Positions 1 to 64,000 of a stretch of DNA of 64,000 nt are shown piece after piece. The stretch lies in contig JAFWBP010000016.1 in assembly GCA_017507045.1 (NCBI GenBank), positions 231-64,230 of the forward strand, written 5' to 3'. The notes beneath the pieces are model-generated. The model was not told where the DNA came from. It searched no databases and worked only from the letters and a program-made list of their open reading frames with translations. The DNA comes from Clostridia bacterium. Its GTDB lineage: Bacteria > Bacillota > Clostridia > Christensenellales > Borkfalkiaceae. Positions within the stretch are counted from its first letter, which is position 1; each line of letters opens with the position of its first letter. Made by a program: the position numbers and the translations under genes.

Positions 1-19
1 TTGTTCAGTATAGATATAA

Positions 20-961
20 CAAGATGCGGAAATTTGGGACTATACTACGATTGTAGGTATTCTTGAAAATGAAGAGTATCTTGGTCATACGGTTAATTTT
101 AAGCACTATAAGAAATCGTACAAGTCTAAAAAGAGTTACAATAATCCAAGAGAAAATTGGGCAATTTTTAAAAATACGCAAGAAGCAATAATAGACCAAG
201 ACACTTTTGATATTGTTCAACAAGTCCGTGCAGGACGAAGGAGTTTAACCGATATGGGTACACCACATATGCTTTCGGGAATACTGTATTGCGCTGACTG
301 TGGCGAAAAAATGTATCTTTGCAGATGCACTACAGTAAAACAGGCAGAATATTTTAATTGCTCTACTTATCGCAAGAAAAAGAAGAAGTATTGCACGTCG
401 CATCAAATAACGGCGCACGCCGCTTTGGCTCTAATTCAAAACGATTTGCAATACACCGTTAAATTTGCAAATAAGTATAAGGATGAGTTTGTAAATATTC
501 TTAAACGGAGCACCGATGCAAGAAGTAAACGAGAACTAACTACCGCTATAACTGAAAAGGAAGAAGCGGAAAAACGTATTGTGAAACTCGATAAAATAAT
601 CCAAAGCCTTTATGAAGATAAGGTTGCAGGAAAAATCACCGAAGAGCGCTATATAAAAATGAGCGATAATTATGAAGTCGAACAAAGGACGTTGACTGAA
701 AGGCTCAACTTCTTAAAGGCAGAAATAGAAAAAGCCAAAACACAATATGATAACATACAAAGGTTTTTGGCTATCGTTAAAAAATATAGTGATTTTGACG
801 AATTGACACCTGAAATCTTACGAGCATTCGTAGATAAGGTTATTATTCACGAAAAAGTAAAGATTGACGGACGTTACGTTCACACAATAGAAATTATCTA
901 TAACTTTGTCGAAGCGATAGATTTACCTGACTTCGATAGGTTTTTAGAAGAAGTAAACTAA
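20..961 (+). pseudogene. Large serine recombinase, C-terminal portion only (recombinase domain, zinc ribbon, coiled coil); catalytic N-domain not in frame
   Basis: The frame is open from 20. The translation QDAEIWDYTTIVGILENEEYLGHTVNFK...LSGILYCADCGEKMYLCRC plus a long coiled coil is typical of large serine recombinases. In-frame TAG (11-13) and TAA (17-19) cut it off from anything upstream. The track ATG at 254 is internal. Confidence 0.6.
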
Positions 962-1023
962 ATAGAATGAGAAAAGGCGTGGCATCACGCCACGCCTGAC
1001 TCTTAAAAAGGACAGCCTTCCCG

Positions 1024-1066
1024 AAAAAATCCCTTGTAGGGACTCGGTAATAGCCCTACTTTTTTA
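1024..1066. terminator. Weak bidirectional intrinsic terminator between convergent genes
   Basis: An A6 run, then stems TCCCT/AGGGA and GTAGGG/CCCTAC, then a T6 run at 1060-1065. Confidence 0.45.
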
Positions 1067-1462
1067 TTTGCTTGAATTGGTATTTTCGTTCAAAAGTTCT
1101 TCCGAAAGCTGCAAAATTTCATCGGCGTATTTTTGCTTTCTCTTCTTTAACACAAATTGATAGATGGGGTAGGCGATCGCTGTGGGAACGGTTCCCGTAG
1201 CACAAATTATCACGCCCCACAAAATCAAATTCCACTCTAAAATCATTGCAAGCCCCAAGCCGAAAATTAAGCAGCCGAAAATTCCCAAAAAAACAGAGGT
1301 TATAATCGCCGTATTCTTTACTTGTGCATTCATTCTTCTCAGTTTTTCAAGCTTCGTTTCCTTCTTCTTTTCTTGCGGAATGTAATGTTTTCTTATACTT
1401 TCGATTTCTTTTCTTTCCTCTGCCGTAGGCGCTGAATAGCTAAAATTAAATTGGTTGTTCAT
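1064..1462 (-). CDS. Small membrane protein (2 TM hairpin, charged N- and C-termini), unknown function
   Basis: 132-aa ORF with a hydrophobic core (AIITSVFLGIFGCLIFGLGLAMILEWNLILWGVIICATGTVPTAIAYPIY). It overlaps the upstream gene by 17 nt, so it is the last gene of the TCS operon. Confidence 0.6.
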   Translation of the reverse strand: MNNQFNFSYSAPTAEERKEIESIRKHYIPQEKKKETKLEKLRRMNAQVKNTAIITSVFLGIFGCLIFGLGLAMILEWNLILWGVIICATGTVPTAIAYPIYQFVLKKRKQKYADEILQLSEELLNENTNSSK

Positions 1463-2405
1463 GGTTCTTGTTCTCCTTTTGATAATTTTTTATTTTTTTG
1501 ATTGCCGAAACGATCATATAGATACCGAGTCCGATTGAAAAGGCACTCACAACGCTTCCCGTTAACGTGTTTGCAAGAGAAATATCTATATTCCCCTCGT
1601 TGAAAGTGCTGAGAAGTGCGGTTTGTAGGGCAAGGATAGAAACGGTTGCATCTGCAAGATTAACGTTTCGTATTGCGCGTATCGTTAAATCAGGGTGCCT
1701 CCGTGCGCGTACGAGATTGACGATAGACATCGTAATCTTATAAAATGCGTACGCTGCGAAAGCGTAGATCGTGTATCCAACGTAGGTAAAATGTTCGTTT
1801 GAAAAGATCATTTGCGCGATGGCGGAAGAGAGCGCAACATTAAGAATGAGAAAGATAATGCCGCTGTTTCTATAAATTTTTGCTTTTTTAATTACGTCGT
1901 TTTGGCCGTTATTTTCTTCTGCGTTGCTGATCGTTCCTTTATGGTAGGTTAAAATTCCTCCGCGGAGAAAGGCGAGCGCAACATAGTAAGCTGCTAACGC
2001 GCCGTACCATACAGAGCGGTTCCCAATTCCCATATACCCGTTAAATACGCTAAACGCAATGCTCATTGCAAAGGAAAAAATTGCAAACACGATCGTTCTA
2101 TATCCGTAATTGTGAAGAAGCATGCGGGTAAAATCACGCTTTTCCAGCCACTTGGTAAAATGTTTTCGCATTCCTGAAAAAAGGGGAATGGCGAGCAAAA
2201 TACAGTATGCAAGCGAAAGGGCAGCCAGCCCGAACAGCGAATACGCCACGAAGGCAAGAGGGGATTTGTGAAAACCCCAATTTAATATAACGATTGCTGC
2301 GGTTGTGCTCAGCAACGCTATAATGAACGAGAAAACTTTTACCCAAGGCGGTGGATTTTTTATCTTCTTCCAAACGTTTTGAAAGGCGTTATTCATATAC
2401 GACAT
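1446..2405 (-). CDS. Polytopic integral membrane protein (about 8 TM), unknown function
   Basis: 319-aa ORF with repeated hydrophobic segments. It overlaps the kinase 3' end by 17 nt, which suggests co-transcription. Confidence 0.6.
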   Translation of the reverse strand: MSYMNNAFQNVWKKIKNPPPWVKVFSFIIALLSTTAAIVILNWGFHKSPLAFVAYSLFGLAALSLAYCILLAIPLFSGMRKHFTKWLEKRDFTRMLLHNYGYRTIVFAIFSFAMSIAFSVFNGYMGIGNRSVWYGALAAYYVALAFLRGGILTYHKGTISNAEENNGQNDVIKKAKIYRNSGIIFLILNVALSSAIAQMIFSNEHFTYVGYTIYAFAAYAFYKITMSIVNLVRARRHPDLTIRAIRNVNLADATVSILALQTALLSTFNEGNIDISLANTLTGSVVSAFSIGLGIYMIVSAIKKIKNYQKENKNHEQPI

Positions 2406-3443
2406 CCTTTAGAAGAATAGTAAACGTGCTGCCTTTTCCGAGTTCGCTTTGCACGGAAATTTCTCCGCCCAGAATTTCGATCACTTTTTTTACGAGGGCA
2501 AGCCCAAGGCCGTTTCCTTCAACGGCGTGCGAGGGATCACCTTGGTAGAATTTTTCAAAGATTCGTGTGCCGGTCTCGCTCGTCATGCCGCAACCCGTAT
2601 CGGCAACCGTTATTTCTACGTTTTTATCTTTACGGTTTAAGAGAATATCTATTTTGCCATTGATAGGAGTAAATTTTATCGCATTTGAAATTAGGTTATT
2701 CCACACAATTTCGAGTAGGGTTTTTGATGAGAAGATTTTTACGTCGTCAAATTCGCAGTTAAGTTCAATGTTTTTCTTTTCAATTAGGCTTTCAAATTCC
2801 ACGACCGCATCGGAAAGGGCGTCGGTCAAGTTAAATAATTCGCTTTTTGCTTGAATTTCTTGATTTTCGAGCTTGTTGAGTTTTAAGATGTTCGTGATCA
2901 AATCGGTGATACGCTTAGAAGCAGATATGAGTGTTTGCGCGTGTTTTTTCTCGTTTCGCTATCGAGAACATCTTCTTGAAGCAAGGTTGCGTAATTTTGA
3001 ATCACGGCAAGCGGAGTTTTGATTTCGTGGGAAACGTTTGAAATAAAATCTACGTGCAAAACCTCGTTTTTTTGAAGTTCGGCCGCCATTTTATTCAAAT
3101 TTTCCATGATCAAATCGTATTCGTTATATTTATCGTATTCGTGCGCAATTTCAAGACGGGTGGTAAAATCACCTTTCGCAATTTTTTCCGTTGCGCGCAG
3201 GATCTTTTTGGTGGGGTAGTCCACCGTTATTTTTCTACGAATCCAATCGAAAACGGTGCAGAATGCAGATAAAATTATGATTACGATCAGAATGAGGATG
3301 GCAATCAGCCCGTTATTTTCCGTACGTACTCGGATGTATTCGTAAACAAGGATGGCAATTTGCATGATGAACGAGATGAGTATGAAAAACAAAACTGCGC
3401 CAACAATGCTGAACCCTACATTTTTGCTCTTTCGATTTCTCAT
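2389..3443 (-). pseudogene. Intramembrane-sensing histidine kinase, split by a -1 frameshift in a homopolymer
   Basis: ORF 2898-3443 carries 2 TM with a very short loop, a HAMP-like segment and the H-box SHEIKTPLAVIQNY. ORF 2389-2901 carries the N/G1/G2 boxes (NAIKF, DTGCGM, GNGLGLAL). Adding one A to the A6 run (plus-strand T6, 2944-2949) restores ...ETRKKHAQTLISASKRITDLITNILKLNKLE. Confidence 0.85.
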
Positions 3444-4117
3444 TTCAAAACCGCCTTATATCCTAGTCCGTGTACGGTAACAATCTCAAAACCGTCGCAA
3501 GAAAAAGTTTTTTCACGAAGTTTTGCCATGTAAACGTCAACTGTCCTGCTTGTAGTGGAAGAATCGTAATCCCAAAATTCTGCCATAAGACCAGAACGGG
3601 TAAATGTTTTTTTGGGATAGGAAAGCATTTTGAAGAGGATATCGAATTCACGAACGGTAAGCGCAATTTCCTTGCCGGCAACCGTTGCAGTGCGTTCTTC
3701 GCTGTTCATTGAGAAATTGCCGATGGAAATTTTCTTTTCCGTTTCGATTTTTGCGCGCCGTAAAATCGCTTTGATCGTCATCACAAGAATGTCAATATCA
3801 AATGGCTTCGTAACGTATTCATCGATTCCGATATGATAGCCAAGCATTTTAGAGGGCTTATCGTCTTTTGCCGACATAAAGATGATGGGCAGCGTTTTAT
3901 CGGAGGCTCTCACACTTTGGGCAAGTTCAAACCCGTTCATTTTCGGCATCATGATATCAGTAAGAATTAAATCGAACTTCTCACTTTCCATTTGCTCTAT
4001 TGCTTCCGCGCCGTCAAATGCGCAAAAAACTTCATAGCCCGCACCGCGTAGGCCGGAAGCAACGAATCGATTCAAATCCAAATCATCCTCAACAATTAAA
4101 ATTTTAATCATAACCAA
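3440..4117 (-). CDS. OmpR-family response regulator
   Basis: Receiver motifs (ILIVEDD, DLILTDIMMPKMNG, SAKD) plus a winged-helix C-terminus (TVDVYMAKLREK...GLGYK). A 4-nt overlap links it to the kinase. Confidence 0.9.
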   Translation of the reverse strand: MVMIKILIVEDDLDLNRFVASGLRGAGYEVFCAFDGAEAIEQMESEKFDLILTDIMMPKMNGFELAQSVRASDKTLPIIFMSAKDDKPSKMLGYHIGIDEYVTKPFDIDILVMTIKAILRRAKIETEKKISIGNFSMNSEERTATVAGKEIALTVREFDILFKMLSYPKKTFTRSGLMAEFWDYDSSTTSRTVDVYMAKLREKTFSCDGFEIVTVHGLGYKAVLK

Positions 4118-4269
4118 GCTCCGTTTTGTTTATTCTAACAATTCATTTATAAAAAATTGTTTTAGAAACGTTAAAGTTTTGTAAAAAATAAAATTTATGT
4201 TATCATAATAAAAATCAGGCTACTTTTCGTAACCTAATTTTGCTGGTGACACAAAGTTTTCATGCCGAA

Positions 4270-4722
4270 TTATCTAAAAATATCTTTGATTTCGCGATCG
4301 GTTGCGCGCTTCACGTCCCGTTCGGCGAGTGCGCGTTTTTTATCGTAGGTATGCTTACCTTTGCAAAGGGCGATTTCCGCCTTGATGAGCGCATCCTTAA
4401 AATAAATTTTAAGAGGGACGAGCGTGAAGCCTTTTTCGTTGACTCTGCCAACAATTTTCGCGATTTCATCCTTATGAAGAAGGAGTTTTCGATCCCTTCT
4501 CGAATCGCGCGTGGAAAAAGCACCGCTCTTATCGTAGATGGCGATGTGCATATTTTTAAGAAAGATTTCGCCGCCGCGGATCTCGCAAAAGCTTTCGGAA
4601 AGAGAGGCTTTTCCTCCGCGAAGGGATTTCACCTCGCTCCCTTCAAGCACGATGCCTGCCTCATACTTTTCCTGAATGAAATATTCGAATGAGGCGGATT
4701 TGTTGATAGCTATGATTTTCAT
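4270..4722 (-). CDS. smpB: SsrA-binding protein SmpB
   Basis: 150 aa; NKSASFEYFIQEKYEAGIVLEGSEVKSLR...LLLHKDEI...GFTLVPLKIYF is the canonical SmpB pattern. It lies downstream of rnr. Confidence 0.95.
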   Translation of the reverse strand: MKIIAINKSASFEYFIQEKYEAGIVLEGSEVKSLRGGKASLSESFCEIRGGEIFLKNMHIAIYDKSGAFSTRDSRRDRKLLLHKDEIAKIVGRVNEKGFTLVPLKIYFKDALIKAEIALCKGKHTYDKKRALAERDVKRATDREIKDIFR

Positions 4723-4755
4723 GATAAAATTACCGTTTCGCTGTAGTGAAGGGAG

Positions 4756-6843
4756 CTAACTCAAGAGGGAAAATTGTACTCTACGTGAGCCCCAATCCAC
4801 GCCAATTACTTTCACGCGCACGCTTTGACCGAGGCGGAAACTGTTTTGCGAGCCACGCAGGAGAAAGCGATCCTCGTAAAATTCGTAAGCACCTTCCGGA
4901 AGCATTTCAATGGGAATGAAGCCTTCCACGGTGTTTTTCAGTTCGGCAAAAAGCCCGAAGGCGGTAACACCGGAAAGCGTGGCATCGTATATCTCGCCGA
5001 TCTTATCCTGCATGTATGCAACGATATAGAGTGCATCAACATCGCGCTCCGCTTCGGCCGCATTCTTTTCGCAGAGGGAGGATTGCAGGGCCGCTTCGTT
5101 TACAAACGAAGAATAGGCATCGCGGATGTGCGAAAGTGCATCGTCCGAGCTTTGGCACGCCTCCTTAATAATTCTGTGGATGCATAGATCGGGATAGCGG
5201 CGAATGGGGGAGGTGAAGTGGCAATAGCAATCGGAGGCGAGCCCGAAATGTCCGCAGTTTTCCGGTGAGTATTGCGCCTTCATCATCGAGCGCAGCATCA
5301 CGCGGTTTACAAGCGGATAGAGGGGAGAATCCTCAATAGAACGTAGCAGATCTTGATAGTTTTGCGGCGTTACGGTGTGTGCGTCAAAGCGCGTAGGCAC
5401 GCCGATCTCCTTAAGAAAATTCAAAAAGTCGCTTGCTTTATCTTCCGAAGGGCGCTCGTGGATGCGGTAGATAAAGGGTAATTTTCTTTCCGTCATGATG
5501 GCAGCAACACTCTCGTTGGCAAGCACCATGAATTGCTCAATCATCTCGTGGGAGATGGAACGCTCGTAATCGGGAATGGAAATTTTTCCATCGTTATAGA
5601 GGATTCTTGCCTCTTTCACATCCAGCTCCACGCCGCCGCGCCGTCTTCTTGCATCCTTCAAAATGTAGGTTAGCTCAATTGCCGTATCCACGAATTCGAT
5701 GAGGTCGGGATAGGCTGCAAGTGTCGATTGGTCTTTTTCGTGAAGCTTCGTTACGGCCGTGTATGTCATGCGGTGTCGTGAGCGAATAACGGAAGGTGCG
5801 ATGCTCTTTTTTATCACCTTACCTTTCCCGTCCACCGTCATAAAACAGGAGAGTGTGAGGCGATCCACGCCCTCGTTTAGCGAACAGATCCCGTTGGAGA
5901 GGGCAGGAGGGAACATGGGCAGCACACGATCGGGAAAATACACGCTCGTGCCGCGCTTGAACGCCTCTTTATCGCAGGCGCGGTTGCGCTTTACGTAATG
6001 CGATACATCGGCAATATGCACTCCCAGCTCATAGAACTTGCCACGCTTTTGAATGGAGATCGCATCGTCGATATCGCGGGTATCCTCTCCGTCTACGGTG
6101 ATGATAAGCTCGTTTCTCAGGTCTGTTCTGTTTTTTATATTTTCGGAGGGATTGCGCTTTGCCTGCTCTTCGGCTTCTAAAAGCACTTCTTTCGGGAAAT
6201 CCTCCCGCAAGCGATGTGCGCGGATGAGGGCAAGCTCTTCGGAGAAAAAATCTCCGCTTTCACCAAGCACCTCTATAATTTCACCCGAAGGCGATTTTCC
6301 ATCGTAGGAAGTGATTTTGGCAACGGCTTTGTATCCATCACGGCACCCCCCTTGCTTTCCGGTAGGGATATAGATATCCGCATCGAACTTTTTCTCATCA
6401 GGGCAGAGATAGCCGGCTCGTCCTTCGCGGAAATACGTTCCCACGATTTCGCGATAGCCGCGATTGAGAACAGCGAGAACTTCGCCTTCATCCCCATTTT
6501 TTCCGCCCACGCAGAACGCAAGCACGGTATCTCCGTGCAGCGCACCCTTCAAAGAGCGGTGGGGGATGAAGAGGTCGCCGGAGCCATCGGTAGGAACAAA
6601 AAAGCCGAAGCCGCGTTCGTTGCCTGAAACAGTTCCCGTTTTTGCGCCGAATTGTTCTGCCGTGCCGAATCGGAATTGGGAATCTGAGAGAAGCTCGCCC
6701 TCGCGAACCAGCGCGCGAAGCATCTCGCGTACGGCGAGAGATTCCTTTCTTCCAAGCTTTAATTTGCGTGAAATTTCCTCATAGGTGAGTAAGGCGAAGG
6801 TGCCGTTTTGAATGTTGATGAGTAAGGATTGTTTTGCTGTCAA
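4756..6843 (-). CDS. rnr: Ribonuclease R
   Basis: 695 aa with an RNB catalytic core (DGEDTRDIDDA, HFTSPIRRYPD) and a C-terminal S1 domain. TTG start with an AGGAG 7 nt upstream. Confidence 0.93.
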   Translation of the reverse strand: MTAKQSLLINIQNGTFALLTYEEISRKLKLGRKESLAVREMLRALVREGELLSDSQFRFGTAEQFGAKTGTVSGNERGFGFFVPTDGSGDLFIPHRSLKGALHGDTVLAFCVGGKNGDEGEVLAVLNRGYREIVGTYFREGRAGYLCPDEKKFDADIYIPTGKQGGCRDGYKAVAKITSYDGKSPSGEIIEVLGESGDFFSEELALIRAHRLREDFPKEVLLEAEEQAKRNPSENIKNRTDLRNELIITVDGEDTRDIDDAISIQKRGKFYELGVHIADVSHYVKRNRACDKEAFKRGTSVYFPDRVLPMFPPALSNGICSLNEGVDRLTLSCFMTVDGKGKVIKKSIAPSVIRSRHRMTYTAVTKLHEKDQSTLAAYPDLIEFVDTAIELTYILKDARRRRGGVELDVKEARILYNDGKISIPDYERSISHEMIEQFMVLANESVAAIMTERKLPFIYRIHERPSEDKASDFLNFLKEIGVPTRFDAHTVTPQNYQDLLRSIEDSPLYPLVNRVMLRSMMKAQYSPENCGHFGLASDCYCHFTSPIRRYPDLCIHRIIKEACQSSDDALSHIRDAYSSFVNEAALQSSLCEKNAAEAERDVDALYIVAYMQDKIGEIYDATLSGVTAFGLFAELKNTVEGFIPIEMLPEGAYEFYEDRFLLRGSQNSFRLGQSVRVKVIGVDWGSRRVQFSLLS

Positions 6844-6940
6844 TGAATAGCTCCTGTATCAAGGGTTCCTTAAAACGAACTCCTTGCTATGAAAAACGGG
6901 CAAGCTTAATCGCCCGCCCGCTTTAAGTACTTTCAAAGGA

Positions 6941-7264
6941 TTACGCACCCCAGACCGCACTGATCTGAAGGATGAAGAACACGATGGCGAACATCGCCAA
7001 TACGCCGAGACAAATCAGCGTGCCCAACTTGAGCTTTTCTTCGGTAGACTTTCCCTTATTCTTGCCGTAGAAGGTTTCGCTTGAGCCGCCGAGAGCATCA
7101 ATGCCACGCGAGTTACCGGGCTGAAGCATAACGAGCACGATAGCTGCAATTGCCGCAACGCCCATGGCGATAATGAGCGCAAGGCTCACGGCACGGTAGG
7201 TGTAATAGATTGCTTCGGAGGGAAGCGGTGCGAGTAGATTCATGAAAAACGAAGCAAATTTCAT
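6941..7264 (-). CDS. secG: Preprotein translocase subunit SecG
   Basis: Two TM flanking LQPGNSRGIDALGGSSETFYG. Start moved to the ATG at 7264, which has AGGAAG 7 nt upstream. The secG-rnr-smpB synteny supports the call. Confidence 0.8.
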   Translation of the reverse strand: MKFASFFMNLLAPLPSEAIYYTYRAVSLALIIAMGVAAIAAIVLVMLQPGNSRGIDALGGSSETFYGKNKGKSTEEKLKLGTLICLGVLAMFAIVFFILQISAVWGA

Positions 7265-7408
7265 ACGGTTCTTCCTTTTGATTACCAAAATACGGGAATT
7301 AGTATATCATACCTTGCACAAAAAAACAACTTTTTTTACGCGTATTTCAAAAATTTCTCCGATGAAAAAGATTTTTTCCGCAAGCGACGCCTTTCGCGCT
7401 CTCAGAAA

Positions 7409-7437
7409 TTGACATTTTCGCTCCGTTGTATTATAAT
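7409..7437 (+). promoter_or_regulatory. Consensus sigmaA promoter of aroK-gltX
   Basis: TTGACA (7409-7414), a 17-nt spacer, then TATAAT (7432-7437). Confidence 0.75.
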
Positions 7438-7440
7438 GAG

Positions 7441-7959
7441 ATGCGTATGGAAAATATCATTCTTATCGGAATGCCTTCTTCGGGAAAAAGCACGGCAGGT
7501 CGGCTCATTGCCAAACGCCTCGGCTACGCTTTTCTCGATGGCGATCGGCTCATAGAAGAGGCGGAAGGAAGGCCGCTTTCCGCGATCATTGCGGAGCGTG
7601 GTGCGGAGGGCTTTCTCGAAGTGGAAGAGGGCGTGCTTTCAACACTTCAATGCACGCAAACAGTTATCGCGCCGGGCGGTAGCGCCGTCTACGAGGAAGG
7701 AGCGATGGCGCATCTGAAATCGATCGGCGTGGTCGTATATTTAAAAATCGGCATGCAAGAGATCAAGCGGCGTATTCCCGATTTCACGGCGCGGGGTGTT
7801 GTGATGCGAGGAAAGATCACCTCTCTCGAGGAGCTGTATTTAGAGCGTGCGCCGCTCTATGAAAAGTACGCCGATTTCAGCGTGGATTGCACGGGGCAAT
7901 CCCCCGCGGAAACGGCAGAAGAAATTGTATTGAAATATAAGGAGCGTTATGAATTATAA
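7441..7959 (+). CDS. aroK: Shikimate kinase
   Basis: IILIGMPSSGKSTAGRLIAKRLGYAFLDGD contains the P-loop and shikimate-binding motif. The track TTG start at 7426 lies inside the promoter spacer, so the ATG at 7441 or 7447 is the likely start. Confidence 0.9.
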   Translation: MRMENIILIGMPSSGKSTAGRLIAKRLGYAFLDGDRLIEEAEGRPLSAIIAERGAEGFLEVEEGVLSTLQCTQTVIAPGGSAVYEEGAMAHLKSIGVVVYLKIGMQEIKRRIPDFTARGVVMRGKITSLEELYLERAPLYEKYADFSVDCTGQSPAETAEEIVLKYKERYEL

Positions 7960-9577
7960 ATTACTTGCGGAACGGTTGCTCCCGGGAGAGTACCCCGCAC
8001 TTGAAACGTTTGAAGAAAAATATCCGCCGAGAAATCTTCCCCCCAAGGCGGAGGTTACCCGCCTTGCGCCTTCGCCCACGGGCTTTATTCATCTTGGCAA
8101 CCTCTTTGCGGCGATCGCCAACGAACGCATCGCGCACCGAAGCGGCGGCGTGCTCTATCTGCGCATAGAGGATACCGATCTTAAGCGCAAGGTGGATGGC
8201 GCAGTAGAGGCGGTTATCAAGGCGCTCGATTACTTTGATATTCGCTTCGATGAAGGTGCGGAAATCGGTGGGGACGAAACGTACGCTCCTTGGTACCAGC
8301 GTCAGCGCGCGGAGATCTACCGCGCCTACGTGAAGCATCTCATTGAAGAGGGCAGAGCATATCCCTGTTTTTGCACGGAAGAACAGCTTTCCGCTCTTCG
8401 CGAAACGCAAACGGAGAAAAAGGAGATCACGGGATATTATGGTAAATACGCTCGCTGCCGCGATCTCTCTGAGGCAGAGATTTACGAAAATCTTGATGCG
8501 GGAAAGCCTTTCGTGATCCGTTTACGCTCCCTTGGCAATCCCGAGAATAAGATCAAATTCCGCGATGCAGTGAAAGGGGAGATTACCGTTACGGAGAACG
8601 ATCAGGACGTCGTCATTTTGAAATCAGACGGAATTCCCACCTATCACTTTGCGCATGCGATCGATGATCACTTCATGCGCACCACGATCGTTATTCGCGG
8701 TGAGGAGTGGCTTGCTTCCCTTCCCATTCATCTTGAGCTTTTCGATGCGCTCGGCTTTCAACGCCCTCGCTATGGGCATAACTGCTCCCTCATGAAGCAG
8801 GATGGAGAAACGCGCAGAAAGCTTTCCAAGCGTAAAGATCCCGAGCTTTCCCTTGAATTTTATAGAAAGGCCGGGTATTTTCCCCGTGCGGTAAAGGTGT
8901 ATATGTTCACGCTGCTCAATTCCAATTTTGAGGAGTGGTACTTAAAAAATCCCGAGGCGGAGCTCAATGAGTTTCCGTATAAGGTAGAAAAGATGGGCAA
9001 GAGTGGAGCACTCTTCGATCTTGATAAGCTCAACGATATCTCCAAAAACGAGCTTTCCAGGCTCTCCGCAGAGGAAATGGCGCATTTCTTGAAAGCTTGG
9101 GCAGAGGAATTCGGAACGGAGGCGGAAAAGGGCTATTTTGCCGATGAAGAAAAGCTCTTAAAGGTGCTTGCGCTGTGTATGGGCATCGGCGGCAAGAAGC
9201 GCAGAAAGGATTTCACCACCGCTTCGCAAGCAATGAAATTTATGGAGTATTTCTTCACGCGCACACCCAGAGAGGATGAATACCGTGTAGATGAAGAAAC
9301 GAAAAACGCGATTCTTCACGATTTCCTCGCAACTTATTCCTATGGCGACGATGCGCAGGCTTGGTTTGCAAAGGTGAAAGAGCTTGCCGGCGCGCACGGC
9401 TTTGCAACCGATATGAAGGATTACAAAGCCAACCCGCAAAACTATAAAGGAAGCGTTGCAGACGTTGCCGAGATATTGCGCATCGCCACGACGGGCAAAG
9501 CCAACACGCCCGATCTTTGGACGATCATGCAGATCTTAGGCGAAAAAGAAATAAGAGAAAGAATAGAAAACGCATAA
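7949..9577 (+). CDS. gltX: Glutamate--tRNA ligase (GluRS/GlnRS family, class I)
   Basis: RLAPSPTGFIHLGN (HIGH-type), LRIEDTD and KLSKRK (KMSKS). AAGGAG RBS; overlaps aroK by 11 nt. Confidence 0.8.
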   Translation: MNYKLLAERLLPGEYPALETFEEKYPPRNLPPKAEVTRLAPSPTGFIHLGNLFAAIANERIAHRSGGVLYLRIEDTDLKRKVDGAVEAVIKALDYFDIRFDEGAEIGGDETYAPWYQRQRAEIYRAYVKHLIEEGRAYPCFCTEEQLSALRETQTEKKEITGYYGKYARCRDLSEAEIYENLDAGKPFVIRLRSLGNPENKIKFRDAVKGEITVTENDQDVVILKSDGIPTYHFAHAIDDHFMRTTIVIRGEEWLASLPIHLELFDALGFQRPRYGHNCSLMKQDGETRRKLSKRKDPELSLEFYRKAGYFPRAVKVYMFTLLNSNFEEWYLKNPEAELNEFPYKVEKMGKSGALFDLDKLNDISKNELSRLSAEEMAHFLKAWAEEFGTEAEKGYFADEEKLLKVLALCMGIGGKKRRKDFTTASQAMKFMEYFFTRTPREDEYRVDEETKNAILHDFLATYSYGDDAQAWFAKVKELAGAHGFATDMKDYKANPQNYKGSVADVAEILRIATTGKANTPDLWTIMQILGEKEIRERIENA

Positions 9578-9616
9578 GCCGCTAAAGCCTTTCAGGCAGC
9601 ATTTAGGAGGAAAATT

Positions 9617-10447
9617 ATGAGCAAAGCAGATCTCATATTTATTGAAAACTGCAAGGAAATTTTAGAGAACGGATTTTGGGATACCGCGCTCGACGTTCGC
9701 CCGCGCTGGGAGGACGGCACGCCCGCGCACACCGTGAAGAAGTTTGCAATCGTAAACCGCTATAATCTTGCCGAGGAATTTCCCATTCAAACGATTCGCC
9801 GCACGGCATTTCGAAGCTGTATCGATGAAATCCTGTGGATCTGGCAGAAAAAGAGCAACAACATTCGTGATCTCAAATCGCACATTTGGGATAGCTGGGC
9901 AGATGAAAGCGGCAGTATCGGCAAGGCGTACGGCTATCAGCTTGGGCAAAAATCCAAGTATAAAGAGGGCGATTTTGATCAAGTTGACCGCGTTTTATAC
10001 GATTTGAAGCACAATCCGGCATCGCGCAGGATCATGACGAACCTTTATAACTTTGCCGATCTCCACGAAATGCATCTCTATCCGTGCGCCTATTCGATGA
10101 CATTCAACGTTTCAGGCGATACCTTGAACGGTATCCTAAACCAGCGCTCGCAGGATATGCTCACGGCAAACAATTGGAACGTTACGCAATATGCGATCTT
10201 GCTCATGATGTTTGCGCAGGTTTCCGGGCTTAAAGTGGGCGAGCTTGTGCACGTAATTGCAGATGCGCACCTCTACGATCGGCATATTCCGATCGTAGAA
10301 GAGATTATAAAGCGTGAACCCAAGGCAGCGCCCAAGCTTGTTATGGATACCTCGATCACGAATTTCTACGATTTTACGGTGGATTCCTTTAAGCTTGAAA
10401 ATTACGAATTCCATCCGCTGGATGCAAAAATTCCCGTTGCCATTTAA
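9617..10447 (+). CDS. thyA: Thymidylate synthase (ThyA type)
   Basis: Contains the LYPCAY catalytic-Cys region, NQRSQDM and DAHLYDRH. AGGAGG RBS. Confidence 0.93.
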   Translation: MSKADLIFIENCKEILENGFWDTALDVRPRWEDGTPAHTVKKFAIVNRYNLAEEFPIQTIRRTAFRSCIDEILWIWQKKSNNIRDLKSHIWDSWADESGSIGKAYGYQLGQKSKYKEGDFDQVDRVLYDLKHNPASRRIMTNLYNFADLHEMHLYPCAYSMTFNVSGDTLNGILNQRSQDMLTANNWNVTQYAILLMMFAQVSGLKVGELVHVIADAHLYDRHIPIVEEIIKREPKAAPKLVMDTSITNFYDFTVDSFKLENYEFHPLDAKIPVAI

Positions 10448-10477
10448 GTAAAAATAAATTAACGTAAGGTGAAAAAT

Positions 10478-10975
10478 ATGCGCGCAATATTCCATGCAGA
10501 TAAAAACTGGGGAATCGGAAAGAACAACGATTTAATGTTCTCTCTTCCCAAGGATATGAAATTCTTCCGCGAAACAACGAAGGGTAAAATCGTTGTAATG
10601 GGGCGCAATACGCTGATTTCTTTCCCTGGCGGTAAGCCCCTTAAAAACCGCATAAACATCGTGCTCTCGCCCTCCGATATCGCTGAGGACGTGATCACCG
10701 TGCACAACCTTGAAGAGCTGTTTGCTGAAGTGAAAAAGTATCCGGAGGAGGATGTGTTCGTGGTGGGTGGAGCGAGCGTTTACCGCACGCTCATTCCTTA
10801 CTGCACGGAGGTTCTCGTTACGAAAGTGGAAGCAGATGGTGGTGCAGAAGTTTTCGTTCCCAATCTCGATGAGGATGAAAATTTCCGCCTTGTTTACGAA
10901 AGTGAGCCTGTGGATGATAACGGCTATCCCATCCGTTTCTGTACCTATAAGAACTTGGCGCCCGCATCTTATTAA
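10478..10975 (+). CDS. folA: Dihydrofolate reductase
   Basis: WGIGKNNDLMFSLPKDMKFFRETTKGKIVVMGRNT...VVGGASVY. Start moved to the ATG at 10478, 7 nt after AAGGTG. Confidence 0.9.
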   Translation: MRAIFHADKNWGIGKNNDLMFSLPKDMKFFRETTKGKIVVMGRNTLISFPGGKPLKNRINIVLSPSDIAEDVITVHNLEELFAEVKKYPEEDVFVVGGASVYRTLIPYCTEVLVTKVEADGGAEVFVPNLDEDENFRLVYESEPVDDNGYPIRFCTYKNLAPASY

Positions 10976-11094
10976 TTGAATGCGAATCTTGTCACATTGA
11001 GCGCAGTTGAAAGGTCACCTTATTGTAATACGGTGGCATTTCTGTTGCGCTCAATATTACTTTTGGGAACTTTTTGAAAGGAACTGCAAAATTG

Positions 11095-11123
11095 TTGTCT
11101 TTTTTGCGAGAATGTATTATAAT
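11095..11123 (+). promoter_or_regulatory. SigmaA-type promoter of typA
   Basis: TTGTCT, a 17-nt spacer, then TATAAT (11118-11123). It lies inside the spurious 5' extension of the track ORF. Confidence 0.6.
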
Positions 11124-11153
11124 CTTCTGTGGATTTTTAAGAGGAATAACATA

Positions 11154-12983
11154 ATGGTTAGAGAAGATTTACGCAACATTGCAATTATTGCGCACGTCGA
11201 TCACGGCAAAACCACGCTCGTTGATCAAATGTTAAAGCAAGGCGGCACCTTCCGTGAAAATCAAGTCGTGGAAGACCGCGTGATGGATAGCGGCGATTTG
11301 GAGCGCGAGCGCGGCATCACGATCCTTGCAAAGAACACCTCCATTCACTACAACGGCGTGAAGATCAATATCATCGATACGCCCGGCCACGCCGATTTCT
11401 CGGGTGAGGTGGAGCGCGTTTTGAAGATGGTATCGGGCGTTCTCATTCTCGTAGACGCCGCGGAAGGCCCCATGCCCCAAACGCGTTTCGTTACGCAAAA
11501 GGCGCTTGAAATGGGCCATAAGCTCATTATCGTCATCAATAAAATAGATCGCCCGGATGCACGCGTGAAAGAGGTCATCGATGAAGTTTTAGAACTTTTA
11601 ATGGATTTGAACGCCTCCGATGAGCAGCTTGAAAGCCCGTTCGTGTTCTGTTCGGGCAGAGATGGCACGTCCTCATTAAATGAAAATGAACCGGGCGCCG
11701 ATCTAATGCCGCTTTTTGATATGATTCTCAATCAGTTTCCGCCCCTTGAAATGGATGAAACCGCACCGCTACAGCTGCTCGTTTCCTCCATTGATTATAA
11801 CGATTACGTGGGCAGAATCGGCATTGGCAGGATCGAACGCGGCGTTCTCAAGCAAGGGCAGGAGGTTATCGTTTGCAATTATAACAACGATAAGCTGCGC
11901 CTTAAGGGAAAAATCGTCAACCTCTATGAGATCGAGGGGCTTGAGCGCGTTGCTTGCGATGTAGCGCAGGCGGGAGATATCGTCTGTTTTTCGGGCTTAG
12001 AAAAGATCAACATCGGCGATACGATCTGCCAAACGGATTGCGTGGAGCCGGCGCCCTTTGTGAAGATCTCCGAACCCACCGTTGAAATGATTTTCTCCGT
12101 AAACGATTCTCCGTTTGCAGGAAAAGAAGGTAAATTCGTAACTACGCGCCATTTGAGAGAGCGGCTCTACCGTGAGCTTTTGCGCGACGTATCCCTTCGG
12201 GTGGAGGATACCGATTCCGCCGATTCCTATCGCGTGAGCGGCAGGGGCGAAATGCATCTCTCCATTCTAATTGAAACGATGCGAAGAGAAGGCTATGAAT
12301 TTCAGGTCAGCTCCCCGAAGGTGCTTTTTAAGGAATTCGACGGCGAAATGTACGAGCCTGTTGAGCGCCTGATCGTGGATGTACCCGAAACGGGAACGGG
12401 CGCTGTTTTCGAAAAAATGGGGCAGCGCAAGGGCGAGCTGTTGCATATGAGCGCAATGGGTTCGCGCATGCGCCTGGAATTTCTCGTTCCCGAGCGCGGA
12501 CTTTTCGGCTATAAGAGCGAATTTTTAACGGATACGAAGGGGGAGGGCGTGATGAGCTCCGTCTTCTTTGAGTACCAGCCGTATAAGGGTGAGATTCAGC
12601 GCCGGCTTACCGGTTCGCTTGTTGCATTTGAAACGGGGGAGGCCGTAACTTACGGGCTCTTCAATGCACAGGGAAGGGGTGCGCTCTTCATTGGCGCAGG
12701 CACGCCCGTTTACGAAGGAATGGTCATCGGCGTTTCCGCAAAGGAGGGGGATATCAACGTAAACGTGTGTAAAACAAAGCACCTCACAAATACGCGTTCC
12801 TCCTCTTCGGATGATGCGCTTCGCCTCATTCCTCCCAAGAAACTTTCACTTGAAGAATCTCTTGAATTCATTGGTGACGATGAGCTGTTGGAAGTGACGC
12901 CGCTTACCATTCGAATTCGTAAGCGTATATTAGATGGCGAACTGCGCGCAAAGGCGCGCGCAAAGGCAAAAGCGGGGCTGTAA
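11154..12983 (+). CDS. typA: Translational GTPase TypA/BipA
   Basis: NIAIIAHVDHGKTTLVD, DTPGHADF and NKID, with EF-G-like domains. AAGAGGAA RBS before the ATG at 11154. The track start at 11007 adds 49 implausible residues. Confidence 0.93.
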   Translation: MVREDLRNIAIIAHVDHGKTTLVDQMLKQGGTFRENQVVEDRVMDSGDLERERGITILAKNTSIHYNGVKINIIDTPGHADFSGEVERVLKMVSGVLILVDAAEGPMPQTRFVTQKALEMGHKLIIVINKIDRPDARVKEVIDEVLELLMDLNASDEQLESPFVFCSGRDGTSSLNENEPGADLMPLFDMILNQFPPLEMDETAPLQLLVSSIDYNDYVGRIGIGRIERGVLKQGQEVIVCNYNNDKLRLKGKIVNLYEIEGLERVACDVAQAGDIVCFSGLEKINIGDTICQTDCVEPAPFVKISEPTVEMIFSVNDSPFAGKEGKFVTTRHLRERLYRELLRDVSLRVEDTDSADSYRVSGRGEMHLSILIETMRREGYEFQVSSPKVLFKEFDGEMYEPVERLIVDVPETGTGAVFEKMGQRKGELLHMSAMGSRMRLEFLVPERGLFGYKSEFLTDTKGEGVMSSVFFEYQPYKGEIQRRLTGSLVAFETGEAVTYGLFNAQGRGALFIGAGTPVYEGMVIGVSAKEGDINVNVCKTKHLTNTRSSSSDDALRLIPPKKLSLEESLEFIGDDELLEVTPLTIRIRKRILDGELRAKARAKAKAGL

Positions 12984-12996
12984 AGTCCCGTTTTTT
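12973..12996 (+). terminator. Intrinsic terminator of typA
   Basis: Stem CGGGGC/GTCCCG overlapping the stop codon, followed by T6. Confidence 0.6.
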
Positions 12997-13109
12997 CATT
13001 TCTGCGAAGTACTATGCATGGCATAATACTGTGTATATTGCTATTAAAAAATAAGGTGTAATTTTTTTCGATTAGGCATATTCCCATTCGGCGAAAAATA
13101 CTTTATTGT

Positions 13110-13361
13110 ATGCAAGAAAATAAACAAAGTACGCTCACGATCGAGCAGCAGAGTAAAATCACTATTTCAGGCGTTTCTTCCGTGGATGCATTTTCCGATA
13201 CGGCTATCTCGCTCACCGTAAACGGAAAACGGGTGCAAATTGCAGGTGTTCACCTAAAAGTGCTTTCCTTTTCAGAGGGAAGCGGAAATTTTTCCGCCAG
13301 TGGGGAAGTCACCTCTGTAAAATTCGGCGCAAAAGGCGGGTTTAAGAAGATATTCAAGTGA
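13110..13361 (+). CDS. yabP: Sporulation protein YabP
   Basis: 83 aa; LTIEQQSKITISGVSSVDAFSDTAISLTVNGKRVQIAGVHLKV fits the YabP pattern, and yabQ follows. Confidence 0.8.
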   Translation: MQENKQSTLTIEQQSKITISGVSSVDAFSDTAISLTVNGKRVQIAGVHLKVLSFSEGSGNFSASGEVTSVKFGAKGGFKKIFK

Positions 13362-13729
13362 GAGAGCAGATTTTTATATTTCTCGTATGCATTCTTTCGG
13401 GCGTTGTGGGAGGCGGGCTTTACGATCTGTTCACAGCCGTTCCAATACGGCTGCGCTGGTTGCGCATTTTGCGTGATATTTTTTTCTGCCTTGTTTACGC
13501 TGCCGCATTTCTCACACTCTCTGTACACCTTGAGTTTCCCAATCTGCGTTTTTACATGTTTCTCGGATTTCTGTGCGGTTTTTTCTTATATTGGAAAAGT
13601 TTGCACAAAATCGTTGCTTTTTTCAAGAAAAAGGTATATAATAGGATGCGAAGAATACGAAAGGATGGGCGAATATGTCGCAAGAGAAATGGCTTACGCC
13701 GGAAGATAGGGCAAAGCGAATCGCAGTAG
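13358..13729 (+). CDS. yabQ: Spore cortex biosynthesis protein YabQ
   Basis: Small 3-4 TM protein. GTGA overlap with the yabP stop; conserved gene order. Confidence 0.7.
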   Translation: MREQIFIFLVCILSGVVGGGLYDLFTAVPIRLRWLRILRDIFFCLVYAAAFLTLSVHLEFPNLRFYMFLGFLCGFFLYWKSLHKIVAFFKKKVYNRMRRIRKDGRICRKRNGLRRKIGQSESQ

Positions 13730-13950
13730 GCGCAACCGTTGCAGGAGTGCTTCTCGTTCTCTTTTTGTTTGTGGTTATAATCATTCAGCTCGTTCAAATC
13801 GGGTACAAAAACGCAGAAATCGCGCGCATTGAAAGTGAAATAGAACGCTTTGAACAGCTGGCCGATCAGCTGGAAAAGGACCGCGATTATTTCGAATCAG
13901 AACTCGGAATGTACCATGAGGCGCTCGAGCAGGGCTGGAAGACGCCTTAA
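13675..13950 (+). CDS. divIC: Septum formation initiator (DivIC/FtsB family)
   Basis: 91 aa with a single TM followed by a coiled coil (EIARIESEIERFEQLADQLEKD). Its position after yabQ matches B. subtilis. Confidence 0.7.
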   Translation: MSQEKWLTPEDRAKRIAVGATVAGVLLVLFLFVVIIIQLVQIGYKNAEIARIESEIERFEQLADQLEKDRDYFESELGMYHEALEQGWKTP

Positions 13951-14813
13951 TGCTTATGAAATCGGCAATTATCGATATCGGATCAAATTCCGTTCGCCTC
14001 ATGCTTTGGGCGGACGGAAAATCTTTATATAAGAAGGTAGAAACCACCCGCCTTGGCGAGGGTATCGCACAAATTCCCATCCTGCGGGAAGAAGCTATTT
14101 CCCGCACAATAGCAGCAATTGCTCAATATGCATTGGAAGCGAATCAAGAAAATGCTCGTATTTTTGCTTTTGCAACGGCTGCTGTGCGTGTTGCGGAAAA
14201 CGGCGCGGAATTTTGCAACCGTGTAAAGCACGCTTGCGGCGTAGAGGTTGAGGTTATTTCCGGCGAAGAGGAAGCAAAACTCGCTTTTTTGGGCGCACTT
14301 TCCGAAGAGGATGGCGGCATCATTGATATTGGCGGCGCCAGCACCGAGATAAGCTATCGAGTAGGGGCGAGAACGGCGTTTTCTATCAGTTTGCCGCTGG
14401 GCGCCGTTCGCCTGTACGATGATTGCGGTGAGGATGAAAATGAGCTTCTTCGTAAGATCTCCCATTCCCTCAGGTCATTAGAAGGCGCACGACCAATGAA
14501 AACGACGTATGCCGTAGGCGGCACGGCTTCCACCTTAGCATGCATAAGGTGCGGACTCACCGTTTATAACGGCGCACAGCTACAAGGCCTTTCCCTTTCT
14601 GCAGAATGGGTGGAAAGGGCGGCAAAAAAGCTACTGAGTATGACAGCACAGGAGCGCCGCACGGTGCCCGGAATGGATATTCGCCGCGTAGATATTATTG
14701 GAGGCGGCGCATTGCTCCTTGCTGAAATTATGAAAAAACTCGGGCTAGCCGAGGTAAAATTTTCCGATCGTGATAATCTTGAAGGTTATTGCGTTCTTAG
14801 GAGGATCGTATGA
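13950..14813 (+). CDS. Ppx/GppA family phosphatase
   Basis: The N-terminus AIIDIGSNSVRLMLW and the GGGA/DIGGAST actin-fold motifs fit the family. TAATG overlap with divIC. Confidence 0.85.
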   Translation: MLMKSAIIDIGSNSVRLMLWADGKSLYKKVETTRLGEGIAQIPILREEAISRTIAAIAQYALEANQENARIFAFATAAVRVAENGAEFCNRVKHACGVEVEVISGEEEAKLAFLGALSEEDGGIIDIGGASTEISYRVGARTAFSISLPLGAVRLYDDCGEDENELLRKISHSLRSLEGARPMKTTYAVGGTASTLACIRCGLTVYNGAQLQGLSLSAEWVERAAKKLLSMTAQERRTVPGMDIRRVDIIGGGALLLAEIMKKLGLAEVKFSDRDNLEGYCVLRRIV

Positions 14814-15730
14814 AGGGACAAGTTAAAAATAATTTTTACGCAGTAACTTCCATTCTATTGATGGTAGTTGCACTCATCTGCAGCTTCTTTATGTGGCAAG
14901 CTGCCGGGGGAAAAGATTGGTATGTGCTACTCATAGCCGTAATCGTGCTGATTCTTTTTCCGCTCAATATTATTCTGCATGAGGCGGGGCACATAATTGC
15001 AGGGCAAATTATGGACATGCAATTCGTTTCCGTACGTATCGGGCATATGCTTGTTTGGCGCGAAGAAGGGAAGCTGAAGTTCAAGGTTTCGCCTGCTCAA
15101 AGTGTTGCAGGTGCGAGCACGTTCTTCCCGAAATCGCCTGAAAATATGCGTCAGCGCATGCTCATCGTCACGCTCGGTGGGGCAATTTGCAATTTTATCT
15201 ACGCACTTCTTCTGTTCATTCTCTATTTTGCTTTGTCGCATCATTCATTGCTAACGTTCTTTGCGATGTTTGCACCTCTTTCCCTCTGCGAAGGAATCGT
15301 TGCACTCATCCCCGTAGTTCTTCCTGCCGGAAAGACGGATGGTGCCGTAGCGTACGGGCTTATTGAAAAAAACGCCGATGAAAGGGTAATGCTTGCCGTG
15401 CTTGCGGCGCAGGGGATCCTTAATACCAAAACGTTTGATGAAGTTCCCGAAAAACTTCTCTTCCGCGCACCTATGGTGAGGGAAGATCTTCCGGCGCGGC
15501 ACGCTCAGCTTCTGCTGCAGGTGCAGTATTTGCTTCACACGCAGAAAGAGGAGGAGGCGAAGAAGGTGCTTGATCGCCTTGGCTCGCTCTACGATTATCT
15601 TTCGGAAGAGGCTATTGAAGAAGCGGAGCACTATCGCACCTACTTTGCAGGTTCCTTCCAGCCGCGAAACACTCCGCTGTACGGCGTGAACGAATTGGAA
15701 ACAGAGCTTGCACAGCGCTTGAAAAAATAA
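14810..15730 (+). CDS. Site-2 protease family (M50-like) membrane metalloprotease with helical-repeat C-terminal domain
   Basis: HEAGH sits in a TM helix, with a second motif LIPVVLPAGKTDGA (NxxPxxxxDG-like). ATGA overlap with ppx. Confidence 0.65.
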   Translation: MKGQVKNNFYAVTSILLMVVALICSFFMWQAAGGKDWYVLLIAVIVLILFPLNIILHEAGHIIAGQIMDMQFVSVRIGHMLVWREEGKLKFKVSPAQSVAGASTFFPKSPENMRQRMLIVTLGGAICNFIYALLLFILYFALSHHSLLTFFAMFAPLSLCEGIVALIPVVLPAGKTDGAVAYGLIEKNADERVMLAVLAAQGILNTKTFDEVPEKLLFRAPMVREDLPARHAQLLLQVQYLLHTQKEEEAKKVLDRLGSLYDYLSEEAIEEAEHYRTYFAGSFQPRNTPLYGVNELETELAQRLKK

Positions 15731-15733
15731 AAA

Positions 15734-15754
15734 ATTCTGCCGTAAAGGCAGAAT
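15734..15754 (+). terminator. Stem-loop after the M50 gene (possible terminator)
   Basis: ATTCTGCC gtaaa GGCAGAAT; the T-run is only distal. Confidence 0.4.
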
Positions 15755-15859
15755 CAAAATTCGTTTTACGCAATAAAAAAGATATCCCCGTAGAAACGGT
15801 GGAGAAAAAAATTTATCAGGCGGTAAGCCGAAAGAAATATGAAATTGTAAACGGCGCGC

Positions 15860-16063
15860 TTAATCGGAAAGACCGAGTAAGTAATCCGAAGTTACGTTAA
15901 AGTAACGTGCAATCTTCGCGATATTGTGTGCCGTAGGGTCGCTTTTGTTCGTTTCCCAATAGCAAACAATACCTAAGCTCACACTCAGATCCTTTGCTAC
16001 AGTCGCTTGTGATAAACCGCGTTCTTTTCTCAATTCAACGAGACGATCTGCAAAAACTTTCAT
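15860..16063 (-). CDS. XRE-family HTH transcriptional regulator
   Basis: 67 aa; LRKERGLSQATVAKDLSVSLGIVCYWETNKSDP...IAKIARYFNVTSDYLLG. Confidence 0.85.
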   Translation of the reverse strand: MKVFADRLVELRKERGLSQATVAKDLSVSLGIVCYWETNKSDPTAHNIAKIARYFNVTSDYLLGLSD

Positions 16064-16200
16064 AACACTATTATAACAAAGTTGCTACCAAAATGCAATA
16101 GTTTATGACAAAATTTTCAAAAATTTCTTGCAAATAACACCAATCTTTGTGTTTATCTTAACAAATAGAGTTTATTCGTTCAAAAAAGGGCTAACTTTTT

Positions 16201-16668
16201 ATGTTACATATCTTATTTGTCTGTCACGGAAACATCTGCCGATCTACGATGGCGGAGAGCGTGCTTTCCGATATGATAGATAAGCGTGGGCTTACGGAAA
16301 AAATCGCCGTCTCCTCGGCGGCAACGCATACCGATGAGATCGGAAGTCCTCCGCACGTTGGCACTCAGAGAAAGCTTCGCCAAATGAATATCCCCGTTGT
16401 TCCGCACAGGGCACGGCTGTTAACGAGGGCGGATGGCGCAAAATACGATTTTATCATTGGAATGGATGAGGCGAATCTGCGCAACATGCGGCGTATTCTC
16501 GGTGAGGAACATTTTCCGAAAATTTCTCTCTTGCTGGATTATACCGCTTCCCCCCGTGCCATTGCGGATCCGTGGTACACGGGAAATTTTGATGAAACCT
16601 TCAATGATATCACTGAGGGGCTTGAAGGCTTTTTGCAATTTTTGAATGAGCAAGGTTTACTTGATTGA
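16201..16668 (+). CDS. Low-molecular-weight protein-tyrosine phosphatase
   Basis: ILFVCHGNICRSTMAE contains the CX5R(S/T) loop; DPWY motif. Confidence 0.9.
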   Translation: MLHILFVCHGNICRSTMAESVLSDMIDKRGLTEKIAVSSAATHTDEIGSPPHVGTQRKLRQMNIPVVPHRARLLTRADGAKYDFIIGMDEANLRNMRRILGEEHFPKISLLLDYTASPRAIADPWYTGNFDETFNDITEGLEGFLQFLNEQGLLD

Positions 16669-16671
16669 TTG

Positions 16672-17928
16672 TTATCTCGTCAGTTCATCGAGAATTTCGA
16701 AATAGTTATCGAAGGTCTTTCTCACGCAGCTTGGATTTTCAATGAAAAGATTACCCGTTTTAAGTCCGATGAGTGCAAACGCCATAGCAACGCGGTGATC
16801 ACCGAACGATTTTACTGTTCCGCCGCGAACGGGTGCCGGTTCGATATAGATTTCATCTTCCGTAGCTGAAGATGGAACGCCCAGCGCCGTAAGATTTTCC
16901 ACGATGGCGTTGATGCGGTCGCACTCCTGCTTGCGGATGTGTGCAATTCCACGGATGCGTGTGGGCGAGCTTGCAAAGGGTGCGAGAGCGGCTACAGTGA
17001 GCGCCTGATCGGAAAATTCTTGCATATTTAAATCAAAGCCACAAAAATTTTCAATGCTGCTGCCATCGGCGAGAATCCCTTCCGGATTGCTTTCGAGCAG
17101 TACGCCTGCATCTTCGAGCAAAGATAGGAAACGGGTATCTCCCTGCAGACTTTTTCTGTGAATATTTTTTACGCAAACCTTCGTGCGCAAAAGAAGAGAG
17201 AGCGCATAAAAGTAGCAAGCGGCGGAAACATCCGATTCTGTGGCATATTCCTTCGGTGCAACTGAAATAGGATTCACGGTAATTTCATTTTCGTTTTGCG
17301 TTACTTTACCGCCGAATGCTTCAATGAGCGCACCCGTCATTGCAATATAGCTTGAACGGCCACCAGGGAAAGAAATCGTTAGCGGGAGGCTACCTACTGC
17401 GGCAGCAAGCATCAATCCGCTCGCATACTGTGTGCTCGATTGCGTATCAATCGAAATTTTCTGCGCAGAGATGCCCGTTGATTGCATGCGGAAGGGGAAA
17501 TGTCCGTGGGCGCCGAGATATTCTATGCGAACGCCATACGCCTCCAACGCTGTGAGCATATCCATGGGGCGACGCTCCATTTGAGGTGAAGCGTAAAGCG
17601 TGTAATCGCCGCCGCGAAGAGCGAGCACCGCGGTAAGGAACCTTGCAGCCGTTCCTGCGCTACCCACGTTCAATGCGGCACAGGAATTTGGTATTTCGCG
17701 TACGCCGTGCACGAGGAGTCCTTCGGGGAGTTCTTCCACTGCGAACCCGAGCGCACGAAGGCAGGAGAGCATATCCCGGGTATCTTCGCCGTAGCGCCCT
17801 GCATGAAGCAGAGTATCGCCTTCGGTGAAGGCGGCAAGAATGAGCGCACGGCTCAAAATGCTCTTCGAAGCAGGAACCGCTACGTTGATCGAATCGGCCG
17901 TAAGTTTTTTTATTTCTTGAAGTTTCAT
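16672..17928 (-). CDS. aroA: 3-phosphoshikimate 1-carboxyvinyltransferase (EPSP synthase)
   Basis: PASKSILSRALILAA, NVGSAGTAARFLTA and DHRVAMAFALIGL. Confidence 0.93.
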   Translation of the reverse strand: MKLQEIKKLTADSINVAVPASKSILSRALILAAFTEGDTLLHAGRYGEDTRDMLSCLRALGFAVEELPEGLLVHGVREIPNSCAALNVGSAGTAARFLTAVLALRGGDYTLYASPQMERRPMDMLTALEAYGVRIEYLGAHGHFPFRMQSTGISAQKISIDTQSSTQYASGLMLAAAVGSLPLTISFPGGRSSYIAMTGALIEAFGGKVTQNENEITVNPISVAPKEYATESDVSAACYFYALSLLLRTKVCVKNIHRKSLQGDTRFLSLLEDAGVLLESNPEGILADGSSIENFCGFDLNMQEFSDQALTVAALAPFASSPTRIRGIAHIRKQECDRINAIVENLTALGVPSSATEDEIYIEPAPVRGGTVKSFGDHRVAMAFALIGLKTGNLFIENPSCVRKTFDNYFEILDELTR

Positions 17929-18003
17929 ATATCAAGTATAACGCTCGTGCAGAGATTTGTCAAGATTTTCAGACTGCGTAAAAGCGCGCATGCGGAGAGG
18001 TGA

Positions 18004-18633
18004 ATGGAATATAACATTGTAAGAACGAAACGTAGAACGATATGTCTTCAAATAAAGCGATCGGGCGAGATCGTTGTGCGTGCGCCGCTCCTTGCTTCAA
18101 AAGAGGAGATTCATTCCTTCGTGCATAGGCACAGCGCGTGGCTCGCACATAGAATAGTTAGGAGAGGGCAGAGGCTAAGAATTGCCGATGGGGAATCCCT
18201 TTCGTTGTGCGGAATCGGCTACACGATTGCCGGCGGCGTGCCGGCACGTGTGGAAGCGAGCGTACTCTTTCTGCCGATAGAGAGGCGTGAGGAAGCGCTT
18301 ATAAAGCCGATGAGGCGGATGGCGCGCACGCGCATGCAACGCCTGCTCGATGAGTTTTGTGCGCGATTCGGTTTTCAATATTCATCGCTAAAGATAACTT
18401 CTGCGCGAGGTCGGTGGGGTTCATGCAGTGCAAAAAAAAGGATCAATTTTTCCTTTCGCACGGCGTTTCTGCCCGATGCGCTTGCTGAATACCTTGCCGT
18501 ACACGAGCTTTGCCACACGCGCCAAATGAATCACGGCACACTTTTTTGGAAAGAGGTGGGGCGCATTCTTCCCGATTTTGCGGCAAGGCGTAAGGCACTT
18601 AAGGATTGGCTCTGGGCAATGGAGTGCCTTTAA
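18004..18633 (+). CDS. YgjP-like M48/DUF45 metal-dependent hydrolase
   Basis: HELCHTRQMNH near the C-terminus and RWGSCS; GAGAGGTGA RBS. Confidence 0.8.
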   Translation: MEYNIVRTKRRTICLQIKRSGEIVVRAPLLASKEEIHSFVHRHSAWLAHRIVRRGQRLRIADGESLSLCGIGYTIAGGVPARVEASVLFLPIERREEALIKPMRRMARTRMQRLLDEFCARFGFQYSSLKITSARGRWGSCSAKKRINFSFRTAFLPDALAEYLAVHELCHTRQMNHGTLFWKEVGRILPDFAARRKALKDWLWAMECL

Positions 18634-18762
18634 CTGCTATTTTTAAGTTTATGCGATGTATTATGTGTTACATAAGCAATATATTATGTCAGGCATAATA
18701 ATTAAAATCGGGTTTTTCGTGCAAAAAACTCATAATAACATCGTAATTTACCCTTGGAATAA

Positions 18763-18791
18763 TTTACAAGATTAAACAGATATATTATAAT
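18763..18791 (+). promoter_or_regulatory. SigmaA-type promoter upstream of the DUF1934-MBL-rho operon
   Basis: TTTACA, a 17-nt spacer, then TATAAT (18786-18791). Confidence 0.6.
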
Positions 18792-18800
18792 AGGTGGCAG

Positions 18801-19193
18801 ATGAAACGGTGTACCATCCGTATTGAAACAACCGTGGACGGGCACACCTCCCTCTTTTCGGGGGTAGGGAGCTTTGAATGGGCGGAAAACGGCGCAACAA
18901 TTTGCTATTTGATTGATGGCGACGAGGCGCTTATCCGTATGGAAAAAGAACGCCTCACGATGGAGCGGCAGGGCGCTACCGCGCTTTTCGCGACCTTTTC
19001 TGAAGGGGAGCGCACGGAAATGGTGTTAGCGCTCGGGTTACAGCGCGGCATAATTCCTCTGCGCACGAACAGGTATCACGTCGATTGCAAGGAACGCGCC
19101 TCTTTCGTCAATCTTAATTACGATTTGCTTTCAGAAAAAGCTTCAACAAATTTTCAATTAAAAATTTCTATTATTTTTTCGAGGGAATCATGA
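18801..19193 (+). CDS. DUF1934 (YwiB-like) beta-barrel protein
   Basis: 130 aa; the pattern I.I.T..DG....F.G.....ENG.TI.Y....DEALIRM....LTMERQG fits the family. Confidence 0.6.
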   Translation: MKRCTIRIETTVDGHTSLFSGVGSFEWAENGATICYLIDGDEALIRMEKERLTMERQGATALFATFSEGERTEMVLALGLQRGIIPLRTNRYHVDCKERASFVNLNYDLLSEKASTNFQLKISIIFSRES

Positions 19194-19840
19194 AAATACG
19201 CTATCTTGGGCACGCGTGCTTTCTTTTAGAGGGGAACGCGGGAACGAGAATCCTTACCGATCCTTACGGGGAGATCGGCTATCCTTTGCCGCGCGTTGAA
19301 GCAGATGTGGTAACCGTGAGCCATGGGCATTACGATCATTGCAACGTTCAAGCCGTTTCAGGAAATCCGATGGTATTTTACGAAGAAGGGGATCACACCC
19401 TTGAAGATATCAGCATAACTTCCTTCGTAAGCTTCCACGATGAGGAAAAGGGTGCGAAACGGGGCAAGAACGGTATTTTTAGGTTTTCCATAGACGGAAT
19501 CAAAGTGTGCCATCTTGGGGATTTAGGGGAGCCGTGTTCAGCTTCGCTCACTGAAAAGCTTCTGCCAACAGACGTTTTGCTCATTCCCGTTGGCGGAATC
19601 TACACGATTGATGCGAAGCAGGCAAAAGAATTCGTGGAGCATATACAGCCTTCCGTTGTAATTCCCATGCACTATAAACCGGAGGATCTGGATATTAATA
19701 TCGGCGGCGTGGGCGAATTTACCGATCTGTTTCACAGTATACTTAAAGTGAGAATGGTGGGGAGCGAGCTTGAGCTAAAAAAGAGCGATCTTTCCGAAAG
19801 TGGTACAAAAATAATCGTTATGGAGCGTGTGAAAGCATGA
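19190..19840 (+). CDS. MBL-fold metallo-hydrolase (UPF0173-like)
   Basis: KIRYLGHACFLLE...VTVSHGHYDHCN. 4-nt overlaps on both sides. Confidence 0.85.
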   Translation: MKIRYLGHACFLLEGNAGTRILTDPYGEIGYPLPRVEADVVTVSHGHYDHCNVQAVSGNPMVFYEEGDHTLEDISITSFVSFHDEEKGAKRGKNGIFRFSIDGIKVCHLGDLGEPCSASLTEKLLPTDVLLIPVGGIYTIDAKQAKEFVEHIQPSVVIPMHYKPEDLDINIGGVGEFTDLFHSILKVRMVGSELELKKSDLSESGTKIIVMERVKA

Positions 19841-21279
19841 TGAATAAATTGGAACTGGAAAATAGATATCGCGAATTTCTCGATGCGTTGCCGCTTGCTA
19901 CGCTCAGAGTGATCGGCCGTAAGTATGGTGCGCAACAGGCTTCCGCCAGTCACAAGGATGATCTTATTGATTCGATTATCGGAATTCTCACGGGCAGCAT
20001 TCAACCTACACCTCGCTCCAATCGCGGTGCGCCGGCAAAGCTAAATTATATCGATCCGGCCGTTTTGGAAGAGCTTGAGAAGATCAAGAGGGAAGGCGCT
20101 GGCCGCGAGGAAGGGGATTTGGTTGTTGAATCGCCCGAATATGTGAGAGATACTCCTGCGGTAGGTGCCGTAAGCACGGGAATCCTCGAAATCACGCAGG
20201 GCGGTTATGGATTTTTGCGTGCTAAAAACTGCCAGCCTTCCGTGGATGGCGACGTATTTATCGCTGCGCCCATCATCCACGCGCTACGGTTGCGTGCCGG
20301 TGATTTTATCGCGTGTACGACGAAGCCGCGCCTCAAAAGCGATTCTCCTGCCGTGGAAGAAATATTGAGCGTGAACGGTATGCCTCTTGGAAAATATGAG
20401 CAAAGACCTTTCTTTGATTCGCTCACGGCAAAATATGCCTGCGAAAAAATTGCACTTTCGAATGGTTGCGAGGATCTTTCCCTTCGCGCACTCGATCTCT
20501 TTTCTCCCATCGGTAAGGGTCAGCGCGCACTCATTATTGCGCCGCCCAAGGCAGGGAAAACGACGCTTTTAAAAACGATTGCTCGTGCGATCTCTGAAAA
20601 GCACAGGGAAATCTGCCTAATCATACTGCTCATTGATGAGCGTCCCGAAGAAGTTACGGATATCCGCACGAGCGTACAAAACGCAGAGGTCATTTATTCC
20701 ACTTTCGATGAGGGAGCCGATCACCATATTCGTGCGGCTGAGCTTACGCTTGCACACGCCAAGCACATGGTGGAGCTGGGGGAAGATGTCGTCATCCTCC
20801 TAGATTCTCTCACAAAGCTCACACGGGCATATAACTATGCCGTAGAGAGCACGGGGAAAACGCTCTCCGGCGGACTCGATGCAGCAGCTCTCGCCGAGCC
20901 CAAGCGCTTTTTTGGCGCGGCGCGCAACACGATGCAGGCCGGTAGCCTCACCATTCTTGCAACTGCGCTCGTGGAAACGGGTAGCCGTATGGACGATATC
21001 ATCTACGAAGAGTTTAAGGGCACGGGCAACTGCGATATCTTCCTCTCACGCGAGCTTGCGGAGCGGCGCGTGTTCCCTGCAATTGATATCCGCCGTTCCG
21101 GTACGCGGAAGGAGGAGCTTCTTCTTACCAAGGAGGAGCTCGAAGGGGTGTATAAGATGCGCGAATACGGACTCGTGGAAAACGTTGCAGGGCTCTTTGA
21201 TATGATGAAACGCACAAAGCTTAATTCCGATTTTATCGCCCGTCTTCCCGAATGGTTACGCGTCTATAAAAACACGTAA
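19837..21279 (+). CDS. rho: Transcription termination factor Rho
   Basis: Rho_N, an OB/CSD region (GYGFLR), the P-loop [11 protein letters not shown] and the RecA-like core. Confidence 0.95.
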
Positions 21280-21298
21280 GCAACCGTCATAAATATTA

Positions 21299-21330
21299 CG
21301 CCCCGACTGATCGAACAGTCGGGGCGTTTT
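21299..21330. terminator. Strong intrinsic terminator shared by convergent rho and the PadR-fusion gene
   Basis: 11-bp GC stem CGCCCCGACTG/CAGTCGGGGCG followed by TTTT. Confidence 0.85.
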
Positions 21331-21343
21331 CTATTATTTTCTT

Positions 21344-23698
21344 TTAATCCTTCTTAGGACGGGTAAGGAAGTAGTAGCAAATTCCGAATACAACGATTCC
21401 GAAGAAGAAAACGATGGGCACTACTACGTAGGTGGCAAGTGCAGATGCGCTCGTGAAATCAATATTGACGCCAAGCGCCACAATTAATGTAATGATCACG
21501 CAAAGGATATAGATGATGATTGCAGTTTCCAGCACGGGTGCGCGCTTACGGATGGCGCGCTCGCCGAAATGGTTGATGGAGGCGATCCACGTAACGAGAG
21601 TAAGTGCCAAACCTGCACACCAAATGAAGTAAGGGTGGAAAAGGGGAATTGCATATTGTTCGCGAATTCCGAAAATCACACATCCCTCAATGAAACAAAG
21701 GCAGAGCACAACGATAGAGGAGAAGAACAAAGCTTTGCCCTTGTGAACGGTGTTTACGTAATCCTCCTGCTTCTGGGTAGCAGGTTTGCCTCCGGCAGTT
21801 GTAATTCGAATGCCATCTTGTGCGGCTTTCTCTTCAAGGTCGCCAAAGTTTACGCCATTAAGCGAGCGAGCACCCGCACCTTCGTAAGTTTCACGCGAGG
21901 GATGCGTGGCAGAAAAGATCTGATGAATTACGGGGCGATAATCACGCGGGGCCTCATACGCGGGCTCTTCCGCGGAAGCTTCGGCGATCGGCGTTGCATA
22001 GTAGCCGTAATCATCGTTTTTCGGAGCCGTGGGAGGCGGTGTATTCACGAGGTCGCGGTAATTTTTATGAATTAGTTGCTGCTCGCGCTGACGGAAAATT
22101 GCTTCCTGCTCTTCGATGATGCGCTTTTCGCGGAGTTCAAGCTCTTCTGCGTGAGCGCGGCGCTCTGCTTCAATGAGCTCATCGCGTTGGCGCAGCATCG
22201 CGTTGAGGCGTGCGTGTTCTGCCATAAAATAGGCTTCGCGCTCTTGAAGTTCCTGTTCGCGGTTTAAAAGTTGCTCTTCTGCCTGCGCGGTGAGTTCCTG
22301 CTTACGTGCGATCTCTTCATCGAGCAAGAGGCGGCGCTGTGCTTCTTCCTCATCAAGCGCCTGTCTGCGCGCGATCTCTTCTTCATCAAGGATGCGGCGG
22401 CGTTCCGATTCCTCAGCCTCGAGAGCAAGTCGCTTGGCGAGTTCTTCATCCTCAAGCGCTTGCTTTCTTGCACTTTCCTCTTCTTCGAGTGCCTGCATAC
22501 GCATGGATTCTTCATCTTCAAGCGCTTGCTTTCTTGCGCTTTCCTCTTCTTCAAAGAGGCGCACGCGCTCTGCAAATGCAGAAGCTTCTGCGGCGTGAGC
22601 GGCTTCATCGATTGCGGCAGAACGTTCTGCTGCAATCATATTTTCTGCGTGGATTGCTTCAATTTCCTTGCGCTTCTCTTCTAAAAGACGTTCGCGCTCG
22701 GCAATTTCCTTTTCGCGCCAATCGCATTCTGTCTGATAGGCTGAATTCCTCGCGCGAATCTCATCTTCAAAGCGCTGTTTATTTTCATCGAGAGCAAGGC
22801 GCTCGTTTTCAAGCCGGGCTACCTTTTCTTCTTCGAAGCGCTGTTTTTCTTCTTCAAAGGCAAGGCGCTCGCTTTCAAGTTGGGCTACCTTTTCTTCTTC
22901 GAAGCGCTGTTTTTCTTCTTCAAAGGCAAGGCGCTCGTTTTCAAGCTGGGCTACCTTTTCTTCTTCGAAGCGCTGTTTTTCTTCTTCAAAGGCAAGGCGC
23001 TCGCTTTCAAGCTGGGCTACCTTTTCTTCTTCGAAGCGCTGTTTTTCTTCTTCGAAGGCAAGGCGCTCGCTTTCAAGCTGGGCTGCCTTTTCTTCTTCGA
23101 AGCGCTGTTTTTCTTCTTCGAAGGTAAGGCGTTCATTTTCCAGTTGAGCAACCTGTTCCTCGTATTCGGCTGCGAGCCTCGTGCGCTCGGCGCTATCATC
23201 AAAGATGGGCTCGTAATCAAGATCTTCAGCTTCGCCTTCGCGAGAGGGAACACGGGAAGTGGTGCTTCTCAGCATACGCATATTAACGGCGGTGGGGGCA
23301 GGATTCGCGAAATCGAAATCTTTATCGGAGATGAGCGAATCGATAACGGTGCGCGAGTACTCCCATTCCGCCTGATTGGTTTCCGAAATTTCTTTGCCTT
23401 CTTCTGTGAGGGAGAAGTATTTTCTTCTACCGCCGCTCACGGAGCCGCCCCAATAAGAAGTGATGTATCCTTCCTTTTCAAGGCGCTTTAAGGCGCTGTA
23501 AAGGGAGGGCTCTTTGATGCTATATTGCCCGTGGCTTTTGCGCTCGATTTCTTCCTTGATGGCATAGCCGTACTTATCTCCATCGTAGAGGGCGCGCAGG
23601 ATAATCGTATTAATGTGTCCTCTGATGAGGTCGGAAGAAATGGCCTTGCCTTTGCCTTCTTCTGCTTCCTCTTCGGGCGTCGTCATATCTTCGTCCAT
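21344..23698 (-). CDS. PadR-family wHTH fused to a long charged repeat helix and a 4-TM C-terminal anchor
   Basis: N-terminus: IRGHINTIILRALYDGDKYGYAIKEEI...SLYSALKRLEKEGYITSYW...RRKYFSLTEEG. Middle: about 390 aa of E/K/R/Q/A repeats. C-terminus: four hydrophobic helices. AAGGAGG RBS and a consensus promoter. Confidence 0.8.
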   Translation of the reverse strand: MDEDMTTPEEEAEEGKGKAISSDLIRGHINTIILRALYDGDKYGYAIKEEIERKSHGQYSIKEPSLYSALKRLEKEGYITSYWGGSVSGGRRKYFSLTEEGKEISETNQAEWEYSRTVIDSLISDKDFDFANPAPTAVNMRMLRSTTSRVPSREGEAEDLDYEPIFDDSAERTRLAAEYEEQVAQLENERLTFEEEKQRFEEEKAAQLESERLAFEEEKQRFEEEKVAQLESERLAFEEEKQRFEEEKVAQLENERLAFEEEKQRFEEEKVAQLESERLAFEEEKQRFEEEKVARLENERLALDENKQRFEDEIRARNSAYQTECDWREKEIAERERLLEEKRKEIEAIHAENMIAAERSAAIDEAAHAAEASAFAERVRLFEEEESARKQALEDEESMRMQALEEEESARKQALEDEELAKRLALEAEESERRRILDEEEIARRQALDEEEAQRRLLLDEEIARKQELTAQAEEQLLNREQELQEREAYFMAEHARLNAMLRQRDELIEAERRAHAEELELREKRIIEEQEAIFRQREQQLIHKNYRDLVNTPPPTAPKNDDYGYYATPIAEASAEEPAYEAPRDYRPVIHQIFSATHPSRETYEGAGARSLNGVNFGDLEEKAAQDGIRITTAGGKPATQKQEDYVNTVHKGKALFFSSIVVLCLCFIEGCVIFGIREQYAIPLFHPYFIWCAGLALTLVTWIASINHFGERAIRKRAPVLETAIIIYILCVIITLIVALGVNIDFTSASALATYVVVPIVFFFGIVVFGICYYFLTRPKKD
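22795..23124. repeat. Five near-identical 66-bp tandem repeats (22-aa units) inside the PadR-fusion CDS, flanked by degenerate copies
   Basis: Units start at 22795, 22861, 22927, 22993 and 23059 with 1-3 substitutions each. They encode LAFEEEKQRFEEEKVAQLE(S/N)ER. Confidence 0.95.
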
Positions 23699-23721
23699 GG
23701 TTATCCTCCTTTGTTTGTTAT

Positions 23722-23750
23722 ATTATATAACATTTGTCGGAATTTGTCAA
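23722..23750 (-). promoter_or_regulatory. Consensus sigmaA promoter of the PadR-fusion gene
   Basis: On the minus strand: TTGACA (23750-23745), a 17-nt spacer, then TATAAT (23727-23722). Confidence 0.7.
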
Positions 23751-23836
23751 TGGGTGAGAAGTACTATGTTAGACATAATTGGCAAAATTTTGCAAGTTTT
23801 TTCATAGTACGCTTCATTTCAGCATAAAACGGTGTT

Positions 23837-24910
23837 ATGAAGGGATTGCGCGGAATATGTATCATTATTGGTGGGGCAATCGGTGCCGGTTTTATTTCGG
23901 GGGCAGAACTTATTCGGTTCTTTCACACACAGTACTTCTTTTTTCCCGTAATGCTTTCCGCGTTATTTTTCTTTTTGCAGTGTGCGCTCTTTCTTTGGCT
24001 TGGAAGAACGCACGGCGGCTACGAGGGGGCGCTGAATATACTTTTTAAAAGGGCGGCGCCGGCTGTTCGAGCGGTTATCGTTCTGTGTGCGTTTATTCCG
24101 TGTGCAGGGATGCTCGCCGGGCTCGATGCGCTTCTTCCCGCCCTCAAGCCACTTCTTTCGCTCACGGGGCTTTTGCTCTCTGCCGCAGTGCTTCAAAGGG
24201 GAACGGGGGGGATATCTTTTGTAAACCTTTTGCTCGTGCCCATACTTCTCGGCTTTGTATTCATGTGCGGCAGTGGAGAAAAGGCTTTCTATTACCCCTT
24301 GCTTCCCGAGGGAACCACGGGCTTTTTCGGAGGCGCTCTCTATGCGGGTATGAACGCGTTTTTGCTTGCCCCTGTTTTGCTTGATGCCGGTAGAGATGTG
24401 AAAAATCCGGTGCTTCTTTCTGCGGTTGCAGCGGCAGTGATCGCTTTGAGCGCGCTCACCATTCTCGGATGTGTTTATCGCGAGGGCGCAGGGGCGCTCA
24501 ACGCCGAGATGCCTTTTTTATACGTTATGCGAGGGGAAGCAGTTTTCTCCGTTGCCGTTGCACTTGCCGTAATGACCTCTCTTGCATCCTCGCTTTATCC
24601 GCTCATGCAATCTTGCAACCGATTCAAAAGGCGAAAAAAGTACGCCGCAAAGGCGTGTGTGCTCCTTGCGGCGTTTTGTATTTCCCGTTTGGGTTTTGTG
24701 GGGATCATCTCCCTTCTTTATCCCGTTTTAGGGGGTTTGGGATTGCTTTTATCAATGTTCTGCGCTCTTAACGAGTATCTTTTCAAGCAGCACCACAAGA
24801 AAGTACATTCCAGCGGCGAGAACGCAGAGAATCAGCGTTGCGCTCATCACAAGATCGAGCCGGAACACCTGCCCACCGTACACGATGAGGTAGCCCAGCC
24901 CCGCCCTTGA
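23837..24910 (+). CDS. YkvI-like polytopic membrane protein (putative transporter)
   Basis: IIIGGAIGAGFISGAELIRFF at the N-terminus, about 10 TM. The last 40 or so residues run antisense into the next gene and are probably not conserved. Confidence 0.55.
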   Translation: MKGLRGICIIIGGAIGAGFISGAELIRFFHTQYFFFPVMLSALFFFLQCALFLWLGRTHGGYEGALNILFKRAAPAVRAVIVLCAFIPCAGMLAGLDALLPALKPLLSLTGLLLSAAVLQRGTGGISFVNLLLVPILLGFVFMCGSGEKAFYYPLLPEGTTGFFGGALYAGMNAFLLAPVLLDAGRDVKNPVLLSAVAAAVIALSALTILGCVYREGAGALNAEMPFLYVMRGEAVFSVAVALAVMTSLASSLYPLMQSCNRFKRRKKYAAKACVLLAAFCISRLGFVGIISLLYPVLGGLGLLLSMFCALNEYLFKQHHKKVHSSGENAENQRCAHHKIEPEHLPTVHDEVAQPRP

Positions 24911-25570
24911 AACGATGTATTCACCCATGATCGAGCCGATCCAAGCCATTCCAACTGCCACCTTCAGCATGGAAATAAAGGAGGGGAGCGAGGAGGGGAT
25001 TACGAGTTTTATAAGGATTTGCGCCTTGCTTGCGCCCATTGAGCGCAAAAGCAGAATTTTATTTTTATCTGTAGCAATGAAGGCTGAAAGCATATGCAAA
25101 ATAGCAATAATGATGCCTACAAGCACCGTCATGCAAAGAATTGCCTCGCTTCCCGTGCCGAACCAAATGATGATCATCGGCCCCAACGCGATCTTCGGGA
25201 GGGCGTTGATAACAACGATGTACGGCTCGAGCACTTCGCGGAGCGTGTTGCTCCACCAAAGTGCAAGCGCAATAAAAACGCCAAGCCCAACGGCGATCGC
25301 AAAACCTGCGAGCGTTTCCCATAGCGTTACGCCAACGTGATAGAAGAGCGAGCCATCTTCGTAGAGGCTTGCAATCGTGCCAAAAATCCGCGAGGGTGAG
25401 CTTACGATGAATGCATCTACCCAGCCGAGCGCCGTTGTAAGTTCCCAGATCCCGAAAAGAAGAACGAGGATTCCAATGCGCAGTGACCAAACGAATAGCA
25501 AATGATTTTTTCGCCGCTTCAAAAAGCGGAGATGTTCTTCAGAATACTTTTTTACAAGTTCGTTTTTCAT
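24752..25570 (-). CDS. ABC transporter permease (NitT/TauT family)
   Basis: Six TM and an EAA-like loop. Start moved to the ATG at 25570, which forms an ATGA overlap with the ATPase stop and has GAAGGAG upstream. Confidence 0.85.
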   Translation of the reverse strand: MKNELVKKYSEEHLRFLKRRKNHLLFVWSLRIGILVLLFGIWELTTALGWVDAFIVSSPSRIFGTIASLYEDGSLFYHVGVTLWETLAGFAIAVGLGVFIALALWWSNTLREVLEPYIVVINALPKIALGPMIIIWFGTGSEAILCMTVLVGIIIAILHMLSAFIATDKNKILLLRSMGASKAQILIKLVIPSSLPSFISMLKVAVGMAWIGSIMGEYIVSRAGLGYLIVYGGQVFRLDLVMSATLILCVLAAGMYFLVVLLEKILVKSAEH

Positions 25571-26304
25571 CCGTTTAGCTCCTTCCAGAGTAATTCGAAC
25601 CACCCCGAAAACCCGGGGGCTTCCCGCCGTTTGAGCGGGTTTGTTAGCTCCCCAAAATCGAGCGTATGCGTGTAAGCAACGTGCGCAGGCCGTTCGGAGA
25701 GTACAAGCACGCGATCGGCAAGAGAGATCGCTTCCGAGATATCGTGCGTGATGAGAAGAGCGGTTTTTCCTTCGCTGCGGATGATTTTCGAAACGTCCTC
25801 CGTTACGTTTAGCCGTGTTTGATAATCAAGCGCGGAAAAAGGCTCGTCAAGCAGTAAAATATCGGGATCGGTTGCAAGCGTACGGATGAGCGCGGCACGC
25901 TGCCGCATTCCACCCGAGAGCTGAGAAGGGTAACTTTGAAGGAAATCTCCAAGCCCGTATTTTACGGCGAGTGCTTTTGCTCGCTCTCGGTGTTCGGGTG
26001 TATTCTGCCGCTTGATTTCAAGGGGGATTACAATATTCTTTTCTATCGTGCGCCAAGGAAAAAGTTCGTCCTTTTGCAGCATGTAGCCGCAGCTTCCGCA
26101 CCGCATTACCTCTCCGCCGGAGGGTTCGAGCAACCCTGCCGCGAGGGATAAAAGGGTGGTTTTTCCGCATCCGGAAGGACCGATGATAGCAACGAATTCT
26201 CCCTCATTTACGGAGAAGGAGAGGTGTTCGGCCGCCGTCGTCTCCGCGCGCACGGTGTGGTAGATGTGAGTTACATCAAAAAACCGGAGACTTTCCTTTC
26301 TCAT
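25567..26304 (-). CDS. ABC transporter ATP-binding protein (NitT/TauT family)
   Basis: GPSGCGKTTLL, LSGGMRQRAALIR and LLLDEPFSALD. Confidence 0.93.
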   Translation of the reverse strand: MRKESLRFFDVTHIYHTVRAETTAAEHLSFSVNEGEFVAIIGPSGCGKTTLLSLAAGLLEPSGGEVMRCGSCGYMLQKDELFPWRTIEKNIVIPLEIKRQNTPEHRERAKALAVKYGLGDFLQSYPSQLSGGMRQRAALIRTLATDPDILLLDEPFSALDYQTRLNVTEDVSKIIRSEGKTALLITHDISEAISLADRVLVLSERPAHVAYTHTLDFGELTNPLKRREAPGFSGWFELLWKELNG

Positions 26305-26379
26305 ATGCGTTTCCTTTTGTTTTCTTAGTGCGAAATTTTATCGTAGTGCGAAATTTGGAAGCCTTATGGGCAATATTCC

Positions 26380-27381
26380 CTACGGCATTGAAGCATAAAC
26401 TTTTTGTGCGTAGCTGTTATCAACGAATAAGCGGAAATCCACGCGGGCGGGGAGCTCGCCGGCGGAATCCATGATATCCTGCAGGCGATTGAAGCTCGCC
26501 TCCGTCATCACCATATCACTCGCCCACGAATCAATGGCACGGTAGTTCTTTACGCTTGTTGCAAGCGATGCAACGGAAGTACCAGCGAAGTGCTTGGTGA
26601 GATGGGATGCAATCTCCTCGGGCGTGTTCTTTTGCACGTAACGCACCGCTTTGAGCATTGCGCGAAGGAAACCTTCCACAAGCTTTTCATGCTTATCAAT
26701 CCACGAACGCTTTGCAATGAAGCTGGTGTAAGGAACAACGCCGCTTGCTTCACCGATTGCAGCCACGATAAAACCTTTGCCCTGCGCCTGCACCTCGGAA
26801 GCAGTGGGTTCGAACATCGTGCAATAGTCCGCCGTTCCTTCAATGAATGCAGCCGTCATGTTGTTGAAATCAACGTCGAAGTTGAAGTTGATATCCTCAT
26901 CTTTGAAGCCGTGTTCGCGCAGAACGTACTCAAAGGTCATCGCAGGAACGCCGCCTCTGCGCCCCGCGAGCACTTCTTTGCCCTTGAGGTTCGCCCATTG
27001 GAAGGTATCACGCTCGTCGGTGCGGGAGAGTAAGAATGCGCCATCCCGTTGGGTGAGTTGACCGAACACGGTGGGAATATCCTTCGTGCCGCCCTCGGCT
27101 ACGTAGAAAGCGGCTTCAGGGCCACAGAAACCGATATCATCACTACCGGAGAGCACTGCTGCCATAACGTTGTTGGCACCGCCTCCGTTGGTAAGCTCTA
27201 TCTTGATGCCTTCCTCTTCAAAATAGCCGAGTGTATCAGCAAGATACATCGGCGCATAGAAGACGGAATGCGTTACTTCGTTGATTTTGATCGTGGTAAG
27301 ACCATCGTTAGTGCCTCCGCAAGCGGAGAGGGGAAGGAGAGCAAAGATCACCGCTCCTAAAACTGCCAGTATTTTTTTCAT
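26380..27381 (-). CDS. ABC substrate-binding lipoprotein (NMT1/THI5-like)
   Basis: Signal peptide with lipobox LLPLSACGG and a periplasmic-binding fold pattern. Confidence 0.8.
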   Translation of the reverse strand: MKKILAVLGAVIFALLPLSACGGTNDGLTTIKINEVTHSVFYAPMYLADTLGYFEEEGIKIELTNGGGANNVMAAVLSGSDDIGFCGPEAAFYVAEGGTKDIPTVFGQLTQRDGAFLLSRTDERDTFQWANLKGKEVLAGRRGGVPAMTFEYVLREHGFKDEDINFNFDVDFNNMTAAFIEGTADYCTMFEPTASEVQAQGKGFIVAAIGEASGVVPYTSFIAKRSWIDKHEKLVEGFLRAMLKAVRYVQKNTPEEIASHLTKHFAGTSVASLATSVKNYRAIDSWASDMVMTEASFNRLQDIMDSAGELPARVDFRLFVDNSYAQKVYASMP

Positions 27382-27433
27382 AGTTCACTCCGTGAAAAAT
27401 AGAATAATATATTCTATGAGATAGGCGGAATAA

Positions 27434-27462
27434 TTGACAACGCAGAAAAAATCGTATATAAT
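27434..27462 (+). promoter_or_regulatory. Consensus sigmaA promoter of valS
   Basis: TTGACA, a 17-nt spacer, then TATAAT. Confidence 0.75.
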
Positions 27463-27493
27463 ATTGCAGACTCATACTTTGCGGTGAATGTTT

Positions 27494-30121
27494 ATGAAAG
27501 AAATGCAAACAACCTACAATCCGAGAGATTTCGAGGATAAAATATATGCGAATTGGCTGAAAAAGGGCTCTTTTGAGGCAAAAATCGATCCAAAGAAGAT
27601 TCCTTTTACCGTTATGATGCCGCCCCCCAACATCACGGGGCAGCTTCACATGGGGCACGCGATGGATGAAACGATGCAGGATATCGTCGTTCGCTTCCGC
27701 AGAATGCAGGGGTATTCCGTGCTTTGGCAGCCGGGAACCGATCACGCTTCCCTTGCAACGGAGCATAAAATAGTGGAGAAGATGCGCGAGGAGGGTATTT
27801 CGAAAGAAGAACTCGGTCGCGAAAAATTCTTGGAGCGTGCGTGGGCGTGGAAGGAGCAGTACGGCGGCAGAATCGTAGAACAGCTCAAAAAGCTCGGTTC
27901 TTCGTGCGATTGGTCTCGCCTGGCCTTCACGATGGATGAAAAATGCTCTCGCGCCGTTCGCGAGGCGTTCTTCCAGCTTTACCAAAAAGGGCTCATCTAC
28001 CGCGGAAGCCGCATCATCAATTGGTGCCCCGTTTGCAAAACGGCACTCTCAGATGAAGAAGTGGCGTATGCCGAGGACGCAGGTCATTTCTGGCACTTCA
28101 ATTATCCCGTAGAGGGGACGGATGAATTTATCACGATTGCAACGACCCGCCCTGAAACGATGCTCGGCGATACGGCGGTTGCCGTTCACCCCGAGGACAA
28201 GCGCTACGCGCACCTCGTGGGCAAAATGCTGCATCTTCCGCTCACCGATCGTAAGATTCCCGTCGTTGCCGATGAATACGTTGATCCTGAATTCGGTACG
28301 GGCGCGGTGAAGATTACGCCTGCGCACGATCCCAACGACTTTGAAGTGGGGCTTCGCAACAACTTGCCGATGATCCGCATCATGAATGACGACGGCACGA
28401 TCAACGAGCAGGGCGGTAAGTTTGCAGGGCTTGATCGCTACGAGGCGAGAAAACGCCTCGTGGCAGAGATGGATGCGCTCGGTCTTCTCGTTAAAATCGA
28501 GAATCATTCGCATAACGTTGGTCATTGCCACCGCTGTAATGCAACGTTAGAGCCCATCGTATCCAAGCAGTGGTTCGTGAAGATGGCGTCCCTCGCAAAA
28601 CCTGCGATCGACGCAGTTATGAAAAGTAAAACGAAGTTTACGCCCGATCGCTTTGCAAAAATCTATTACAACTGGCTGGAAAACATCCGCGATTGGTGCA
28701 TTTCCCGCCAACTTTGGTGGGGGCACCGCATTCCCGTGTGGTACTGCGAGGATTGCGGCAAGGAAACGTGTGCCCGTGAGGAAGTTACCCTCTGCCCGAA
28801 GTGCGGCGGCACGCATCTTCATCAGGATGAGGATTGCCTTGATACGTGGTTTTCCTCTGCGCTTTGGCCGTTCTCCACGCTCGGTTGGCCCGAACAGACG
28901 CCTGAATTCAACTATTTCTACCCGACGGACGTGCTCGTAACGGGCTACGATATCATACCCTTCTGGGTTATGCGCATGATGTTCTCCGGACTTCGCTACA
29001 CGGGGAAGGTTCCCTTCCACGACGTGCTCATTCACGGCCTCGTGCGCGACGAGCAGGGGAGAAAGATGAGCAAATCGCTCGGTAACGGCATTGATCCGCT
29101 CGTCGTCATTGAAAAATACGGTGCGGATTCTCTGCGCCTTTCCCTTGTAACGGGTGTTGCACCCGGAAACGATACGCGTTTCACCGAAGGAAAAGTGGAG
29201 GCGGCACGCAACTTTATCAATAAAATCTGGAACGCCTCGCGCTTCGTTCTTATGAACGCAAAGGATACTGAAGTTCCCAAGGATCTTTCGGGAATCAAGC
29301 TTGCGCCCGCCGATCGGTGGATCATTTCCCGTTTGCAGGCGACCATTCGCGAAGTTACCGTTTCTTTGCAGAAGTACGATCTCGGCATCGCCGCGGATAA
29401 ACTCACGAGCTTTGCATGGGATGATTTTTGCGATTGGTACATCGAGCTTTCCAAGCCCGCGCTCTACGGGAATGATCCCGAAAGAAAGCGCTCCACGCTC
29501 GGCGTGCTCTTCTACGTGCTCACCAACCTCTTAAAGCTTTTGCATCCGTTTGCGCCCTTCGTCACGGAGGAGATCTACGGATACCTGCCCCATACGAAAG
29601 GGGATATCATTTCGGCAGAATATCCGCGCTACAATTCCAAGCTTGCCTATAAGAAGGAAGCAAAGGCATTTGAAGGAGTTATCGAGCTTATTAAAGCGGT
29701 GCGTGCCATTAAAGTTTCCGTTAATTGCCCGCCCGCCAAGAAGGTGCACCTCTATCTCATTACGGAAGCGCGCAGGCTTATTTCCGTAAATAAAAATTCC
29801 ATTCTCCGCCTTGCAGGCGCAAGGGAGATCGATTTCACAGAAAGCGGCGCGGCGGCAGGGGAGAAAACGGTTTCTCAGGTTACCGAGATCGCGCAGATCT
29901 TCATTCCGCTCGGCGAGCTCGTGAACATCGAGGAAGAGCGCGCACGCCTTCAAAAAGAGCTTGAGCGCGTTATCAGCGAAATTGCCCGTGCAGACGGCAA
30001 GCTTCAGAACAAGAATTTCCTTTTGAAGGCGCCCAAAAAGCTTGTGGAAGATGAAGCGGCGAAGAAGGAAAAGTACCTTGAAATGAAGGAAAAGATCGAG
30101 CAGCAGCTCAAATCACTGTAA
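27494..30121 (+). CDS. valS: Valine--tRNA ligase
   Basis: PPPNITGQLHMGHA (HIGH), KMSKSLGN and a C-terminal coiled coil. GGTG lies 7 nt before the ATG at 27494. Confidence 0.95.
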   Translation: MKEMQTTYNPRDFEDKIYANWLKKGSFEAKIDPKKIPFTVMMPPPNITGQLHMGHAMDETMQDIVVRFRRMQGYSVLWQPGTDHASLATEHKIVEKMREEGISKEELGREKFLERAWAWKEQYGGRIVEQLKKLGSSCDWSRLAFTMDEKCSRAVREAFFQLYQKGLIYRGSRIINWCPVCKTALSDEEVAYAEDAGHFWHFNYPVEGTDEFITIATTRPETMLGDTAVAVHPEDKRYAHLVGKMLHLPLTDRKIPVVADEYVDPEFGTGAVKITPAHDPNDFEVGLRNNLPMIRIMNDDGTINEQGGKFAGLDRYEARKRLVAEMDALGLLVKIENHSHNVGHCHRCNATLEPIVSKQWFVKMASLAKPAIDAVMKSKTKFTPDRFAKIYYNWLENIRDWCISRQLWWGHRIPVWYCEDCGKETCAREEVTLCPKCGGTHLHQDEDCLDTWFSSALWPFSTLGWPEQTPEFNYFYPTDVLVTGYDIIPFWVMRMMFSGLRYTGKVPFHDVLIHGLVRDEQGRKMSKSLGNGIDPLVVIEKYGADSLRLSLVTGVAPGNDTRFTEGKVEAARNFINKIWNASRFVLMNAKDTEVPKDLSGIKLAPADRWIISRLQATIREVTVSLQKYDLGIAADKLTSFAWDDFCDWYIELSKPALYGNDPERKRSTLGVLFYVLTNLLKLLHPFAPFVTEEIYGYLPHTKGDIISAEYPRYNSKLAYKKEAKAFEGVIELIKAVRAIKVSVNCPPAKKVHLYLITEARRLISVNKNSILRLAGAREIDFTESGAAAGEKTVSQVTEIAQIFIPLGELVNIEEERARLQKELERVISEIARADGKLQNKNFLLKAPKKLVEDEAAKKEKYLEMKEKIEQQLKSL

Positions 30122-30128
30122 AATTTGC

Positions 30129-30156
30129 ATGCGGTGGGAATTCCCACCGCATTTTG
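30129..30156 (+). terminator. Intrinsic terminator of valS
   Basis: Perfect palindrome ATGCGGTGGGAA/TTCCCACCGCAT followed by TTTT. Confidence 0.85.
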
Positions 30157-30214
30157 CGTTAAAATTAGAGAAAGAACGGCATTATATTTCTTTTGATAAT
30201 CGTGCGTTTGTCTG

Positions 30215-30243
30215 TTGACAATTTTGGCAATATTTGGTATGAT
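30215..30243 (+). promoter_or_regulatory. SigmaA promoter of adhE with extended -10
   Basis: TTGACA, a 17-nt spacer ending in TGG, then TATGAT. Confidence 0.7.
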
Positions 30244-30270
30244 AGTTCATGTAAAACCATGGAGGAAATT

Positions 30271-32877
30271 ATGAAGGACTTCATTGTGAACGACGAAGAT
30301 TCCCTTGCAAAGTTGCTTGCGCGCGTTCGTGCCGCGCAGGAGAAATTTGCAAAATTCACACAGGAGCAGGTAGATGAGATTTTCTACCGTGCCGCGCTCG
30401 CCGCAAACAAAGCGCGCATTCCGCTCGCCAAGCTCGCGGTGGAGGAGACGGGAATGGGTATCGTCGAGGATAAGGTCATCAAGAACCACTATGCCTCGGA
30501 ATATATCTATAACGCCTATAAGCACGAGAAAACGTGCGGCGTTATCGAGCACGACGAGGGCTTTGGCTACACGCGTATTGCAGAGCCGATCGGTGTGATC
30601 GCCGCCGTGATTCCAACAACGAACCCTACTTCTACCGCCATCTTTAAGTGCCTTATCTGCTTAAAGACGCGTAACGGCCTTATCATCTCGCCCCATCCTC
30701 GGGCAAAGAAGAGCACCATTGCGGCAGCGAAGATCGTTTTGGAAGCGGCTGTGAAGGCAGGCGCGCCCGAAGATATCATTAGCTGGATCGATGAACCCAC
30801 CGTGCCGCTCTCCGGAATGATTATGCGAGAGGCGGATATGATCCTCGCCACCGGCGGACCCGGAATGGTGCGAGCGGCGTATTCTTCCGGAAAGCCCGCG
30901 CTTGGCGTTGGTGCGGGTAACGTACCCGCCGTCGTGGATAGCTCTGCAGATATCAAGCTCGCGGCATCCTCCATTCTTCACTCAAAAACGTTTGATAACG
31001 GTATGATCTGCGCCTCCGAACAGGCGGCGATCGTGCATAAGGATATTTACGACGCATTCAAGCAGGAGATGCAAATGCGCGGCGCTTACTTTTTGAACCC
31101 TGAAGAAACGGAGAAGGTAAGAAAGACGATCATCATCAACGGCGCGCTCAATTCACGCATCGTGGGGCAATCCGCAGAAAAGATCGCCACGCTTTCCGGC
31201 TGCTGCGTTCCCGCGGGAACGCGCGTGCTCGTGGGCGAGGTGGAATCGGTAGAACTCAGTGAAGAATTTGCCCACGAAAAGCTTTCGCCCGTACTTGCAA
31301 TGTATCGTGCAGAGGATTTTGCAGACGCCATTGAAAAGGCGGATCGCCTCGTTCAGGACGGCGGACTCGGGCACACTTCTTCACTCTATATCAACACGGC
31401 TACGGAGGGCAAAAAGCTTGAAGCGTTCCGCGCCCGCATGAAAACGTGCCGTATCGTCGTAAATACGCCTTCCTCTCACGGTGGCATCGGCGATCTATAC
31501 AATTTCAAATTTGCACCGTCGCTTACGCTCGGCTGCGGCTCCTGGGGCGGAAATTCTGTTTCGGAGAACGTGGGCGTGAAGCACCTCATCAATATTAAAA
31601 CCGTTGCGGAAAGGAAGGAAAATATGCTGTGGTTCAGAGCACCCGAAAAGATTTATTTCAAGCGCGGTAGCCTTGGCGTTGCGCTCAAAGAGCTTGGCGA
31701 AGTTTATAAGAAGAGAAAGGCTTTCATCGTAACCGATAAATTCCTTTTCGATAGCGGCTTCACAAAGCAAATCACGAAAATTCTTGAGGAGCAGGGGATC
31801 ACCCACGCCACCTTCTTTAACGTAACGCCCGATCCCACGCTCGCTTGCGCGAATGAAGGCGTTCAGCAGATGCGTGCATTTGAGCCGGACGTTATCATCG
31901 CAGTAGGTGGCGGCTCTCCCATGGATGCTGCAAAGATCATGTGGGTTCTTTACGAGCATCCCGAAGTTGATTTTGAGGATATGGCAATGCGCTTTACCGA
32001 TATCCGTAAGCGCGTTTATTCCTTCCCTCATATGGGAGAAAAGGCGCTCTTCGTTGCCATTCCCACAACGGCAGGTACGGGCAGCGAGGTTACGCCGTTT
32101 GCCGTTATCACCGATGAAAAAACGGGTACAAAGTACCCGATCGCCGATTACGAGCTTATGCCCGATATGGCGATCGTGGATGCCGATCTTATGATGAACA
32201 TTCCGAAGGGGCTTACTGCCGCTTCCGGTATCGACGCCGTGAGCCACGCGATGGAGGCCGTCGTCTCCCTCATGGCAACCGATTTCACGAACGGTACGGC
32301 AAAAGAAGCATTAAAGCTTCTCTTCGAATATCTGCCGCGCGCCTATGAAAAGGGTGCCGACGATGCGGAAGCTCGAGAGCGCGTTGCGAACGCGGCAACG
32401 ATGGCCGGTATGGCGTTTGCCAACGCATTCCTCGGCGTTTGCCATTCAATGGCGCACAAGCTCGGTTCTTATTTCCACCTTCCGCACGGCGTTGCCAATT
32501 CGCTTATGCTTGAAGAGGTGATCCGCTTCAACAGCTCGGAGTCGCCAGCAAAAATGGGTACTTTCCCGCAGTACGCTTATCCGCAGGCTCGGGCTCGGTA
32601 TGCCGACGTTGCGCGCTATCTTGGCTGCATGGGCAATACGGATGAAGCGCTCGTAGAAGCGCTCATAGAAAAATTAAACGAATTGCAACGGGCAATCGGG
32701 CAACCGAAAACGATAAAGGAAGCGCTTGAAGGCAAGTACAGCGAAGAGCAGTTCCTTGAAAAGCTCGATGAAATGACGGAGGCGGCGTTCGATGATCAGT
32801 GCACGGGCGCAAATCCCCGTTATCCCATGATGAGTGAAATTAAACAGATGTATCTGAACGCATATTACGGGAAATAA
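30271..32877 (+). CDS. adhE: Bifunctional acetaldehyde-CoA/alcohol dehydrogenase
   Basis: An ALDH domain followed by an Fe-ADH domain (GGGSPMDAAK and the HGVAN/His cluster). GGAGG lies 5 nt before the ATG at 30271. Confidence 0.93.
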   Translation: MKDFIVNDEDSLAKLLARVRAAQEKFAKFTQEQVDEIFYRAALAANKARIPLAKLAVEETGMGIVEDKVIKNHYASEYIYNAYKHEKTCGVIEHDEGFGYTRIAEPIGVIAAVIPTTNPTSTAIFKCLICLKTRNGLIISPHPRAKKSTIAAAKIVLEAAVKAGAPEDIISWIDEPTVPLSGMIMREADMILATGGPGMVRAAYSSGKPALGVGAGNVPAVVDSSADIKLAASSILHSKTFDNGMICASEQAAIVHKDIYDAFKQEMQMRGAYFLNPEETEKVRKTIIINGALNSRIVGQSAEKIATLSGCCVPAGTRVLVGEVESVELSEEFAHEKLSPVLAMYRAEDFADAIEKADRLVQDGGLGHTSSLYINTATEGKKLEAFRARMKTCRIVVNTPSSHGGIGDLYNFKFAPSLTLGCGSWGGNSVSENVGVKHLINIKTVAERKENMLWFRAPEKIYFKRGSLGVALKELGEVYKKRKAFIVTDKFLFDSGFTKQITKILEEQGITHATFFNVTPDPTLACANEGVQQMRAFEPDVIIAVGGGSPMDAAKIMWVLYEHPEVDFEDMAMRFTDIRKRVYSFPHMGEKALFVAIPTTAGTGSEVTPFAVITDEKTGTKYPIADYELMPDMAIVDADLMMNIPKGLTAASGIDAVSHAMEAVVSLMATDFTNGTAKEALKLLFEYLPRAYEKGADDAEARERVANAATMAGMAFANAFLGVCHSMAHKLGSYFHLPHGVANSLMLEEVIRFNSSESPAKMGTFPQYAYPQARARYADVARYLGCMGNTDEALVEALIEKLNELQRAIGQPKTIKEALEGKYSEEQFLEKLDEMTEAAFDDQCTGANPRYPMMSEIKQMYLNAYYGK

Positions 32878-32878
32878 G

Positions 32879-34381
32879 ATGCGAGGAATTCCAACGGCTG
32901 TAAACAGAATCAGAAGAAAGATATTTGCGGAAATTGCACGCATTGCCTTTGAATCGGAGGATGTGCGCGGCGATTTGGAAGCAGTGCCTTATTCGCTCAC
33001 GCCTTCCGAACGCCCACAGTTTCGCGAAAGCATCTACCGCGAGCGCGCCATAGCATCCGAGCGCGTTCGCCTTGCCATGGGGCTTTCGCTCAATCCGCAG
33101 AATCAACCGGTAAATCCCACCAATGGACTGGAAGAGAGCAATATCTCCGAGCGCTACTATGAACCTCCGCTCATGCAGGTGATTCCCTCGGCATGCGATA
33201 AATGTGAGGAAAACTCCTTTGTAGTGAGCAACCATTGCAGGCAATGTATTGCGCGTTACTGCGTTGAATCTTGCCCGGTGGACGCAGTTTACGTTCGGGA
33301 TGACGGTTACGCCGAGATTGATCAGGAAAAATGTATTCGCTGCGGAAAGTGCAAAGCGGCTTGCCCGTACGATGCGATCACCCATCAAATTCGCCCGTGC
33401 GCCGCGGCGTGCGGCGTGAACGCCATCTCCAGTGATGAATTGGGGCGCGCGTACATTCATCCCGAAAAGTGTGTGGGGTGTGGGCAATGCATGGTCACCT
33501 GCCCGTTTGGCGCAATTGCCGATAAATCACAGCTCTATCAACTCATTCGAGCGCTTAAGGGTGAAGATGAGATCATCGCGGAAGTTGCGCCTGCTATCGT
33601 TGGGCAGTTTGGGGAAAACGTAACCCTCGGGCAGCTCATAACTGCGCTAAAAAAACTCGGTTTTTCCGATGTTGTGGAAGTGGCGCACGGCGCCGACAGC
33701 GCTGCAAAAGCTGAGGCACGCACTTATGCCACGAAGGTAGCAACGGGAAAGCTGCCTTATCTGCTCACTTCCTGTTGCCCCAGCTGGAGTATGCTCGCAA
33801 AGCGAGAAATTTCCGATAAGGTAGAGCTCGTTTCGAGCGAGCTAACGCCTATGGTGGCAACGGCGCAAAAAATCAAAGAGAAATCTCCCAAGGCTCACGT
33901 TGTATTCATTGGCCCGTGTGCGGCAAAAAAACTGGAAGCACTGCGAAAGGACGTGCGCAGCGAGGTTGAATTCGTAATTACTTTCGAGGAGCTTGCCGCG
34001 ATCTTCGAAGCGCGAGGGATTGATCCTGCCACTTGCACCGAAGAGGTGTGGAACGGGGCTACCGCGGCGGGAAGGGGATACGGCGCGGCCGGCGGCGTTG
34101 CAGATGCGATTGAACGCTGTGTGCGCGAATATTATCCCGATACCGAAGTGAAGATCGAGCACGCGGAAGGGCTTTTCGATTGCAGAAAGATGCTCACACT
34201 CGCCAAACACGGTAAAAAGAACGGATGTCTCATCGAAGGAATGGGGTGTCCGGGCGGCTGTGCTGGCGGCGCCGGCGTGAATATACCTGTGGCAAAAGGG
34301 GTGCGAGCCGTGCAAAAATTTGCCGCAGATACGCAAAAAAAGCTCCCTGATGCCCAGTCAGAGAGCGAAAATAAGAATTAA
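32879..34381 (+). CDS. Monomeric [FeFe]-hydrogenase family protein with two 4Fe-4S ferredoxin motifs
   Basis: CxxCxxCxxxCP occurs twice. H-cluster motifs: TSCCPSW (L1), GPCAAKKLE (L2, G in place of the usual M) and EGMGCPGGCAGG (L3). Confidence 0.8.
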   Translation: MRGIPTAVNRIRRKIFAEIARIAFESEDVRGDLEAVPYSLTPSERPQFRESIYRERAIASERVRLAMGLSLNPQNQPVNPTNGLEESNISERYYEPPLMQVIPSACDKCEENSFVVSNHCRQCIARYCVESCPVDAVYVRDDGYAEIDQEKCIRCGKCKAACPYDAITHQIRPCAAACGVNAISSDELGRAYIHPEKCVGCGQCMVTCPFGAIADKSQLYQLIRALKGEDEIIAEVAPAIVGQFGENVTLGQLITALKKLGFSDVVEVAHGADSAAKAEARTYATKVATGKLPYLLTSCCPSWSMLAKREISDKVELVSSELTPMVATAQKIKEKSPKAHVVFIGPCAAKKLEALRKDVRSEVEFVITFEELAAIFEARGIDPATCTEEVWNGATAAGRGYGAAGGVADAIERCVREYYPDTEVKIEHAEGLFDCRKMLTLAKHGKKNGCLIEGMGCPGGCAGGAGVNIPVAKGVRAVQKFAADTQKKLPDAQSESENKN

Positions 34382-34442
34382 GCATAGTACTATGTGAGGC
34401 ATAATACTCATCAAACAGATAAAAAATTTGCTTTATCACATC

Positions 34443-34471
34443 AAAAAAGCGCCCTGCTCGGGGCGCTTTTT
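34443..34471. terminator. Bidirectional intrinsic terminator (hydrogenase / rplI)
   Basis: A6, then stem AGCGCCC/GGGCGCT, then T5. Confidence 0.8.
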
Positions 34472-34481
34472 GCTTGTTCTT

Positions 34482-34928
34482 TTATTCAAGTGGAACAACG
34501 TTTACCTTGATCTTTGCGATTACCCCTTCGATGAGGCGAATTTCCGCATCGAAAACGCCAAGCTGGCGGAAACCGATTTTTGCGTTGATCTTCTTCTTAT
34601 CCACCTCAAAGCCGAGCGCAAAGAGGGCTTCAGAGATCTTTTCCGTAGTCACTGAGCCGAATACTTTGCCGTTGTTGCCTACGCGAATGGGAACCGTTAC
34701 GGTGGTTCCATCGATCTTCGCCGCAAGTTCCTTTTGTGCTTTTATATTTTCTGCTTTATGGAAGGCAACCGCCGTGCGCTTTTGCTGAATTTCATTGATG
34801 CCGCCCGCCGTAGCGATATCAGCGAGGCCCTTCTTCAAGAGGAAATTTTTTGCGTAGCCATCGGAGACTTCAATGATATCTCCCTTCTTGCCGCTGCCTT
34901 TCACATCTGCCTTAAGAATGACTTTCAT
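34482..34928 (-). CDS. rplI: 50S ribosomal protein L9
   Basis: MKVILKADVKGSGKKGDIIEVSDGYAKNFL..., 148 aa, AAGGAAAAAG RBS. The track ORF up to 35360 is a spurious 5' extension. Confidence 0.93.
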   Translation of the reverse strand: MKVILKADVKGSGKKGDIIEVSDGYAKNFLLKKGLADIATAGGINEIQQKRTAVAFHKAENIKAQKELAAKIDGTTVTVPIRVGNNGKVFGSVTTEKISEALFALGFEVDKKKINAKIGFRQLGVFDAEIRLIEGVIAKIKVNVVPLE

Positions 34929-34962
34929 ATACTTTTTCCTTATGGGATTTATTTCATCTGTT

Positions 34963-34991
34963 ATTTTACAGAAATTTCCTGCGTTTGTCAA
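34963..34991 (-). promoter_or_regulatory. SigmaA promoter of rplI
   Basis: On the minus strand: TTGACA, a 17-nt spacer, then TAAAAT. Confidence 0.65.
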
Positions 34992-35039
34992 GATATTTTT
35001 CCGAAAAAGAGCAATACTGTGAAGAAGGAGGGATGTAAA

Positions 35040-35198
35040 ATGGAATTTGGTAATATCAACAGCGGTGTATCCTGCGGTGTTACAGATTGCAGATTCAACC
35101 GTGACGGCATGTTGTGTGAGCTTGATAAGATCCACGTGGGTAATACTTGCGATTGCGAGCATTGCACCTGCTGCGACAGCTTTGTAAAGAGAAGCTAA
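35040..35198 (+). CDS. DUF1540-family small Cys-rich protein (52 aa)
   Basis: MEFGNINSGVSCGVTDCRFNRDGMLCELDKIHVGNTCDCEHCTCCDSFVKRS fits the C.V..C.FN....C....I.V....T.C.SF pattern. GAAGGAGGG RBS; it is hidden inside the longer track ORF 34734-35198. Confidence 0.7.
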   Translation: MEFGNINSGVSCGVTDCRFNRDGMLCELDKIHVGNTCDCEHCTCCDSFVKRS

Positions 35199-35203
35199 CG
35201 AGG

Positions 35204-35224
35204 GGGAGCATTTGCTCCCTTTTT
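35204..35224 (+). terminator. Intrinsic terminator of the DUF1540 gene
   Basis: GGGAGC attt GCTCCC followed by T5. Confidence 0.75.
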
Positions 35225-35392
35225 GTATAAAAGCACATTGATTGCACAAAGTAACATCGCAGCGGAGGATCCGCTTATTGATAGAGTTTTTGCCGCAGAT
35301 TACCCTCGGCAAAAACGCGGAGGGGGCGCAACTTGCGCCCCCTCTTGATATATCTTGCATGGTGAGGGCTGCACGAGCATAAATTAGTACGT

Positions 35393-36307
35393 ATGAAACT
35401 TCGAAGCTTTTTGAAATTTTTTATTGCTGCATTGCCGTTTATTACCGTTTTCGTTATAGTAGCGGCAGTAATTTTTTATCCGAAGGAACACGAGAAAGAG
35501 AATGCGGAAAAGCGGATCGTGCGCATTTGGAACGTTGATACATTCGAGGGTGGGAAGGGATCGCGCACCGCATTCTTGCGGAATGTGGCCCGCCGAGTAG
35601 AAAAGGAACGTGAGGGGGTGTATTTCCTCATTTCGAGCTACACCGCGGAGGGAGCGGAAGCAGCTTTTTCCAAGGGGGAAGCGCCCGATATGTTATCCTT
35701 CGGCGTGGGGCTTTCCACCTTTGCAGAGAAATCACTTCCATTGCCGTATTCGTTTGCCGGTGGTGATCTGGAAGGGAAAACGCTCGCCTATCCTTGGTGC
35801 AGAGGGGGATATTCTCTCTTTTCGCTCGATGAACGCTTTGATCAAGAGGGGCGTGTTGCCATTTCGGTTGGGGGAAGCAATCTTCCCGAGGTTGCCGCGC
35901 GGTACGCCAAAATTTTTGGAGAGGAGGTGGAATCCACCGCAGCGTACGTGGGTTTTCTCAGCGGAAAGTACCGCTACCTCCTCGGAACACAGCGAGATAT
36001 CTGCCGTTTTCAGACGCGAGGCGCTTCCGTTTACGAGAAAAAACTTTCCGCCTACAACGATCTCTACCAATATCTCTCCCTGCTTTCCAATGAAAATCGG
36101 GAGGATTGTCTTGCGTTTTTTGAGGTTCTTCTCTCCGAGAAGGTGCAGAGCAGCCTTTTTGAGATCGGTATGTTTCCCGTTGAGGGGGATGAGAGCGAGC
36201 GGACGGTGAACGTCTTTTCTGATAAAAACGCCTTAGAAAATATACGAATTCTTGCAAAGCAAGAAGTTGATGAAAAAAATCTCGACAATTTTTTAAAAAC
36301 CATTTGA
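35393..36307 (+). CDS. Membrane-anchored hypothetical protein (N-terminal TM, extracytoplasmic domain)
   Basis: 304-aa ORF with TM FIAALPFITVFVIVAAVIF; no motif recognised. It lies upstream of murB. Confidence 0.5.
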   Translation: MKLRSFLKFFIAALPFITVFVIVAAVIFYPKEHEKENAEKRIVRIWNVDTFEGGKGSRTAFLRNVARRVEKEREGVYFLISSYTAEGAEAAFSKGEAPDMLSFGVGLSTFAEKSLPLPYSFAGGDLEGKTLAYPWCRGGYSLFSLDERFDQEGRVAISVGGSNLPEVAARYAKIFGEEVESTAAYVGFLSGKYRYLLGTQRDICRFQTRGASVYEKKLSAYNDLYQYLSLLSNENREDCLAFFEVLLSEKVQSSLFEIGMFPVEGDESERTVNVFSDKNALENIRILAKQEVDEKNLDNFLKTI

Positions 36308-36347
36308 ATTATGCGAAGAAATATGGTAGAATGGTAGGAGCATTAAT

Positions 36348-37268
36348 ATGGATATTTATGCGCTCTTGAGCGAACGCTTTGCAAAGCTCACACTTGTGCG
36401 AAATTTTTCCTTCGCACGGAATACGACGATCGGCTGCGGCGGCACAGCTGCTGTGTGCGCCTATCCCACGGGAAAAGAGGAGCTTACCGCTCTAATTTCC
36501 TTTTTGGAAAAGCAGAAAATTGCATATTGCTTTCTCGGCGCGGGGGCGAACGTACTTCCTGCGGAAGGCTATTACAGCGGCGTTGTGATTCGTTTTTCCC
36601 GCATGCGCCGCCTTGTAGCGAAAGGTGAGAGGATAATTGCCGATGCCGGCGTTACGGGCGGTGAGCTTCTTCGCTTTGCGCGAGCACACAACATTGGCGG
36701 CTTGGAATTTCTTACGGGAATTCCAACCACGGTGGGCGGTGCAACTTGCGGAAACGCAGGAGTAGGAGAAGGGCATATCGGCGATCTCGTTTTAGAAGTT
36801 TGCGGCGTTGAGCACGGAAAAATGCGCGTGTTTTCTCTCACGGATTGCGCCTTTTCGGAGAAAAAGAGCGCTTTTCAGAACGGTGCTGCCATTGCAGAAG
36901 TAACGTTGCGCGGATTTTCTTCTTCCCAAGAGAAGATCGAGGCGCGTCTTGCTTACTTTCGCGATAGGCGCAGGCATCTTCCCAAGGGCAGGAGTATGGG
37001 CTGTGTATTCGTAAATCCACCCGAGATATCGGCAGGAAAGCTCATTGAGGATTGCGGACTCAAGGGATTTCGCTTAGGCGGCGCGTACGTGGCGGAAGAG
37101 CACGCGAATTTCGTGATGAACGGCGGTGCAACTGCGTTAGAGATATCAACGCTAATTGAACATATCAAACGAACGGTTTTTGAGCGGACGGGCATTCTCC
37201 TTCGGGAGGAGATCCGAAGGCTCCCCGTAGATTACATACAGGAAAGTACAGCGGAGAACAGAATATGA
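36348..37268 (+). CDS. murB: UDP-N-acetylenolpyruvoylglucosamine reductase
   Basis: FAD-binding pattern (NTTIGCGG, LGAGANVL, GLEFLTGIPTTVGGA). Confidence 0.9.
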   Translation: MDIYALLSERFAKLTLVRNFSFARNTTIGCGGTAAVCAYPTGKEELTALISFLEKQKIAYCFLGAGANVLPAEGYYSGVVIRFSRMRRLVAKGERIIADAGVTGGELLRFARAHNIGGLEFLTGIPTTVGGATCGNAGVGEGHIGDLVLEVCGVEHGKMRVFSLTDCAFSEKKSAFQNGAAIAEVTLRGFSSSQEKIEARLAYFRDRRRHLPKGRSMGCVFVNPPEISAGKLIEDCGLKGFRLGGAYVAEEHANFVMNGGATALEISTLIEHIKRTVFERTGILLREEIRRLPVDYIQESTAENRI

Positions 37269-38038
37269 AGCTTACGGCAGATTATCATACGCACACAATT
37301 TATTCCGATGGAAAAAATACCGTCCTTGAGAACGCCCTCGCGGCAGACGAGGTGGGGCTCAAAGAGATCGCCATCACCGAGCACGGCTATTCGCATTGGT
37401 TCCGCGGCCTCAAACGGAGCGAAACAACCGCTTGGCTGGAGGAGATCGCCGAAGCGGACAAGCAGACGAACGTGAAGGTACTGCGCGGTATGGAATGCAA
37501 CATTCGCGGTGTTTCCGGGCTCTGTGATTTTACGGAAAGCGATTACGAGAATTTCGACGTATTCCTCGCGGGAATTCACGTCGTTATCCGCTACGAGCAC
37601 TTTTCGGATAGAAAACTCGGCTGGAGCGGATGGCGCAGGCGCCTCGTGGGCATGAAGCCTTCTTCTTCTCTCTTGCGCGATACGACGAAGGCATTCGTCA
37701 ACGCGATTGAAAAAAATCCCATCGACATCATTACACACCTCAATTTCCAGTGTTTTGCAGATGTTGTTGAGGTTGCCAAGTGCTGCAGCGATAACGGCAC
37801 TTACCTTGAAATCAGTTCGAAAAAGGAACACCTCACCGATGAGGAGCTTGCCGATATCGTGGCGAAAACGGAAGTGAAATTTATCGTCAATTCAGATGGG
37901 CATTTCACATCGCGCATCGGCGATTGCACGCTCGCGGAAAAGCAGATATTAAGAGTGGGAGTTCCCCTTGAGCGGATCGTGAACGTTGATGGAAAACTTC
38001 CAACCTTCCGCTTTGCAGAGTTCAAAAAGCACATGTAA
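37265..38038 (+). CDS. PHP-domain phosphoesterase (histidinol-phosphatase family)
   Basis: DYHTHTIYSDG...ITEHG... with later His/Asp motifs. ATGA overlap with murB. Confidence 0.8.
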   Translation: MKLTADYHTHTIYSDGKNTVLENALAADEVGLKEIAITEHGYSHWFRGLKRSETTAWLEEIAEADKQTNVKVLRGMECNIRGVSGLCDFTESDYENFDVFLAGIHVVIRYEHFSDRKLGWSGWRRRLVGMKPSSSLLRDTTKAFVNAIEKNPIDIITHLNFQCFADVVEVAKCCSDNGTYLEISSKKEHLTDEELADIVAKTEVKFIVNSDGHFTSRIGDCTLAEKQILRVGVPLERIVNVDGKLPTFRFAEFKKHM

Positions 38039-38051
38039 GCGGAGGTGGCCC

Positions 38052-38954
38052 GTGAACTTCACGCAGGAAATCAAGCGTGATTTAATTAAATATTTTCCGA
38101 AGGATCGGGATAGCAAGAGTGCACTTCTTGCCGCCGTTCTCGATACGAGCGGAAATTTCCGTTTTGGCGAAGGAAACACGCTTATCAATTTCACTTTCAC
38201 CATTGAGAGCGAAGAGAGTGCGGAGTATCTTTTGGGCGTGTTCGAGCAGCTTTTTCCGGGGGAACGCATGACAGTCTCTCAGATCGTGCTCGATCCGAAG
38301 CGCGGAAAAAATAAGCTCACCGTTTCTTATACGGGAGCTCGGGCAGCAGAGCTTACTGATGCGATTCGAGGTTACGAAGAGGGCGATGAAGCGGATATTT
38401 ACTACCTTCGAGGTGCCTTTTTAAGCGGCGGAAGCTGCACGCTTCCCAAAGAGGGAAAAAAAACAGGATACCACCTTGAAGTCGTTTTTGAAGATCAAAG
38501 CAAAGCAACGTTTTTTTTGGAGCTTCTCGAACGTTTTCAGCTCATTGGAAGCATCGTAAGGCGCGGAGATAAACAAGTCGGCTATCTCAAAAGTCGAGAG
38601 GCGATTTCCGATTTCTTATCGGTGATCGAAGCGCGAAGAGCGCTCCGCACGCTGGAAAAAATCTCTGCCACGCGTGAAGAAAATAACCAAGAGAACCGTG
38701 TGGGCAACTGTATGGCAGGCAACGCCGATAAAACGGCGATTGCGAGCGCCGCGCAAACGGTCGCCTTTAAACGGCTGAAAAGAGAGGGGGTGCTTTCTGC
38801 ACTGGAAGCTTCGCTCAAAGAGGTTGCCGAAGCGCGCCTGGAAAACCCCACACTTTCCTTAGTGGAGCTTGCAGAAAAGCTCAATATCACCAAAAGTTGC
38901 CTCAACCATAGAATCAGAAAGTTGATGCAGTTATATATAAAGACAGTTTCGTGA
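38052..38954 (+). CDS. whiA: DNA-binding protein WhiA
   Basis: FTQEIKRDL..., a LAGLIDADG-like core and a C-terminal HTH (LSLVELAEKLNITKSCLNHRIRKL). GTG start after GGAGGTGG. Confidence 0.88.
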   Translation: MNFTQEIKRDLIKYFPKDRDSKSALLAAVLDTSGNFRFGEGNTLINFTFTIESEESAEYLLGVFEQLFPGERMTVSQIVLDPKRGKNKLTVSYTGARAAELTDAIRGYEEGDEADIYYLRGAFLSGGSCTLPKEGKKTGYHLEVVFEDQSKATFFLELLERFQLIGSIVRRGDKQVGYLKSREAISDFLSVIEARRALRTLEKISATREENNQENRVGNCMAGNADKTAIASAAQTVAFKRLKREGVLSALEASLKEVAEARLENPTLSLVELAEKLNITKSCLNHRIRKLMQLYIKTVS

Positions 38955-38960
38955 GAACAT

Positions 38961-41900
38961 ATGACTGATTTCGTACATCTCCATCTGCATACCGAATATA
39001 GCCTTCTCGACGGTGCCGTGAAGGTGGATGATCTTGTGCGCCACTGTGTGGAAAATAACATTGATACAGTTGCCGTAACCGATCACGGCAATATGTATTC
39101 TTCACTCCGTTTCGCTGAAAAGTGCAAAAAGAACAAGATTAAGGCAATTATCGGCTGCGAGTTTTACGTTGTGGATAACTACCGTGAGCGCATTGATCAG
39201 AAGGCAGATCATCTCATTTTACTTGCCAAAAATAAGGCCGGCTATATCAATCTTGTTCAACTCGATTCGCTCGCCTTCGTCGATGGCTTCTACTATCGCC
39301 CTCGTATTGATTACACCGTGCTCAAAGAGCATACGGAAGGGGTGATCTGCCTCTCCGCATGCCTTGCCGGGCGTATTCCGCGCCTTCTAATGGCGGGGGA
39401 ATATGAAAAAGCGAAGGAATTCGCCCTCTATATGCAGGGCCTTTTCGGCGAGGATTTCTATCTGGAAATTCAAGATCACGGGCTTGCCGAACAAAAGCGC
39501 ATTTTGCCTGATCTCGTGCGCCTTTCCAAAGAGACGGGCATCGAACTCGTTGCCACGAACGACGTGCACTATCTTCGATCAGAGGATTGGGAAATGCAGG
39601 ACGTTCTCATGTGTATTCAAATGAAGAAGACGCTTGACGATCCTGCTCGCATGAAGATGGAAACGAAGGAATTTTACATGAAATCGGGCGATGAGATGGC
39701 GGCGCTTTTTCCCCATCTTCCGCAGGCGATTGCCAATACGCGCGTCATCGCGAATAAAATTTCCGATACCGATACGCCCTTCAACTTAAAGCCGAACGGC
39801 GATCCCGTTTACGATAAATCGCTCATTCCACTTTATACAGCAGACGACGGCACGTCATCCGATGATTATCTCAGGCGGCTCACTTGGGAGGGGCTTTCCA
39901 CGCGCTATCCCGAAATTACGGAAGAAATCCGTGCACGCGCGGAATACGAGCTGAGTGTTATCATCAAGATGGGCTTTGCCGATTACTATCTCATCGTGTG
40001 GGATTATATCAATTGGTCTCGCCTCCACGATATTCCTGTTGGCCCGGGTAGAGGCTCTGGCGTGGGAAGCATCGTTGCCTACGCCATCGGGATCACAAAC
40101 GTTGATCCCTTGCGCTACGATCTGCTCTTTGAGCGATTTTTAAATCCCGATCGCGTTTCCATGCCCGATTTCGATGTTGATTTTTGCACGGCGCGCAGAG
40201 AAGAAACCATTGAATACGTTCGAAGGCGCTATCATCCCGAGAACGTGGCGCAGATCATCACCTTCGGTACGCTCGCTTCGCGCGCAGCAATCAAGGATGT
40301 AGGGCGCGTTATGCGCGTGCCGTATGCCGATACCGATCGCGTTACCAAACTCATGGACGGAAAATCAACGATCCGCGAACTATTGGGGCTCAATCTTGCA
40401 GGCTGCAGAAAAAAAATTGAAAAGCTTGCCGAGGAAGTTGCAGAGCAAAAAAATATTGTTGCAAGTGCGCCAAACGGAGCGGAGGGCGAAGCTGCAATGA
40501 AGCTTGCCGATTTGCAGAGCAAGCTGGATGAAGCGCAGAAAAAGCTTTCCGATCAAGAAGGAAAGCGCAACGCCGAATTCATCGAGATATACGAAAGCGA
40601 CGAAACGCTGAAACGCGTTATCGATATGGGGCTAAAGCTGGAAGGAATGCCCCGTAATACCTCAAAGCACGCTGCAGGCGTGGTTATTTGCCGCAAAAAG
40701 ATCGCCGATAACGTGCCGCTTTCTCGCAACAATGAGGATATCACCACGCAGTTTGATATGAAGGAAGTAGAATCCATCGGTATGCTGAAGATGGATTTCC
40801 TTGCGCTCACAACGCTTACCGATATCAAAAAGGCGCTCGATTATATCAAAGAGGATACGGGAAGAACGGTAACGTTCGATCAGAGCTGCGATGATCCGGG
40901 TGCGTACGCGCTCATTTCGGAAGGGGATACTGATGCAGTATTCCAACTTGAACAGGGTGGTATGAAGCGCTTCATGAAACAGCTTCAGCCCAACTGCCTT
41001 GAAGATCTTATCGCCGGAATCTCTCTCTACCGCCCCGGCCCCATGGATTTCATTCCCAACTATCTCAAAAACAGGGCGGATCCTCAGCACATCGAATATC
41101 TCACGCCCCTTCTTCGCCCCATTCTTGAAAAGACGTACGGCGTTATCATCTACCAAGAGCAAGTTATGCAGATCTTCCAAAATCTCGCAGGCTACTCTTT
41201 GGGGCAGGCAGATCTCGTTCGCCGCGCGATGTCGAAAAAGCATCTCAACGAGCTGATGGCGCAGAAGGAAAAGTTCATCTACGGCGATATAGAAAAGGGC
41301 GGAAATATCACGGGCTGCGTGGCGCGCGGAATTGCACCCGAGGTTGCCGCGGAGCTTTTCGGGCAGATGGAATCTTTTGCTTCGTATGCATTCAACAAGT
41401 CGCACGCGGCGGCCTATTCCGTAGTCACCTATCAAACGGCGTTTTTAAAGAAATATTATCCCAAGGAATTCCTTGCAGGCGTTCTCAACAACCGCATTGA
41501 TAAGATTGAAGAGATCGCCAAGTACGTCGTTTATATGAAGGAAAAGAACATCGCGGTGTACCCGCCCGATGTGAACTGCTCCAAGGCGTACTTTTCTGTG
41601 CAGGATAAGGGTTTGCGTTTTGGGCTTTGCGCCCTGCGCGGCGTGGGGATCGGCGCTATGGAAGCGGTGATTGCCGAGCGAGAGAAGAACGGCCCCTTCA
41701 AGGATTTCCCCGATTTCCTTATGCGCTGCATTAAGTTCGTGAACAGGCGCATGGTGGAAGCGCTCATTTTTGGCGGCGCCTTCGATGGAATGGGTAAGCG
41801 GCGTTCGCAGTACGCAGCAGTTTGTGAAGAGCTCATGCGCCGTATTGCAGGAATGGATAAGCAGCGGAGCGGCTTGCAGATGTCTCTCTTCGGTGATATC

Positions 41901-42617
41901 ATCGCCGAGGAAGCGCCTAAAGCGGAATACCCCGATATTCCCGAGTGGGATACGATGGATCTACTTTCTAAGGAAAAATCGGTGCTCGGTGTTTACGTAA
42001 GCGGGCATCCCTTCGGGATGTATGCAAAGCACTTCGAGCGTTGCAATTTCCACTGCGGCATGCTTGCCGATTACGAGGAAGATGAGGAGACGGGGGATCG
42101 CGTATACCAGCGCATCAAGAGTGGGGATGCCGTTACGATGGGTGGAATCGTTTCCTCGGTGAAGCGCATCAATACGAAGTCCGGCACCACAATGGCGTTT
42201 ATCACGCTGGAAGATCTGTACGGCAGTATCGAGTGCGTGGCGTTTCCGCGCATCTTCGAAAAAGCAAAGCCATTCCTGCGGCAGGATGCCGTGGTGAGCG
42301 TTGCAGGAAAAATTGATATTGCACCGGAAAAGTTGCCCGTTATCGTGCTTGATACCCTCGAAGGATTTACTCCTTCAGAAGAAAAGCGTGAACCCGTGCG
42401 AGAAGAGCCAAAAGAGCAGGTGCTTTGGCTTGATGCCCGTGCGATGAGTGAGGAAGATTTTTCTGAACTCATAGAGGCTGTGATGCAATATGAAGGCAAT
42501 ATGAAGGCGAAGATCTTGCACGGCGGAAAGAGATATGAATTTTCCGTTAATTTAAGCCGTGCGCTTTCAGCGGAGCTACGCACCTTCCTGCCGGCGGCCT
42601 GCATCAAGCTCGTTTAA
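38961..42617 (+). CDS. dnaE: DNA polymerase III alpha subunit (DnaE type)
   Basis: PHP N-terminus (FVHLHLHTEYSLLDG), palm/fingers (PDFDVDF, KHAAGVVI) and an OB domain. Confidence 0.95.
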   Translation: MTDFVHLHLHTEYSLLDGAVKVDDLVRHCVENNIDTVAVTDHGNMYSSLRFAEKCKKNKIKAIIGCEFYVVDNYRERIDQKADHLILLAKNKAGYINLVQLDSLAFVDGFYYRPRIDYTVLKEHTEGVICLSACLAGRIPRLLMAGEYEKAKEFALYMQGLFGEDFYLEIQDHGLAEQKRILPDLVRLSKETGIELVATNDVHYLRSEDWEMQDVLMCIQMKKTLDDPARMKMETKEFYMKSGDEMAALFPHLPQAIANTRVIANKISDTDTPFNLKPNGDPVYDKSLIPLYTADDGTSSDDYLRRLTWEGLSTRYPEITEEIRARAEYELSVIIKMGFADYYLIVWDYINWSRLHDIPVGPGRGSGVGSIVAYAIGITNVDPLRYDLLFERFLNPDRVSMPDFDVDFCTARREETIEYVRRRYHPENVAQIITFGTLASRAAIKDVGRVMRVPYADTDRVTKLMDGKSTIRELLGLNLAGCRKKIEKLAEEVAEQKNIVASAPNGAEGEAAMKLADLQSKLDEAQKKLSDQEGKRNAEFIEIYESDETLKRVIDMGLKLEGMPRNTSKHAAGVVICRKKIADNVPLSRNNEDITTQFDMKEVESIGMLKMDFLALTTLTDIKKALDYIKEDTGRTVTFDQSCDDPGAYALISEGDTDAVFQLEQGGMKRFMKQLQPNCLEDLIAGISLYRPGPMDFIPNYLKNRADPQHIEYLTPLLRPILEKTYGVIIYQEQVMQIFQNLAGYSLGQADLVRRAMSKKHLNELMAQKEKFIYGDIEKGGNITGCVARGIAPEVAAELFGQMESFASYAFNKSHAAAYSVVTYQTAFLKKYYPKEFLAGVLNNRIDKIEEIAKYVVYMKEKNIAVYPPDVNCSKAYFSVQDKGLRFGLCALRGVGIGAMEAVIAEREKNGPFKDFPDFLMRCIKFVNRRMVEALIFGGAFDGMGKRRSQYAAVCEELMRRIAGMDKQRSGLQMSLFGDIIAEEAPKAEYPDIPEWDTMDLLSKEKSVLGVYVSGHPFGMYAKHFERCNFHCGMLADYEEDEETGDRVYQRIKSGDAVTMGGIVSSVKRINTKSGTTMAFITLEDLYGSIECVAFPRIFEKAKPFLRQDAVVSVAGKIDIAPEKLPVIVLDTLEGFTPSEEKREPVREEPKEQVLWLDARAMSEEDFSELIEAVMQYEGNMKAKILHGGKRYEFSVNLSRALSAELRTFLPAACIKLV

Positions 42618-42715
42618 AAATTATTTGGTAAAATAATTCAAAATTAATAGAAAACCTATTCCAATTTTCGGCAGTATCTGCTATAATGAATAGGTATGGA
42701 TATACGGAGGTCAGA

Positions 42716-43678
42716 ATGAAGAGAATCGGCTTACTTACAAGCGGAGGGGATGCGCCCGGTATGAACGCGGCGATCCGCGCCGTCGTGCGCACCGCCATCT
42801 ATTATGGAATGGAGGTGTACGGCATCGAGCGCGGCTACGCAGGTCTCATTGAGGATAGAATGGAAAAGATGGAGATGCGAACCGTATCCGATATCGTTCA
42901 CCGCGGCGGCACGAAGCTTAGAACGGCGCGTTGCCTTGAAATGCTCACGAAAGAGGGGCAGGAGCAGGCGGTTGCCACACTCAGAAGGCGTGGGATTGAA
43001 GGTCTCGTCGTCATCGGTGGCGATGGCTCCTTCCGCGGTGCAAAATGCCTCACAGAGAATTACGGAATTCCCACAATCGGCATTCCCGGCACGATTGATA
43101 ATGATCTCGAATACACCGATTATACGCTTGGCTTCGATACAGCGGTAAATACCTGCATCGAAGTTATCAACAAGCTACGCGATACGATGAATTCTCACGA
43201 GCGCATCTCAGTTGTGCAGGTAATGGGGCGCCATTGCGGCGATATTGCGCTTTACGCAGGCATCACCTCGGGCGCCGAAATTATCGTCGTTCCTGAAATT
43301 CCCTATAAAATGGAGGATGTTATCTCGCGCATCAAGCGTTCCCGCGAAGGCGGCAAGCACTCTAACATCATCGTGATCGCTGAGGGCGTTATGAGTGCAG
43401 AAGAATTTACCAAGCAGCTCCAGTCGCTCACGAAATATTCTGTTCGTGCCACGAACATCGGGCATATCCAGCGCGGCGGCTCGCCTTCCATGGCGGATAG
43501 AATGCTTGCGGCGCAGTTTGGCAACAAGGCGGTGCGCCTCCTCAAGGATGGCATCGGAAACCGCGTTGTTGGCATTCGCAATAACCAAATTATTGATATG
43601 GATATCATCGAGGCAGTCTCTATGGAAAAGCGCTTCAATTACGAGCTTTATGAGACGTTACAGATGATCTCCCTGTAA
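42716..43678 (+). CDS. pfkA: ATP-dependent 6-phosphofructokinase
   Basis: MKRIGLLTSGGDAPGMNAAIRAVVR, IGGDGS and PGTIDND. GGAGG RBS; the -10 TGCTATAAT lies at 42679-42687. Confidence 0.95.
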   Translation: MKRIGLLTSGGDAPGMNAAIRAVVRTAIYYGMEVYGIERGYAGLIEDRMEKMEMRTVSDIVHRGGTKLRTARCLEMLTKEGQEQAVATLRRRGIEGLVVIGGDGSFRGAKCLTENYGIPTIGIPGTIDNDLEYTDYTLGFDTAVNTCIEVINKLRDTMNSHERISVVQVMGRHCGDIALYAGITSGAEIIVVPEIPYKMEDVISRIKRSREGGKHSNIIVIAEGVMSAEEFTKQLQSLTKYSVRATNIGHIQRGGSPSMADRMLAAQFGNKAVRLLKDGIGNRVVGIRNNQIIDMDIIEAVSMEKRFNYELYETLQMISL

Positions 43679-43732
43679 CAGTCGTTTATCCTTTTAATAA
43701 TAGCAGGGTTTTATCGCAGTAAGGGGAATTCC

Positions 43733-44656
43733 ATGATACTTTCAGTGTGCATGAGTCCGAGTGTGGATGTCACCATAGAGCTCGATTCGCTCAACGTTGG
43801 GAAGACGAACGTTGTGAAAAGCAAATCGCTTTCCTTTACGGGGAAAGCAATCAACGTGGCAATCGGCGTGGCGCGCCTAGGTGAGGCGGTGCAAGCAACG
43901 GGCTTTATGTACAGCGAAAACGGCGCGATGTTCGAGCGTGCGCTCGAAAAAGAGGGCGTTCCTTACGCCTTCGTCGGCTGTGAGGGCAGAGTGCGTGAGA
44001 ATTATAAGATCATTGATCAGCGTTCCATGCTCACCGAGATCAACGACGTAGGCGCGCGCATCGGCGCGGATAAGCTTGTGGAACTCATGCAGGTGGTGCG
44101 CGATCGCTCTTCAGAGGCGAACGTTACCGTTATCTCAGGCGGGCTTCCCCGCGGCGTGGAAACAAGCTATTACCGTGAGATTCTTCGCGCGGTCGATCGA
44201 AGATCTTTGCGTATCGCGGATACTACGGGCGCAAAGATGTTTGCGGCACTCGAGGCGGGGGTGGATCTCGTGAAGCCCAACCGCGAGGAGCTTGAGGAAT
44301 CGCTGGGCCGCACGCTCAGAACGAAAGAGGATATTCTTTCCGCCTGCCAAGAGCTGATAAGCCGCGGTGCCAAAACGGTGCTTCTCTCCCTCGGAAAGGA
44401 TGGTGCCGTTATCACCAACGGTACGAACAGCTATTATTGTAAGAGCATCAACGTGGCGGTCAACTCTACGGTTGGTGCAGGTGACGGTATGGTTGCGGCA
44501 GCAGCCGTGATGCTGCAAAAGGGGGCCGATTTGCCCGATATCCTGCGCGCCGGCGTTGCGGCAGGCACGGCAACGGTTACCACTTTCGGCACAACATCCT
44601 TTACAAAAACGAAGTATGAAGAGGTGTTCTCCAATCTCTCCGTTACACAGTTTTAA
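43733..44656 (+). CDS. PfkB-family sugar-phosphate kinase (1-phosphofructokinase / tagatose-6-P kinase-like)
   Basis: N-terminus NPSVD-like (MSPSVDVT), GKAINVA, and the C-terminal GAGDGMVAA anion hole. Confidence 0.8.
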   Translation: MILSVCMSPSVDVTIELDSLNVGKTNVVKSKSLSFTGKAINVAIGVARLGEAVQATGFMYSENGAMFERALEKEGVPYAFVGCEGRVRENYKIIDQRSMLTEINDVGARIGADKLVELMQVVRDRSSEANVTVISGGLPRGVETSYYREILRAVDRRSLRIADTTGAKMFAALEAGVDLVKPNREELEESLGRTLRTKEDILSACQELISRGAKTVLLSLGKDGAVITNGTNSYYCKSINVAVNSTVGAGDGMVAAAAVMLQKGADLPDILRAGVAAGTATVTTFGTTSFTKTKYEEVFSNLSVTQF

Positions 44657-44735
44657 TTGCGTGATACCCGAAACGTCGCGTGTAACGTTTGCGCCCTTTG
44701 TTTCACATGCGCAAACCGTATAAAATGAACCTTGA

Positions 44736-44784
44736 CCACAAGATATAGTGGCATTAAAAAGATTATAATGCAAAATATGGTGCC
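44736..44784 (+). promoter_or_regulatory. Putative tandem NrdR boxes upstream of nrdDG
   Basis: CCACAAGATATAGTGG (44736-44751) is a good match to the NrdR palindrome. TGCAAAATATGGTGCC (44769-44784) is weaker. Their centres are about 33 bp apart. Confidence 0.5.
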
Positions 44785-44790
44785 AAACGC

Positions 44791-44820
44791 TTGACAGCGG
44801 CACGATAAGAATGTTATAAT
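44791..44820 (+). promoter_or_regulatory. SigmaA promoter of nrdD with extended -10
   Basis: TTGACA, an 18-nt spacer ending in TGT, then TATAAT (44815-44820). Confidence 0.65.
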
Positions 44821-44911
44821 AAATGCGTTCCCATCCGGGGAACGCTTCTTTTCTTTGCTTTACAAAATGGCAAAAAAAGGGTTACGCAGAAGAAAAAAAG
44901 AGAGGTGTATC

Positions 44912-47083
44912 ATGAAAATTATAAAGAGAAACGGTACGGAAGTCCCTTTCGATATTGAAAAGATTTTGAACGCTATCCGCAAGGCGAATAACGAAGTCAG
45001 CGAGGGAGCACGGCTCACCGAGGAGCAGATCACGGGAATTGCGCAAAAAGTTACGGCGCTTGCAGGTGATCTCAACCGAGCTGTAAATGTTGAAGAGATC
45101 CAGGATTTCGTGGAGAACCAGATCATGGATCAAAAGGCGTTCTCCGTTGCAAGAAAGTACATCACGTATCGCTATACACGTTCGCTCGTCCGCCAGTCGA
45201 ATACGACGGACGCGCAGATCCTCACGCTCATCGAGTGTAACAATGAGGAAGTGAAGCAGGAGAATTCCAATAAAAATCCCACGGTCAATTCCGTTCAGCG
45301 CGATTATATGGCAGGCGAAGTCTCGAAAGATCTCACGCGCCGCATTCTGCTTCCGCCCGATATCGTAGAGGCGCACGATGAGGGAATTCTGCACTTCCAC
45401 GACGCCGATTACTTTGCGCAACACATGCACAATTGCGACCTCGTAAATTTGGAGGATATGTTGCAGAACGGCACCGTTATCTCGGGAACTTTCATCGAAA
45501 AGCCGCATTCCTTCTCCACGGCGTGTAACATTGCAACGCAGATCATCGCGCAGGTCGCTTCCAATCAGTACGGTGGGCAGAGCATTTCTCTCACGCACCT
45601 CGCGCCTTTCGTAGATATCAGCCGCAAAAAGATCCGCGCCGAGGTTGCCGCAGAGCTTGCCGGAGTAGGCGTTTTTGATGAAGAGCAAATTGCAAAAATC
45701 GCTGAAAAGCGCCTTCGCGACGAGGTTAAGAAGGGAATTCAAACGATTCAGTATCAGGTGGTAACCCTTCTCACAACGAACGGTCAGGCTCCCTTCGTTA
45801 CCGTGTTCATGTATTTGGGTGAAGCACGCAGCGAGCGTGAGCGCGGCGATCTTGCCATGATCATCGAGGAAACGCTTCTTCAGCGCATTCAGGGCGTAAA
45901 GAATGAATCGGGCGTGTGGGTAACGCCTGCCTTCCCCAAACTGATCTACGTTCTTGAAGAAGATAATATCCGCGAGGGTAGCAAATTTTGGGATCTCACC
46001 GTGCTGGCTGCAAAGTGCACCGCAAAGCGCATGGTTCCCGATTACATCTCCGAGAAGAAGATGCTCGAATACAAAAAGGATAAGAACGGCGAGGGGCATT
46101 GCTACACCTGCATGGGTTGCCGCAGCTTCCTCACGCCTTACGTGGATGCAGAGGGCAAGCCGAAGTATTACGGCAGATTCAATCAGGGTGTTGTAACGAT
46201 CAACCTCGTTGATGTTGCGCTCTCCTCAAAGGGCAACGTGCTCGATTTTTGGACGATCTTTGATGAACGCCTCGATCTTTGCTATCGCGCCCTCCTCGAG
46301 CGCCACAACCGCCTCAAGGGCACGCTTTCCGATGCGGCGCCCATCCTTTGGCAGTACGGCGCGCTTGCACGCCTCAAGAAAGGGGAGACGATCGATAAGC
46401 TCCTCTACGGCGGCTATTCCACGATTTCCCTCGGCTTTGCAGGCCTTTACGAGTGCGTGAAATATATGACTGGTAAATCGCACACCGATGAAGAGGCGAA
46501 GCCCTTCGCACTCGCCGTGATGCAGCACATGAACGATAAATGCAAGGAGTGGAAGGAAAAGCACAAGATTGATTTCTCGCTCTACGGCACGCCGCTTGAA
46601 AGCACCACCTACAAGTTTGCTAAGGCGCTTCAGAAGCGGTTCGGCATCATTCCGGGCGTAACCGATAAGAACTATATTACCAACAGCTATCACGTGCACG
46701 TTTCCGAACCGATCGATGCATTCACCAAGCTCAAGTTTGAGAGTGAATTCCAGCAGCTCTCGCCGGGTGGCGCGATCTCCTACGTGGAAGTTCCCAACAT
46801 GCAGGATAACATTCCTGCCGTGCTTGCCGTGATGCAGTATATCTACGATAACATCATGTACGCCGAGCTCAACACCAAGAGCGATTATTGCCAGGTGTGC
46901 GGCTACGACGGTGAAATCGCCATCGTGGAAGAGGATAACAAGCTCCTTTGGGAGTGCCCGCACTGCAAGAATCGCGATCAGAATAAGATGAACGTTGCAC
47001 GCCGCACCTGCGGTTACATCGGCTCGCAGTTCTGGAATCAGGGCAGAACGCAGGAAATCAGAGATAGAGTTTTGCACCTTTAA
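44912..47083 (+). CDS. nrdD: Anaerobic ribonucleoside-triphosphate reductase
   Basis: ATP-cone N-terminus (MKIIKRNGTEVPFDIEKI), a C-terminal Zn-ribbon (CxxC...CxxC) and the glycyl-radical motif RRTCGYIG. AGAGGTG RBS. Confidence 0.95.
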   Translation: MKIIKRNGTEVPFDIEKILNAIRKANNEVSEGARLTEEQITGIAQKVTALAGDLNRAVNVEEIQDFVENQIMDQKAFSVARKYITYRYTRSLVRQSNTTDAQILTLIECNNEEVKQENSNKNPTVNSVQRDYMAGEVSKDLTRRILLPPDIVEAHDEGILHFHDADYFAQHMHNCDLVNLEDMLQNGTVISGTFIEKPHSFSTACNIATQIIAQVASNQYGGQSISLTHLAPFVDISRKKIRAEVAAELAGVGVFDEEQIAKIAEKRLRDEVKKGIQTIQYQVVTLLTTNGQAPFVTVFMYLGEARSERERGDLAMIIEETLLQRIQGVKNESGVWVTPAFPKLIYVLEEDNIREGSKFWDLTVLAAKCTAKRMVPDYISEKKMLEYKKDKNGEGHCYTCMGCRSFLTPYVDAEGKPKYYGRFNQGVVTINLVDVALSSKGNVLDFWTIFDERLDLCYRALLERHNRLKGTLSDAAPILWQYGALARLKKGETIDKLLYGGYSTISLGFAGLYECVKYMTGKSHTDEEAKPFALAVMQHMNDKCKEWKEKHKIDFSLYGTPLESTTYKFAKALQKRFGIIPGVTDKNYITNSYHVHVSEPIDAFTKLKFESEFQQLSPGGAISYVEVPNMQDNIPAVLAVMQYIYDNIMYAELNTKSDYCQVCGYDGEIAIVEEDNKLLWECPHCKNRDQNKMNVARRTCGYIGSQFWNQGRTQEIRDRVLHL

Positions 47084-47152
47084 TTCACGGATTTCTCATT
47101 CGTAGCTCCTTGTTGGGTAATTACGGCAAGAAATTTTGTGAGAGGATAACGC

Positions 47153-47674
47153 ATGAACGTTGCAGAAATTAAAAAAACAGATATCGCGAACGGAGAGGGA
47201 GTACGCGTCTCCCTCTTCGTTTCAGGTTGCACGCGGCACTGCAAGAACTGCTTTAACTCCGTTGCGTGGGATTTTAACTATGGCAGGCCCTTCACCGAAG
47301 AGGTGGAAAGGGAAGTTCTCGAAGCGCTTGCGCCTGAATTTATCGCAGGGTTAACGCTGCTCGGAGGCGATCCCTTCGAGCCTTCCAACCAGCGCGGATT
47401 ACTGCCTTTTGTAAAAAAAGTGAAAGAGCGTTTTCCGCAAAAGAATATTTGGTGCTACACCGGATATACTTACCAAGATGGGGAAATTCGCGAGCCGCAC
47501 GCACGCTGTGAGGTAACGCGCGAACTTATTTCCATGCTCGATGTGCTGGTAGACGGAATGTTCATCGAAGAATTGAAGGATATCCGCCTGAAATTCCGTG
47601 GTTCTTCCAACCAACGCGTAATCGACGTGCAAAAAACCTTGAAGGAAGGAACAATTCAACTCTATTTATCATAG
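47153..47674 (+). CDS. nrdG: Anaerobic RNR activating radical-SAM protein
   Basis: GCTRHCKNCFN (CxxxCxxC) and GGDPF. Confidence 0.93.
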   Translation: MNVAEIKKTDIANGEGVRVSLFVSGCTRHCKNCFNSVAWDFNYGRPFTEEVEREVLEALAPEFIAGLTLLGGDPFEPSNQRGLLPFVKKVKERFPQKNIWCYTGYTYQDGEIREPHARCEVTRELISMLDVLVDGMFIEELKDIRLKFRGSSNQRVIDVQKTLKEGTIQLYLS

Positions 47675-47796
47675 CTCCTCCAACAGAGGAGCTATCTCCG
47701 TATGATGGGGCGTGTAAAAAAATCCGCAACACCGTTTTAGCGGCTTCCCTTTCAAGCGAAAATCCAAAAAATACATTTACAACATGAGGTGATATT

Positions 47797-49026
47797 ATGA
47801 ATAAAACACAACTTAAAAAGTATGCAAGGCTACTCGCCAAGGTGGGCGTGAACGTAAAGCGCGGGCAATGGGTTATCGTGCAAGCGGAACTCGATCAGCC
47901 TGAATTCGTGGAAATGTGCGTGGAAGAACTCTACCGCGCAGGCGCAGGAAAGGTTACCGTTGAATGGTCGCACCAGAACCTTGTTCCTCTGCACTATAAG
48001 CACCAAAAGCAGGCGAGCCTTGAGAAATTCGAAAAGTGGGAGATCGAGAAGCTTGAGCTGCGCAAAAAAGAGCTTCCGGCAATGCTCTACCTCGAATCCT
48101 CCAATCCCGATGGGCTTGCAGGAATGGATCAGGAAAAGTTCACCGCCGTTCGCAGTTCGCGCACGAAGGTGATAAAGCCATACCGCGATGAGATGGAGAA
48201 TAAGTACCAGTGGTGTATCGCCGCAGTTCCCGGTGAAGCGTGGGCGAAGAAGGTATTCCCTGACTTAAAGCTCGGCAATACCGCCGTGAATAAGCTTTGG
48301 GATTGCATTTTAGAGGCGGCGCATGCAGAGGGATCCGATCCCGTGCGCGAATGGATGCGCCACAACGATGATCTGGCACAGCGCTGCGATAAACTTAATC
48401 GCCTCAAGCTCGTTTCGCTCGAATATAAATCCTCCAACGGTACCGATTTCAAGGTTGGGCTCATTGAAAACAGCGAGTTCAAGGGCGGCGCAGAGGAGAC
48501 GATCGAGGGCGCCATTTTCAATCCGAACATTCCCTCTGAAGAGATTTTCATCTCTCCGAAAGCCGGGGTTGCAGAGGGTATTGTGTATTCCACGAAGCCG
48601 CTTTCCTATCAGGGCGAGCTCATTGAGAACTTCTCTCTCCGTTTTGAAGGCGGAAAGGTTGTTGAAGTGAAGGCAGAAAAGAACCAGCATCTCCTCGAAA
48701 AAATGGTATCCATGGATGAGGGTGCGCGAATGCTCGGCGAGTGTGCACTGATCGCCTACGATTCTCCCATTAACAATCAGGGTATCCTCTATTACAACAC
48801 GCTGTTCGATGAGAATGCAAGCTGCCACCTTGCGCTTGGAAGGGGCTTCAACGAGTGCGTGCGAGGATTCGAAACTATGTCGCTCGAGGAACTGCACGAG
48901 AAGGGCATCAACGATAGTATGATTCACGTTGATTTCATGATCGGCTCGAAGGATCTCGAAATTGTAGGCGTTACGAAGAACGGCGAACGCGTGAAGATTT
49001 TTGAAAACGGCAATTGGGCAATATAA
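47797..49026 (+). CDS. M29-family aminopeptidase (PepS/AmpS type)
   Basis: LKKYARLLAKVGVNVKRGQ...; about 410 aa, the typical family length and pattern. Confidence 0.85.
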   Translation: MNKTQLKKYARLLAKVGVNVKRGQWVIVQAELDQPEFVEMCVEELYRAGAGKVTVEWSHQNLVPLHYKHQKQASLEKFEKWEIEKLELRKKELPAMLYLESSNPDGLAGMDQEKFTAVRSSRTKVIKPYRDEMENKYQWCIAAVPGEAWAKKVFPDLKLGNTAVNKLWDCILEAAHAEGSDPVREWMRHNDDLAQRCDKLNRLKLVSLEYKSSNGTDFKVGLIENSEFKGGAEETIEGAIFNPNIPSEEIFISPKAGVAEGIVYSTKPLSYQGELIENFSLRFEGGKVVEVKAEKNQHLLEKMVSMDEGARMLGECALIAYDSPINNQGILYYNTLFDENASCHLALGRGFNECVRGFETMSLEELHEKGINDSMIHVDFMIGSKDLEIVGVTKNGERVKIFENGNWAI

Positions 49027-49038
49027 TAAAGAGGTAAT

Positions 49039-50157
49039 ATGATTCAAATTGATATCTTTTCGGGCTTTTTGGGAGCTGGGAAAACAACGCTCATCAAAAA
49101 GCTCATCAAGGAGGGTTACGCAGGGGAGAAGGTCGTGCTCATCGAAAATGAGTTTGGTGAGATCGGCGTAGACGGCGGTTTTTTAAAGGACGCCGGGATT
49201 GAAATCACTGAAATGAATTCGGGATGCATTTGCTGTTCGCTCGTTGGCGATTTCTCCAAGGCACTCAAAGAGGTTGCCCAAAAGTTTGCCCCCGAGCGCA
49301 TCGTAATTGAGCCTTCAGGCGTTGGTAAGCTTTCCGATGTGATCAAAGCCGTTCAACAAGCCGAAGTTCCCGAAAGCAGGCTGAACGCCTTCTGCACTGT
49401 TGTAGATGCAAAAAAGTGCAAGGTTTATCTTAAAAACTTCGGCGAATTTTTCCTCGATCAGGTGGAAAACGCCAGCTGCATCGTCCTCTCTCACACGGCT
49501 GATCCGAAGAAAGTTGCTGAGGCCGTGGCGCTTCTCAAAGAGCATACGAACGCTACGATCGTGACAACCGATTGGGATTCACTCGATGGAAAGGAAATCC
49601 TTTCCGCCATGCAAAGAACGGATTCTTTGCAAACCGAGATTGAAAAACTTGCCGCAGAGGCGCACGCGCACCATCACGAGCACGAACATCATCACCATCA
49701 TGAAGATGAAGGGTGTGATGATCCTCACTGCCACTGCCATCATCACCACGAGCACGGCGAACACGATTGCCACCATCACGAGCACGAACATCATCACCAT
49801 CATGAAGATGAAGAGTGTGATGATCCTCACTGCCACTGCCACCATCACCACGAGCACGGCGAACACCATCACGAGCATCATCATGCTGATGAGATCTTCA
49901 CGAGCTGGGGCGTTGAGACGGCGAAACGCTTTACGCAAGCCGAGCTCGAAGGCGCACTCGCGGCGCTCGCTTCCGGCGAATACGGACAAGTTTTACGTGC
50001 AAAGGGCATCGTAGATGGCGAAAATGGCTGGCTGTACTTTGATTACGTGCCCGATGAAGCAGATGTTCGTACGGGAACGCCTGCCGTTACAGGAAGGCTT
50101 TGTGTGATCGGGTGCGATCTCAAAGAAGAGAAATTGAAGGAGCTCTTTTTGAAATAA
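49039..50157 (+). CDS. COG0523 (CobW/ZigA/ZNG1-type) metallochaperone GTPase with internal His/Cys-rich cassette
   Basis: GFLGAGKTTLI P-loop, GCICCS (CxCC), and a cassette of more than 70 aa (HHHEHEHHHHHEDEGCDDPHCHCHHHHEHGEH...). It starts 12 nt after the aminopeptidase. Confidence 0.85.
   Translation: MIQIDIFSGFLGAGKTTLIKKLIKEGYAGEKVVLIENEFGEIGVDGGFLKDAGIEITEMNSGCICCSLVGDFSKALKEVAQKFAPERIVIEPSGVGKLSDVIKAVQQAEVPESRLNAFCTVVDAKKCKVYLKNFGEFFLDQVENASCIVLSHTADPKKVAEAVALLKEHTNATIVTTDWDSLDGKEILSAMQRTDSLQTEIEKLAAEAHAHHHEHEHHHHHEDEGCDDPHCHCHHHHEHGEHDCHHHEHEHHHHHEDEECDDPHCHCHHHHEHGEHHHEHHHADEIFTSWGVETAKRFTQAELEGALAALASGEYGQVLRAKGIVDGENGWLYFDYVPDEADVRTGTPAVTGRLCVIGCDLKEEKLKELFLK
49669..49872. repeat. 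Two tandem 102-bp units (34 aa) encoding the His/Cys-rich cassette, plus a partial third
   Basis: Units start at 49669 and 49771 and differ at only a few positions. Confidence 0.9.
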
Positions 50158-50158
50158 T

Positions 50159-51106
50159 ATGCCCAAGGAAATACCCGTTTACCTCTTTCTCGGATTTTTA
50201 GATGCGGGGAAGACGAAGTTTATCCAAGAAACGTTTGAGGACGAGCGTTTCGATGATGCAAACGAACGTACGCTCCTGCTTGTGCTTGAAGAAGGAGAGG
50301 AAGAATTTGATCCTTCACGCTTTGCTGTTAAAAAATGTGCATTGGAAATCCTTCCGCAAGAAGAACTCACGCTCGAGCGGCTCACGGCATTGCAAAAAAA
50401 ACACAAACCGCAACGCGTTGTAGTGGAATACAACGGAATGCTCACACTCGATGCGCTTTTTGATGCAATGCCGGATGGTTGGATGATCACGCAGGTGATG
50501 ACATTTTTCGATGCCGCCACCTTCAAAAGATACAATCAGAACATGCGCCAGCTCGTATTCGATAAGCTGCAATATGCCGATATGGTGGTATTCAACCGCT
50601 TTCAAGATGATTTTTCACAGGAAGAGTTCCATAAAACCGTGCGCGGAGTAACCAGAAGGGCGAACATCGTGTACGAATACGTTGGCGGAAAGGCGGTATT
50701 TGATGAAATCGTGGATCCGCTTCCCTTCGATATTGACGCAAAGATCATTGAAATTGCCGATCGCGATTACGCATTTTTTTACCGCGATCTCGTGGAAGAA
50801 ACGCCCAAATATGCGGGAAAAATCGTCCGCTTTAAGGGGCTCGTAGCCATAGACGGCAAAATGAAGAGTGGAACGATCGTTGTTGGAAGGCATGTGATGA
50901 CGTGTTGTGAAGCGGATATCGCCTACAGTGGGCTCGTTTGTCTGCACGCTTCCAATCTTCCGCTGAAAATGCGCGATTGGGTAATGGTGACCGCCAGAAT
51001 CGATATAGAGCGCCATCCCATTTACGGGCAAGAAGGTCCGGTGCTCAAGGCAACCTCCCTTGACTATGCGCCACCGCCCGAAGATGAGCTTGCAACATTT
51101 TATTAA
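50159..51106 (+). CDS. COG0523-like GTPase paralog lacking CxCC, fused to a DUF1980/TIGR03943-like CC-motif C-terminal domain
   Basis: GFLDAGKT P-loop, no CxCC. The C-terminus (GRHVMTCCEADIAYSGLVC...DWVMVTARI) resembles the (R)F.MTCCAADA signature. It starts 1 nt after the preceding stop. Confidence 0.6.
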   Translation: MPKEIPVYLFLGFLDAGKTKFIQETFEDERFDDANERTLLLVLEEGEEEFDPSRFAVKKCALEILPQEELTLERLTALQKKHKPQRVVVEYNGMLTLDALFDAMPDGWMITQVMTFFDAATFKRYNQNMRQLVFDKLQYADMVVFNRFQDDFSQEEFHKTVRGVTRRANIVYEYVGGKAVFDEIVDPLPFDIDAKIIEIADRDYAFFYRDLVEETPKYAGKIVRFKGLVAIDGKMKSGTIVVGRHVMTCCEADIAYSGLVCLHASNLPLKMRDWVMVTARIDIERHPIYGQEGPVLKATSLDYAPPPEDELATFY

Positions 51107-51191
51107 ACGATAAAATACGTGAACTGGAAATGTATATTTTCCTGTGATTTACAGGAATATGCATAGTCTATGACCGAATATCGATATAGTG

Positions 51192-51218
51192 ATCCCTCGA
51201 CATGCCCGAGGGATTTTC
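51192..51218 (+). terminator. Intrinsic terminator of the pepS-COG0523 operon
   Basis: ATCCCTCG acatgcc CGAGGGAT followed by TTTTCTGTTT. Confidence 0.75.
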
Positions 51219-51270
51219 TGTTTCTTATGAAAATAATTATAAAAATTACTAAAAAAATTCATTTTTAATA

Positions 51271-51299
51271 TTTACATTTCCGGAAAAGTATGATATAAT
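51271..51299 (+). promoter_or_regulatory. SigmaA promoter of the flavodoxin gene (extended -10)
   Basis: TTTACA, a 17-nt spacer ending in TGA, then TATAAT. Confidence 0.65.
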
Positions 51300-51321
51300 A
51301 CAATCAATGGAGGAAATTACC

Positions 51322-51795
51322 ATGAAAACTCTCGTCGTTTATTATTCCCTCGGCGGAAATACGCGCGCCGTTGCACGCCGTATCGCCAGAGCTCTCAAAG
51401 CGGACGTGCTTGAAATCCGCACTACTAAAACTTATCCCGATGACGTTGACGTGCTCCACGGGCTTGCGCAGCAAGAAGTGAAAACGGGGTATATTCCTCA
51501 GCTTCACCCTTATCGCGTTGATTTTGATAAATACGATGCGATCGTTTTGGGAACGCCCGTGTGGTGGTCTACTTTCGCGCCTGCAATGAAAACGTTCATG
51601 AAAGGCAAGGATTGGAAGGGCAGAAAGGTATTTCCGTTCACGACGAACGGCACCACGATTGGTCATACGCCCAGCGATTTCCGCAAGGCATTGAAGGGTG
51701 CAGAAGTTGCGCCTATACTCAGTGTGCAATTTGAGGATCGCGTGCAGGTTACGCCTGAAAACATTGTTAAGGCGTGGCTTGAACTCATTGGCTAA
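51322..51795 (+). CDS. Flavodoxin-family protein
   Basis: MKTLVVYYSLGGNTRAVA...LGTPVWW. GGAGGA RBS before the ATG at 51322. Confidence 0.85.
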   Translation: MKTLVVYYSLGGNTRAVARRIARALKADVLEIRTTKTYPDDVDVLHGLAQQEVKTGYIPQLHPYRVDFDKYDAIVLGTPVWWSTFAPAMKTFMKGKDWKGRKVFPFTTNGTTIGHTPSDFRKALKGAEVAPILSVQFEDRVQVTPENIVKAWLELIG

Positions 51796-52659
51796 ATGCT
51801 GGAAGGTCTACTTCTCGCTGAATACGGCGAAAGTATTGCACAGCAGATTGCAGACGGCTACTCATATGAGCACCCGGTAACCGTGCGCATTAACACCTTG
51901 AAGGCAGATGTCGGCGAAGTGTGTTTTGCGTTTGCTGAAAAGGGGATTTCCGTAAGGCAAGTCCCTTGGTATTCAAGTGCGCTCATTCTCGAAAACATAG
52001 CGGAAAGCGCCGTGGAAAAAACCCCTCTCTACGCAGAGGGGAAAATTTATATGCAGAACCTTTCCTCCATGTTACCGCCGCTCTATCTTGAGCCGAAGGC
52101 AGGGGAGAACATTCTCGATATGACGGCGGCGCCGGGCGGAAAGACTTCTCAGATCTATGCGCTTTCCGAGGGGAAGGCGCTCGTTACCGCATGCGAACGA
52201 GATAAAATCCGTTACGAGAGGCTGCTTTTTAATCTCCGCCGGCAAGGGGCTACGCGTGTTTCCACACTAAAATTGGATGCAGCTACGCTCGATGATTTTC
52301 TTTCCTTTGATAAGATTTTGTTAGATGCGCCCTGTAGCGGAAGCGGAACGGTAACGCCTACAAATCCCATTCGTTTTTCCGTGGAATACCTGAAAAAGTG
52401 TGTGAAGGCGCAGGAAAAGCTCTTAAAAAAGGCTTTAAGGCTTTTAAAAAGGGGCGGAACGCTTGTGTATTCCACCTGCTCCGTGCTTAAGGAAGAGAAT
52501 GAAGAGCTGCTCAAGCGCATTCTTCCGCAGGCCGGTGCGCAAATTGTGCCCATTGAACCGTTTGAAGGAATACCAACGCTTCCATCCTTAGAGGGAACGG
52601 TTGCCGTGCTTCCCACCGAGCTTTACGAGGGCTTCTTCGTGGCAAAAATCACAAAATAA
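51796..52659 (+). CDS. RsmB/RsmF (NOL1/NOP2/Sun) family RNA m5C methyltransferase
   Basis: DMTAAPGGKTSQI, LDAPCSGSGT and YSTCS. Confidence 0.85.
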   Translation: MLEGLLLAEYGESIAQQIADGYSYEHPVTVRINTLKADVGEVCFAFAEKGISVRQVPWYSSALILENIAESAVEKTPLYAEGKIYMQNLSSMLPPLYLEPKAGENILDMTAAPGGKTSQIYALSEGKALVTACERDKIRYERLLFNLRRQGATRVSTLKLDAATLDDFLSFDKILLDAPCSGSGTVTPTNPIRFSVEYLKKCVKAQEKLLKKALRLLKRGGTLVYSTCSVLKEENEELLKRILPQAGAQIVPIEPFEGIPTLPSLEGTVAVLPTELYEGFFVAKITK

Positions 52660-52668
52660 TCGTATACG

Positions 52669-52698
52669 AAAAAAAGCGGGAAAACTTCCCGCTTTTTC
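52669..52698. terminator. Bidirectional intrinsic terminator
   Basis: A6, then AGCGGGA aaact TCCCGCT, then T5. Confidence 0.8.
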
Positions 52699-52710
52699 TT
52701 TCACGATTGA

Positions 52711-53622
52711 TTATTTCTTTTTATTTTTCATGATCACAATGGCAAGGTAAGCTGCAAAAAGAAGCGCGCACGCGCCGAGTAGAATTGCATACATACCCCA
52801 AAGAGGAATTCCCATTTCGCCAACGTAGAGGTTGCCATCGAATGCATCCATAAGTGCCTTTTGCCCTTCGGCAATCAGCCCCATATCTCCAAGTTTTTCA
52901 ATGTAACTTGCCATAAAATGATTTCTCATGATGCCCACGCTATAGGTGCCGGGGAGCATTCCAATTACGTTGCGCATGCCTTCCGCAAACTGCGAGAGGG
53001 GCATATAGGCGCCGCAAATAAAGCCGTACATCGAGGAAACAAGTGAAGAAACCGCCGAGAGAGCCCCTTGGGTGGAGATAAAAATGCCAATTATTCCGGC
53101 GAGCAGCGTTCCAAAGAGTACGCAACAGAGGATATCGAGGATGATCATCATCACATTTGATACCGTTAAATACCAGCCAACCGCAGCGAGATAGGCAAAT
53201 CCGAGGGCCATAACCGCAAGCATTACGATGAGTGTTACAATAAAATTCGCAATAAAATAACTAACGGAGAGTGTGAAGCCGCTTACGGGGGAAACTCGAA
53301 AATCGTTAATCGTGCCATCGATTTTATCGTTGATCATAACGGCGTTGGAGCTAACTGCAACCGTAACCGCGCACACGGAAAGAATGGAAGAGATCAGCCA
53401 AGCGCCTGCGAGGCCTTCCGTTATTCGGCTGTTTTCCGGCGCGAAGGCAAACGATTCAAAAATTGCGTGAAAGGCATCCAAATATATGCTACGCAAAAAG
53501 GTAGCAAAGAGGGCAAGCAGGATCATTGGGGTGATCAGCGATATAAAAAAGAGAAATTTATCCTTAAAATAACATTTTATATTGCGCCGAATAAGCGCGC
53601 AAAGCTTTTTCATTTCTATCAT
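52711..53622 (-). CDS. ABC-2 type transporter permease
   Basis: 303 aa, six TM, immediately downstream of the ABC ATPase. Confidence 0.8.
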   Translation of the reverse strand: MIEMKKLCALIRRNIKCYFKDKFLFFISLITPMILLALFATFLRSIYLDAFHAIFESFAFAPENSRITEGLAGAWLISSILSVCAVTVAVSSNAVMINDKIDGTINDFRVSPVSGFTLSVSYFIANFIVTLIVMLAVMALGFAYLAAVGWYLTVSNVMMIILDILCCVLFGTLLAGIIGIFISTQGALSAVSSLVSSMYGFICGAYMPLSQFAEGMRNVIGMLPGTYSVGIMRNHFMASYIEKLGDMGLIAEGQKALMDAFDGNLYVGEMGIPLWGMYAILLGACALLFAAYLAIVIMKNKKK

Positions 53623-53623
53623 C

Positions 53624-54553
53624 TCACAGCACCTCCAGATCTTTCCCCGTAACTTTTAAGAAAACGTTATCCATATTTCCCTTTAAAACTTCGAAATCTT
53701 CGAAAAATTCGGGGTACTTCGCAATAAATCCGGCAATTTCCTTGGTGCCGCTTTGCATTTCCACATCAAGGAAATCACGCTCGCGCTTGCTGCAGTAGCC
53801 GAGGGAGGTAAATAACCTTTCCGCCTCGTTGATGTGATCGTAGAATCGGATAATATCGGCTGCGTATTTACTTTTCAGCTCGTGCGGCGTGCCTTCTGCA
53901 ACCTTTTTCCCTCCATCTAAAATCACAACATAATCGGCAACTGCCGCCTCTTCCATGTAGTGCGTGGTGAGAAAAACGGTAAGTCCGCGCTCTTTGCGCA
54001 GCTTTTCTATCACATTCCACACCGTGATGCGCGTTTGCGGATCCAGCCCCGTTGTGGGCTCATCCAAGATGAGTAGCTCCGGATCATGGAGCAATGCGCG
54101 CGCAATATCTGCGCGCCGTTTTTGCCCACCCGAAAGCTTGACAAGGGGGCGGTTTAAGATCTCTTTTAAACCCAACATTTCATCCAATTTTGCAAGGCGG
54201 GCTTCAAAGGCTTCACCGAAAATGCCGTAGGTCGCCGCGCGGCATTGTAAGTTTTCATAAACGGAAAGGCGCTTATCAAGCACGGAGCTTTGGAATACGA
54301 TTCCGATTTTTCCTTTAATTCGCTCGGGATTGCACTCGATATCTTCTCCGCAAACGCGAACTTTTCCGCTATCCTTATTTAGGATGCCGCTTATAACGTT
54401 GATGGTGGTGGATTTTCCTGCACCGTTCACGCCGAGAAAGGCAAACAGTTCGCCTTTTTGCACGGAAAAAGAGAGATCATCCACCGCTTTTACTTCTTTG
54501 AAGGATTTTTTCAAATGGTCGATTTCAATGATGGTAGTTTCTGAGGTACTCAT
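53624..54553 (-). CDS. ABC transporter ATP-binding protein (ABC-2/DrrA-like)
   Basis: GVNGAGKSTT, LSGGQKRRADIA and LILDEPTTGLD. The ATG at 54553 forms an ATGA overlap with the abrB-like stop. Confidence 0.92.
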   Translation of the reverse strand: MSTSETTIIEIDHLKKSFKEVKAVDDLSFSVQKGELFAFLGVNGAGKSTTINVISGILNKDSGKVRVCGEDIECNPERIKGKIGIVFQSSVLDKRLSVYENLQCRAATYGIFGEAFEARLAKLDEMLGLKEILNRPLVKLSGGQKRRADIARALLHDPELLILDEPTTGLDPQTRITVWNVIEKLRKERGLTVFLTTHYMEEAAVADYVVILDGGKKVAEGTPHELKSKYAADIIRFYDHINEAERLFTSLGYCSKRERDFLDVEMQSGTKEIAGFIAKYPEFFEDFEVLKGNMDNVFLKVTGKDLEVL

Positions 54554-54771
54554 TTCTCTTCGCTTCCTTTGATGTTTTTCACCGCATTCCAAAACGTTTC
54601 CGCATAGGAAAAAGGTTGCAGGGCAATGCCTTGCCCTTTATCAGCCATTAAAATGAGGGAAGCGCCCGTTTTCAGCGCAAACATATCCCGCACTTCTTTT
54701 GGGATCACGATTTGCCCTTTGGGGCCAATCTTAACGGTTGCCAAATATTTACCGTTTGGAAAATTTTCCAT
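54550..54771 (-). CDS. AbrB/MazE/SpoVT-family DNA-binding protein
   Basis: ATVKIGPKGQIVIPKEVRDMFALKTG is a swapped-hairpin barrel motif. Confidence 0.85.
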   Translation of the reverse strand: MENFPNGKYLATVKIGPKGQIVIPKEVRDMFALKTGASLILMADKGQGIALQPFSYAETFWNAVKNIKGSEEK

Positions 54772-54816
54772 ACTGCCTCCTTTGTTGGAATTGTATTACT
54801 TTTCCAACCAATATCT

Positions 54817-54845
54817 ATTATAGCAGCATTTTATAAAGCTGTCAA
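54817..54845 (-). promoter_or_regulatory. Consensus sigmaA promoter of the abrB-like/ABC operon
   Basis: On the minus strand: TTGACA (54845-54840), a 17-nt spacer, then TATAAT (54822-54817). An inverted repeat GTTGGAA...TTCCAAC lies in the leader. Confidence 0.7.
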
Positions 54846-54871
54846 GTGATTCGAGAAAAAAAGGGGGGGGG

Positions 54872-54910
54872 TTAAAAACAGAAAAAGAGACTCTAAGTAT
54901 AGAGTCTCTT
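54872..54910 (-). terminator. Intrinsic terminator of tRNA-Leu
   Basis: 10-bp stem AAGAGACTCT/AGAGTCTCTT followed on the minus strand by TTTCTGTTTTT. Confidence 0.8.
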
Positions 54911-54913
54911 TTC

Positions 54914-55000
54914 TGGTGCCGGTGATCGGGGTCGAACCGATACGGTATCACTACCACAGGATTTTGAGTCCAGCGCGTCTGCCAATTCCACCACACCGGC
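54914..55000 (-). tRNA. tRNA-Leu (anticodon CAA), type II with long variable arm, CCA encoded
   Basis: Minus strand reads GCCGGTG..CTCAAAA loop..T-arm ATCGG TTCGACC CCGAT..CACCGGC A CCA. The acceptor stem pairs perfectly. There is one U-U mismatch in the anticodon stem. Confidence 0.9.
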
Positions 55001-55009
55001 GTCTATAAA

Positions 55010-55038
55010 ATTATACCTTAGCCGCAGAGAAAAGGCAA
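55010..55038 (-). promoter_or_regulatory. SigmaA promoter of tRNA-Leu
   Basis: On the minus strand: TTGCCT, a 17-nt spacer, then TATAAT, ending 9 nt before the mature 5' end. Confidence 0.6.
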
Positions 55039-55056
55039 GCGATTTTCTCGTTTTTC

Positions 55057-55085
55057 TTGCAAATTTTCCAAAAGCGTGCTAAAAT
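55057..55085 (+). promoter_or_regulatory. SigmaA promoter of polA-coaE
   Basis: TTGCAA, a 17-nt spacer, then TAAAAT; the ATG follows 6 nt later. Confidence 0.65.
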
Positions 55086-55091
55086 GTAGTT

Positions 55092-57623
55092 ATGGATAAA
55101 CTTATACTCATCGACGGCAACAGCCTTTTAAACCGCGCCTTCTACGCTATGAGCGTTTTTTCTACGAAGGAGGGGCTTCCCACCAACGGCATCTTCGGCT
55201 TTATCAAGCTGCTTTTCAAAATCATTGAGGATGAAAAGCCGGCTTACCTTGCCGTTGCGTTCGACGTGCACGCACCCACCTTCCGCCATACGATGTACGA
55301 TGGCTATAAGGCAACGAGAAAACCGATGCCCACGGAGCTTGCAATGCAAGTTCCCGTGCTCAAAGAGCTTCTTCACACCATGAATATCTGCACGGTGGAG
55401 CTTGCCGGCTACGAGGCGGATGACGTCATCGGCACGCTATCGAAAAAATACCCGGATATTAAAGTGCTCATTTACACGGGCGATCGCGATTCCTATCAGC
55501 TCGTTTCAAAGAACGTAGATATTTGCTTTACCAAGCGGGGCGTGAGCGATCTCGATCGCCTCACTGCCGAGAATTTTTTCGAAAAGACGGGGCTGACCCC
55601 TGCGCAGATCATCGAGGAAAAATCGCTCATGGGAGATTCCTCGGATAATATTCCCGGCGTGCGTGGAATTGGGCCGAAGAGTGCAATCGCGCTCTTACAG
55701 CGCTACGGCGATCTGGAGGGTGTTTACGCGCATATTGAAGAAATTACAGGTGCAACGCGCCGTAAATTAGAAGAGGGCAGGGAGCTTGCCTATCTCTCGC
55801 GCACGCTCGCAACGATTGATACGAACGTTCCGCTCAATACCTCGCTTGAGGATTGTGCGCTGAAACTTCCGTTTTCCGAAGAGGCGCGCACCTTCTTTGC
55901 TCGGCTCGAATTCCGATCTCTTGTGGATAGCGCATTCTTTCCTGCCGAGCGCTTGCAAACGGCAGAGCCTGCGATCGAGTGTGATGATCTCAATGCTTTA
56001 CCCTTCGATGGCGCGGAAGAATTCGCTTTTTGCCTCGAGCAAGAGGGGATATACCTCGCTTTCGGCGGAAAGAACTATCTTTTGCGCTTCAAAGAAAACT
56101 TTTTTATGCCGGGATTCTTCTTGGAAGAACTGAAGCCCTTTCTTTTCAAGCTCTTCACGGGCGAAGCGCGCGCCGTCGTTGCCGATTACAAGGCACTTGC
56201 ACACGAACTGGATGCCTTGGGAATTGCGATCACCTGCCCCGTGGAAGACGTAGGGCTTTTGCGCTATCTTTTAGATTCCAACGTGCGCCCTGCAACTGCC
56301 AAGGAATTTGCCAAAGATTATGCGCTACCTGAAGATAACTGTGCCGGCGCACTTCTTCGCACTTTCCGCGATACGGCGCAAGCGCTCAAGGGAACGGCGG
56401 AAGAAAAACTCTACCGCGAGCTTGAGCTTCCGCTTGCCAAGGTGCTGTTTGAAATGGAAAAAGCGGGCGTGCGTGTAGATACGGCAAAATTTTCCGAGTT
56501 TTCCGAAAGATTCAAGGGAGAGCTTTCGGCGCTTTCTGAACGCATTTATTCGATTGCCGGAGTCATCTTTAACCTCAATTCACCCGCACAGCTCTCAGAG
56601 GTTCTCTTTGAACGGCTCGGATACAGCCCGAAGGGCGTGAAAAAAAATGCACGAGGCGGATATTCTACGAATGCAGAAGTGCTCGAAAAGCTTGCAGAGG
56701 AACACGAGATCGCGCGCCTCATTCTGCGCTATCGGGAAATTCAAAAGCTTCAATCAACCTATGTGGACGGCATACGCCCGCTCGTGCGAGGCGACGTTAT
56801 CCACACAACCTACAATCAAACGGTAACCACAACGGGGCGGCTCTCGAGCACCAATCCTAATTTGCAGAACATTCCCGTTCGCACCGAAGAGGGAAGGGAG
56901 CTGCGCAAGCTCTTCATTGCACGTGAGGGGCGCTCCTTCATCGATGCCGATTATTCGCAAATAGAGCTTCGTTTGCTCGCGCATTTCTCCGGTTGTACGG
57001 CGCTGATTGAAGCATACCGAAAGGGTGAGGATATCCACGCGGCAACCGCCGCGCGCATCTTCGGCGTGCCGCTTTCCGAGGTAACCACCGCTATGCGCAG
57101 AAGGGCAAAAACGATCAACTTCGGCATCATCTACGGCATGAGCGCCTTCGGCCTTTCCAAGGATCTCGGCTGCTCCGCAAGCGAGGCACAGAGCTATATC
57201 ACGAAATATTTCGAAATGCACCCCGAGGTGCGTACCTATATGGATGCAAACGTGAAAATGGCGAAAGAGGAGGGCTTCGTTACCACCGTTCTCGGCAGAA
57301 AGCGCTACATTCCCGAGTTGCGCGCTTCGAACTTCAATCTCCGCGCCTTCGGTGAGCGCGCGGCAATGAATATGCCCCTGCAGGGAAGCGCTGCAGATAT
57401 CATCAAGATTGCAATGCTCCGCGTTACCGAGCGCCTGAAGGCGGAAGGGCTTAGAGCGAAAATGGTGCTTCAGGTGCACGATGAACTCGTGCTGGATGCG
57501 CCGCTCGAAGAGTTGGAGCAGGCAAAAGCGCTCCTCAAAGAGGAGATGGAGGGCGCAATCGCGCTCAGCGTGCCGCTCACGGCAGAGGTTTCCGTAGGTA
57601 GGAGCTGGTATGATGCAAAGTAA
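55092..57623 (+). CDS. polA: DNA polymerase I
   Basis: 5'-nuclease N-terminus (LILIDGNSLLNRAFYA), pol motifs (DYSQIELR, RRRAKTINFGIIYG, QVHDEL). Confidence 0.95.
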   Translation: MDKLILIDGNSLLNRAFYAMSVFSTKEGLPTNGIFGFIKLLFKIIEDEKPAYLAVAFDVHAPTFRHTMYDGYKATRKPMPTELAMQVPVLKELLHTMNICTVELAGYEADDVIGTLSKKYPDIKVLIYTGDRDSYQLVSKNVDICFTKRGVSDLDRLTAENFFEKTGLTPAQIIEEKSLMGDSSDNIPGVRGIGPKSAIALLQRYGDLEGVYAHIEEITGATRRKLEEGRELAYLSRTLATIDTNVPLNTSLEDCALKLPFSEEARTFFARLEFRSLVDSAFFPAERLQTAEPAIECDDLNALPFDGAEEFAFCLEQEGIYLAFGGKNYLLRFKENFFMPGFFLEELKPFLFKLFTGEARAVVADYKALAHELDALGIAITCPVEDVGLLRYLLDSNVRPATAKEFAKDYALPEDNCAGALLRTFRDTAQALKGTAEEKLYRELELPLAKVLFEMEKAGVRVDTAKFSEFSERFKGELSALSERIYSIAGVIFNLNSPAQLSEVLFERLGYSPKGVKKNARGGYSTNAEVLEKLAEEHEIARLILRYREIQKLQSTYVDGIRPLVRGDVIHTTYNQTVTTTGRLSSTNPNLQNIPVRTEEGRELRKLFIAREGRSFIDADYSQIELRLLAHFSGCTALIEAYRKGEDIHAATAARIFGVPLSEVTTAMRRRAKTINFGIIYGMSAFGLSKDLGCSASEAQSYITKYFEMHPEVRTYMDANVKMAKEEGFVTTVLGRKRYIPELRASNFNLRAFGERAAMNMPLQGSAADIIKIAMLRVTERLKAEGLRAKMVLQVHDELVLDAPLEELEQAKALLKEEMEGAIALSVPLTAEVSVGRSWYDAK

Positions 57624-58194
57624 AAAATTTGCGATCACGGGCGGCATTGCAAGCGGAAAATCCGTTGTTTTGGAAATTTTTAGAAGAAAAGGTTTTGCCA
57701 CTTTTTCCTGCGACGAAATCTCGCGCGAGCTTTGGGAAGATGAGGGCTACCGCGCAGGTCTTTGCGAACTTTTTCCCGAATGCGCACCGCGCGGCGAGAT
57801 AGATAAACGTGCGCTTTCTGCACTCGTTTTTTCCGATGAAAAGGCGCTTATGCGCCTCAATGCATACGCACACCCGCGTATTTTACAAGAGCTTACACGC
57901 CGAATGGAAGGGGAAAACATTGCGTTTGCGGAGGTTCCGCTCCTTTTCGAATGTGCTCTTGAAGATAAATTTGACGGCGTAATAGCCGTAAGACGGGGGT
58001 ACCATGTCCGCATTCAAGCCGCACGAACGCGTGATGGACTCACGGAGGAAGAAGTGCGCTTGCGTATGGCGCGGCAGTTTAACCCAGCCGCCTACGAAAA
58101 GATGCCTTGTGATATTTTAGAAAACAACGGCTCGCTCGAAGATCTTGAAAACAAGGTGGAAGCGTGGCTGAAATTGCACGGCGTTTCGCACTAA
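57610..58194 (+). CDS. coaE: Dephospho-CoA kinase
   Basis: ITGGIASGKS P-loop; overlaps polA by 14 nt. Confidence 0.9.
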   Translation: MMQSKKFAITGGIASGKSVVLEIFRRKGFATFSCDEISRELWEDEGYRAGLCELFPECAPRGEIDKRALSALVFSDEKALMRLNAYAHPRILQELTRRMEGENIAFAEVPLLFECALEDKFDGVIAVRRGYHVRIQAARTRDGLTEEEVRLRMARQFNPAAYEKMPCDILENNGSLEDLENKVEAWLKLHGVSH

Positions 58195-58308
58195 ATGAAA
58201 ATCGCAAAAATCGGTGGAAAACTTGTTTATGCAAGATGAAACCGCGGTATATATATCGTGTCGGATGAAAACGCCCGGGAGGCGTCGTCCGCCAAGGAGG
58301 TTGGTAAC

Positions 58309-59418
58309 ATGTTCATTTCATTCGTTATTGGCGTGCTCTTTTTCCTTCTTACGGCAGGCGGCATTGCGGCTGCCTTCTTCATGCATCGTAAGCGGATGCG
58401 CCAACTCTACAAGTGGGTTGCAATCGGCGTTGCAGGCTTCTTCGGTGTGCTTTTTCTCATCGTTCCCTTCAGCATTCACACCGTTGATACGGGCGAGATA
58501 GCCGTTGTAAAGCACCTTGGTAAGGCAGTTGGCGTGCGCACACCCGGCACTTACTTCGATTTCTGGATGACGGAGGAATACGCCACCTACGATTCGAAAG
58601 TGCAAAATCTTGAGTTGGATGCGGCAACCTATTCGAAGGATGCACAAACGATGGAGATCGCCATGGTGGTGCAATATTCTATCAAGCAAGATAAAGCGCT
58701 TGAGATTGCGCAACAATACGGCTCGCTCACGCTTTTAGGGAATCGTATCACTTCGGTTGCGGAGGCAACGACGAAATCCACACTCTCAAAGTATTCCGCA
58801 ATGGAGATTATCGAAAACCGTGCGAAAATCGGTATGGAAGTGGAATCCGAAGTAAAACAAGTGATTGATGAAACTTTCTACATAAATATCGAAAAGGTGG
58901 TGCTCACGAACATTGATTTCTCCGATGCCTTTGAAAAGACGGTTGAAGATAAAATGATCGCCGAACAGGAAAAGCTGAAGGCGGAGTACGAAAAGGAAAC
59001 GGCGCTCGTAAAGGCGGAGCAAGAGCTTGAGGTGGCAAAACTTCAGGCGGAAGCTCGCATCGCTGCAGCAAAGGGTGAAGCGGAAGCGCAACTCCTCATT
59101 GCGCAGGCAGAGGCAAACGCAATCAAGGCAAAATCCGTTGAAATTGCCCGTGCGCTCGGCTTTGAAATCCTCGAAACGCTCGTATTTGAAACGGACGAAA
59201 ATGGCGATCCCGTACAAACCGCCGTGGAATATACGATCAACTTCGAAGGCAAGAGCGAAGCGCAGATCGCGATGATCACCGATTATTTGAAGTACGTAGC
59301 TTACCTCGAAGCTTGGAATGGCGAGCTTCCCGATACCGTGGTTACGGGTGAAAACGGCAGCTTCATTCTTCCGCTTCCGGGCGGCGAAGAAAGCGCACCC
59401 GAAGCGGATAAGGCTTAA
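58309..59418 (+). CDS. SPFH/band-7 (prohibitin-like) membrane protein
   Basis: An N-terminal TM pair, an SPFH core (VDTGEIAVVKHLGK...), and an Ala/Glu coiled coil. AGGAGG RBS before the ATG at 58309. Confidence 0.8.
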   Translation: MFISFVIGVLFFLLTAGGIAAAFFMHRKRMRQLYKWVAIGVAGFFGVLFLIVPFSIHTVDTGEIAVVKHLGKAVGVRTPGTYFDFWMTEEYATYDSKVQNLELDAATYSKDAQTMEIAMVVQYSIKQDKALEIAQQYGSLTLLGNRITSVAEATTKSTLSKYSAMEIIENRAKIGMEVESEVKQVIDETFYINIEKVVLTNIDFSDAFEKTVEDKMIAEQEKLKAEYEKETALVKAEQELEVAKLQAEARIAAAKGEAEAQLLIAQAEANAIKAKSVEIARALGFEILETLVFETDENGDPVQTAVEYTINFEGKSEAQIAMITDYLKYVAYLEAWNGELPDTVVTGENGSFILPLPGGEESAPEADKA

Positions 59419-59435
59419 CTAGTTCATATCATCAA

Positions 59436-59468
59436 AGGGCGGAGATTTTCTCCGCCCTGTCGTTTTTT
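59436..59468 (+). terminator. Intrinsic terminator of the SPFH gene
   Basis: AGGGCGGAGA/TCTCCGCCCT followed by GTCGTTTTTT. Confidence 0.8.
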
Positions 59469-59542
59469 CAAAGCTCATTTTTTCACGCCCAGTGCTATAC
59501 AAGCCGCGTGGCACAATTGCACAAGTTTGCATATCATACTGT

Positions 59543-60043
59543 ATGCCAAACTATGAAATTCTTCCTTACGATCGCGAAGCTGCCGTTGCCTACGCCCGCC
59601 GCTGGGCTTTTTCAAGAAACCCTGCCTACTACGATTTCAGCGCAATCGGCGGCGATTGCACCAACTTTGCCTCGCAATGCATCTATGCGGGAGCGAAGAT
59701 TATGAACTTTACGCCCACACTCGGCTGGTTCTACCGTTCGGCATCCAACCGCACCGCCTCTTGGACGGGCGTGGAATACCTCTACAACTTTCTCACAGCC
59801 AATGCTTCCGAAGGCCCGTTTGCTAAGGAAGTGCCGCTATCCGAGCTTCAGCGAGGGGATATCGTGCAGCTTGCAAGTGCCACGGGGGATTTCTATCATT
59901 CGCCCGTTGTGGTGGGATTTTCCGCTGGAGAAATCCTCGTTGCCGCACATTCCTATGATGCGTTTGATAAACGGCTCTCATCGTACGGCGCAGCCATCAC
60001 GCGAGGTTTGCATATCAGCGGCGTGCGCAGAATCTTTTCTTGA
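59543..60043 (+). CDS. Putative amidase-domain protein (Amidase_6-like)
   Basis: AVAYARRWAFSRNPAYYDF..GGDCTNFASQCIYAG...HS. The start is uncertain because no clear RBS is visible. Confidence 0.65.
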   Translation: MPNYEILPYDREAAVAYARRWAFSRNPAYYDFSAIGGDCTNFASQCIYAGAKIMNFTPTLGWFYRSASNRTASWTGVEYLYNFLTANASEGPFAKEVPLSELQRGDIVQLASATGDFYHSPVVVGFSAGEILVAAHSYDAFDKRLSSYGAAITRGLHISGVRRIFS

Positions 60044-60166
60044 GTTCAAAATTTTTCTTTTATAAAAAGAAAATCTGAAAAAATCTCCCCTTTTTACGAG
60101 TGGGAGATATTCTTTTGTCATAGAAAAAAATTACAAACCAGCTAAAACTTTTTTTGCACGAAGTAC

Positions 60167-60195
60167 TTGACATCGCGCACGTATGAGTATATTAT
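60167..60195 (+). promoter_or_regulatory. SigmaA promoter of the giant surface-protein gene
   Basis: TTGACA, a 17-nt spacer, then TATTAT; the leader is about 70 nt. Confidence 0.6.
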
Positions 60196-60268
60196 AGTAT
60201 TGTTTCGGTACAATTTTCAAAAAAGTACACTTTATGAACAATTTTGTATTTTGGAGAGGAATATTCAT

Positions 60269-63200
60269 ATGGTGAAAAATTATAAGAGAAATTTGCTCAT
60301 TTATTTGCTTTCGCTTTGCCTTGTGGCGGTATTTTCGCTCACGGCTGCTTTTGCTGTGTTTGAAGGAAAGAAGCCGGTAGAGGCAGCGCTTTCGGCAGAT
60401 GTAGGCGAGCTTTACGCCGGTAACCGCGATGCGGGAGGAAAAGTATTCGATAAAGGCGAGCTGCAAAAGCTCTTTGCGCTATTATCGGGTACCGAAAACG
60501 CTGAGTTGAGCGATCTGAATACCATGGCAACGCGGCAGGGCTGGGTTGCACAGGGTAGTATGGAGAGAAAACTTACTTATAGTGGTAATTGGTTCACGGG
60601 ATATAGTTACAGTGAAACTGGGGAATGGAGAGCATTTGAAGATACCGATAGCGGTATAGCGGACGGTTACAACGTGAAATCGCCCACCTTGGGAACGGGC
60701 GCGCAAACTTGGATACTGGGCGATAACCCTACTACCAGCGAAAAAGGTGCTCTTGTCCGCGCAAATTCGGTGAAGGCAGGTGGCTTTGCCAGCCCCAATA
60801 TTATTATCACGCTGGGTGGGCTCAAATGGTACCCCGTGTTTTTAACAACGCAAAATAATGGTACCACTGCAAGTGATTCCAATCACATTATTCTCACCCT
60901 TTGGTCCGCTGAAACGGATTACACTTCCACGTGGGGCGGAAATTCGAATGAGTACGCCAATAGCACCGTGCGCAACTATTTGAATACTGCCGAGGTTTGG
61001 AAAAAGTTCACCGAGAACACCACCGGGGCTAATAATGACCTTTATAATTACATCGTAGCCCCGAAGGATGTTGCATACCAACAAAATCAAAAACTTTTAA
61101 GTACTCCCGTCAACGTTAACGATGCGATGCTTGGAAGTGCAGATTCAGGGGCGAATAATTATGTGTATGCACAAACTGAAACGGGCAAGTGGCGAGCTGA
61201 TATGCAGGAATACCCGAACACGGCGAGCAACGGCGCTGCTTGGGCAAGCGATAAGCTTTGGCTTCCAAGCTATAACGAAGCAGGCGTAAGGGCAAGATAC
61301 ACGTATACTCGCGGAGTTGCCGAGGACTGGAGTGGTATTATTGGAGGAGAGGCTCACGCTTATAACAGTTCAGTTGTGCAATATGTAGGCGATCTTTACC
61401 CCGGCACCGTTTGGGGCGCCAACGAAACTCAGGGAACGGCACACTATTCCATGAGCACGGGTGATATTGTATGGCTGAGAACGGGCGGCATGGATGCCAC
61501 GAACACCAATACAGCTTTGGCTTACGCCACGGCAATCGGCTCGGATGGCAAGCACGTGGAAACAAACGGCTATGAGGGCGCAGCCGTTTCAGAAGAAGGC
61601 ATTGTTCGCCCGGCGCTCCACCTCGATCTCACTGCAGCATGGGCTGCTGCCGCTCTTACTCGATCGTTTGATGAAGTTCTTGATCAAGAGGCGCTCAGCG
61701 AAGCCGGTCTTACCGCTGTTCCGGGAGAAAACGGCATTTATGAGTACGTTTATGATGGAAAAACTCCTTCGATTAAGCTGAAAGATGGAAGAGTGTTTAC
61801 CGCTTCAAATGAAAACGTTGGTGATTACTCCTTCAGTGTTGATCCTACAGAGGGATACATTTGGAAGGATTATAATCCCATTCTACCGGGTGGCGCTGTG
61901 CGCGAAGGCGATCTTGTAATTCGTATCCGAAAGCGAAGGATCAACGCCTATGTTTCAGGTGTTGCACCGTACCAAGATGAGTTTATACCGGCTTCCTCTC
62001 AAGTAATGTTCCTCGATGCGGATGGTGTGCTCGCACCTTCGCAGATAAGCGCCATGCTTGTAAACGTGAACTATACCTTTGAATGGTGCGAGGTCGGTCA
62101 TGAAAATGACAATGAGTGGGTTAATACCACCACCGGATTTGGTCCGGAAAGCTTACTTTCCGCGAAGATTTCGCTTACAGTTGCCGATCCCGATGTTCCT
62201 TCTACGGCAAATAACTTTGAAGTAGTTCACACGATCAGCTCCGTCACCGTGGGAGACGTGCAAGTTTATGCGCCCACCATCCAAAGCCTTTCCTATAACG
62301 GTGCTGCACAGATACTCGGTAACCGTTCTTTAAATGAACTTATTGCATTGTTTAACGAGGCTGAGCCCACTTTCACCGGTGTGAAGGATTATGGTGAAAC
62401 GTGGCAAACGCTTATTCAGCAAATCAAGCCTTATGATCACGGTGAGAATGGGCCGAACTATACGGACGTAAATGTTGGCACTACCACGAGTTATTACGTG
62501 CGTATTTCACTCAAAGCCGGCTATAAATGGAATACCAGCGCAACGATGAATGCACGCATTGAAGTTGAGAAGATAGGGGATGCGATGCTGGAAACCCTAA
62601 TTCTTGGCTACAGCATTATTCCGCGCCAAGTTACCGTGAATGTAAAATCTGATCCCGTGATCTTTAATAATAGCAATCTCTTTGATGCGATTACGTATGA
62701 TTTTGCAGATACAGGCAACTTGAATAACACCCAATGGGGCGGTGCGAATTCGATGGCGGAAACGATGCGCTTTAACGCCGCGTTTGATGGCGGAATTGCA
62801 CCCGGTACCACGGTTACCAATGCCGGCGAATATACGCTTAACAATTTTATTCCGCTTGATCAGAATTTCACCGTAACGATCGGAGAGAATAGAACCTTCA
62901 CCGTAGCCAAGCGTTCGATCACCGCTGTTTCAAGCGGTAACCCGGCATATACTGGCTCTACGCAAAGAGCCACGATAACCTTTGAAGATGTTGCGGGCAC
63001 GCTGAATAACGTAACCGAACTCATTGGGTCAAATTTTAGCGCAACGTATTCCTTGGGCGGAAACACGCAAGATCCGATCAATGCAGGCGCGTATTCCGTA
63101 TCTGTAGCGCTCTTCGGGGCTTCCGCTGTGAATTTCGAGTTGGAAAGCGAAAGTGCTGGTACGTATGAAATCACGCAAGCTATAAACGAGTGGCTAATTG

Positions 63201-64000
63201 GATATAGCCGCGATAATTATGATCGTAAACATCATGAGGCCACACCGGAAATTTTGCCCGTTGCTAAGTTTGGCTCCGTGGAAGCAATTACATATGAGGT
63301 AAAGGACGGCGATACTTGGAAAGAATATACCACGGTATTCAACCGCGAAACCCCGGTGGGAACTTACCGCGCTCTCTATTCGATCGAAGCAACGGCAAAC
63401 TATACTGCCCTAAGCGGTACGTTTGAGTTTAATGTTTCCGAGCCTGAGCACACTTACAACGGTGGCTACATCGTTGGAACAACAATGGACGGTGAAGGCA
63501 ATACCGTTCCCAATGCAAAAAACCACTTCATACTTTGTTCTGTCGAAGGCTGTGATGCAATGTTAGAGGAGAATTGCTCACCCATTACGGATGGCAATAA
63601 TCCTCAGTGGTTCTATGAAGATGGCACCCTCACGCACTGGAACGAATGCGCCAGTTGCTATCAAAAATTGAATATCGCAGATCTCAGCTGGAGAATTGAT
63701 ACGAGCAATCCTAACAGCAATAAGAGCGGCTTCGTACCGGATGGTAGTTTCACAGGCGATATCCGGCTTGATAATAATGCGCCTTTGCACAATCACGAAG
63801 GTTGGTATTGGGAAGCAATCCACCTGAACGATGATATTAATGAAATCGTGATCGGTTACAAGGCTACGCTTTACCTTATCTGTGCAGAAGATGATTGCGG
63901 TCTCACAAAAACGGAAGAAATTATTGCCGTTGCTAAAACATCCTCCACGGGCTGCGCTACGGCAGGAAGCATCACCTACACGGCAACTTCCGCTACCCTT
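60269..64000 (+). CDS. Giant secreted/cell-surface repeat protein, 5' part (over 1244 aa, runs off the window): signal anchor, DUF6273-like domain, MBG-like repeats, Cys-rich modules
   Basis: I translated every line in this frame and found no stop from the ATG at 60269 (GGAGAGGA RBS) to 64000. N-terminus: MVKNYKRNLLIYLLSLCLVAVFSLTAAFA. Motifs: STVRNYLN, DKLWLPSYNE, VWLRTGG, IVRPALHLDL. Repeated pattern: YNG..Q / AG.Y...V / F.V.K. The track omits it because it has no stop in the window. Confidence 0.85.
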   Translation, partial: MVKNYKRNLLIYLLSLCLVAVFSLTAAFAVFEGKKPVEAALSADVGELYAGNRDAGGKVFDKGELQKLFALLSGTENAELSDLNTMATRQGWVAQGSMERKLTYSGNWFTGYSYSETGEWRAFEDTDSGIADGYNVKSPTLGTGAQTWILGDNPTTSEKGALVRANSVKAGGFASPNIIITLGGLKWYPVFLTTQNNGTTASDSNHIILTLWSAETDYTSTWGGNSNEYANSTVRNYLNTAEVWKKFTENTTGANNDLYNYIVAPKDVAYQQNQKLLSTPVNVNDAMLGSADSGANNYVYAQTETGKWRADMQEYPNTASNGAAWASDKLWLPSYNEAGVRARYTYTRGVAEDWSGIIGGEAHAYNSSVVQYVGDLYPGTVWGANETQGTAHYSMSTGDIVWLRTGGMDATNTNTALAYATAIGSDGKHVETNGYEGAAVSEEGIVRPALHLDLTAAWAAAALTRSFDEVLDQEALSEAGLTAVPGENGIYEYVYDGKTPSIKLKDGRVFTASNENVGDYSFSVDPTEGYIWKDYNPILPGGAVREGDLVIRIRKRRINAYVSGVAPYQDEFIPASSQVMFLDADGVLAPSQISAMLVNVNYTFEWCEVGHENDNEWVNTTTGFGPESLLSAKISLTVADPDVPSTANNFEVVHTISSVTVGDVQVYAPTIQSLSYNGAAQILGNRSLNELIALFNEAEPTFTGVKDYGETWQTLIQQIKPYDHGENGPNYTDVNVGTTTSYYVRISLKAGYKWNTSATMNARIEVEKIGDAMLETLILGYSIIPRQVTVNVKSDPVIFNNSNLFDAITYDFADTGNLNNTQWGGANSMAETMRFNAAFDGGIAPGTTVTNAGEYTLNNFIPLDQNFTVTIGENRTFTVAKRSITAVSSGNPAYTGSTQRATITFEDVAGTLNNVTELIGSNFSATYSLGGNTQDPINAGAYSVSVALFGASAVNFELESESAGTYEITQAINEWLIGYSRDNYDRKHHEATPEILPVAKFGSVEAITYEVKDGDTWKEYTTVFNRETPVGTYRALYSIEATANYTALSGTFEFNVSEPEHTYNGGYIVGTTMDGEGNTVPNAKNHFILCSVEGCDAMLEENCSPITDGNNPQWFYEDGTLTHWNECASCYQKLNIADLSWRIDTSNPNSNKSGFVPDGSFTGDIRLDNNAPLHNHEGWYWEAIHLNDDINEIVIGYKATLYLICAEDDCGLTKTEEIIAVAKTSSTGCATAGSITYTATSATL

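Follow-up and report, generated by a model that had tools for sequence, protein, structure and literature searches.

A conserved family of PadR-headed proteins with an acidic spacer and a four-helix membrane anchor in uncultured gut Clostridia

The regulators ToxR, TcpP and CadC each have an OmpR-type head, one TM helix and a sensor domain in the periplasm. In BcrR of Enterococcus faecalis, a membrane-bound one-component bacitracin sensor, a short linker joins an N-terminal XRE-type HTH to four C-terminal TM helices, and there is no external domain of any size; BcrR works uncleaved at the membrane, and its target is the adjacent transporter operon. ToxR/TcpP/CadC-type regulators find their chromosomal targets while anchored (PMC7888679, PMC6320335, PMC10269533), and transmembrane transcription regulators (TTRs) are widespread, more than half of them having no recognisable sensor domain (PMC10269533). 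The supplement of a survey includes 158 PadR-type transmembrane regulators, as a bulk count only. In the predicted HAAS-PadR dyad, a HAAS membrane gene is paired with a standalone PadR gene (PMC11237479). Among soluble PadR-s2 proteins, cdPadR1 binds its own promoter at experimentally defined boxes, and the classic PadR half-site pair is ATGT/ACAT (PMC5050560).

We analysed a 64-kb window, by which we mean the whole stretch of DNA under study. The ORF at 21344..23698 (-) starts with ATG and encodes 784 aa plus stop (ORF list and homologue search), comprising a PadR head, an acidic spacer and a 4-TM anchor. The first-pass annotation had described a PadR head, a long charged helix and a C-terminal 4-TM region in one polypeptide, and the same layout was found in 120 of the 120 best homologues. 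Having a predicted DNA-binding domain and at least one TM region in one protein, it falls among the TTRs as defined previously (PMC10269533). PadR-s2 proteins are described as small and soluble (~110 aa); this one has 784 aa and four predicted TM helices. The expression signals proposed earlier (own consensus promoter, RBS and terminator) were all located. A promoter scan gave a sigma-70-type promoter, TTGACA-17-TATAAT, at 23750..23722 (-) with a 12/12 match, and an RBS, GGAGG, lies 6 nt 5' of the ATG. At 21298..21327 a scan identified a bidirectional intrinsic terminator with a 12-bp stem (9 GC pairs), common to the gene and the convergent rho. A promoter with no more than one mismatch per hexamer was present in 78 of 79 orthologous loci.

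A homologue search returned 1150 proteins at E<1e-5, and the best 120 all carry PF03551 and are 545-969 aa long. The combination of head, acidic spacer and 4-TM anchor occurs in >1,100 database proteins from at least 99 species-level genomes. These genomes belong to uncultured Clostridia of the gut (Ca. Gallimonas and "Christensenellaceae" MAGs); every family member comes from an uncultured organism, and all their database names are generic. Head and anchor are conserved across the >1,100 proteins, while the spacer drifts in length and composition. Literature searches for a described membrane-bound PadR found none, in agreement with the first-pass statement that no characterised PadR of this architecture was known. 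We concluded that the PadR head, variable acidic helical spacer and four-helix membrane anchor together make up a real, conserved and unstudied kind of regulator.

The head occupies residues 20-123 (23330..23641, -) and was assigned by Pfam, PDB phmmer, AF2 and Foldseek as a PadR-s2 (LmrR-like) winged helix including the C-terminal dimerisation helix. The PF03551 match covers residues 33-103 (E=3e-19; 69.2 bits vs. a cut-off of 27), so the N-terminal PadR winged helix claimed earlier was upheld. In a phmmer search of the PDB, LmrR was matched at E=1e-21 and 9qbc at E=5e-26 over residues 20-127, with 1xma within that E range. AF2 modelled helices 22-38, 44-54 and 63-75, a beta wing and helix 99-123 at pLDDT 80-95, and Foldseek TM-scores (target-normalised) to LmrR, cdPadR1, 1xma and 5dym were 0.7-0.84. 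W112, which aligns with the conserved Trp of LmrR helix alpha4, is invariant in 100 of 100 family sequences; the head thus has the wHTH followed by a single dimerisation helix with a conserved Trp by which the PadR-s2 fold is recognised. LmrR (Lactococcus lactis) and cdPadR1 (C. difficile CDR20291_0991) are 36-46% identical to the head and share its fold, dimerisation helix and Trp. However, these two are soluble proteins of about 110-125 aa, and the 784-aa protein has 660 aa more, consisting of a conserved motif, the acidic spacer, a juxtamembrane motif and the 4-TM domain, all absent from LmrR and cdPadR1.

Directly after the head, the family alignment revealed the motif SDKDFDFxNPAPTAVNMRxLRxxTSRVP (residues 124-160; 23219..23329, -), which is predicted to be disordered (AF2 pLDDT <55). 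Its residues D129, F130, P133, P135, L143 and R149 are kept in 91-97% of 100 family members, those of distant clades included. On the far side of the spacer, composition and an alignment of 74 C-termini delimited a Pro/Tyr-rich linker at residues 552-650 (21749..22045, -). The Pro/Tyr-rich stretch itself covers residues 552-600, in line with the earlier description of such a linker after the spacer. The same 74 C-termini show a DYRxVV motif at about 586-592. A juxtamembrane motif, SLxGxxFxDLExxAAxDGIRIxTAGG, spans residues 612-637 (nt 21788-21865, -). Y587, A625, D628 and T634 are kept in 91-96% of the wider family. In AF2 the linker is mostly unstructured, bar short helices at 588-596 and 619-627. 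The motifs flanking the spacer (124-160 and those on the linker side) had not been mentioned in the first-pass annotation.

The C-terminus forms a conserved four-helix TM domain (residues 653-779; 21362..21742, -). Hydropathy placed the hydrophobic segments at about 655-677, 690-709, 724-745 and 755-778, and AF2 modelled the C-terminal helices at pLDDT >94. Across the family, the predicted cytoplasmic segments contain on average 9.2 K+R and the external loops, predicted at about 10-12 residues, 1.7; the topology is therefore predicted as N-in/C-in. Hydropathy, AF2 and the positive-inside count thus agree on the four C-terminal helices noted earlier. The glutamate of TM1 is found in only 70% of members. 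Among 1.84 billion proteins the TM domain had 129 representatives, in all of which it is C-terminal, and Pfam detected a PadR domain on 61 of 99 distant representatives. Three short matches without PadR were checked and all three start at the edge of a short contig (1-2.4 kb), for which reason they look like fragments and not like a standalone TM domain beside a small PadR gene, as a split form would have. Pfam and NCBIfam searches of the full protein and of 32 C-terminal domains (E<=5) returned only PadR and otherwise scattered hydrophobic noise. Foldseek of the C-terminal model against the PDB gave nothing at E<3, and the full-length model found matches through the head only. The domain, for which these searches gave no characterised relative, may be a sensor or may simply be an anchor.

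The acidic helical spacer (residues 172-551; 22046..23185, -) was delimited by AF2 helices and composition. The AF2 model has two helices here, 172-332 and 347-551, with pLDDT about 70-85. Residues 170-575 consist of 27% E, 14% A, 12% R, 10% L, 7% Q and 5% K. The earlier wording "almost pure E/K/R/Q/A" was somewhat overstated, because residues 170-560 have a net charge of -50 and 21% LIVMFW. The 22-aa and 11-aa repeats reported before were both recovered. Tandem Repeats Finder detected a 66-bp tandem repeat at 22764..23131 (-), encoding the 22-aa repeat QRFEEEKVAQLESERLAFEEEK, with 5.6 copies over 368 bp, 94% matches and no indels, the copy number being that of one assembly. Eight LFEEEESARKQ-like 11-aa repeats follow in the protein register at residues 381-468 (22295..22558, -), with a periodicity peak at 5.45 residues. 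Opposite-charge i/i+4 pairs number 69 in the spacer vs. 41+/-5 in shuffles (z about 5.5), and the 3.5-residue hydrophobic period that is a sign of a coiled coil was absent from it. The long predicted unbroken helices, the enriched i/i+4 charge pairs and the lack of heptad hydrophobic periodicity resemble an ER/K SAH. An ER/K SAH is near neutral, whereas this spacer carries a net charge of -50 and a hydrophobic content of 21%; of the ER/K SAH features, the enriched charge pairs were found, and near-neutral charge and few hydrophobics were not. The helix may be a coiled coil or an SAH. In distant clades the spacer is Pro-rich instead of helical, and the Pro-rich equivalent in sister clades cannot be an SAH.

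Spacer length ranges from ~22 to ~600 aa across the family, some members having merely 22-60 aa, and near-identical strains with head and anchor about 100% identical differ by 88 and 112 aa. Length is thus not tightly constrained, given this range, the strain differences and the Pro-rich clades. These variations weaken the earlier proposal of a molecular ruler whose reach is set by repeat number and argue for a tether, not a fixed ruler; the looser idea of a tether survives. Homologue spacers are net acidic in every case and, judging from these sequences, it is acidity and not length that is the conserved property.

A search of the window revealed an operator-like palindrome at 23765..23777, TATGTTAGACATA on the + strand and TATGTCTAACATA on the gene strand, with 1 mismatch to TATGTCnGACATA. 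It is new here, being absent from the earlier note. The palindrome lies 14 nt upstream of the gene's -35 box and is centred near -56, clear of the core promoter; PadR repressors usually sit on the core promoter. Of 79 orthologous loci, 74 have TATGTCnGACATA in the 200 bp that precede the gene, and in 68 of the 74 it lies 12-14 nt upstream of the -35. Its core positions are mostly 80-100% conserved vs. 30-70% in the outer flanks. A comparable palindrome was not seen in two of three distant-clade loci examined. The 64-kb window contains 5 matches vs. 1.16 expected. Two of these copies, at 18662-18674 (2 mismatches) and 18685-18697 (1 mismatch), fall upstream of the DUF1934-MBL-rho operon, a candidate second target (18662..18697). 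This second site, after a YgjP-like gene and before [tyrA]/DUF1934, carries the palindrome in about 30 other species; the scan covered about 12 kb of each genome. The window search gave no copy at the neighbouring ABC-transporter genes. Rfam identified a single tRNA across the 64-kb window and had no match close to the gene or to the palindrome copies. The element GTACTATGT occurs in the palindrome and also in the experimentally defined cdPadR1 boxes, so that the likely autoregulatory inverted repeat shares both GTACTATGT and the ATGT/ACAT elements with cdPadR1. The inner half-site spacing differs, with 3 nt (ATGT-N3-ACAT) in the palindrome vs. 8-10 for LmrR and cdPadR1. We infer that the palindrome is bound by the PadR head; another factor could bind instead.

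Our best reading, to which we assign a probability of about 0.5, is an autoregulated transmembrane one-component regulator that acts from the membrane. In the predicted topology the PadR-s2 head faces the cytoplasm, and the four C-terminal helices form a conserved intramembrane domain whose external loops are minimal. The head most likely dimerises on the palindrome AGTAnTATGTCnGACATAnTACT, 12-14 nt upstream of its own -35; if it does, the position of the palindrome at a fixed distance from the gene's own strong promoter implies autoregulation. It probably also binds the copies upstream of the [tyrA]-DUF1934-MBL-rho operon. The acidic spacer, which is helical and made of repeats in this clade but Pro-rich in other clades, may serve as a flexible tether that tolerates changes in length. 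Such a polyanion would be repelled by both membrane and DNA, and the head could then reach tens of nanometres into the nucleoid while still anchored. Signal input would most likely occur via the intramembrane domain and the two conserved short motifs, with an LmrR-type ligand site in the head as a possible further input; rigid transmission along the spacer appears unlikely. By analogy with BcrR, CadC and ToxR, the protein may act without release from the membrane. It resembles the description of BcrR in its N-terminal DNA-binding head and four C-terminal TM helices, and differs from it by the PadR head and the acidic 180-600-aa linker. With ToxR, TcpP and CadC it shares a cytoplasmic winged-helix head tethered to the membrane; however, the head is PadR, there are four TM helices and there is essentially no external part.

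The gene is monocistronic and without a conserved partner gene in any clade, which fits a self-contained one-component system. Its neighbours are housekeeping genes that vary with the clade (valS, an ABC transporter and rho here; xerD-like, hflX and scpAB, or arg genes, elsewhere). Also in the window is an M50 gene (14810-15730), which the first-pass annotation had noted as encoding an S2P-type protease when it proposed release of the regulator by proteolysis, and its presence is one point in favour of proteolytic release. Under this explanation, which we consider unlikely, a membrane-stored protein would be cleaved on a signal, either by an M50/S2P-type protease in the membrane or by a cytoplasmic protease in the disordered motifs, and the freed PadR head would move to the nucleoid. 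The conserved disordered motifs at 124-160 and 586-637 could be cleavage or degron sites, and another M50 gene was found three genes off in one distant-clade locus; however, that gene is adjacent to scpA and looks like ordinary synteny. The M50 gene of the window scored only 37 bits against the Pfam M50 model and has no recognisable subfamily. It is separated from the PadR gene by 5.6 kb and seven unrelated genes, belongs to another transcription unit, and is missing from the gene calls for about 6 kb around three orthologous loci. A link to this protease was therefore rejected as unsupported; the linked or co-conserved site-2 protease that marks RIP regulators was not found here. Furthermore, typical S2P substrates are single-pass, whereas this anchor crosses the membrane four times and its external loops have about 10-12 residues, which leaves no obvious site-1 step. 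Finally, a freed and complete PadR-s2 dimer would need no spacer of 180-600 aa.

We regard a structural role as quite improbable. Here the head would sit on a few specific palindromes near its own locus and the anchor would fix the region to the membrane through the leash, comparable to RacA-type anchoring, with transcriptional effects being secondary. The layout of head, very long spacer and anchor would suit such a role, as would the strong consensus promoter and the two conserved site locations, 5-8 kb apart, that flank the gene. Because the TM helices are C-terminal, the head would be synthesised ahead of them, and binding in cis could precede insertion. However, spacer length is unconstrained even within species and some members have only 22-60 aa, and the phasing of the palindrome to the -35 box points to an interaction with transcription. 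At long odds, the protein could be a sequence-specific chromosome-to-membrane leash and not a conventional regulator, pinning the neighbourhood of its own gene and rho to the membrane. If this were true, the head would bind the palindromes near the gene and the rho operon in cis, after which the anchor would insert, and the range over which the locus can move would depend on the acidic spacer, whose repeats make it vary between strains.

A HAAS-PadR pair joined into one chain appears very unlikely. In the two-gene form, PadR is a protein of its own that the membrane partner holds and releases, and the present protein is similar in the functional coupling of its PadR head with a multi-TM module in the membrane. 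PadR regulators recurrently partner multi-TM proteins (PMC11237479), and weak DUF1129 matches were detected in three distant family members. However, no HAAS, DUF1700, DUF1129 or DUF1048 was found in the protein (Pfam E<=1) or in 32 C-termini (E<=5), nor was such a gene seen among the neighbours here or at three orthologous loci. A standalone PadR is a defining part of the HAAS system (PMC11237479), whereas here PadR is fused in a monocistronic gene. The dyad comprises two genes with a HAAS helical domain; this locus encodes one polypeptide with no HAAS signal and has no adjacent partner, so neither the HAAS domain nor the standalone adjacent PadR gene of a dyad is present.

The notion that repeats linked two unrelated genes, a small PadR gene and a membrane gene, during assembly or gene calling, for which one could cite a 66-bp repeat able to mislead short-read assembly and three checked short fragments that begin at short-contig edges as if assembly had broken upstream of the anchor, is effectively refuted by the recurrence of the layout in many independent assemblies (>1,100 proteins, at least 99 species), by its retention in members with non-repetitive or very short spacers, and by the intact frame with a single promoter and a single terminator; the long ORF of the first-pass annotation is thus authentic.

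Membrane-anchored transcription factors are common in genome surveys and few have been studied, and the reason for tethering is still debated. The family described here offers a clean natural case, with a well-understood LmrR-like head, a conserved intramembrane module without an external domain, and a tether that has stayed acidic in evolution while its length came to range from about 20 to about 600 residues. With such a natural length series and a sharply defined candidate operator, reach, target search and membrane signalling can be tested directly. The palindromes upstream of the rho-containing operon hint at its control by the family, and the family itself represents a regulatory trait conserved in an uncultured but abundant lineage of Clostridia from human and animal guts.

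The PadR-spacer-4TM gene lies at 21344..23698 on the minus strand and encodes 784 aa. We preferred this start over that of the 780-aa database version (P0001) because the RBS GGAGG sits 6 nt 5' of the first ATG. A scan of the window found a perfect promoter, TTGACA-17-TATAAT, at 23750..23722, and a terminator with a 12-bp stem at 21327..21298 that is common to the PadR gene and the convergent rho, in agreement with the first-pass annotation, which had credited the gene with its own consensus promoter, RBS and terminator. A perfect 8-1-8 palindrome TGTTATATTATATAACA (23716-23732) overlaps the -10 box; it is specific to the window and showed no conservation among orthologous promoters. Several long ORFs opposite the spacer within 22076-23491 (+), such as 22306-23127 (273 aa) and 22880-23491 (203 aa), arise from the low-complexity repeats and are not genes.

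At E<1e-5, a search with the full-length protein matched 1150 proteins. The top 120 are 545-969 aa long, and all have PF03551, four hydrophobic segments in the last ~130 residues and a charged stretch linking head to anchor. With these relatives, an assembly artefact is ruled out. The three-part layout of PadR head, charged spacer and 4-TM anchor proposed from the sequence is real, as confirmed by Pfam, composition, hydrophobic segments, AlphaFold2 and the architecture shared by the best 120 relatives. We confirmed 99 family loci in species-representative genomes. The 80 loci listed all come from uncultured Clostridia of rabbit, chicken, mouse and other guts, among them several Candidatus Gallimonas species (Clostridia incertae sedis in NCBI taxonomy) and MAGs labelled Christensenellaceae or Christensenella. 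These proteins form a well-defined, widespread and unstudied family.

The predicted N-terminal PadR winged helix was recovered by Pfam at residues 33-103 (E=3e-19, 69 bits vs. a cut-off of 27), and residues 20-127 aligned with the short PadR proteins 9qbc, 1xma and LmrR (3f8b/3f8c) in a search of solved structures (E 5e-26 to 1e-21). The AlphaFold2 model built on a 100-sequence alignment was confident for the head (22-123). Foldseek with the full-length model matched the head alone, to LmrR, 1xma, 9qbc and cdPadR1 (5dym), at 36-46% identity and target-normalised TM-scores of 0.7-0.84. Conservation of the head is extreme: 38 positions are invariant among 100 sequences. One of these, W112, aligns with the conserved Trp of LmrR helix alpha4. 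Conservation runs beyond the PadR domain into the motif SDKDFDFxNPAPTAVNMRxLRxxTSRVP (residues 124-160), in which D129, F130, P133, P135, L143 and R149 are retained in 91-97% of sequences; residues 124-171 are disordered in the model.

The spacer is rich in charged residues (27% Glu, 14% Ala, 12% Arg, 10% Leu, 7% Gln and 5% Lys across residues 170-575), with a net charge of -50 and 21% LIVMFW over residues 170-560. Tandem Repeats Finder detected a 66-bp unit at 22764-23131 (5.6 copies, 94% identity) encoding a 22-aa repeat, and eight 11-aa repeats follow C-terminally at residues 381-468. AlphaFold2, with the same 100-sequence alignment, predicted two long helices (172-332 and 347-551, pLDDT about 70-85), in line with a repeat-built charged helix between head and anchor. 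The spacer may be closer to a charged single helix than to a canonical coiled coil, since i/i+4 opposite-charge pairs are enriched (69 vs. 41+/-5), its hydrophobic periodicities are 7.3 and 5.45 residues, and no 3.5-residue hydrophobic period was found in it. Its strong net negative charge and 21% hydrophobics are nevertheless atypical of ER/K helices. By our own arithmetic at 0.15 nm/residue, the reach would be ~55 nm with both helices fully extended, and half of that if they form a hairpin.

Neither the sequence nor the length of the spacer is conserved across the family. Close relatives have spacers of about 180-600 aa, without exception net acidic (-17 to -92) and low in Pro and Gly. Those of distant relatives range from 22 to 550 aa; they keep the acidity but are often Pro-rich (up to 19% Pro). 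A comparison between strains, as the first-pass annotation had suggested, found variation as well. One pair with ~100% identical heads and anchors differs by an exact 88-aa tandem duplication in the spacer (881 vs. 969 aa), another such pair by 112 aa of spacer (666 vs. 554 aa), and differences of 32-33 aa or 11 aa were rarer. By these comparisons the acidic spacer is unconstrained. The proposal of a molecular ruler set by repeat number is weakened in its strict form, because length varies from 22 to ~600 aa in the family and by 88 or 112 aa between near-identical strains.

A Pro/Tyr-rich stretch (552-600) follows the spacer, and residues 552-650 are mostly disordered with short helices in the full-length model. 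The four C-terminal TM helices are supported by four hydrophobic segments (about 655-677, 690-709, 724-745 and 755-778), by a confident AlphaFold2 4-TM bundle (pLDDT >90 for the domain) and by positive-inside charge counts. Mean K+R across the family is 3.1 before TM1, 3.7 in the TM2-TM3 loop and 2.5 in the tail vs. 1.1 and 0.6 in the other two loops; the predicted topology is therefore N-in/C-in, with external loops of only about 10-12 residues. Conserved elements on the anchor side are DYRxVV, the juxtamembrane consensus SLDGIDFxDLExRAAxDGIRIxTAGG, VHKGKALF leading into TM1, and the four TM helices themselves, with an invariant Pro in TM4 and a TM1 glutamate in 70% of members. The domain has no Pfam family, and its model matched nothing in the PDB better than E=3 (Foldseek). 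When the last 200 residues were searched against 1.84 billion representatives, each of the 129 matches lay at the C-terminus of its protein. A Pfam PadR domain is present in 61 of 99 more distant C-terminal-domain matches, and a family-specific HMM recovered the same head in essentially all full-length members. The three PadR-less short matches examined (loci L089-L091) all start at the edge of a 1-2.4 kb contig and look like fragments rather than standalone 4-TM genes. Family contigs may commonly break upstream of the anchor in short-read assembly, and catalogues would therefore hold many shortened entries. Across these searches, head and anchor pair exclusively.

We aligned the regions upstream of 79 orthologues. 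Besides the -35, -10 and RBS, a single block is conserved, ATTATGTC[T/A]GACATAGTACT, with a 6-1-6 palindromic core TATGTCnGACATA. In 74/79 loci the 200 bp before the gene contain the core with at most one mismatch, and in 68 of these 74 the distance from its 3' end to the -35 hexamer is 12-14 nt; the window copy (23765-23777) has one mismatch. The palindrome is both conserved and phased to the promoter. In C. difficile, the PadR-s2 protein cdPadR1 recognises boxes in its own promoter that contain GTACTATGT and TACT/AGTA repeats, and the classic PadR half-site pair is ATGT/ACAT (PMC5050560). A related TATTATGTGTAGCATAATA is present upstream of the gene in one distant-clade locus; no comparable palindrome was found upstream of it at two others. 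Because of the cdPadR1 boxes, the half-sites and the distant-clade TATTATGTGTAGCATAATA, we link the palindrome to the PadR head as the protein's putative operator, by which the gene would autoregulate.

Elsewhere in the 0.93 Mb of related loci, the core occurs almost exclusively at one further place, between a YgjP-like gene and the gene that opens the [tyrA]-DUF1934-MBL-rho operon, where flanks widen the symmetry to AGTAyTATGTCnGACATAATA. Two copies are found there in the window (18662-18674 and 18685-18697). The rho-containing operon is a candidate target that the protein probably also controls. The second-site palindrome (18662-18697) occupies an equivalent place in ~30 related loci across species; in loci with tyrA, it is only about 21-47 nt away from the called start and shares bases with a -10-like CATAAT. 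The DUF1934 promoter (TTTACA-17-TATAAT, 18775-18803; also in related loci L045, L075 and L084) has a -10 box ending ~10 nt before the start, hence a very short leader, an arrangement that recurs consistently in several species.

A further palindrome-like TATGTGAGGCATA is located at 34383-34405, its extended form matching the own-promoter motif at 17/20 positions, between the convergent genes for an [FeFe] hydrogenase (32879-34381) and an L9 fusion (34482-35360). About 45 nt 3' of it, a strong GC hairpin and T run form a terminator (about 34447-34472). Rfam found nothing at 34383-34472; the site could produce a small transcript or merely be a third binding site. In the 292-aa product of 34482-35360 (-), ribosomal protein L9 covers residues 145-290 only and the N-terminal ~140 residues are without match; the product may be a fusion, or the ORF may have been called too long.

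Within this clade the PadR gene is monocistronic. It is flanked on one side by a small membrane-protein gene that varies, which an NMT1/ABC transporter and valS precede, and on the other by the convergent rho, sometimes with a ROK gene interposed. The divergent multi-pass membrane protein in the window (23837-24910 (+), 357 aa) has no family in Pfam or NCBIfam, and the size and orientation of the gene at this place vary among species; a weak promoter-like TTGGCA-18-CATAGT (23779-23808) abuts the palindrome at 23765-23777. At two distant-clade loci, L086 and L088, a xerD-like recombinase/integrase gene and hflX lie upstream, and scpB-scpA-M50 or other genes downstream. The downstream genes there include M50 peptidase, spoIVB and recN beside scpB-scpA, a chromosome-maintenance setting that is unlike the window's context and is probably plain synteny. 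Another distant-clade locus is flanked by arginine-biosynthesis genes. No partner gene was conserved among the compared loci of this clade or the distant clades. Release by an S2P-type protease, for which the M50 gene at 14810-15730 had been put forward, is unsupported: that gene passes Pfam narrowly (37 vs. 27 bits), gave nothing but one far-sub-threshold match in NCBIfam, and has seven unrelated genes between itself and the PadR gene.

The domain identities are established. We propose that the PadR head would dimerise on the palindrome and the protein would act from the membrane, with the spacer as an electrostatically extended tether. Input could reach the protein via the intramembrane domain together with the pair of conserved short motifs, or via the LmrR-type pocket of the head. 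It is unlikely that a signal travels rigidly along the spacer, because disordered segments flank the spacer, its length varies within species, and it is Pro-rich in sister clades.

BcrR, with an HTH head and four TM helices, is by analogy the closest functional counterpart, although it has another kind of head and a short linker. The nearest described PadR-membrane pairing is the HAAS-PadR dyad, which consists of two genes and includes a defined HAAS domain (PMC11237479); the PadR-spacer-4TM protein has neither feature. Of transmembrane transcription regulators, 50,302 were counted in one survey; 158 with a PadR domain are listed in its supplement but not described in the paper (PMC10269533). 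The PadR examples visible in that supplement are 113-114 aa and therefore fall outside the present family. The claim that this architecture is uncharacterised holds: literature searches brought up no described membrane-bound PadR beyond that bulk count, and source names are generic ('PadR family transcriptional regulator', 'helix-turn-helix transcriptional regulator', 'predicted transcriptional regulator', 'hypothetical protein'). The transmembrane transcription regulators, among which this architecture falls, are already known as a common class, and the family brings with it a natural tether-length series and a sharp candidate operator.

Follow-up and report, generated by a model that had tools for sequence, protein, structure and literature searches.

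Does a metallo-aminopeptidase gene that is followed within a few nucleotides by two genes for COG0523-like GTPases encode a metallochaperone together with its client? This question is raised by a locus of a Clostridia bacterium, found in a window of 64,000 nucleotides (the whole stretch of DNA that was analysed). Its first-pass annotation described a pepS-type aminopeptidase gene co-transcribed with two COG0523 genes, closed by a single terminator and lacking a Zur box, and proposed a chaperone-client module. Which clients bacterial COG0523 proteins serve, and how they work, is still largely unknown (PMC11672702), so that a gene neighbour is plausible a priori as a client. A conserved chaperone-client operon would be a direct handle on such clients; the locus described here is probably not one. 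Our best explanation, which we consider fairly probable, is that an autonomous two-gene module of the G3E-NTPase metallochaperone type stands beside an ordinary pepS gene.

Gene products and transcription signals

The three open reading frames all lie on the + strand, at 47797-49026 (409 aa), 49039-50157 (372 aa) and 50159-51106 (315 aa), with intergenic gaps of 12 nt between genes 1 and 2 and 1 nt between genes 2 and 3. Gene 1 encodes an M29 aminopeptidase of the PepS/AmpS/AmpT type. Its product matches the Peptidase_M29 profile over its full length (PF02073, E 2e-156, profile positions 2-406 of 406) and the solved structures of PepS (4ICQ, E 7e-90), AmpS (1ZJC) and AmpT (2AYI) at E values between 1e-82 and 7e-90. 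In the alignment the blocks PSEE(I/V)F, GECAL, FDENAS-HLA and HVDFMIGS are identical to those of PepS 4ICQ; we take the PSEE, GECAL, DENAS-HLA and HVDFMIGS blocks to be the carriers of the binuclear-metal ligands in PepS, AmpS and AmpT. M29 enzymes have a binuclear Zn/Co site, and to judge from these matches gene 1, the sole M29 gene of this genome, is an ordinary binuclear-metal M29 aminopeptidase.

Gene 2 (49039-50157, +) encodes a canonical COG0523 G3E GTPase (PF02492, E 6e-35; CobW_C, PF07683, E 7e-8) and is the sole true COG0523 gene of the genome. A second cobW-like pair on contig 6 was rejected, as the two proteins are Ffh and FtsY. The best solved relative of gene 2 is YjiA. Its score falls short of all NCBIfam equivalog cut-offs (CobW, YjiA-type and ZigA), CobW being the best match and lying far below its cut-off. 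The Walker A/P-loop GFLGAGKT read from the translation (aa 9-16; 49063-49086, +) is at least 95% conserved in 64 orthologs, in which the CxCC metal-binding motif C63-I-C-C66 (49225-49236, +) is also conserved; the latter aligns with GCICCS of YjiA. The His/Cys-rich linker of about 90 aa (93 aa counted) holds 40 His and 7 Cys and is partly the product of a 102-bp tandem duplication inside it (49669-49866, +; 1.9 copies with a 97% match by Tandem Repeats Finder). Across the 64 orthologs of this COG0523 subfamily the linker has a median of 35 His and 6.5 Cys over 89 aa, and the comparison indicates that the ancestor of the subfamily already had a His-rich linker. The translation and ortholog alignment place an RxKG motif, R320-A-K-G323 (49996-50007, +), in the CobW_C domain; RxKG is the arginine-finger "self-GAP" of COG0523 C-terminal domains (PMC13001444). 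The G4 motif SHTAD aligns with TKTD of YjiA and has His in place of Lys; the subfamily consensus is SHTD, non-canonical relative to NKxD/TKxD. With these features a metallochaperone role for gene 2 is a reasonable prediction.

Gene 3 (50159-51106, +) combines a G3E P-loop domain, weakly matched by the cobW profile (PF02492, E 2e-8), with a DUF1980_C OB-fold (PF21537, E 2e-18). Its P-loop GFLDAGKT (aa 12-19; 50192-50215, +) has G12, G17 and K18 invariant in an alignment of 40 diverse family members. In the same alignment M247, C249, C250 and D253 of the motif MTCCEAD (50897-50917, +) are at least 90% conserved, and R244 upstream of MTCCxxD is invariant. CxCC is missing, its place reading EYNGM, conserved so across the family. 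There is no PF07683 match for a CobW_C domain with RxKG, and the C-terminal half is that matched by PF21537. The G4 position reads FNR; with a non-canonical G4 in both genes 2 and 3, a preference for GTP is only presumed for both products. The AF2 model of gene 3 (pLDDT 93.7) gave YjiA, HypB and MeaB/ArgK as top Foldseek matches of the N-terminal domain, and the OB folds of the AspRS anticodon-binding domain, Ten1/Stn1 and SSB as matches of the C-terminal domain. Gene 3 is best read as a diverged G3E paralog that has kept the P-loop and lost the CxCC and the GAP-type C-terminal domain. The gene order and spacing of the first-pass annotation, its M29 assignment and its description of gene 2 as a COG0523 protein with an intact CxCC and a large His/Cys cassette all agree with our coordinates, profile and structure matches, motifs and linker counts; its "second COG0523 paralog" holds for the G3E P-loop fold of gene 3 and fails for CxCC, CobW_C/RxKG and the DUF1980_C half.

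Co-transcription of the three genes is plausible, as we found no terminator between them in this genome, but a promoter-like TTGAAA-15 nt-TATAAT (49001-49027, +) overlaps the M29 end and qualifies the claim. This site is a consensus match only, read directly from the sequence; the promoter scan skipped it because its 15-nt spacer is below what the scan covers. The homologous place in one relative's locus, between M29 and COG0523, reads TTGAAC-16-TATAAT (10/12, sigma-70-like), and TATA(T/A)A elements recur before COG0523 in relatives. Further upstream, the nrdG-to-M29 intergenic region (47675-47796, +) lacks a canonical promoter, and its hairpin has no T-run; the scan gave no promoter or terminator match there. 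In relatives this region carries a terminator and TTGAC-17-TATAAT, so M29 may in this genome be read through from nrdDG. At the other end, where a terminator had been placed at 51192, an intrinsic-terminator-like hairpin (51191-51215, +; 9-bp stem with 5 GC pairs, tail TTCTGTTTCT) closes the unit, and the promoter of the next gene, encoding a flavodoxin, lies downstream of it at 51271-51299. No riboswitch or leader was matched by Rfam at 44000-52000, and 10 related loci gave nothing besides tRNAs.

The absence of a Zur box reported by the first-pass annotation, and its doubt about a classic Zur regulon, are borne out. The 98.9%-complete genome has no Fur/Zur-family gene (PF01475), which explains the missing box, and no ZnuA was found in it. 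No Zur-box-like site lies near the pair of genes 2 and 3, here or in 80 loci. K-mer counts over 36 upstream regions returned only TATAAT-like words, with the Bacillus-type Zur, Fur and AdcR cores absent, and a scan allowing 3 mismatches to the Zur box gave scattered matches at no consistent position. Zur control is frequent in COG0523 and not defining; no sign of it was seen for gene 2.

A conserved gene pair and a lineage-specific neighbour

Related loci were retrieved with a 10-sequence alignment of the gene 3 family. The labels of their genomes are Christensenellales, Gallimonas, Scatosoma, Coproplasma, Oscillospiraceae, Acutalibacteraceae, Ruminococcus and Monoglobaceae. In essentially all of the 80 loci with room, the COG0523 gene lies immediately upstream of the fusion gene, mostly with a gap of -14 to +24 nt; the linked pair was seen in about 75 loci. 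Genes 2 and 3 are probably translationally coupled. Within the window's own family (120 genomes, 23 genera) both pair genes occur in the same 10 genera and both are missing in about 11, one further genus having a distant COG0523 only. The upstream neighbours of this obligate pair vary by lineage (M29, EF-G, PBP, class II aldolase, DUF2188 and others), and relatives have a promoter-like site directly 5' of COG0523. The conserved unit across gut Clostridia is the GTPase gene pair, not a trio with M29. No protein fusing COG0523 to a gene 3-type partner was found among long proteins, which is a weak negative. A general linkage of DUF1980 to COG0523 was rejected: in a phylum sample of 200 genomes, none of about 13 classical DUF1980 loci had a COG0523 gene within 1.5 kb.

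Of the 10 pair-bearing genera of the family, 3 (g1, g22 and g23) have M29 immediately 5' of the pair, and the 7 others lack this arrangement. The trio is kept in all 24 same-genus genomes examined and in the two further genera g22 and g23, and it is intact in two upstream contexts, one with nrdDG and one with asparaginase or M3 peptidase. In two other genera some genomes have M29 at a distance of 2-3 kb from the pair, and in genus g28 an oppositely oriented P-type ATPase gene stands between the pair and M29. The trio's persistence across contexts, together with the 2-3 kb distance in those two genera, makes some functional tie to M29 within the family possible. A tree of the pair puts the M29-adjacent rows in two clades nested inside one clade, which requires only 1-2 changes of adjacency state and is compatible with a single origin of the adjacency. 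M29 itself is present in all 23 genera, of which about 11 lack both pair genes. In a class-wide sample of 150 genomes, COG0523 was beside M29 in none of the 31 M29-bearing genomes, and only one of the approximately 28 genomes with the pair's COG0523 had an M29 match at E <= 1e-60. Around four M29 orthologs taken from other families of the order, a stretch of about 5 kb contains no COG0523 gene, and an M29-COG0523 fusion was not found among long proteins, again a weak negative. M29-COG0523 adjacency, on whose conservation the first-pass annotation had itself staked the proposed link, is confined to those three genera of the family. As part of our best explanation, it is rather probable that M29 is not the defining partner of the pair and that the region consists of two things joined by lineage-specific gene order.

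Several zinc enzymes occur among the pair's neighbours in various lineages (M29, M3 peptidase, class II aldolase, RNase J and NrdD); these could be real, shifting clients or chance. Weak hints of a metal context are a convergent ZntA/CadA-type P1B ATPase gene downstream of the pair in Ruminococcus flavefaciens and, in one genus, an ArsR-family gene after the pair; over the 80 loci neither kind of neighbour, ArsR-family or P-type ATPase, recurs.

Possible functions of the pair

The first-pass annotation proposed that the pair is a dedicated metallation system for M29, with GTP-dependent transfer of Zn or Co to apo-PepS, as a bacterial analogue of ZNG1-METAP1. The 12-nt gap without a terminator, the trio kept in 24 same-genus genomes plus g22 and g23 and through a change of upstream context, and the binuclear Zn/Co site of the M29 family with the PepS 4ICQ motifs intact are all in keeping with such a system. 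It is largely undercut by the adjacency and co-occurrence data: the arrangement is limited to one sub-clade where a single origin is compatible, 7 pair genera do without it, about 11 genera have M29 and neither pair gene, and most pair-bearing Clostridia have no M29 match at the above threshold, to which are added the 0 of 31 adjacency count, the missing fusion and the four M29 orthologs of other families far from any COG0523. In addition, gene 2 has no N-terminal extension for a docking motif of the ZNG1 type. Comparative genomics thus gives little support to a dedicated M29 client, and we consider this reading unlikely, a lineage-specific client relation being possible. The metal may be a different one: by analogy with HypB, UreE/UreG, CooJ and CobW, the module might serve Ni or Co and not Zn, for a client elsewhere in the genome. 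The 40 His in the 93-aa linker (subfamily median 35), CobW as the best NCBIfam match, even if far below its cut-off, and HypB among the structural matches of gene 3 point in this direction, as does the lack of Zur, ZnuA and a Zur box, which leaves no link to a low-zinc regulon. However, His-rich stretches occur in zinc-linked COG0523 proteins too, no Ni/Co enzyme or transporter lies beside the pair in any locus examined, and the sole metal-transport neighbour found is the Zn/Cd-type P1B ATPase of Ruminococcus, so that we regard a Ni or Co module as quite improbable.

Gene 3 might also be a soluble remnant of a DUF1980/TIGR03943 permease subunit, the pair then feeding or regulating a membrane metal transporter. 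The DUF1980_C match would fit this, some databases label family members "TIGR03943 family putative permease subunit", and in one long ORF a member is continuous with MFS transporter domains, although this single fusion may be a gene-calling artefact. Against TIGR03943, however, gene 3 scores 66.2 bits with a cut-off of 88.8 and matches only profile positions 93-220 with its C-terminal part, the N-terminal membrane part being absent. This genome has no ArsP_1/PF03773 permease, the classical DUF1980 loci of the phylum sample stand apart from COG0523, and no transporter is a conserved neighbour of the pair, all of which makes a permease remnant very unlikely.

In the autonomous two-gene module that we favour, the products of genes 2 and 3 would act together, probably as a heteromer. 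The His/Cys linker of gene 2 would probably be an arm that collects or buffers metal, whose binding and release would be governed by nucleotide turnover in the COG0523 subunit. The OB domain of gene 3, with its Cys-Cys motif, would give a second thiolate site or a docking surface for the recipient. Family precedent makes Zn(II) the most likely metal, with Ni or Co possible. The gene neighbourhood does not specify recipients, and M29 may profit as one metalloenzyme among several. A more specific proposal, which we put forward tentatively and with some doubt, is that the pair forms a heteromeric metallochaperone of gut Clostridia that has so far gone undescribed, in which a catalytically complete COG0523 subunit functions only together with its degenerate paralog, the DUF1980_C OB domain of the latter is the metal hand-off or client-docking element, and PepS is one client in the Gallimonas/Scatosoma lineage; if true, this would be the first function for DUF1980_C. 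The constant encoding of a canonical COG0523 protein with a degenerate Cys-Cys OB-fold paralog suggests that some COG0523 systems are two-protein machines, and it links DUF1980_C, an uncharacterised domain, with G3E NTPases. Its occurrence in very small gut genomes (1.2 Mb here) without Zur and ZnuA makes the module a candidate core element of metal handling.

Comparison with known systems

PepS, AmpS and AmpT align end to end with gene 1 and share its blocks, with no notable difference. Gene 2 has the architecture common to YjiA and YeiR of E. coli, ZigA and MigC of A. baumannii, ZagA/YciC of B. subtilis and CobW, namely a G3E P-loop G-domain, CxCC, a His-rich linker and CobW_C/RxKG. It differs from these characterised members in scoring below all curated equivalog cut-offs, in a G4 that is SH(T)D-like and not NKxD/TKTD, and in lacking Zur control in a genome without a Fur-family gene. 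It is also constantly paired with a degenerate paralog, a pairing that we did not find described for them. With ZNG1-METAP1 the locus shares a COG0523 protein, a metallo-aminopeptidase and the idea of GTP-driven metal transfer. ZNG1 docks via an N-terminal CPxLxP motif on the METAP1 zinc finger (PMC11672702), whereas gene 2 begins at the P-loop strand and the M29 protein has no METAP1-type zinc finger; M29 is also unrelated to the METAP (M24) family, and its gene is not consistently linked to COG0523 across lineages.

Over its last 120 aa gene 3 matches DUF1980_C, Cys-Cys-x-x-Asp included, as in the DUF1980/TIGR03943 putative permease subunit of the B. subtilis YcgQ type, in which a membrane part stands at the N-terminus where gene 3 has a G3E NTPase domain. 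From B. subtilis ycgQR we take the ArsP_1/PF03773 type to be the partner permease of DUF1980 subunits; a PF03773 search found no such partner in this genome, and a literature search on DUF1980, TIGR03943, COG3689 and YcgQ turned up no functional work. In fold, the N-terminal domain of gene 3 resembles HypB, UreG and MeaB, and these systems and the pair have in common the idea that two G3E subunits deal with a single metal. HypB, UreG and MeaB are homodimers with the metal site at the dimer interface; here, in contrast, two different paralogs, only one of which carries the canonical metal motif, would make up a putative heterodimer.

Domain content of the three genes

The M29 aminopeptidase gene (gene 1, 47797-49026, 409 aa) is followed on the same strand by a canonical COG0523 gene (gene 2, 49039-50157, 372 aa) and by a gene for a G3E domain fused to DUF1980_C (gene 3, 50159-51106, 315 aa), with spacers of 12 and 1 nt, respectively. 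They are carried on contig 12 of a 1.21-Mb genome (17 contigs, 98.9% complete), and the nearest public loci come from animal guts under the labels Candidatus Gallimonas or uncultured Clostridia/Christensenellaceae. Gene 1, the only M29 gene in the genome, is a new member of this known family with nothing unusual. The Peptidase_M29 profile covers it entirely (E 2e-156), it can be aligned end to end with the solved structures of PepS (4ICQ), AmpS (1ZJC), and AmpT (2AYI), and it shares the PSEE, GECAL, DENAS-HLA, and HVDFMIGS blocks unchanged with 4ICQ.

Gene 2 encodes a complete COG0523 protein, also a new member of a known family. It matches the cobW and CobW_C profiles and contains the Walker A sequence GFLGAGKT, a C63-I-C-C66 that aligns with the CxCC of YjiA, and R320-A-K-G323 in the C-terminal domain, i.e., the RxKG motif described as the arginine-finger "self-GAP" of COG0523 proteins (2026 preprint, PMC13001444). 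Since its scores are far under the CobW, YjiA-type, and ZigA equivalog cut-offs, the protein falls outside these named subfamilies. The genome's other cobW-like matches proved to be Ffh and FtsY. The "huge His/Cys cassette" seen in the first-pass annotation is indeed present, with 40 His and 7 Cys in a 93-aa linker built partly by a 102-bp tandem duplication (49669-49866, 1.9 copies, 97% match). A His-rich linker is nevertheless ancestral to the whole subfamily: in 64 gene 2 orthologs the medians are 35 His and 89 aa. Linker length varies from 36 to 128 aa, so the region readily expands and contracts; it also breaks assemblies, as contigs end inside it in several relatives.

Gene 3 had been taken for a second COG0523 paralog, a reading that we do not retain. 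It matches cobW only weakly (E 2e-8), EYNGM stands at the CxCC position, and it has neither a CobW_C domain nor RxKG. DUF1980_C (PF21537, E 2e-18) covers the C-terminal 120 aa, which also match the C-terminal part of TIGR03943, the latter under that family's cut-off. The gene 3 family is large: it comprises at least 8000 clusters at the 90% identity level and, at 50% identity, 270 with E < 1e-30. Across 40 diverse members, conservation is complete or nearly so for G12/G17/K18 of the P-loop, E44/G46, E90/N92/G93, and N146/R147 in the N-terminal part, and R244 followed by M247-x-C249-C250-x-x-D253 in the C-terminal part; an invariant N-R occupies the place of the G4 motif. In Foldseek searches with the AlphaFold2 model (mean pLDDT 93.7), the N-terminal half matched G3E NTPases of the YjiA, HypB, and MeaB types, and the C-terminal half matched OB folds (AspRS anticodon-binding domain, Ten1/Stn1, SSB). 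Databases name the family "GTPase" or "TIGR03943 family putative permease subunit", and the latter label is misleading. Our literature search found no functional work on DUF1980, TIGR03943, COG3689, or YcgQ. In one metagenomic ORF (P0271, 583 aa) a gene 3 relative is continuous with MFS transporter domains, and in five 607-aa ORFs relatives are continuous with Big_2-like domains; these fusions may be gene-calling read-throughs.

Transcription signals and regulation

Downstream of gene 3 there is a hairpin with a T-rich tail (51191-51215), followed by the strong promoter of the next gene, a flavodoxin gene (51271-51299). Upstream of the trio lie nrdD (44855-47083) and nrdG (47153-47674), preceded by a 12/12 promoter at 44791. 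In relatives (loci L014-L017, L020, and L025) the nrdG-M29 spacer contains a terminator and a TTGAC-17-TATAAT promoter, and the predicted unit starts at M29. Both signals are missing from this spacer in the window (47655-47796) and in the closest relative, L013, and therefore M29 may be read through from nrdDG in the window. In this reduced genome, pepS and the pair of genes 2 and 3 thus seem to have been joined to the nrdDG operon. The M29-COG0523 spacer of relatives is 24-134 nt long and often carries a TATA(T/A)A element; that of L014 has TTGAAC-16-TATAAT (score 10/12) and that of L013 folds as a strong GC hairpin. The window has a promoter-like TTGAAA-15-TATAAT at 49001-49027. Given such elements, the pair probably has, or had, a promoter of its own, as would fit an autonomous module. 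In the window, co-transcription of M29 with the pair, as proposed earlier, is nevertheless likely.

The earlier search had found no Zur box upstream of the unit. We found none either, because the genome has no Zur: neither a Fur/Zur-family gene nor a ZnuA-type binding protein or ArsP_1-type permease was found in this 98.9%-complete 1.2-Mb genome. No Rfam element was found at the window locus or related loci, and the pair loci share no upstream motif beyond promoter words.

The conserved pair and its linkage to M29

The conserved unit is genes 2 and 3. We scanned for gene 3 relatives using one genome per species and obtained 80 loci (49-77% identity). Essentially every locus with room has a gene 2 ortholog directly upstream (G-domain identity 61-84%), in most cases with a gap of -14 to +24 nt. 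By genome label these loci belong to Gallimonas, Scatosoma, Coproplasma, Acutalibacteraceae, Ruminococcus (including R. flavefaciens), Oscillospiraceae, and Monoglobaceae. When 120 genomes from 23 genera of the window's own family were sampled, gene 3 was detected in 10 genera, which are also the genera with the gene 2 ortholog. Of the others, one genus carries a fragment and another just a COG0523 of 31-35% identity; neither pair gene was found in about 11 of the 23 genera. Neighbors of the pair vary by lineage and include M29, EF-G, a penicillin-binding protein, class II fructose-bisphosphate aldolase, DUF2188, and GH88.

The M29-COG0523-fusion order is kept in all 24 sampled genomes of the same genus, and 3 of the 10 pair-bearing genera have M29 immediately before the pair (g1, g22, and g23; in two g23 cases contig ends inside the His-rich region split the arrangement). 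M29 and the pair are 75 kb apart in g25, 26 kb in g37, on other contigs in g29, and on other contigs or 210 kb apart in g26. M29 lies downstream of the pair in some g28 genomes (2.8 kb, past an oppositely oriented P-type ATPase gene) and in one g38 genome (two genes away, after an ArsR-family gene); the only M29-like gene of g27 is divergent (about 370 aa), 3.5-9 kb from the pair. M29 itself is present in 23/23 genera, and so the pair-less genera run the same enzyme without the pair. Genera without the pair mostly hold two or three M29 genes, canonical plus divergent (about 370-380 aa), and those with M29 adjoining the pair hold one; this contrast, in which genome kinship is not controlled for, may reflect lineage history or a genuine trade-off.

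Conservation of the M29-COG0523 adjacency across Clostridia, proposed earlier as a check, was not borne out in wider samples. Four M29 orthologs (36-39% identity) in other families of this order are not accompanied by COG0523 within about 5 kb. Of 150 genomes sampled evenly over the class, 31 encode an M29 that matches at E <= 1e-60, and 10 of these also hold some COG0523, in no case adjoining M29. Conversely, about 28 class-sample genomes have the orthologous COG0523, and M29 at this threshold was found in one of them, on another contig. In a tree of concatenated COG0523 and fusion proteins, rows with adjacent M29 fall into two well-supported clades, one Gallimonas-like (7 rows) and one Scatosoma-like (8 rows). 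Both are nested in one supported 20-row clade that also includes 5 Coproplasma-like rows with no M29 at the pair. A single origin of the adjacency would agree with the supported branches; in comparative terms, a functional M29 link is thus backed by roughly one evolutionary event. In the Scatosoma-like clade (L019 1448-6749; L027, L028, L032, L037, and L039) the pair ends a one-strand run of peptide/amino-acid catabolism genes in the order RNase J, O-methyltransferase, U32 peptidase, asparaginase, M3 oligoendopeptidase (some loci), and M29.

Possible roles and comparison with known GTPases

We favor, with reasonable though not high confidence, an autonomous two-protein G3E module that was set behind pepS by lineage-specific gene order. 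The COG0523 subunit would supply the CxCC site, an RxKG-activated GTPase, and a His/Cys collecting arm, and the gene 3 partner would contribute a further P-loop domain together with a Cys-Cys OB domain; the heteromer, its metal, and its recipients are our inferences. The aminopeptidase-metallation operon of the first-pass annotation, likened there to ZNG1-METAP1, is weakly supported. In its favor, the trio stays intact although the upstream flanks of its two clades differ (nrdDG as against asparaginase or M3 oligoendopeptidase), and we regard a dedicated PepS chaperone as possible for this lineage but rather unlikely.

By family precedent the default metal of the module would be Zn(II). The His-rich linker keeps Ni and Co possible, and a role of the module in Ni/Co seems improbable to us. 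The only metal-transport neighbor of the pair that we saw is a ZntA/CadA-type P1B ATPase, and one ArsR-family neighbor was observed; both are thin hints about metal. In R. flavefaciens the ATPase gene (TIGR01525, 543 bits) runs convergently 132 nt beyond the pair, and a close relative likewise has such a gene just downstream (loci L079, 9068-11614 on the minus strand, and L085). A transporter-linked role is very improbable, as no permease was found in the genome and classical DUF1980 genes sampled across the phylum have no adjoining COG0523.

In the literature that could be searched we found no description of a canonical COG0523 obligately paired with a degenerate G3E/DUF1980_C paralog. The nucleotide preference of both proteins may, given their G4 deviations, differ from that of standard GTPases. 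The G4 motif reads SHTAD in gene 2 and TKTD in YjiA; the consensus of the gene 2 subfamily (64 orthologs) is S-H-T-D, in contrast to the N/T-K-x-D of standard GTPases.
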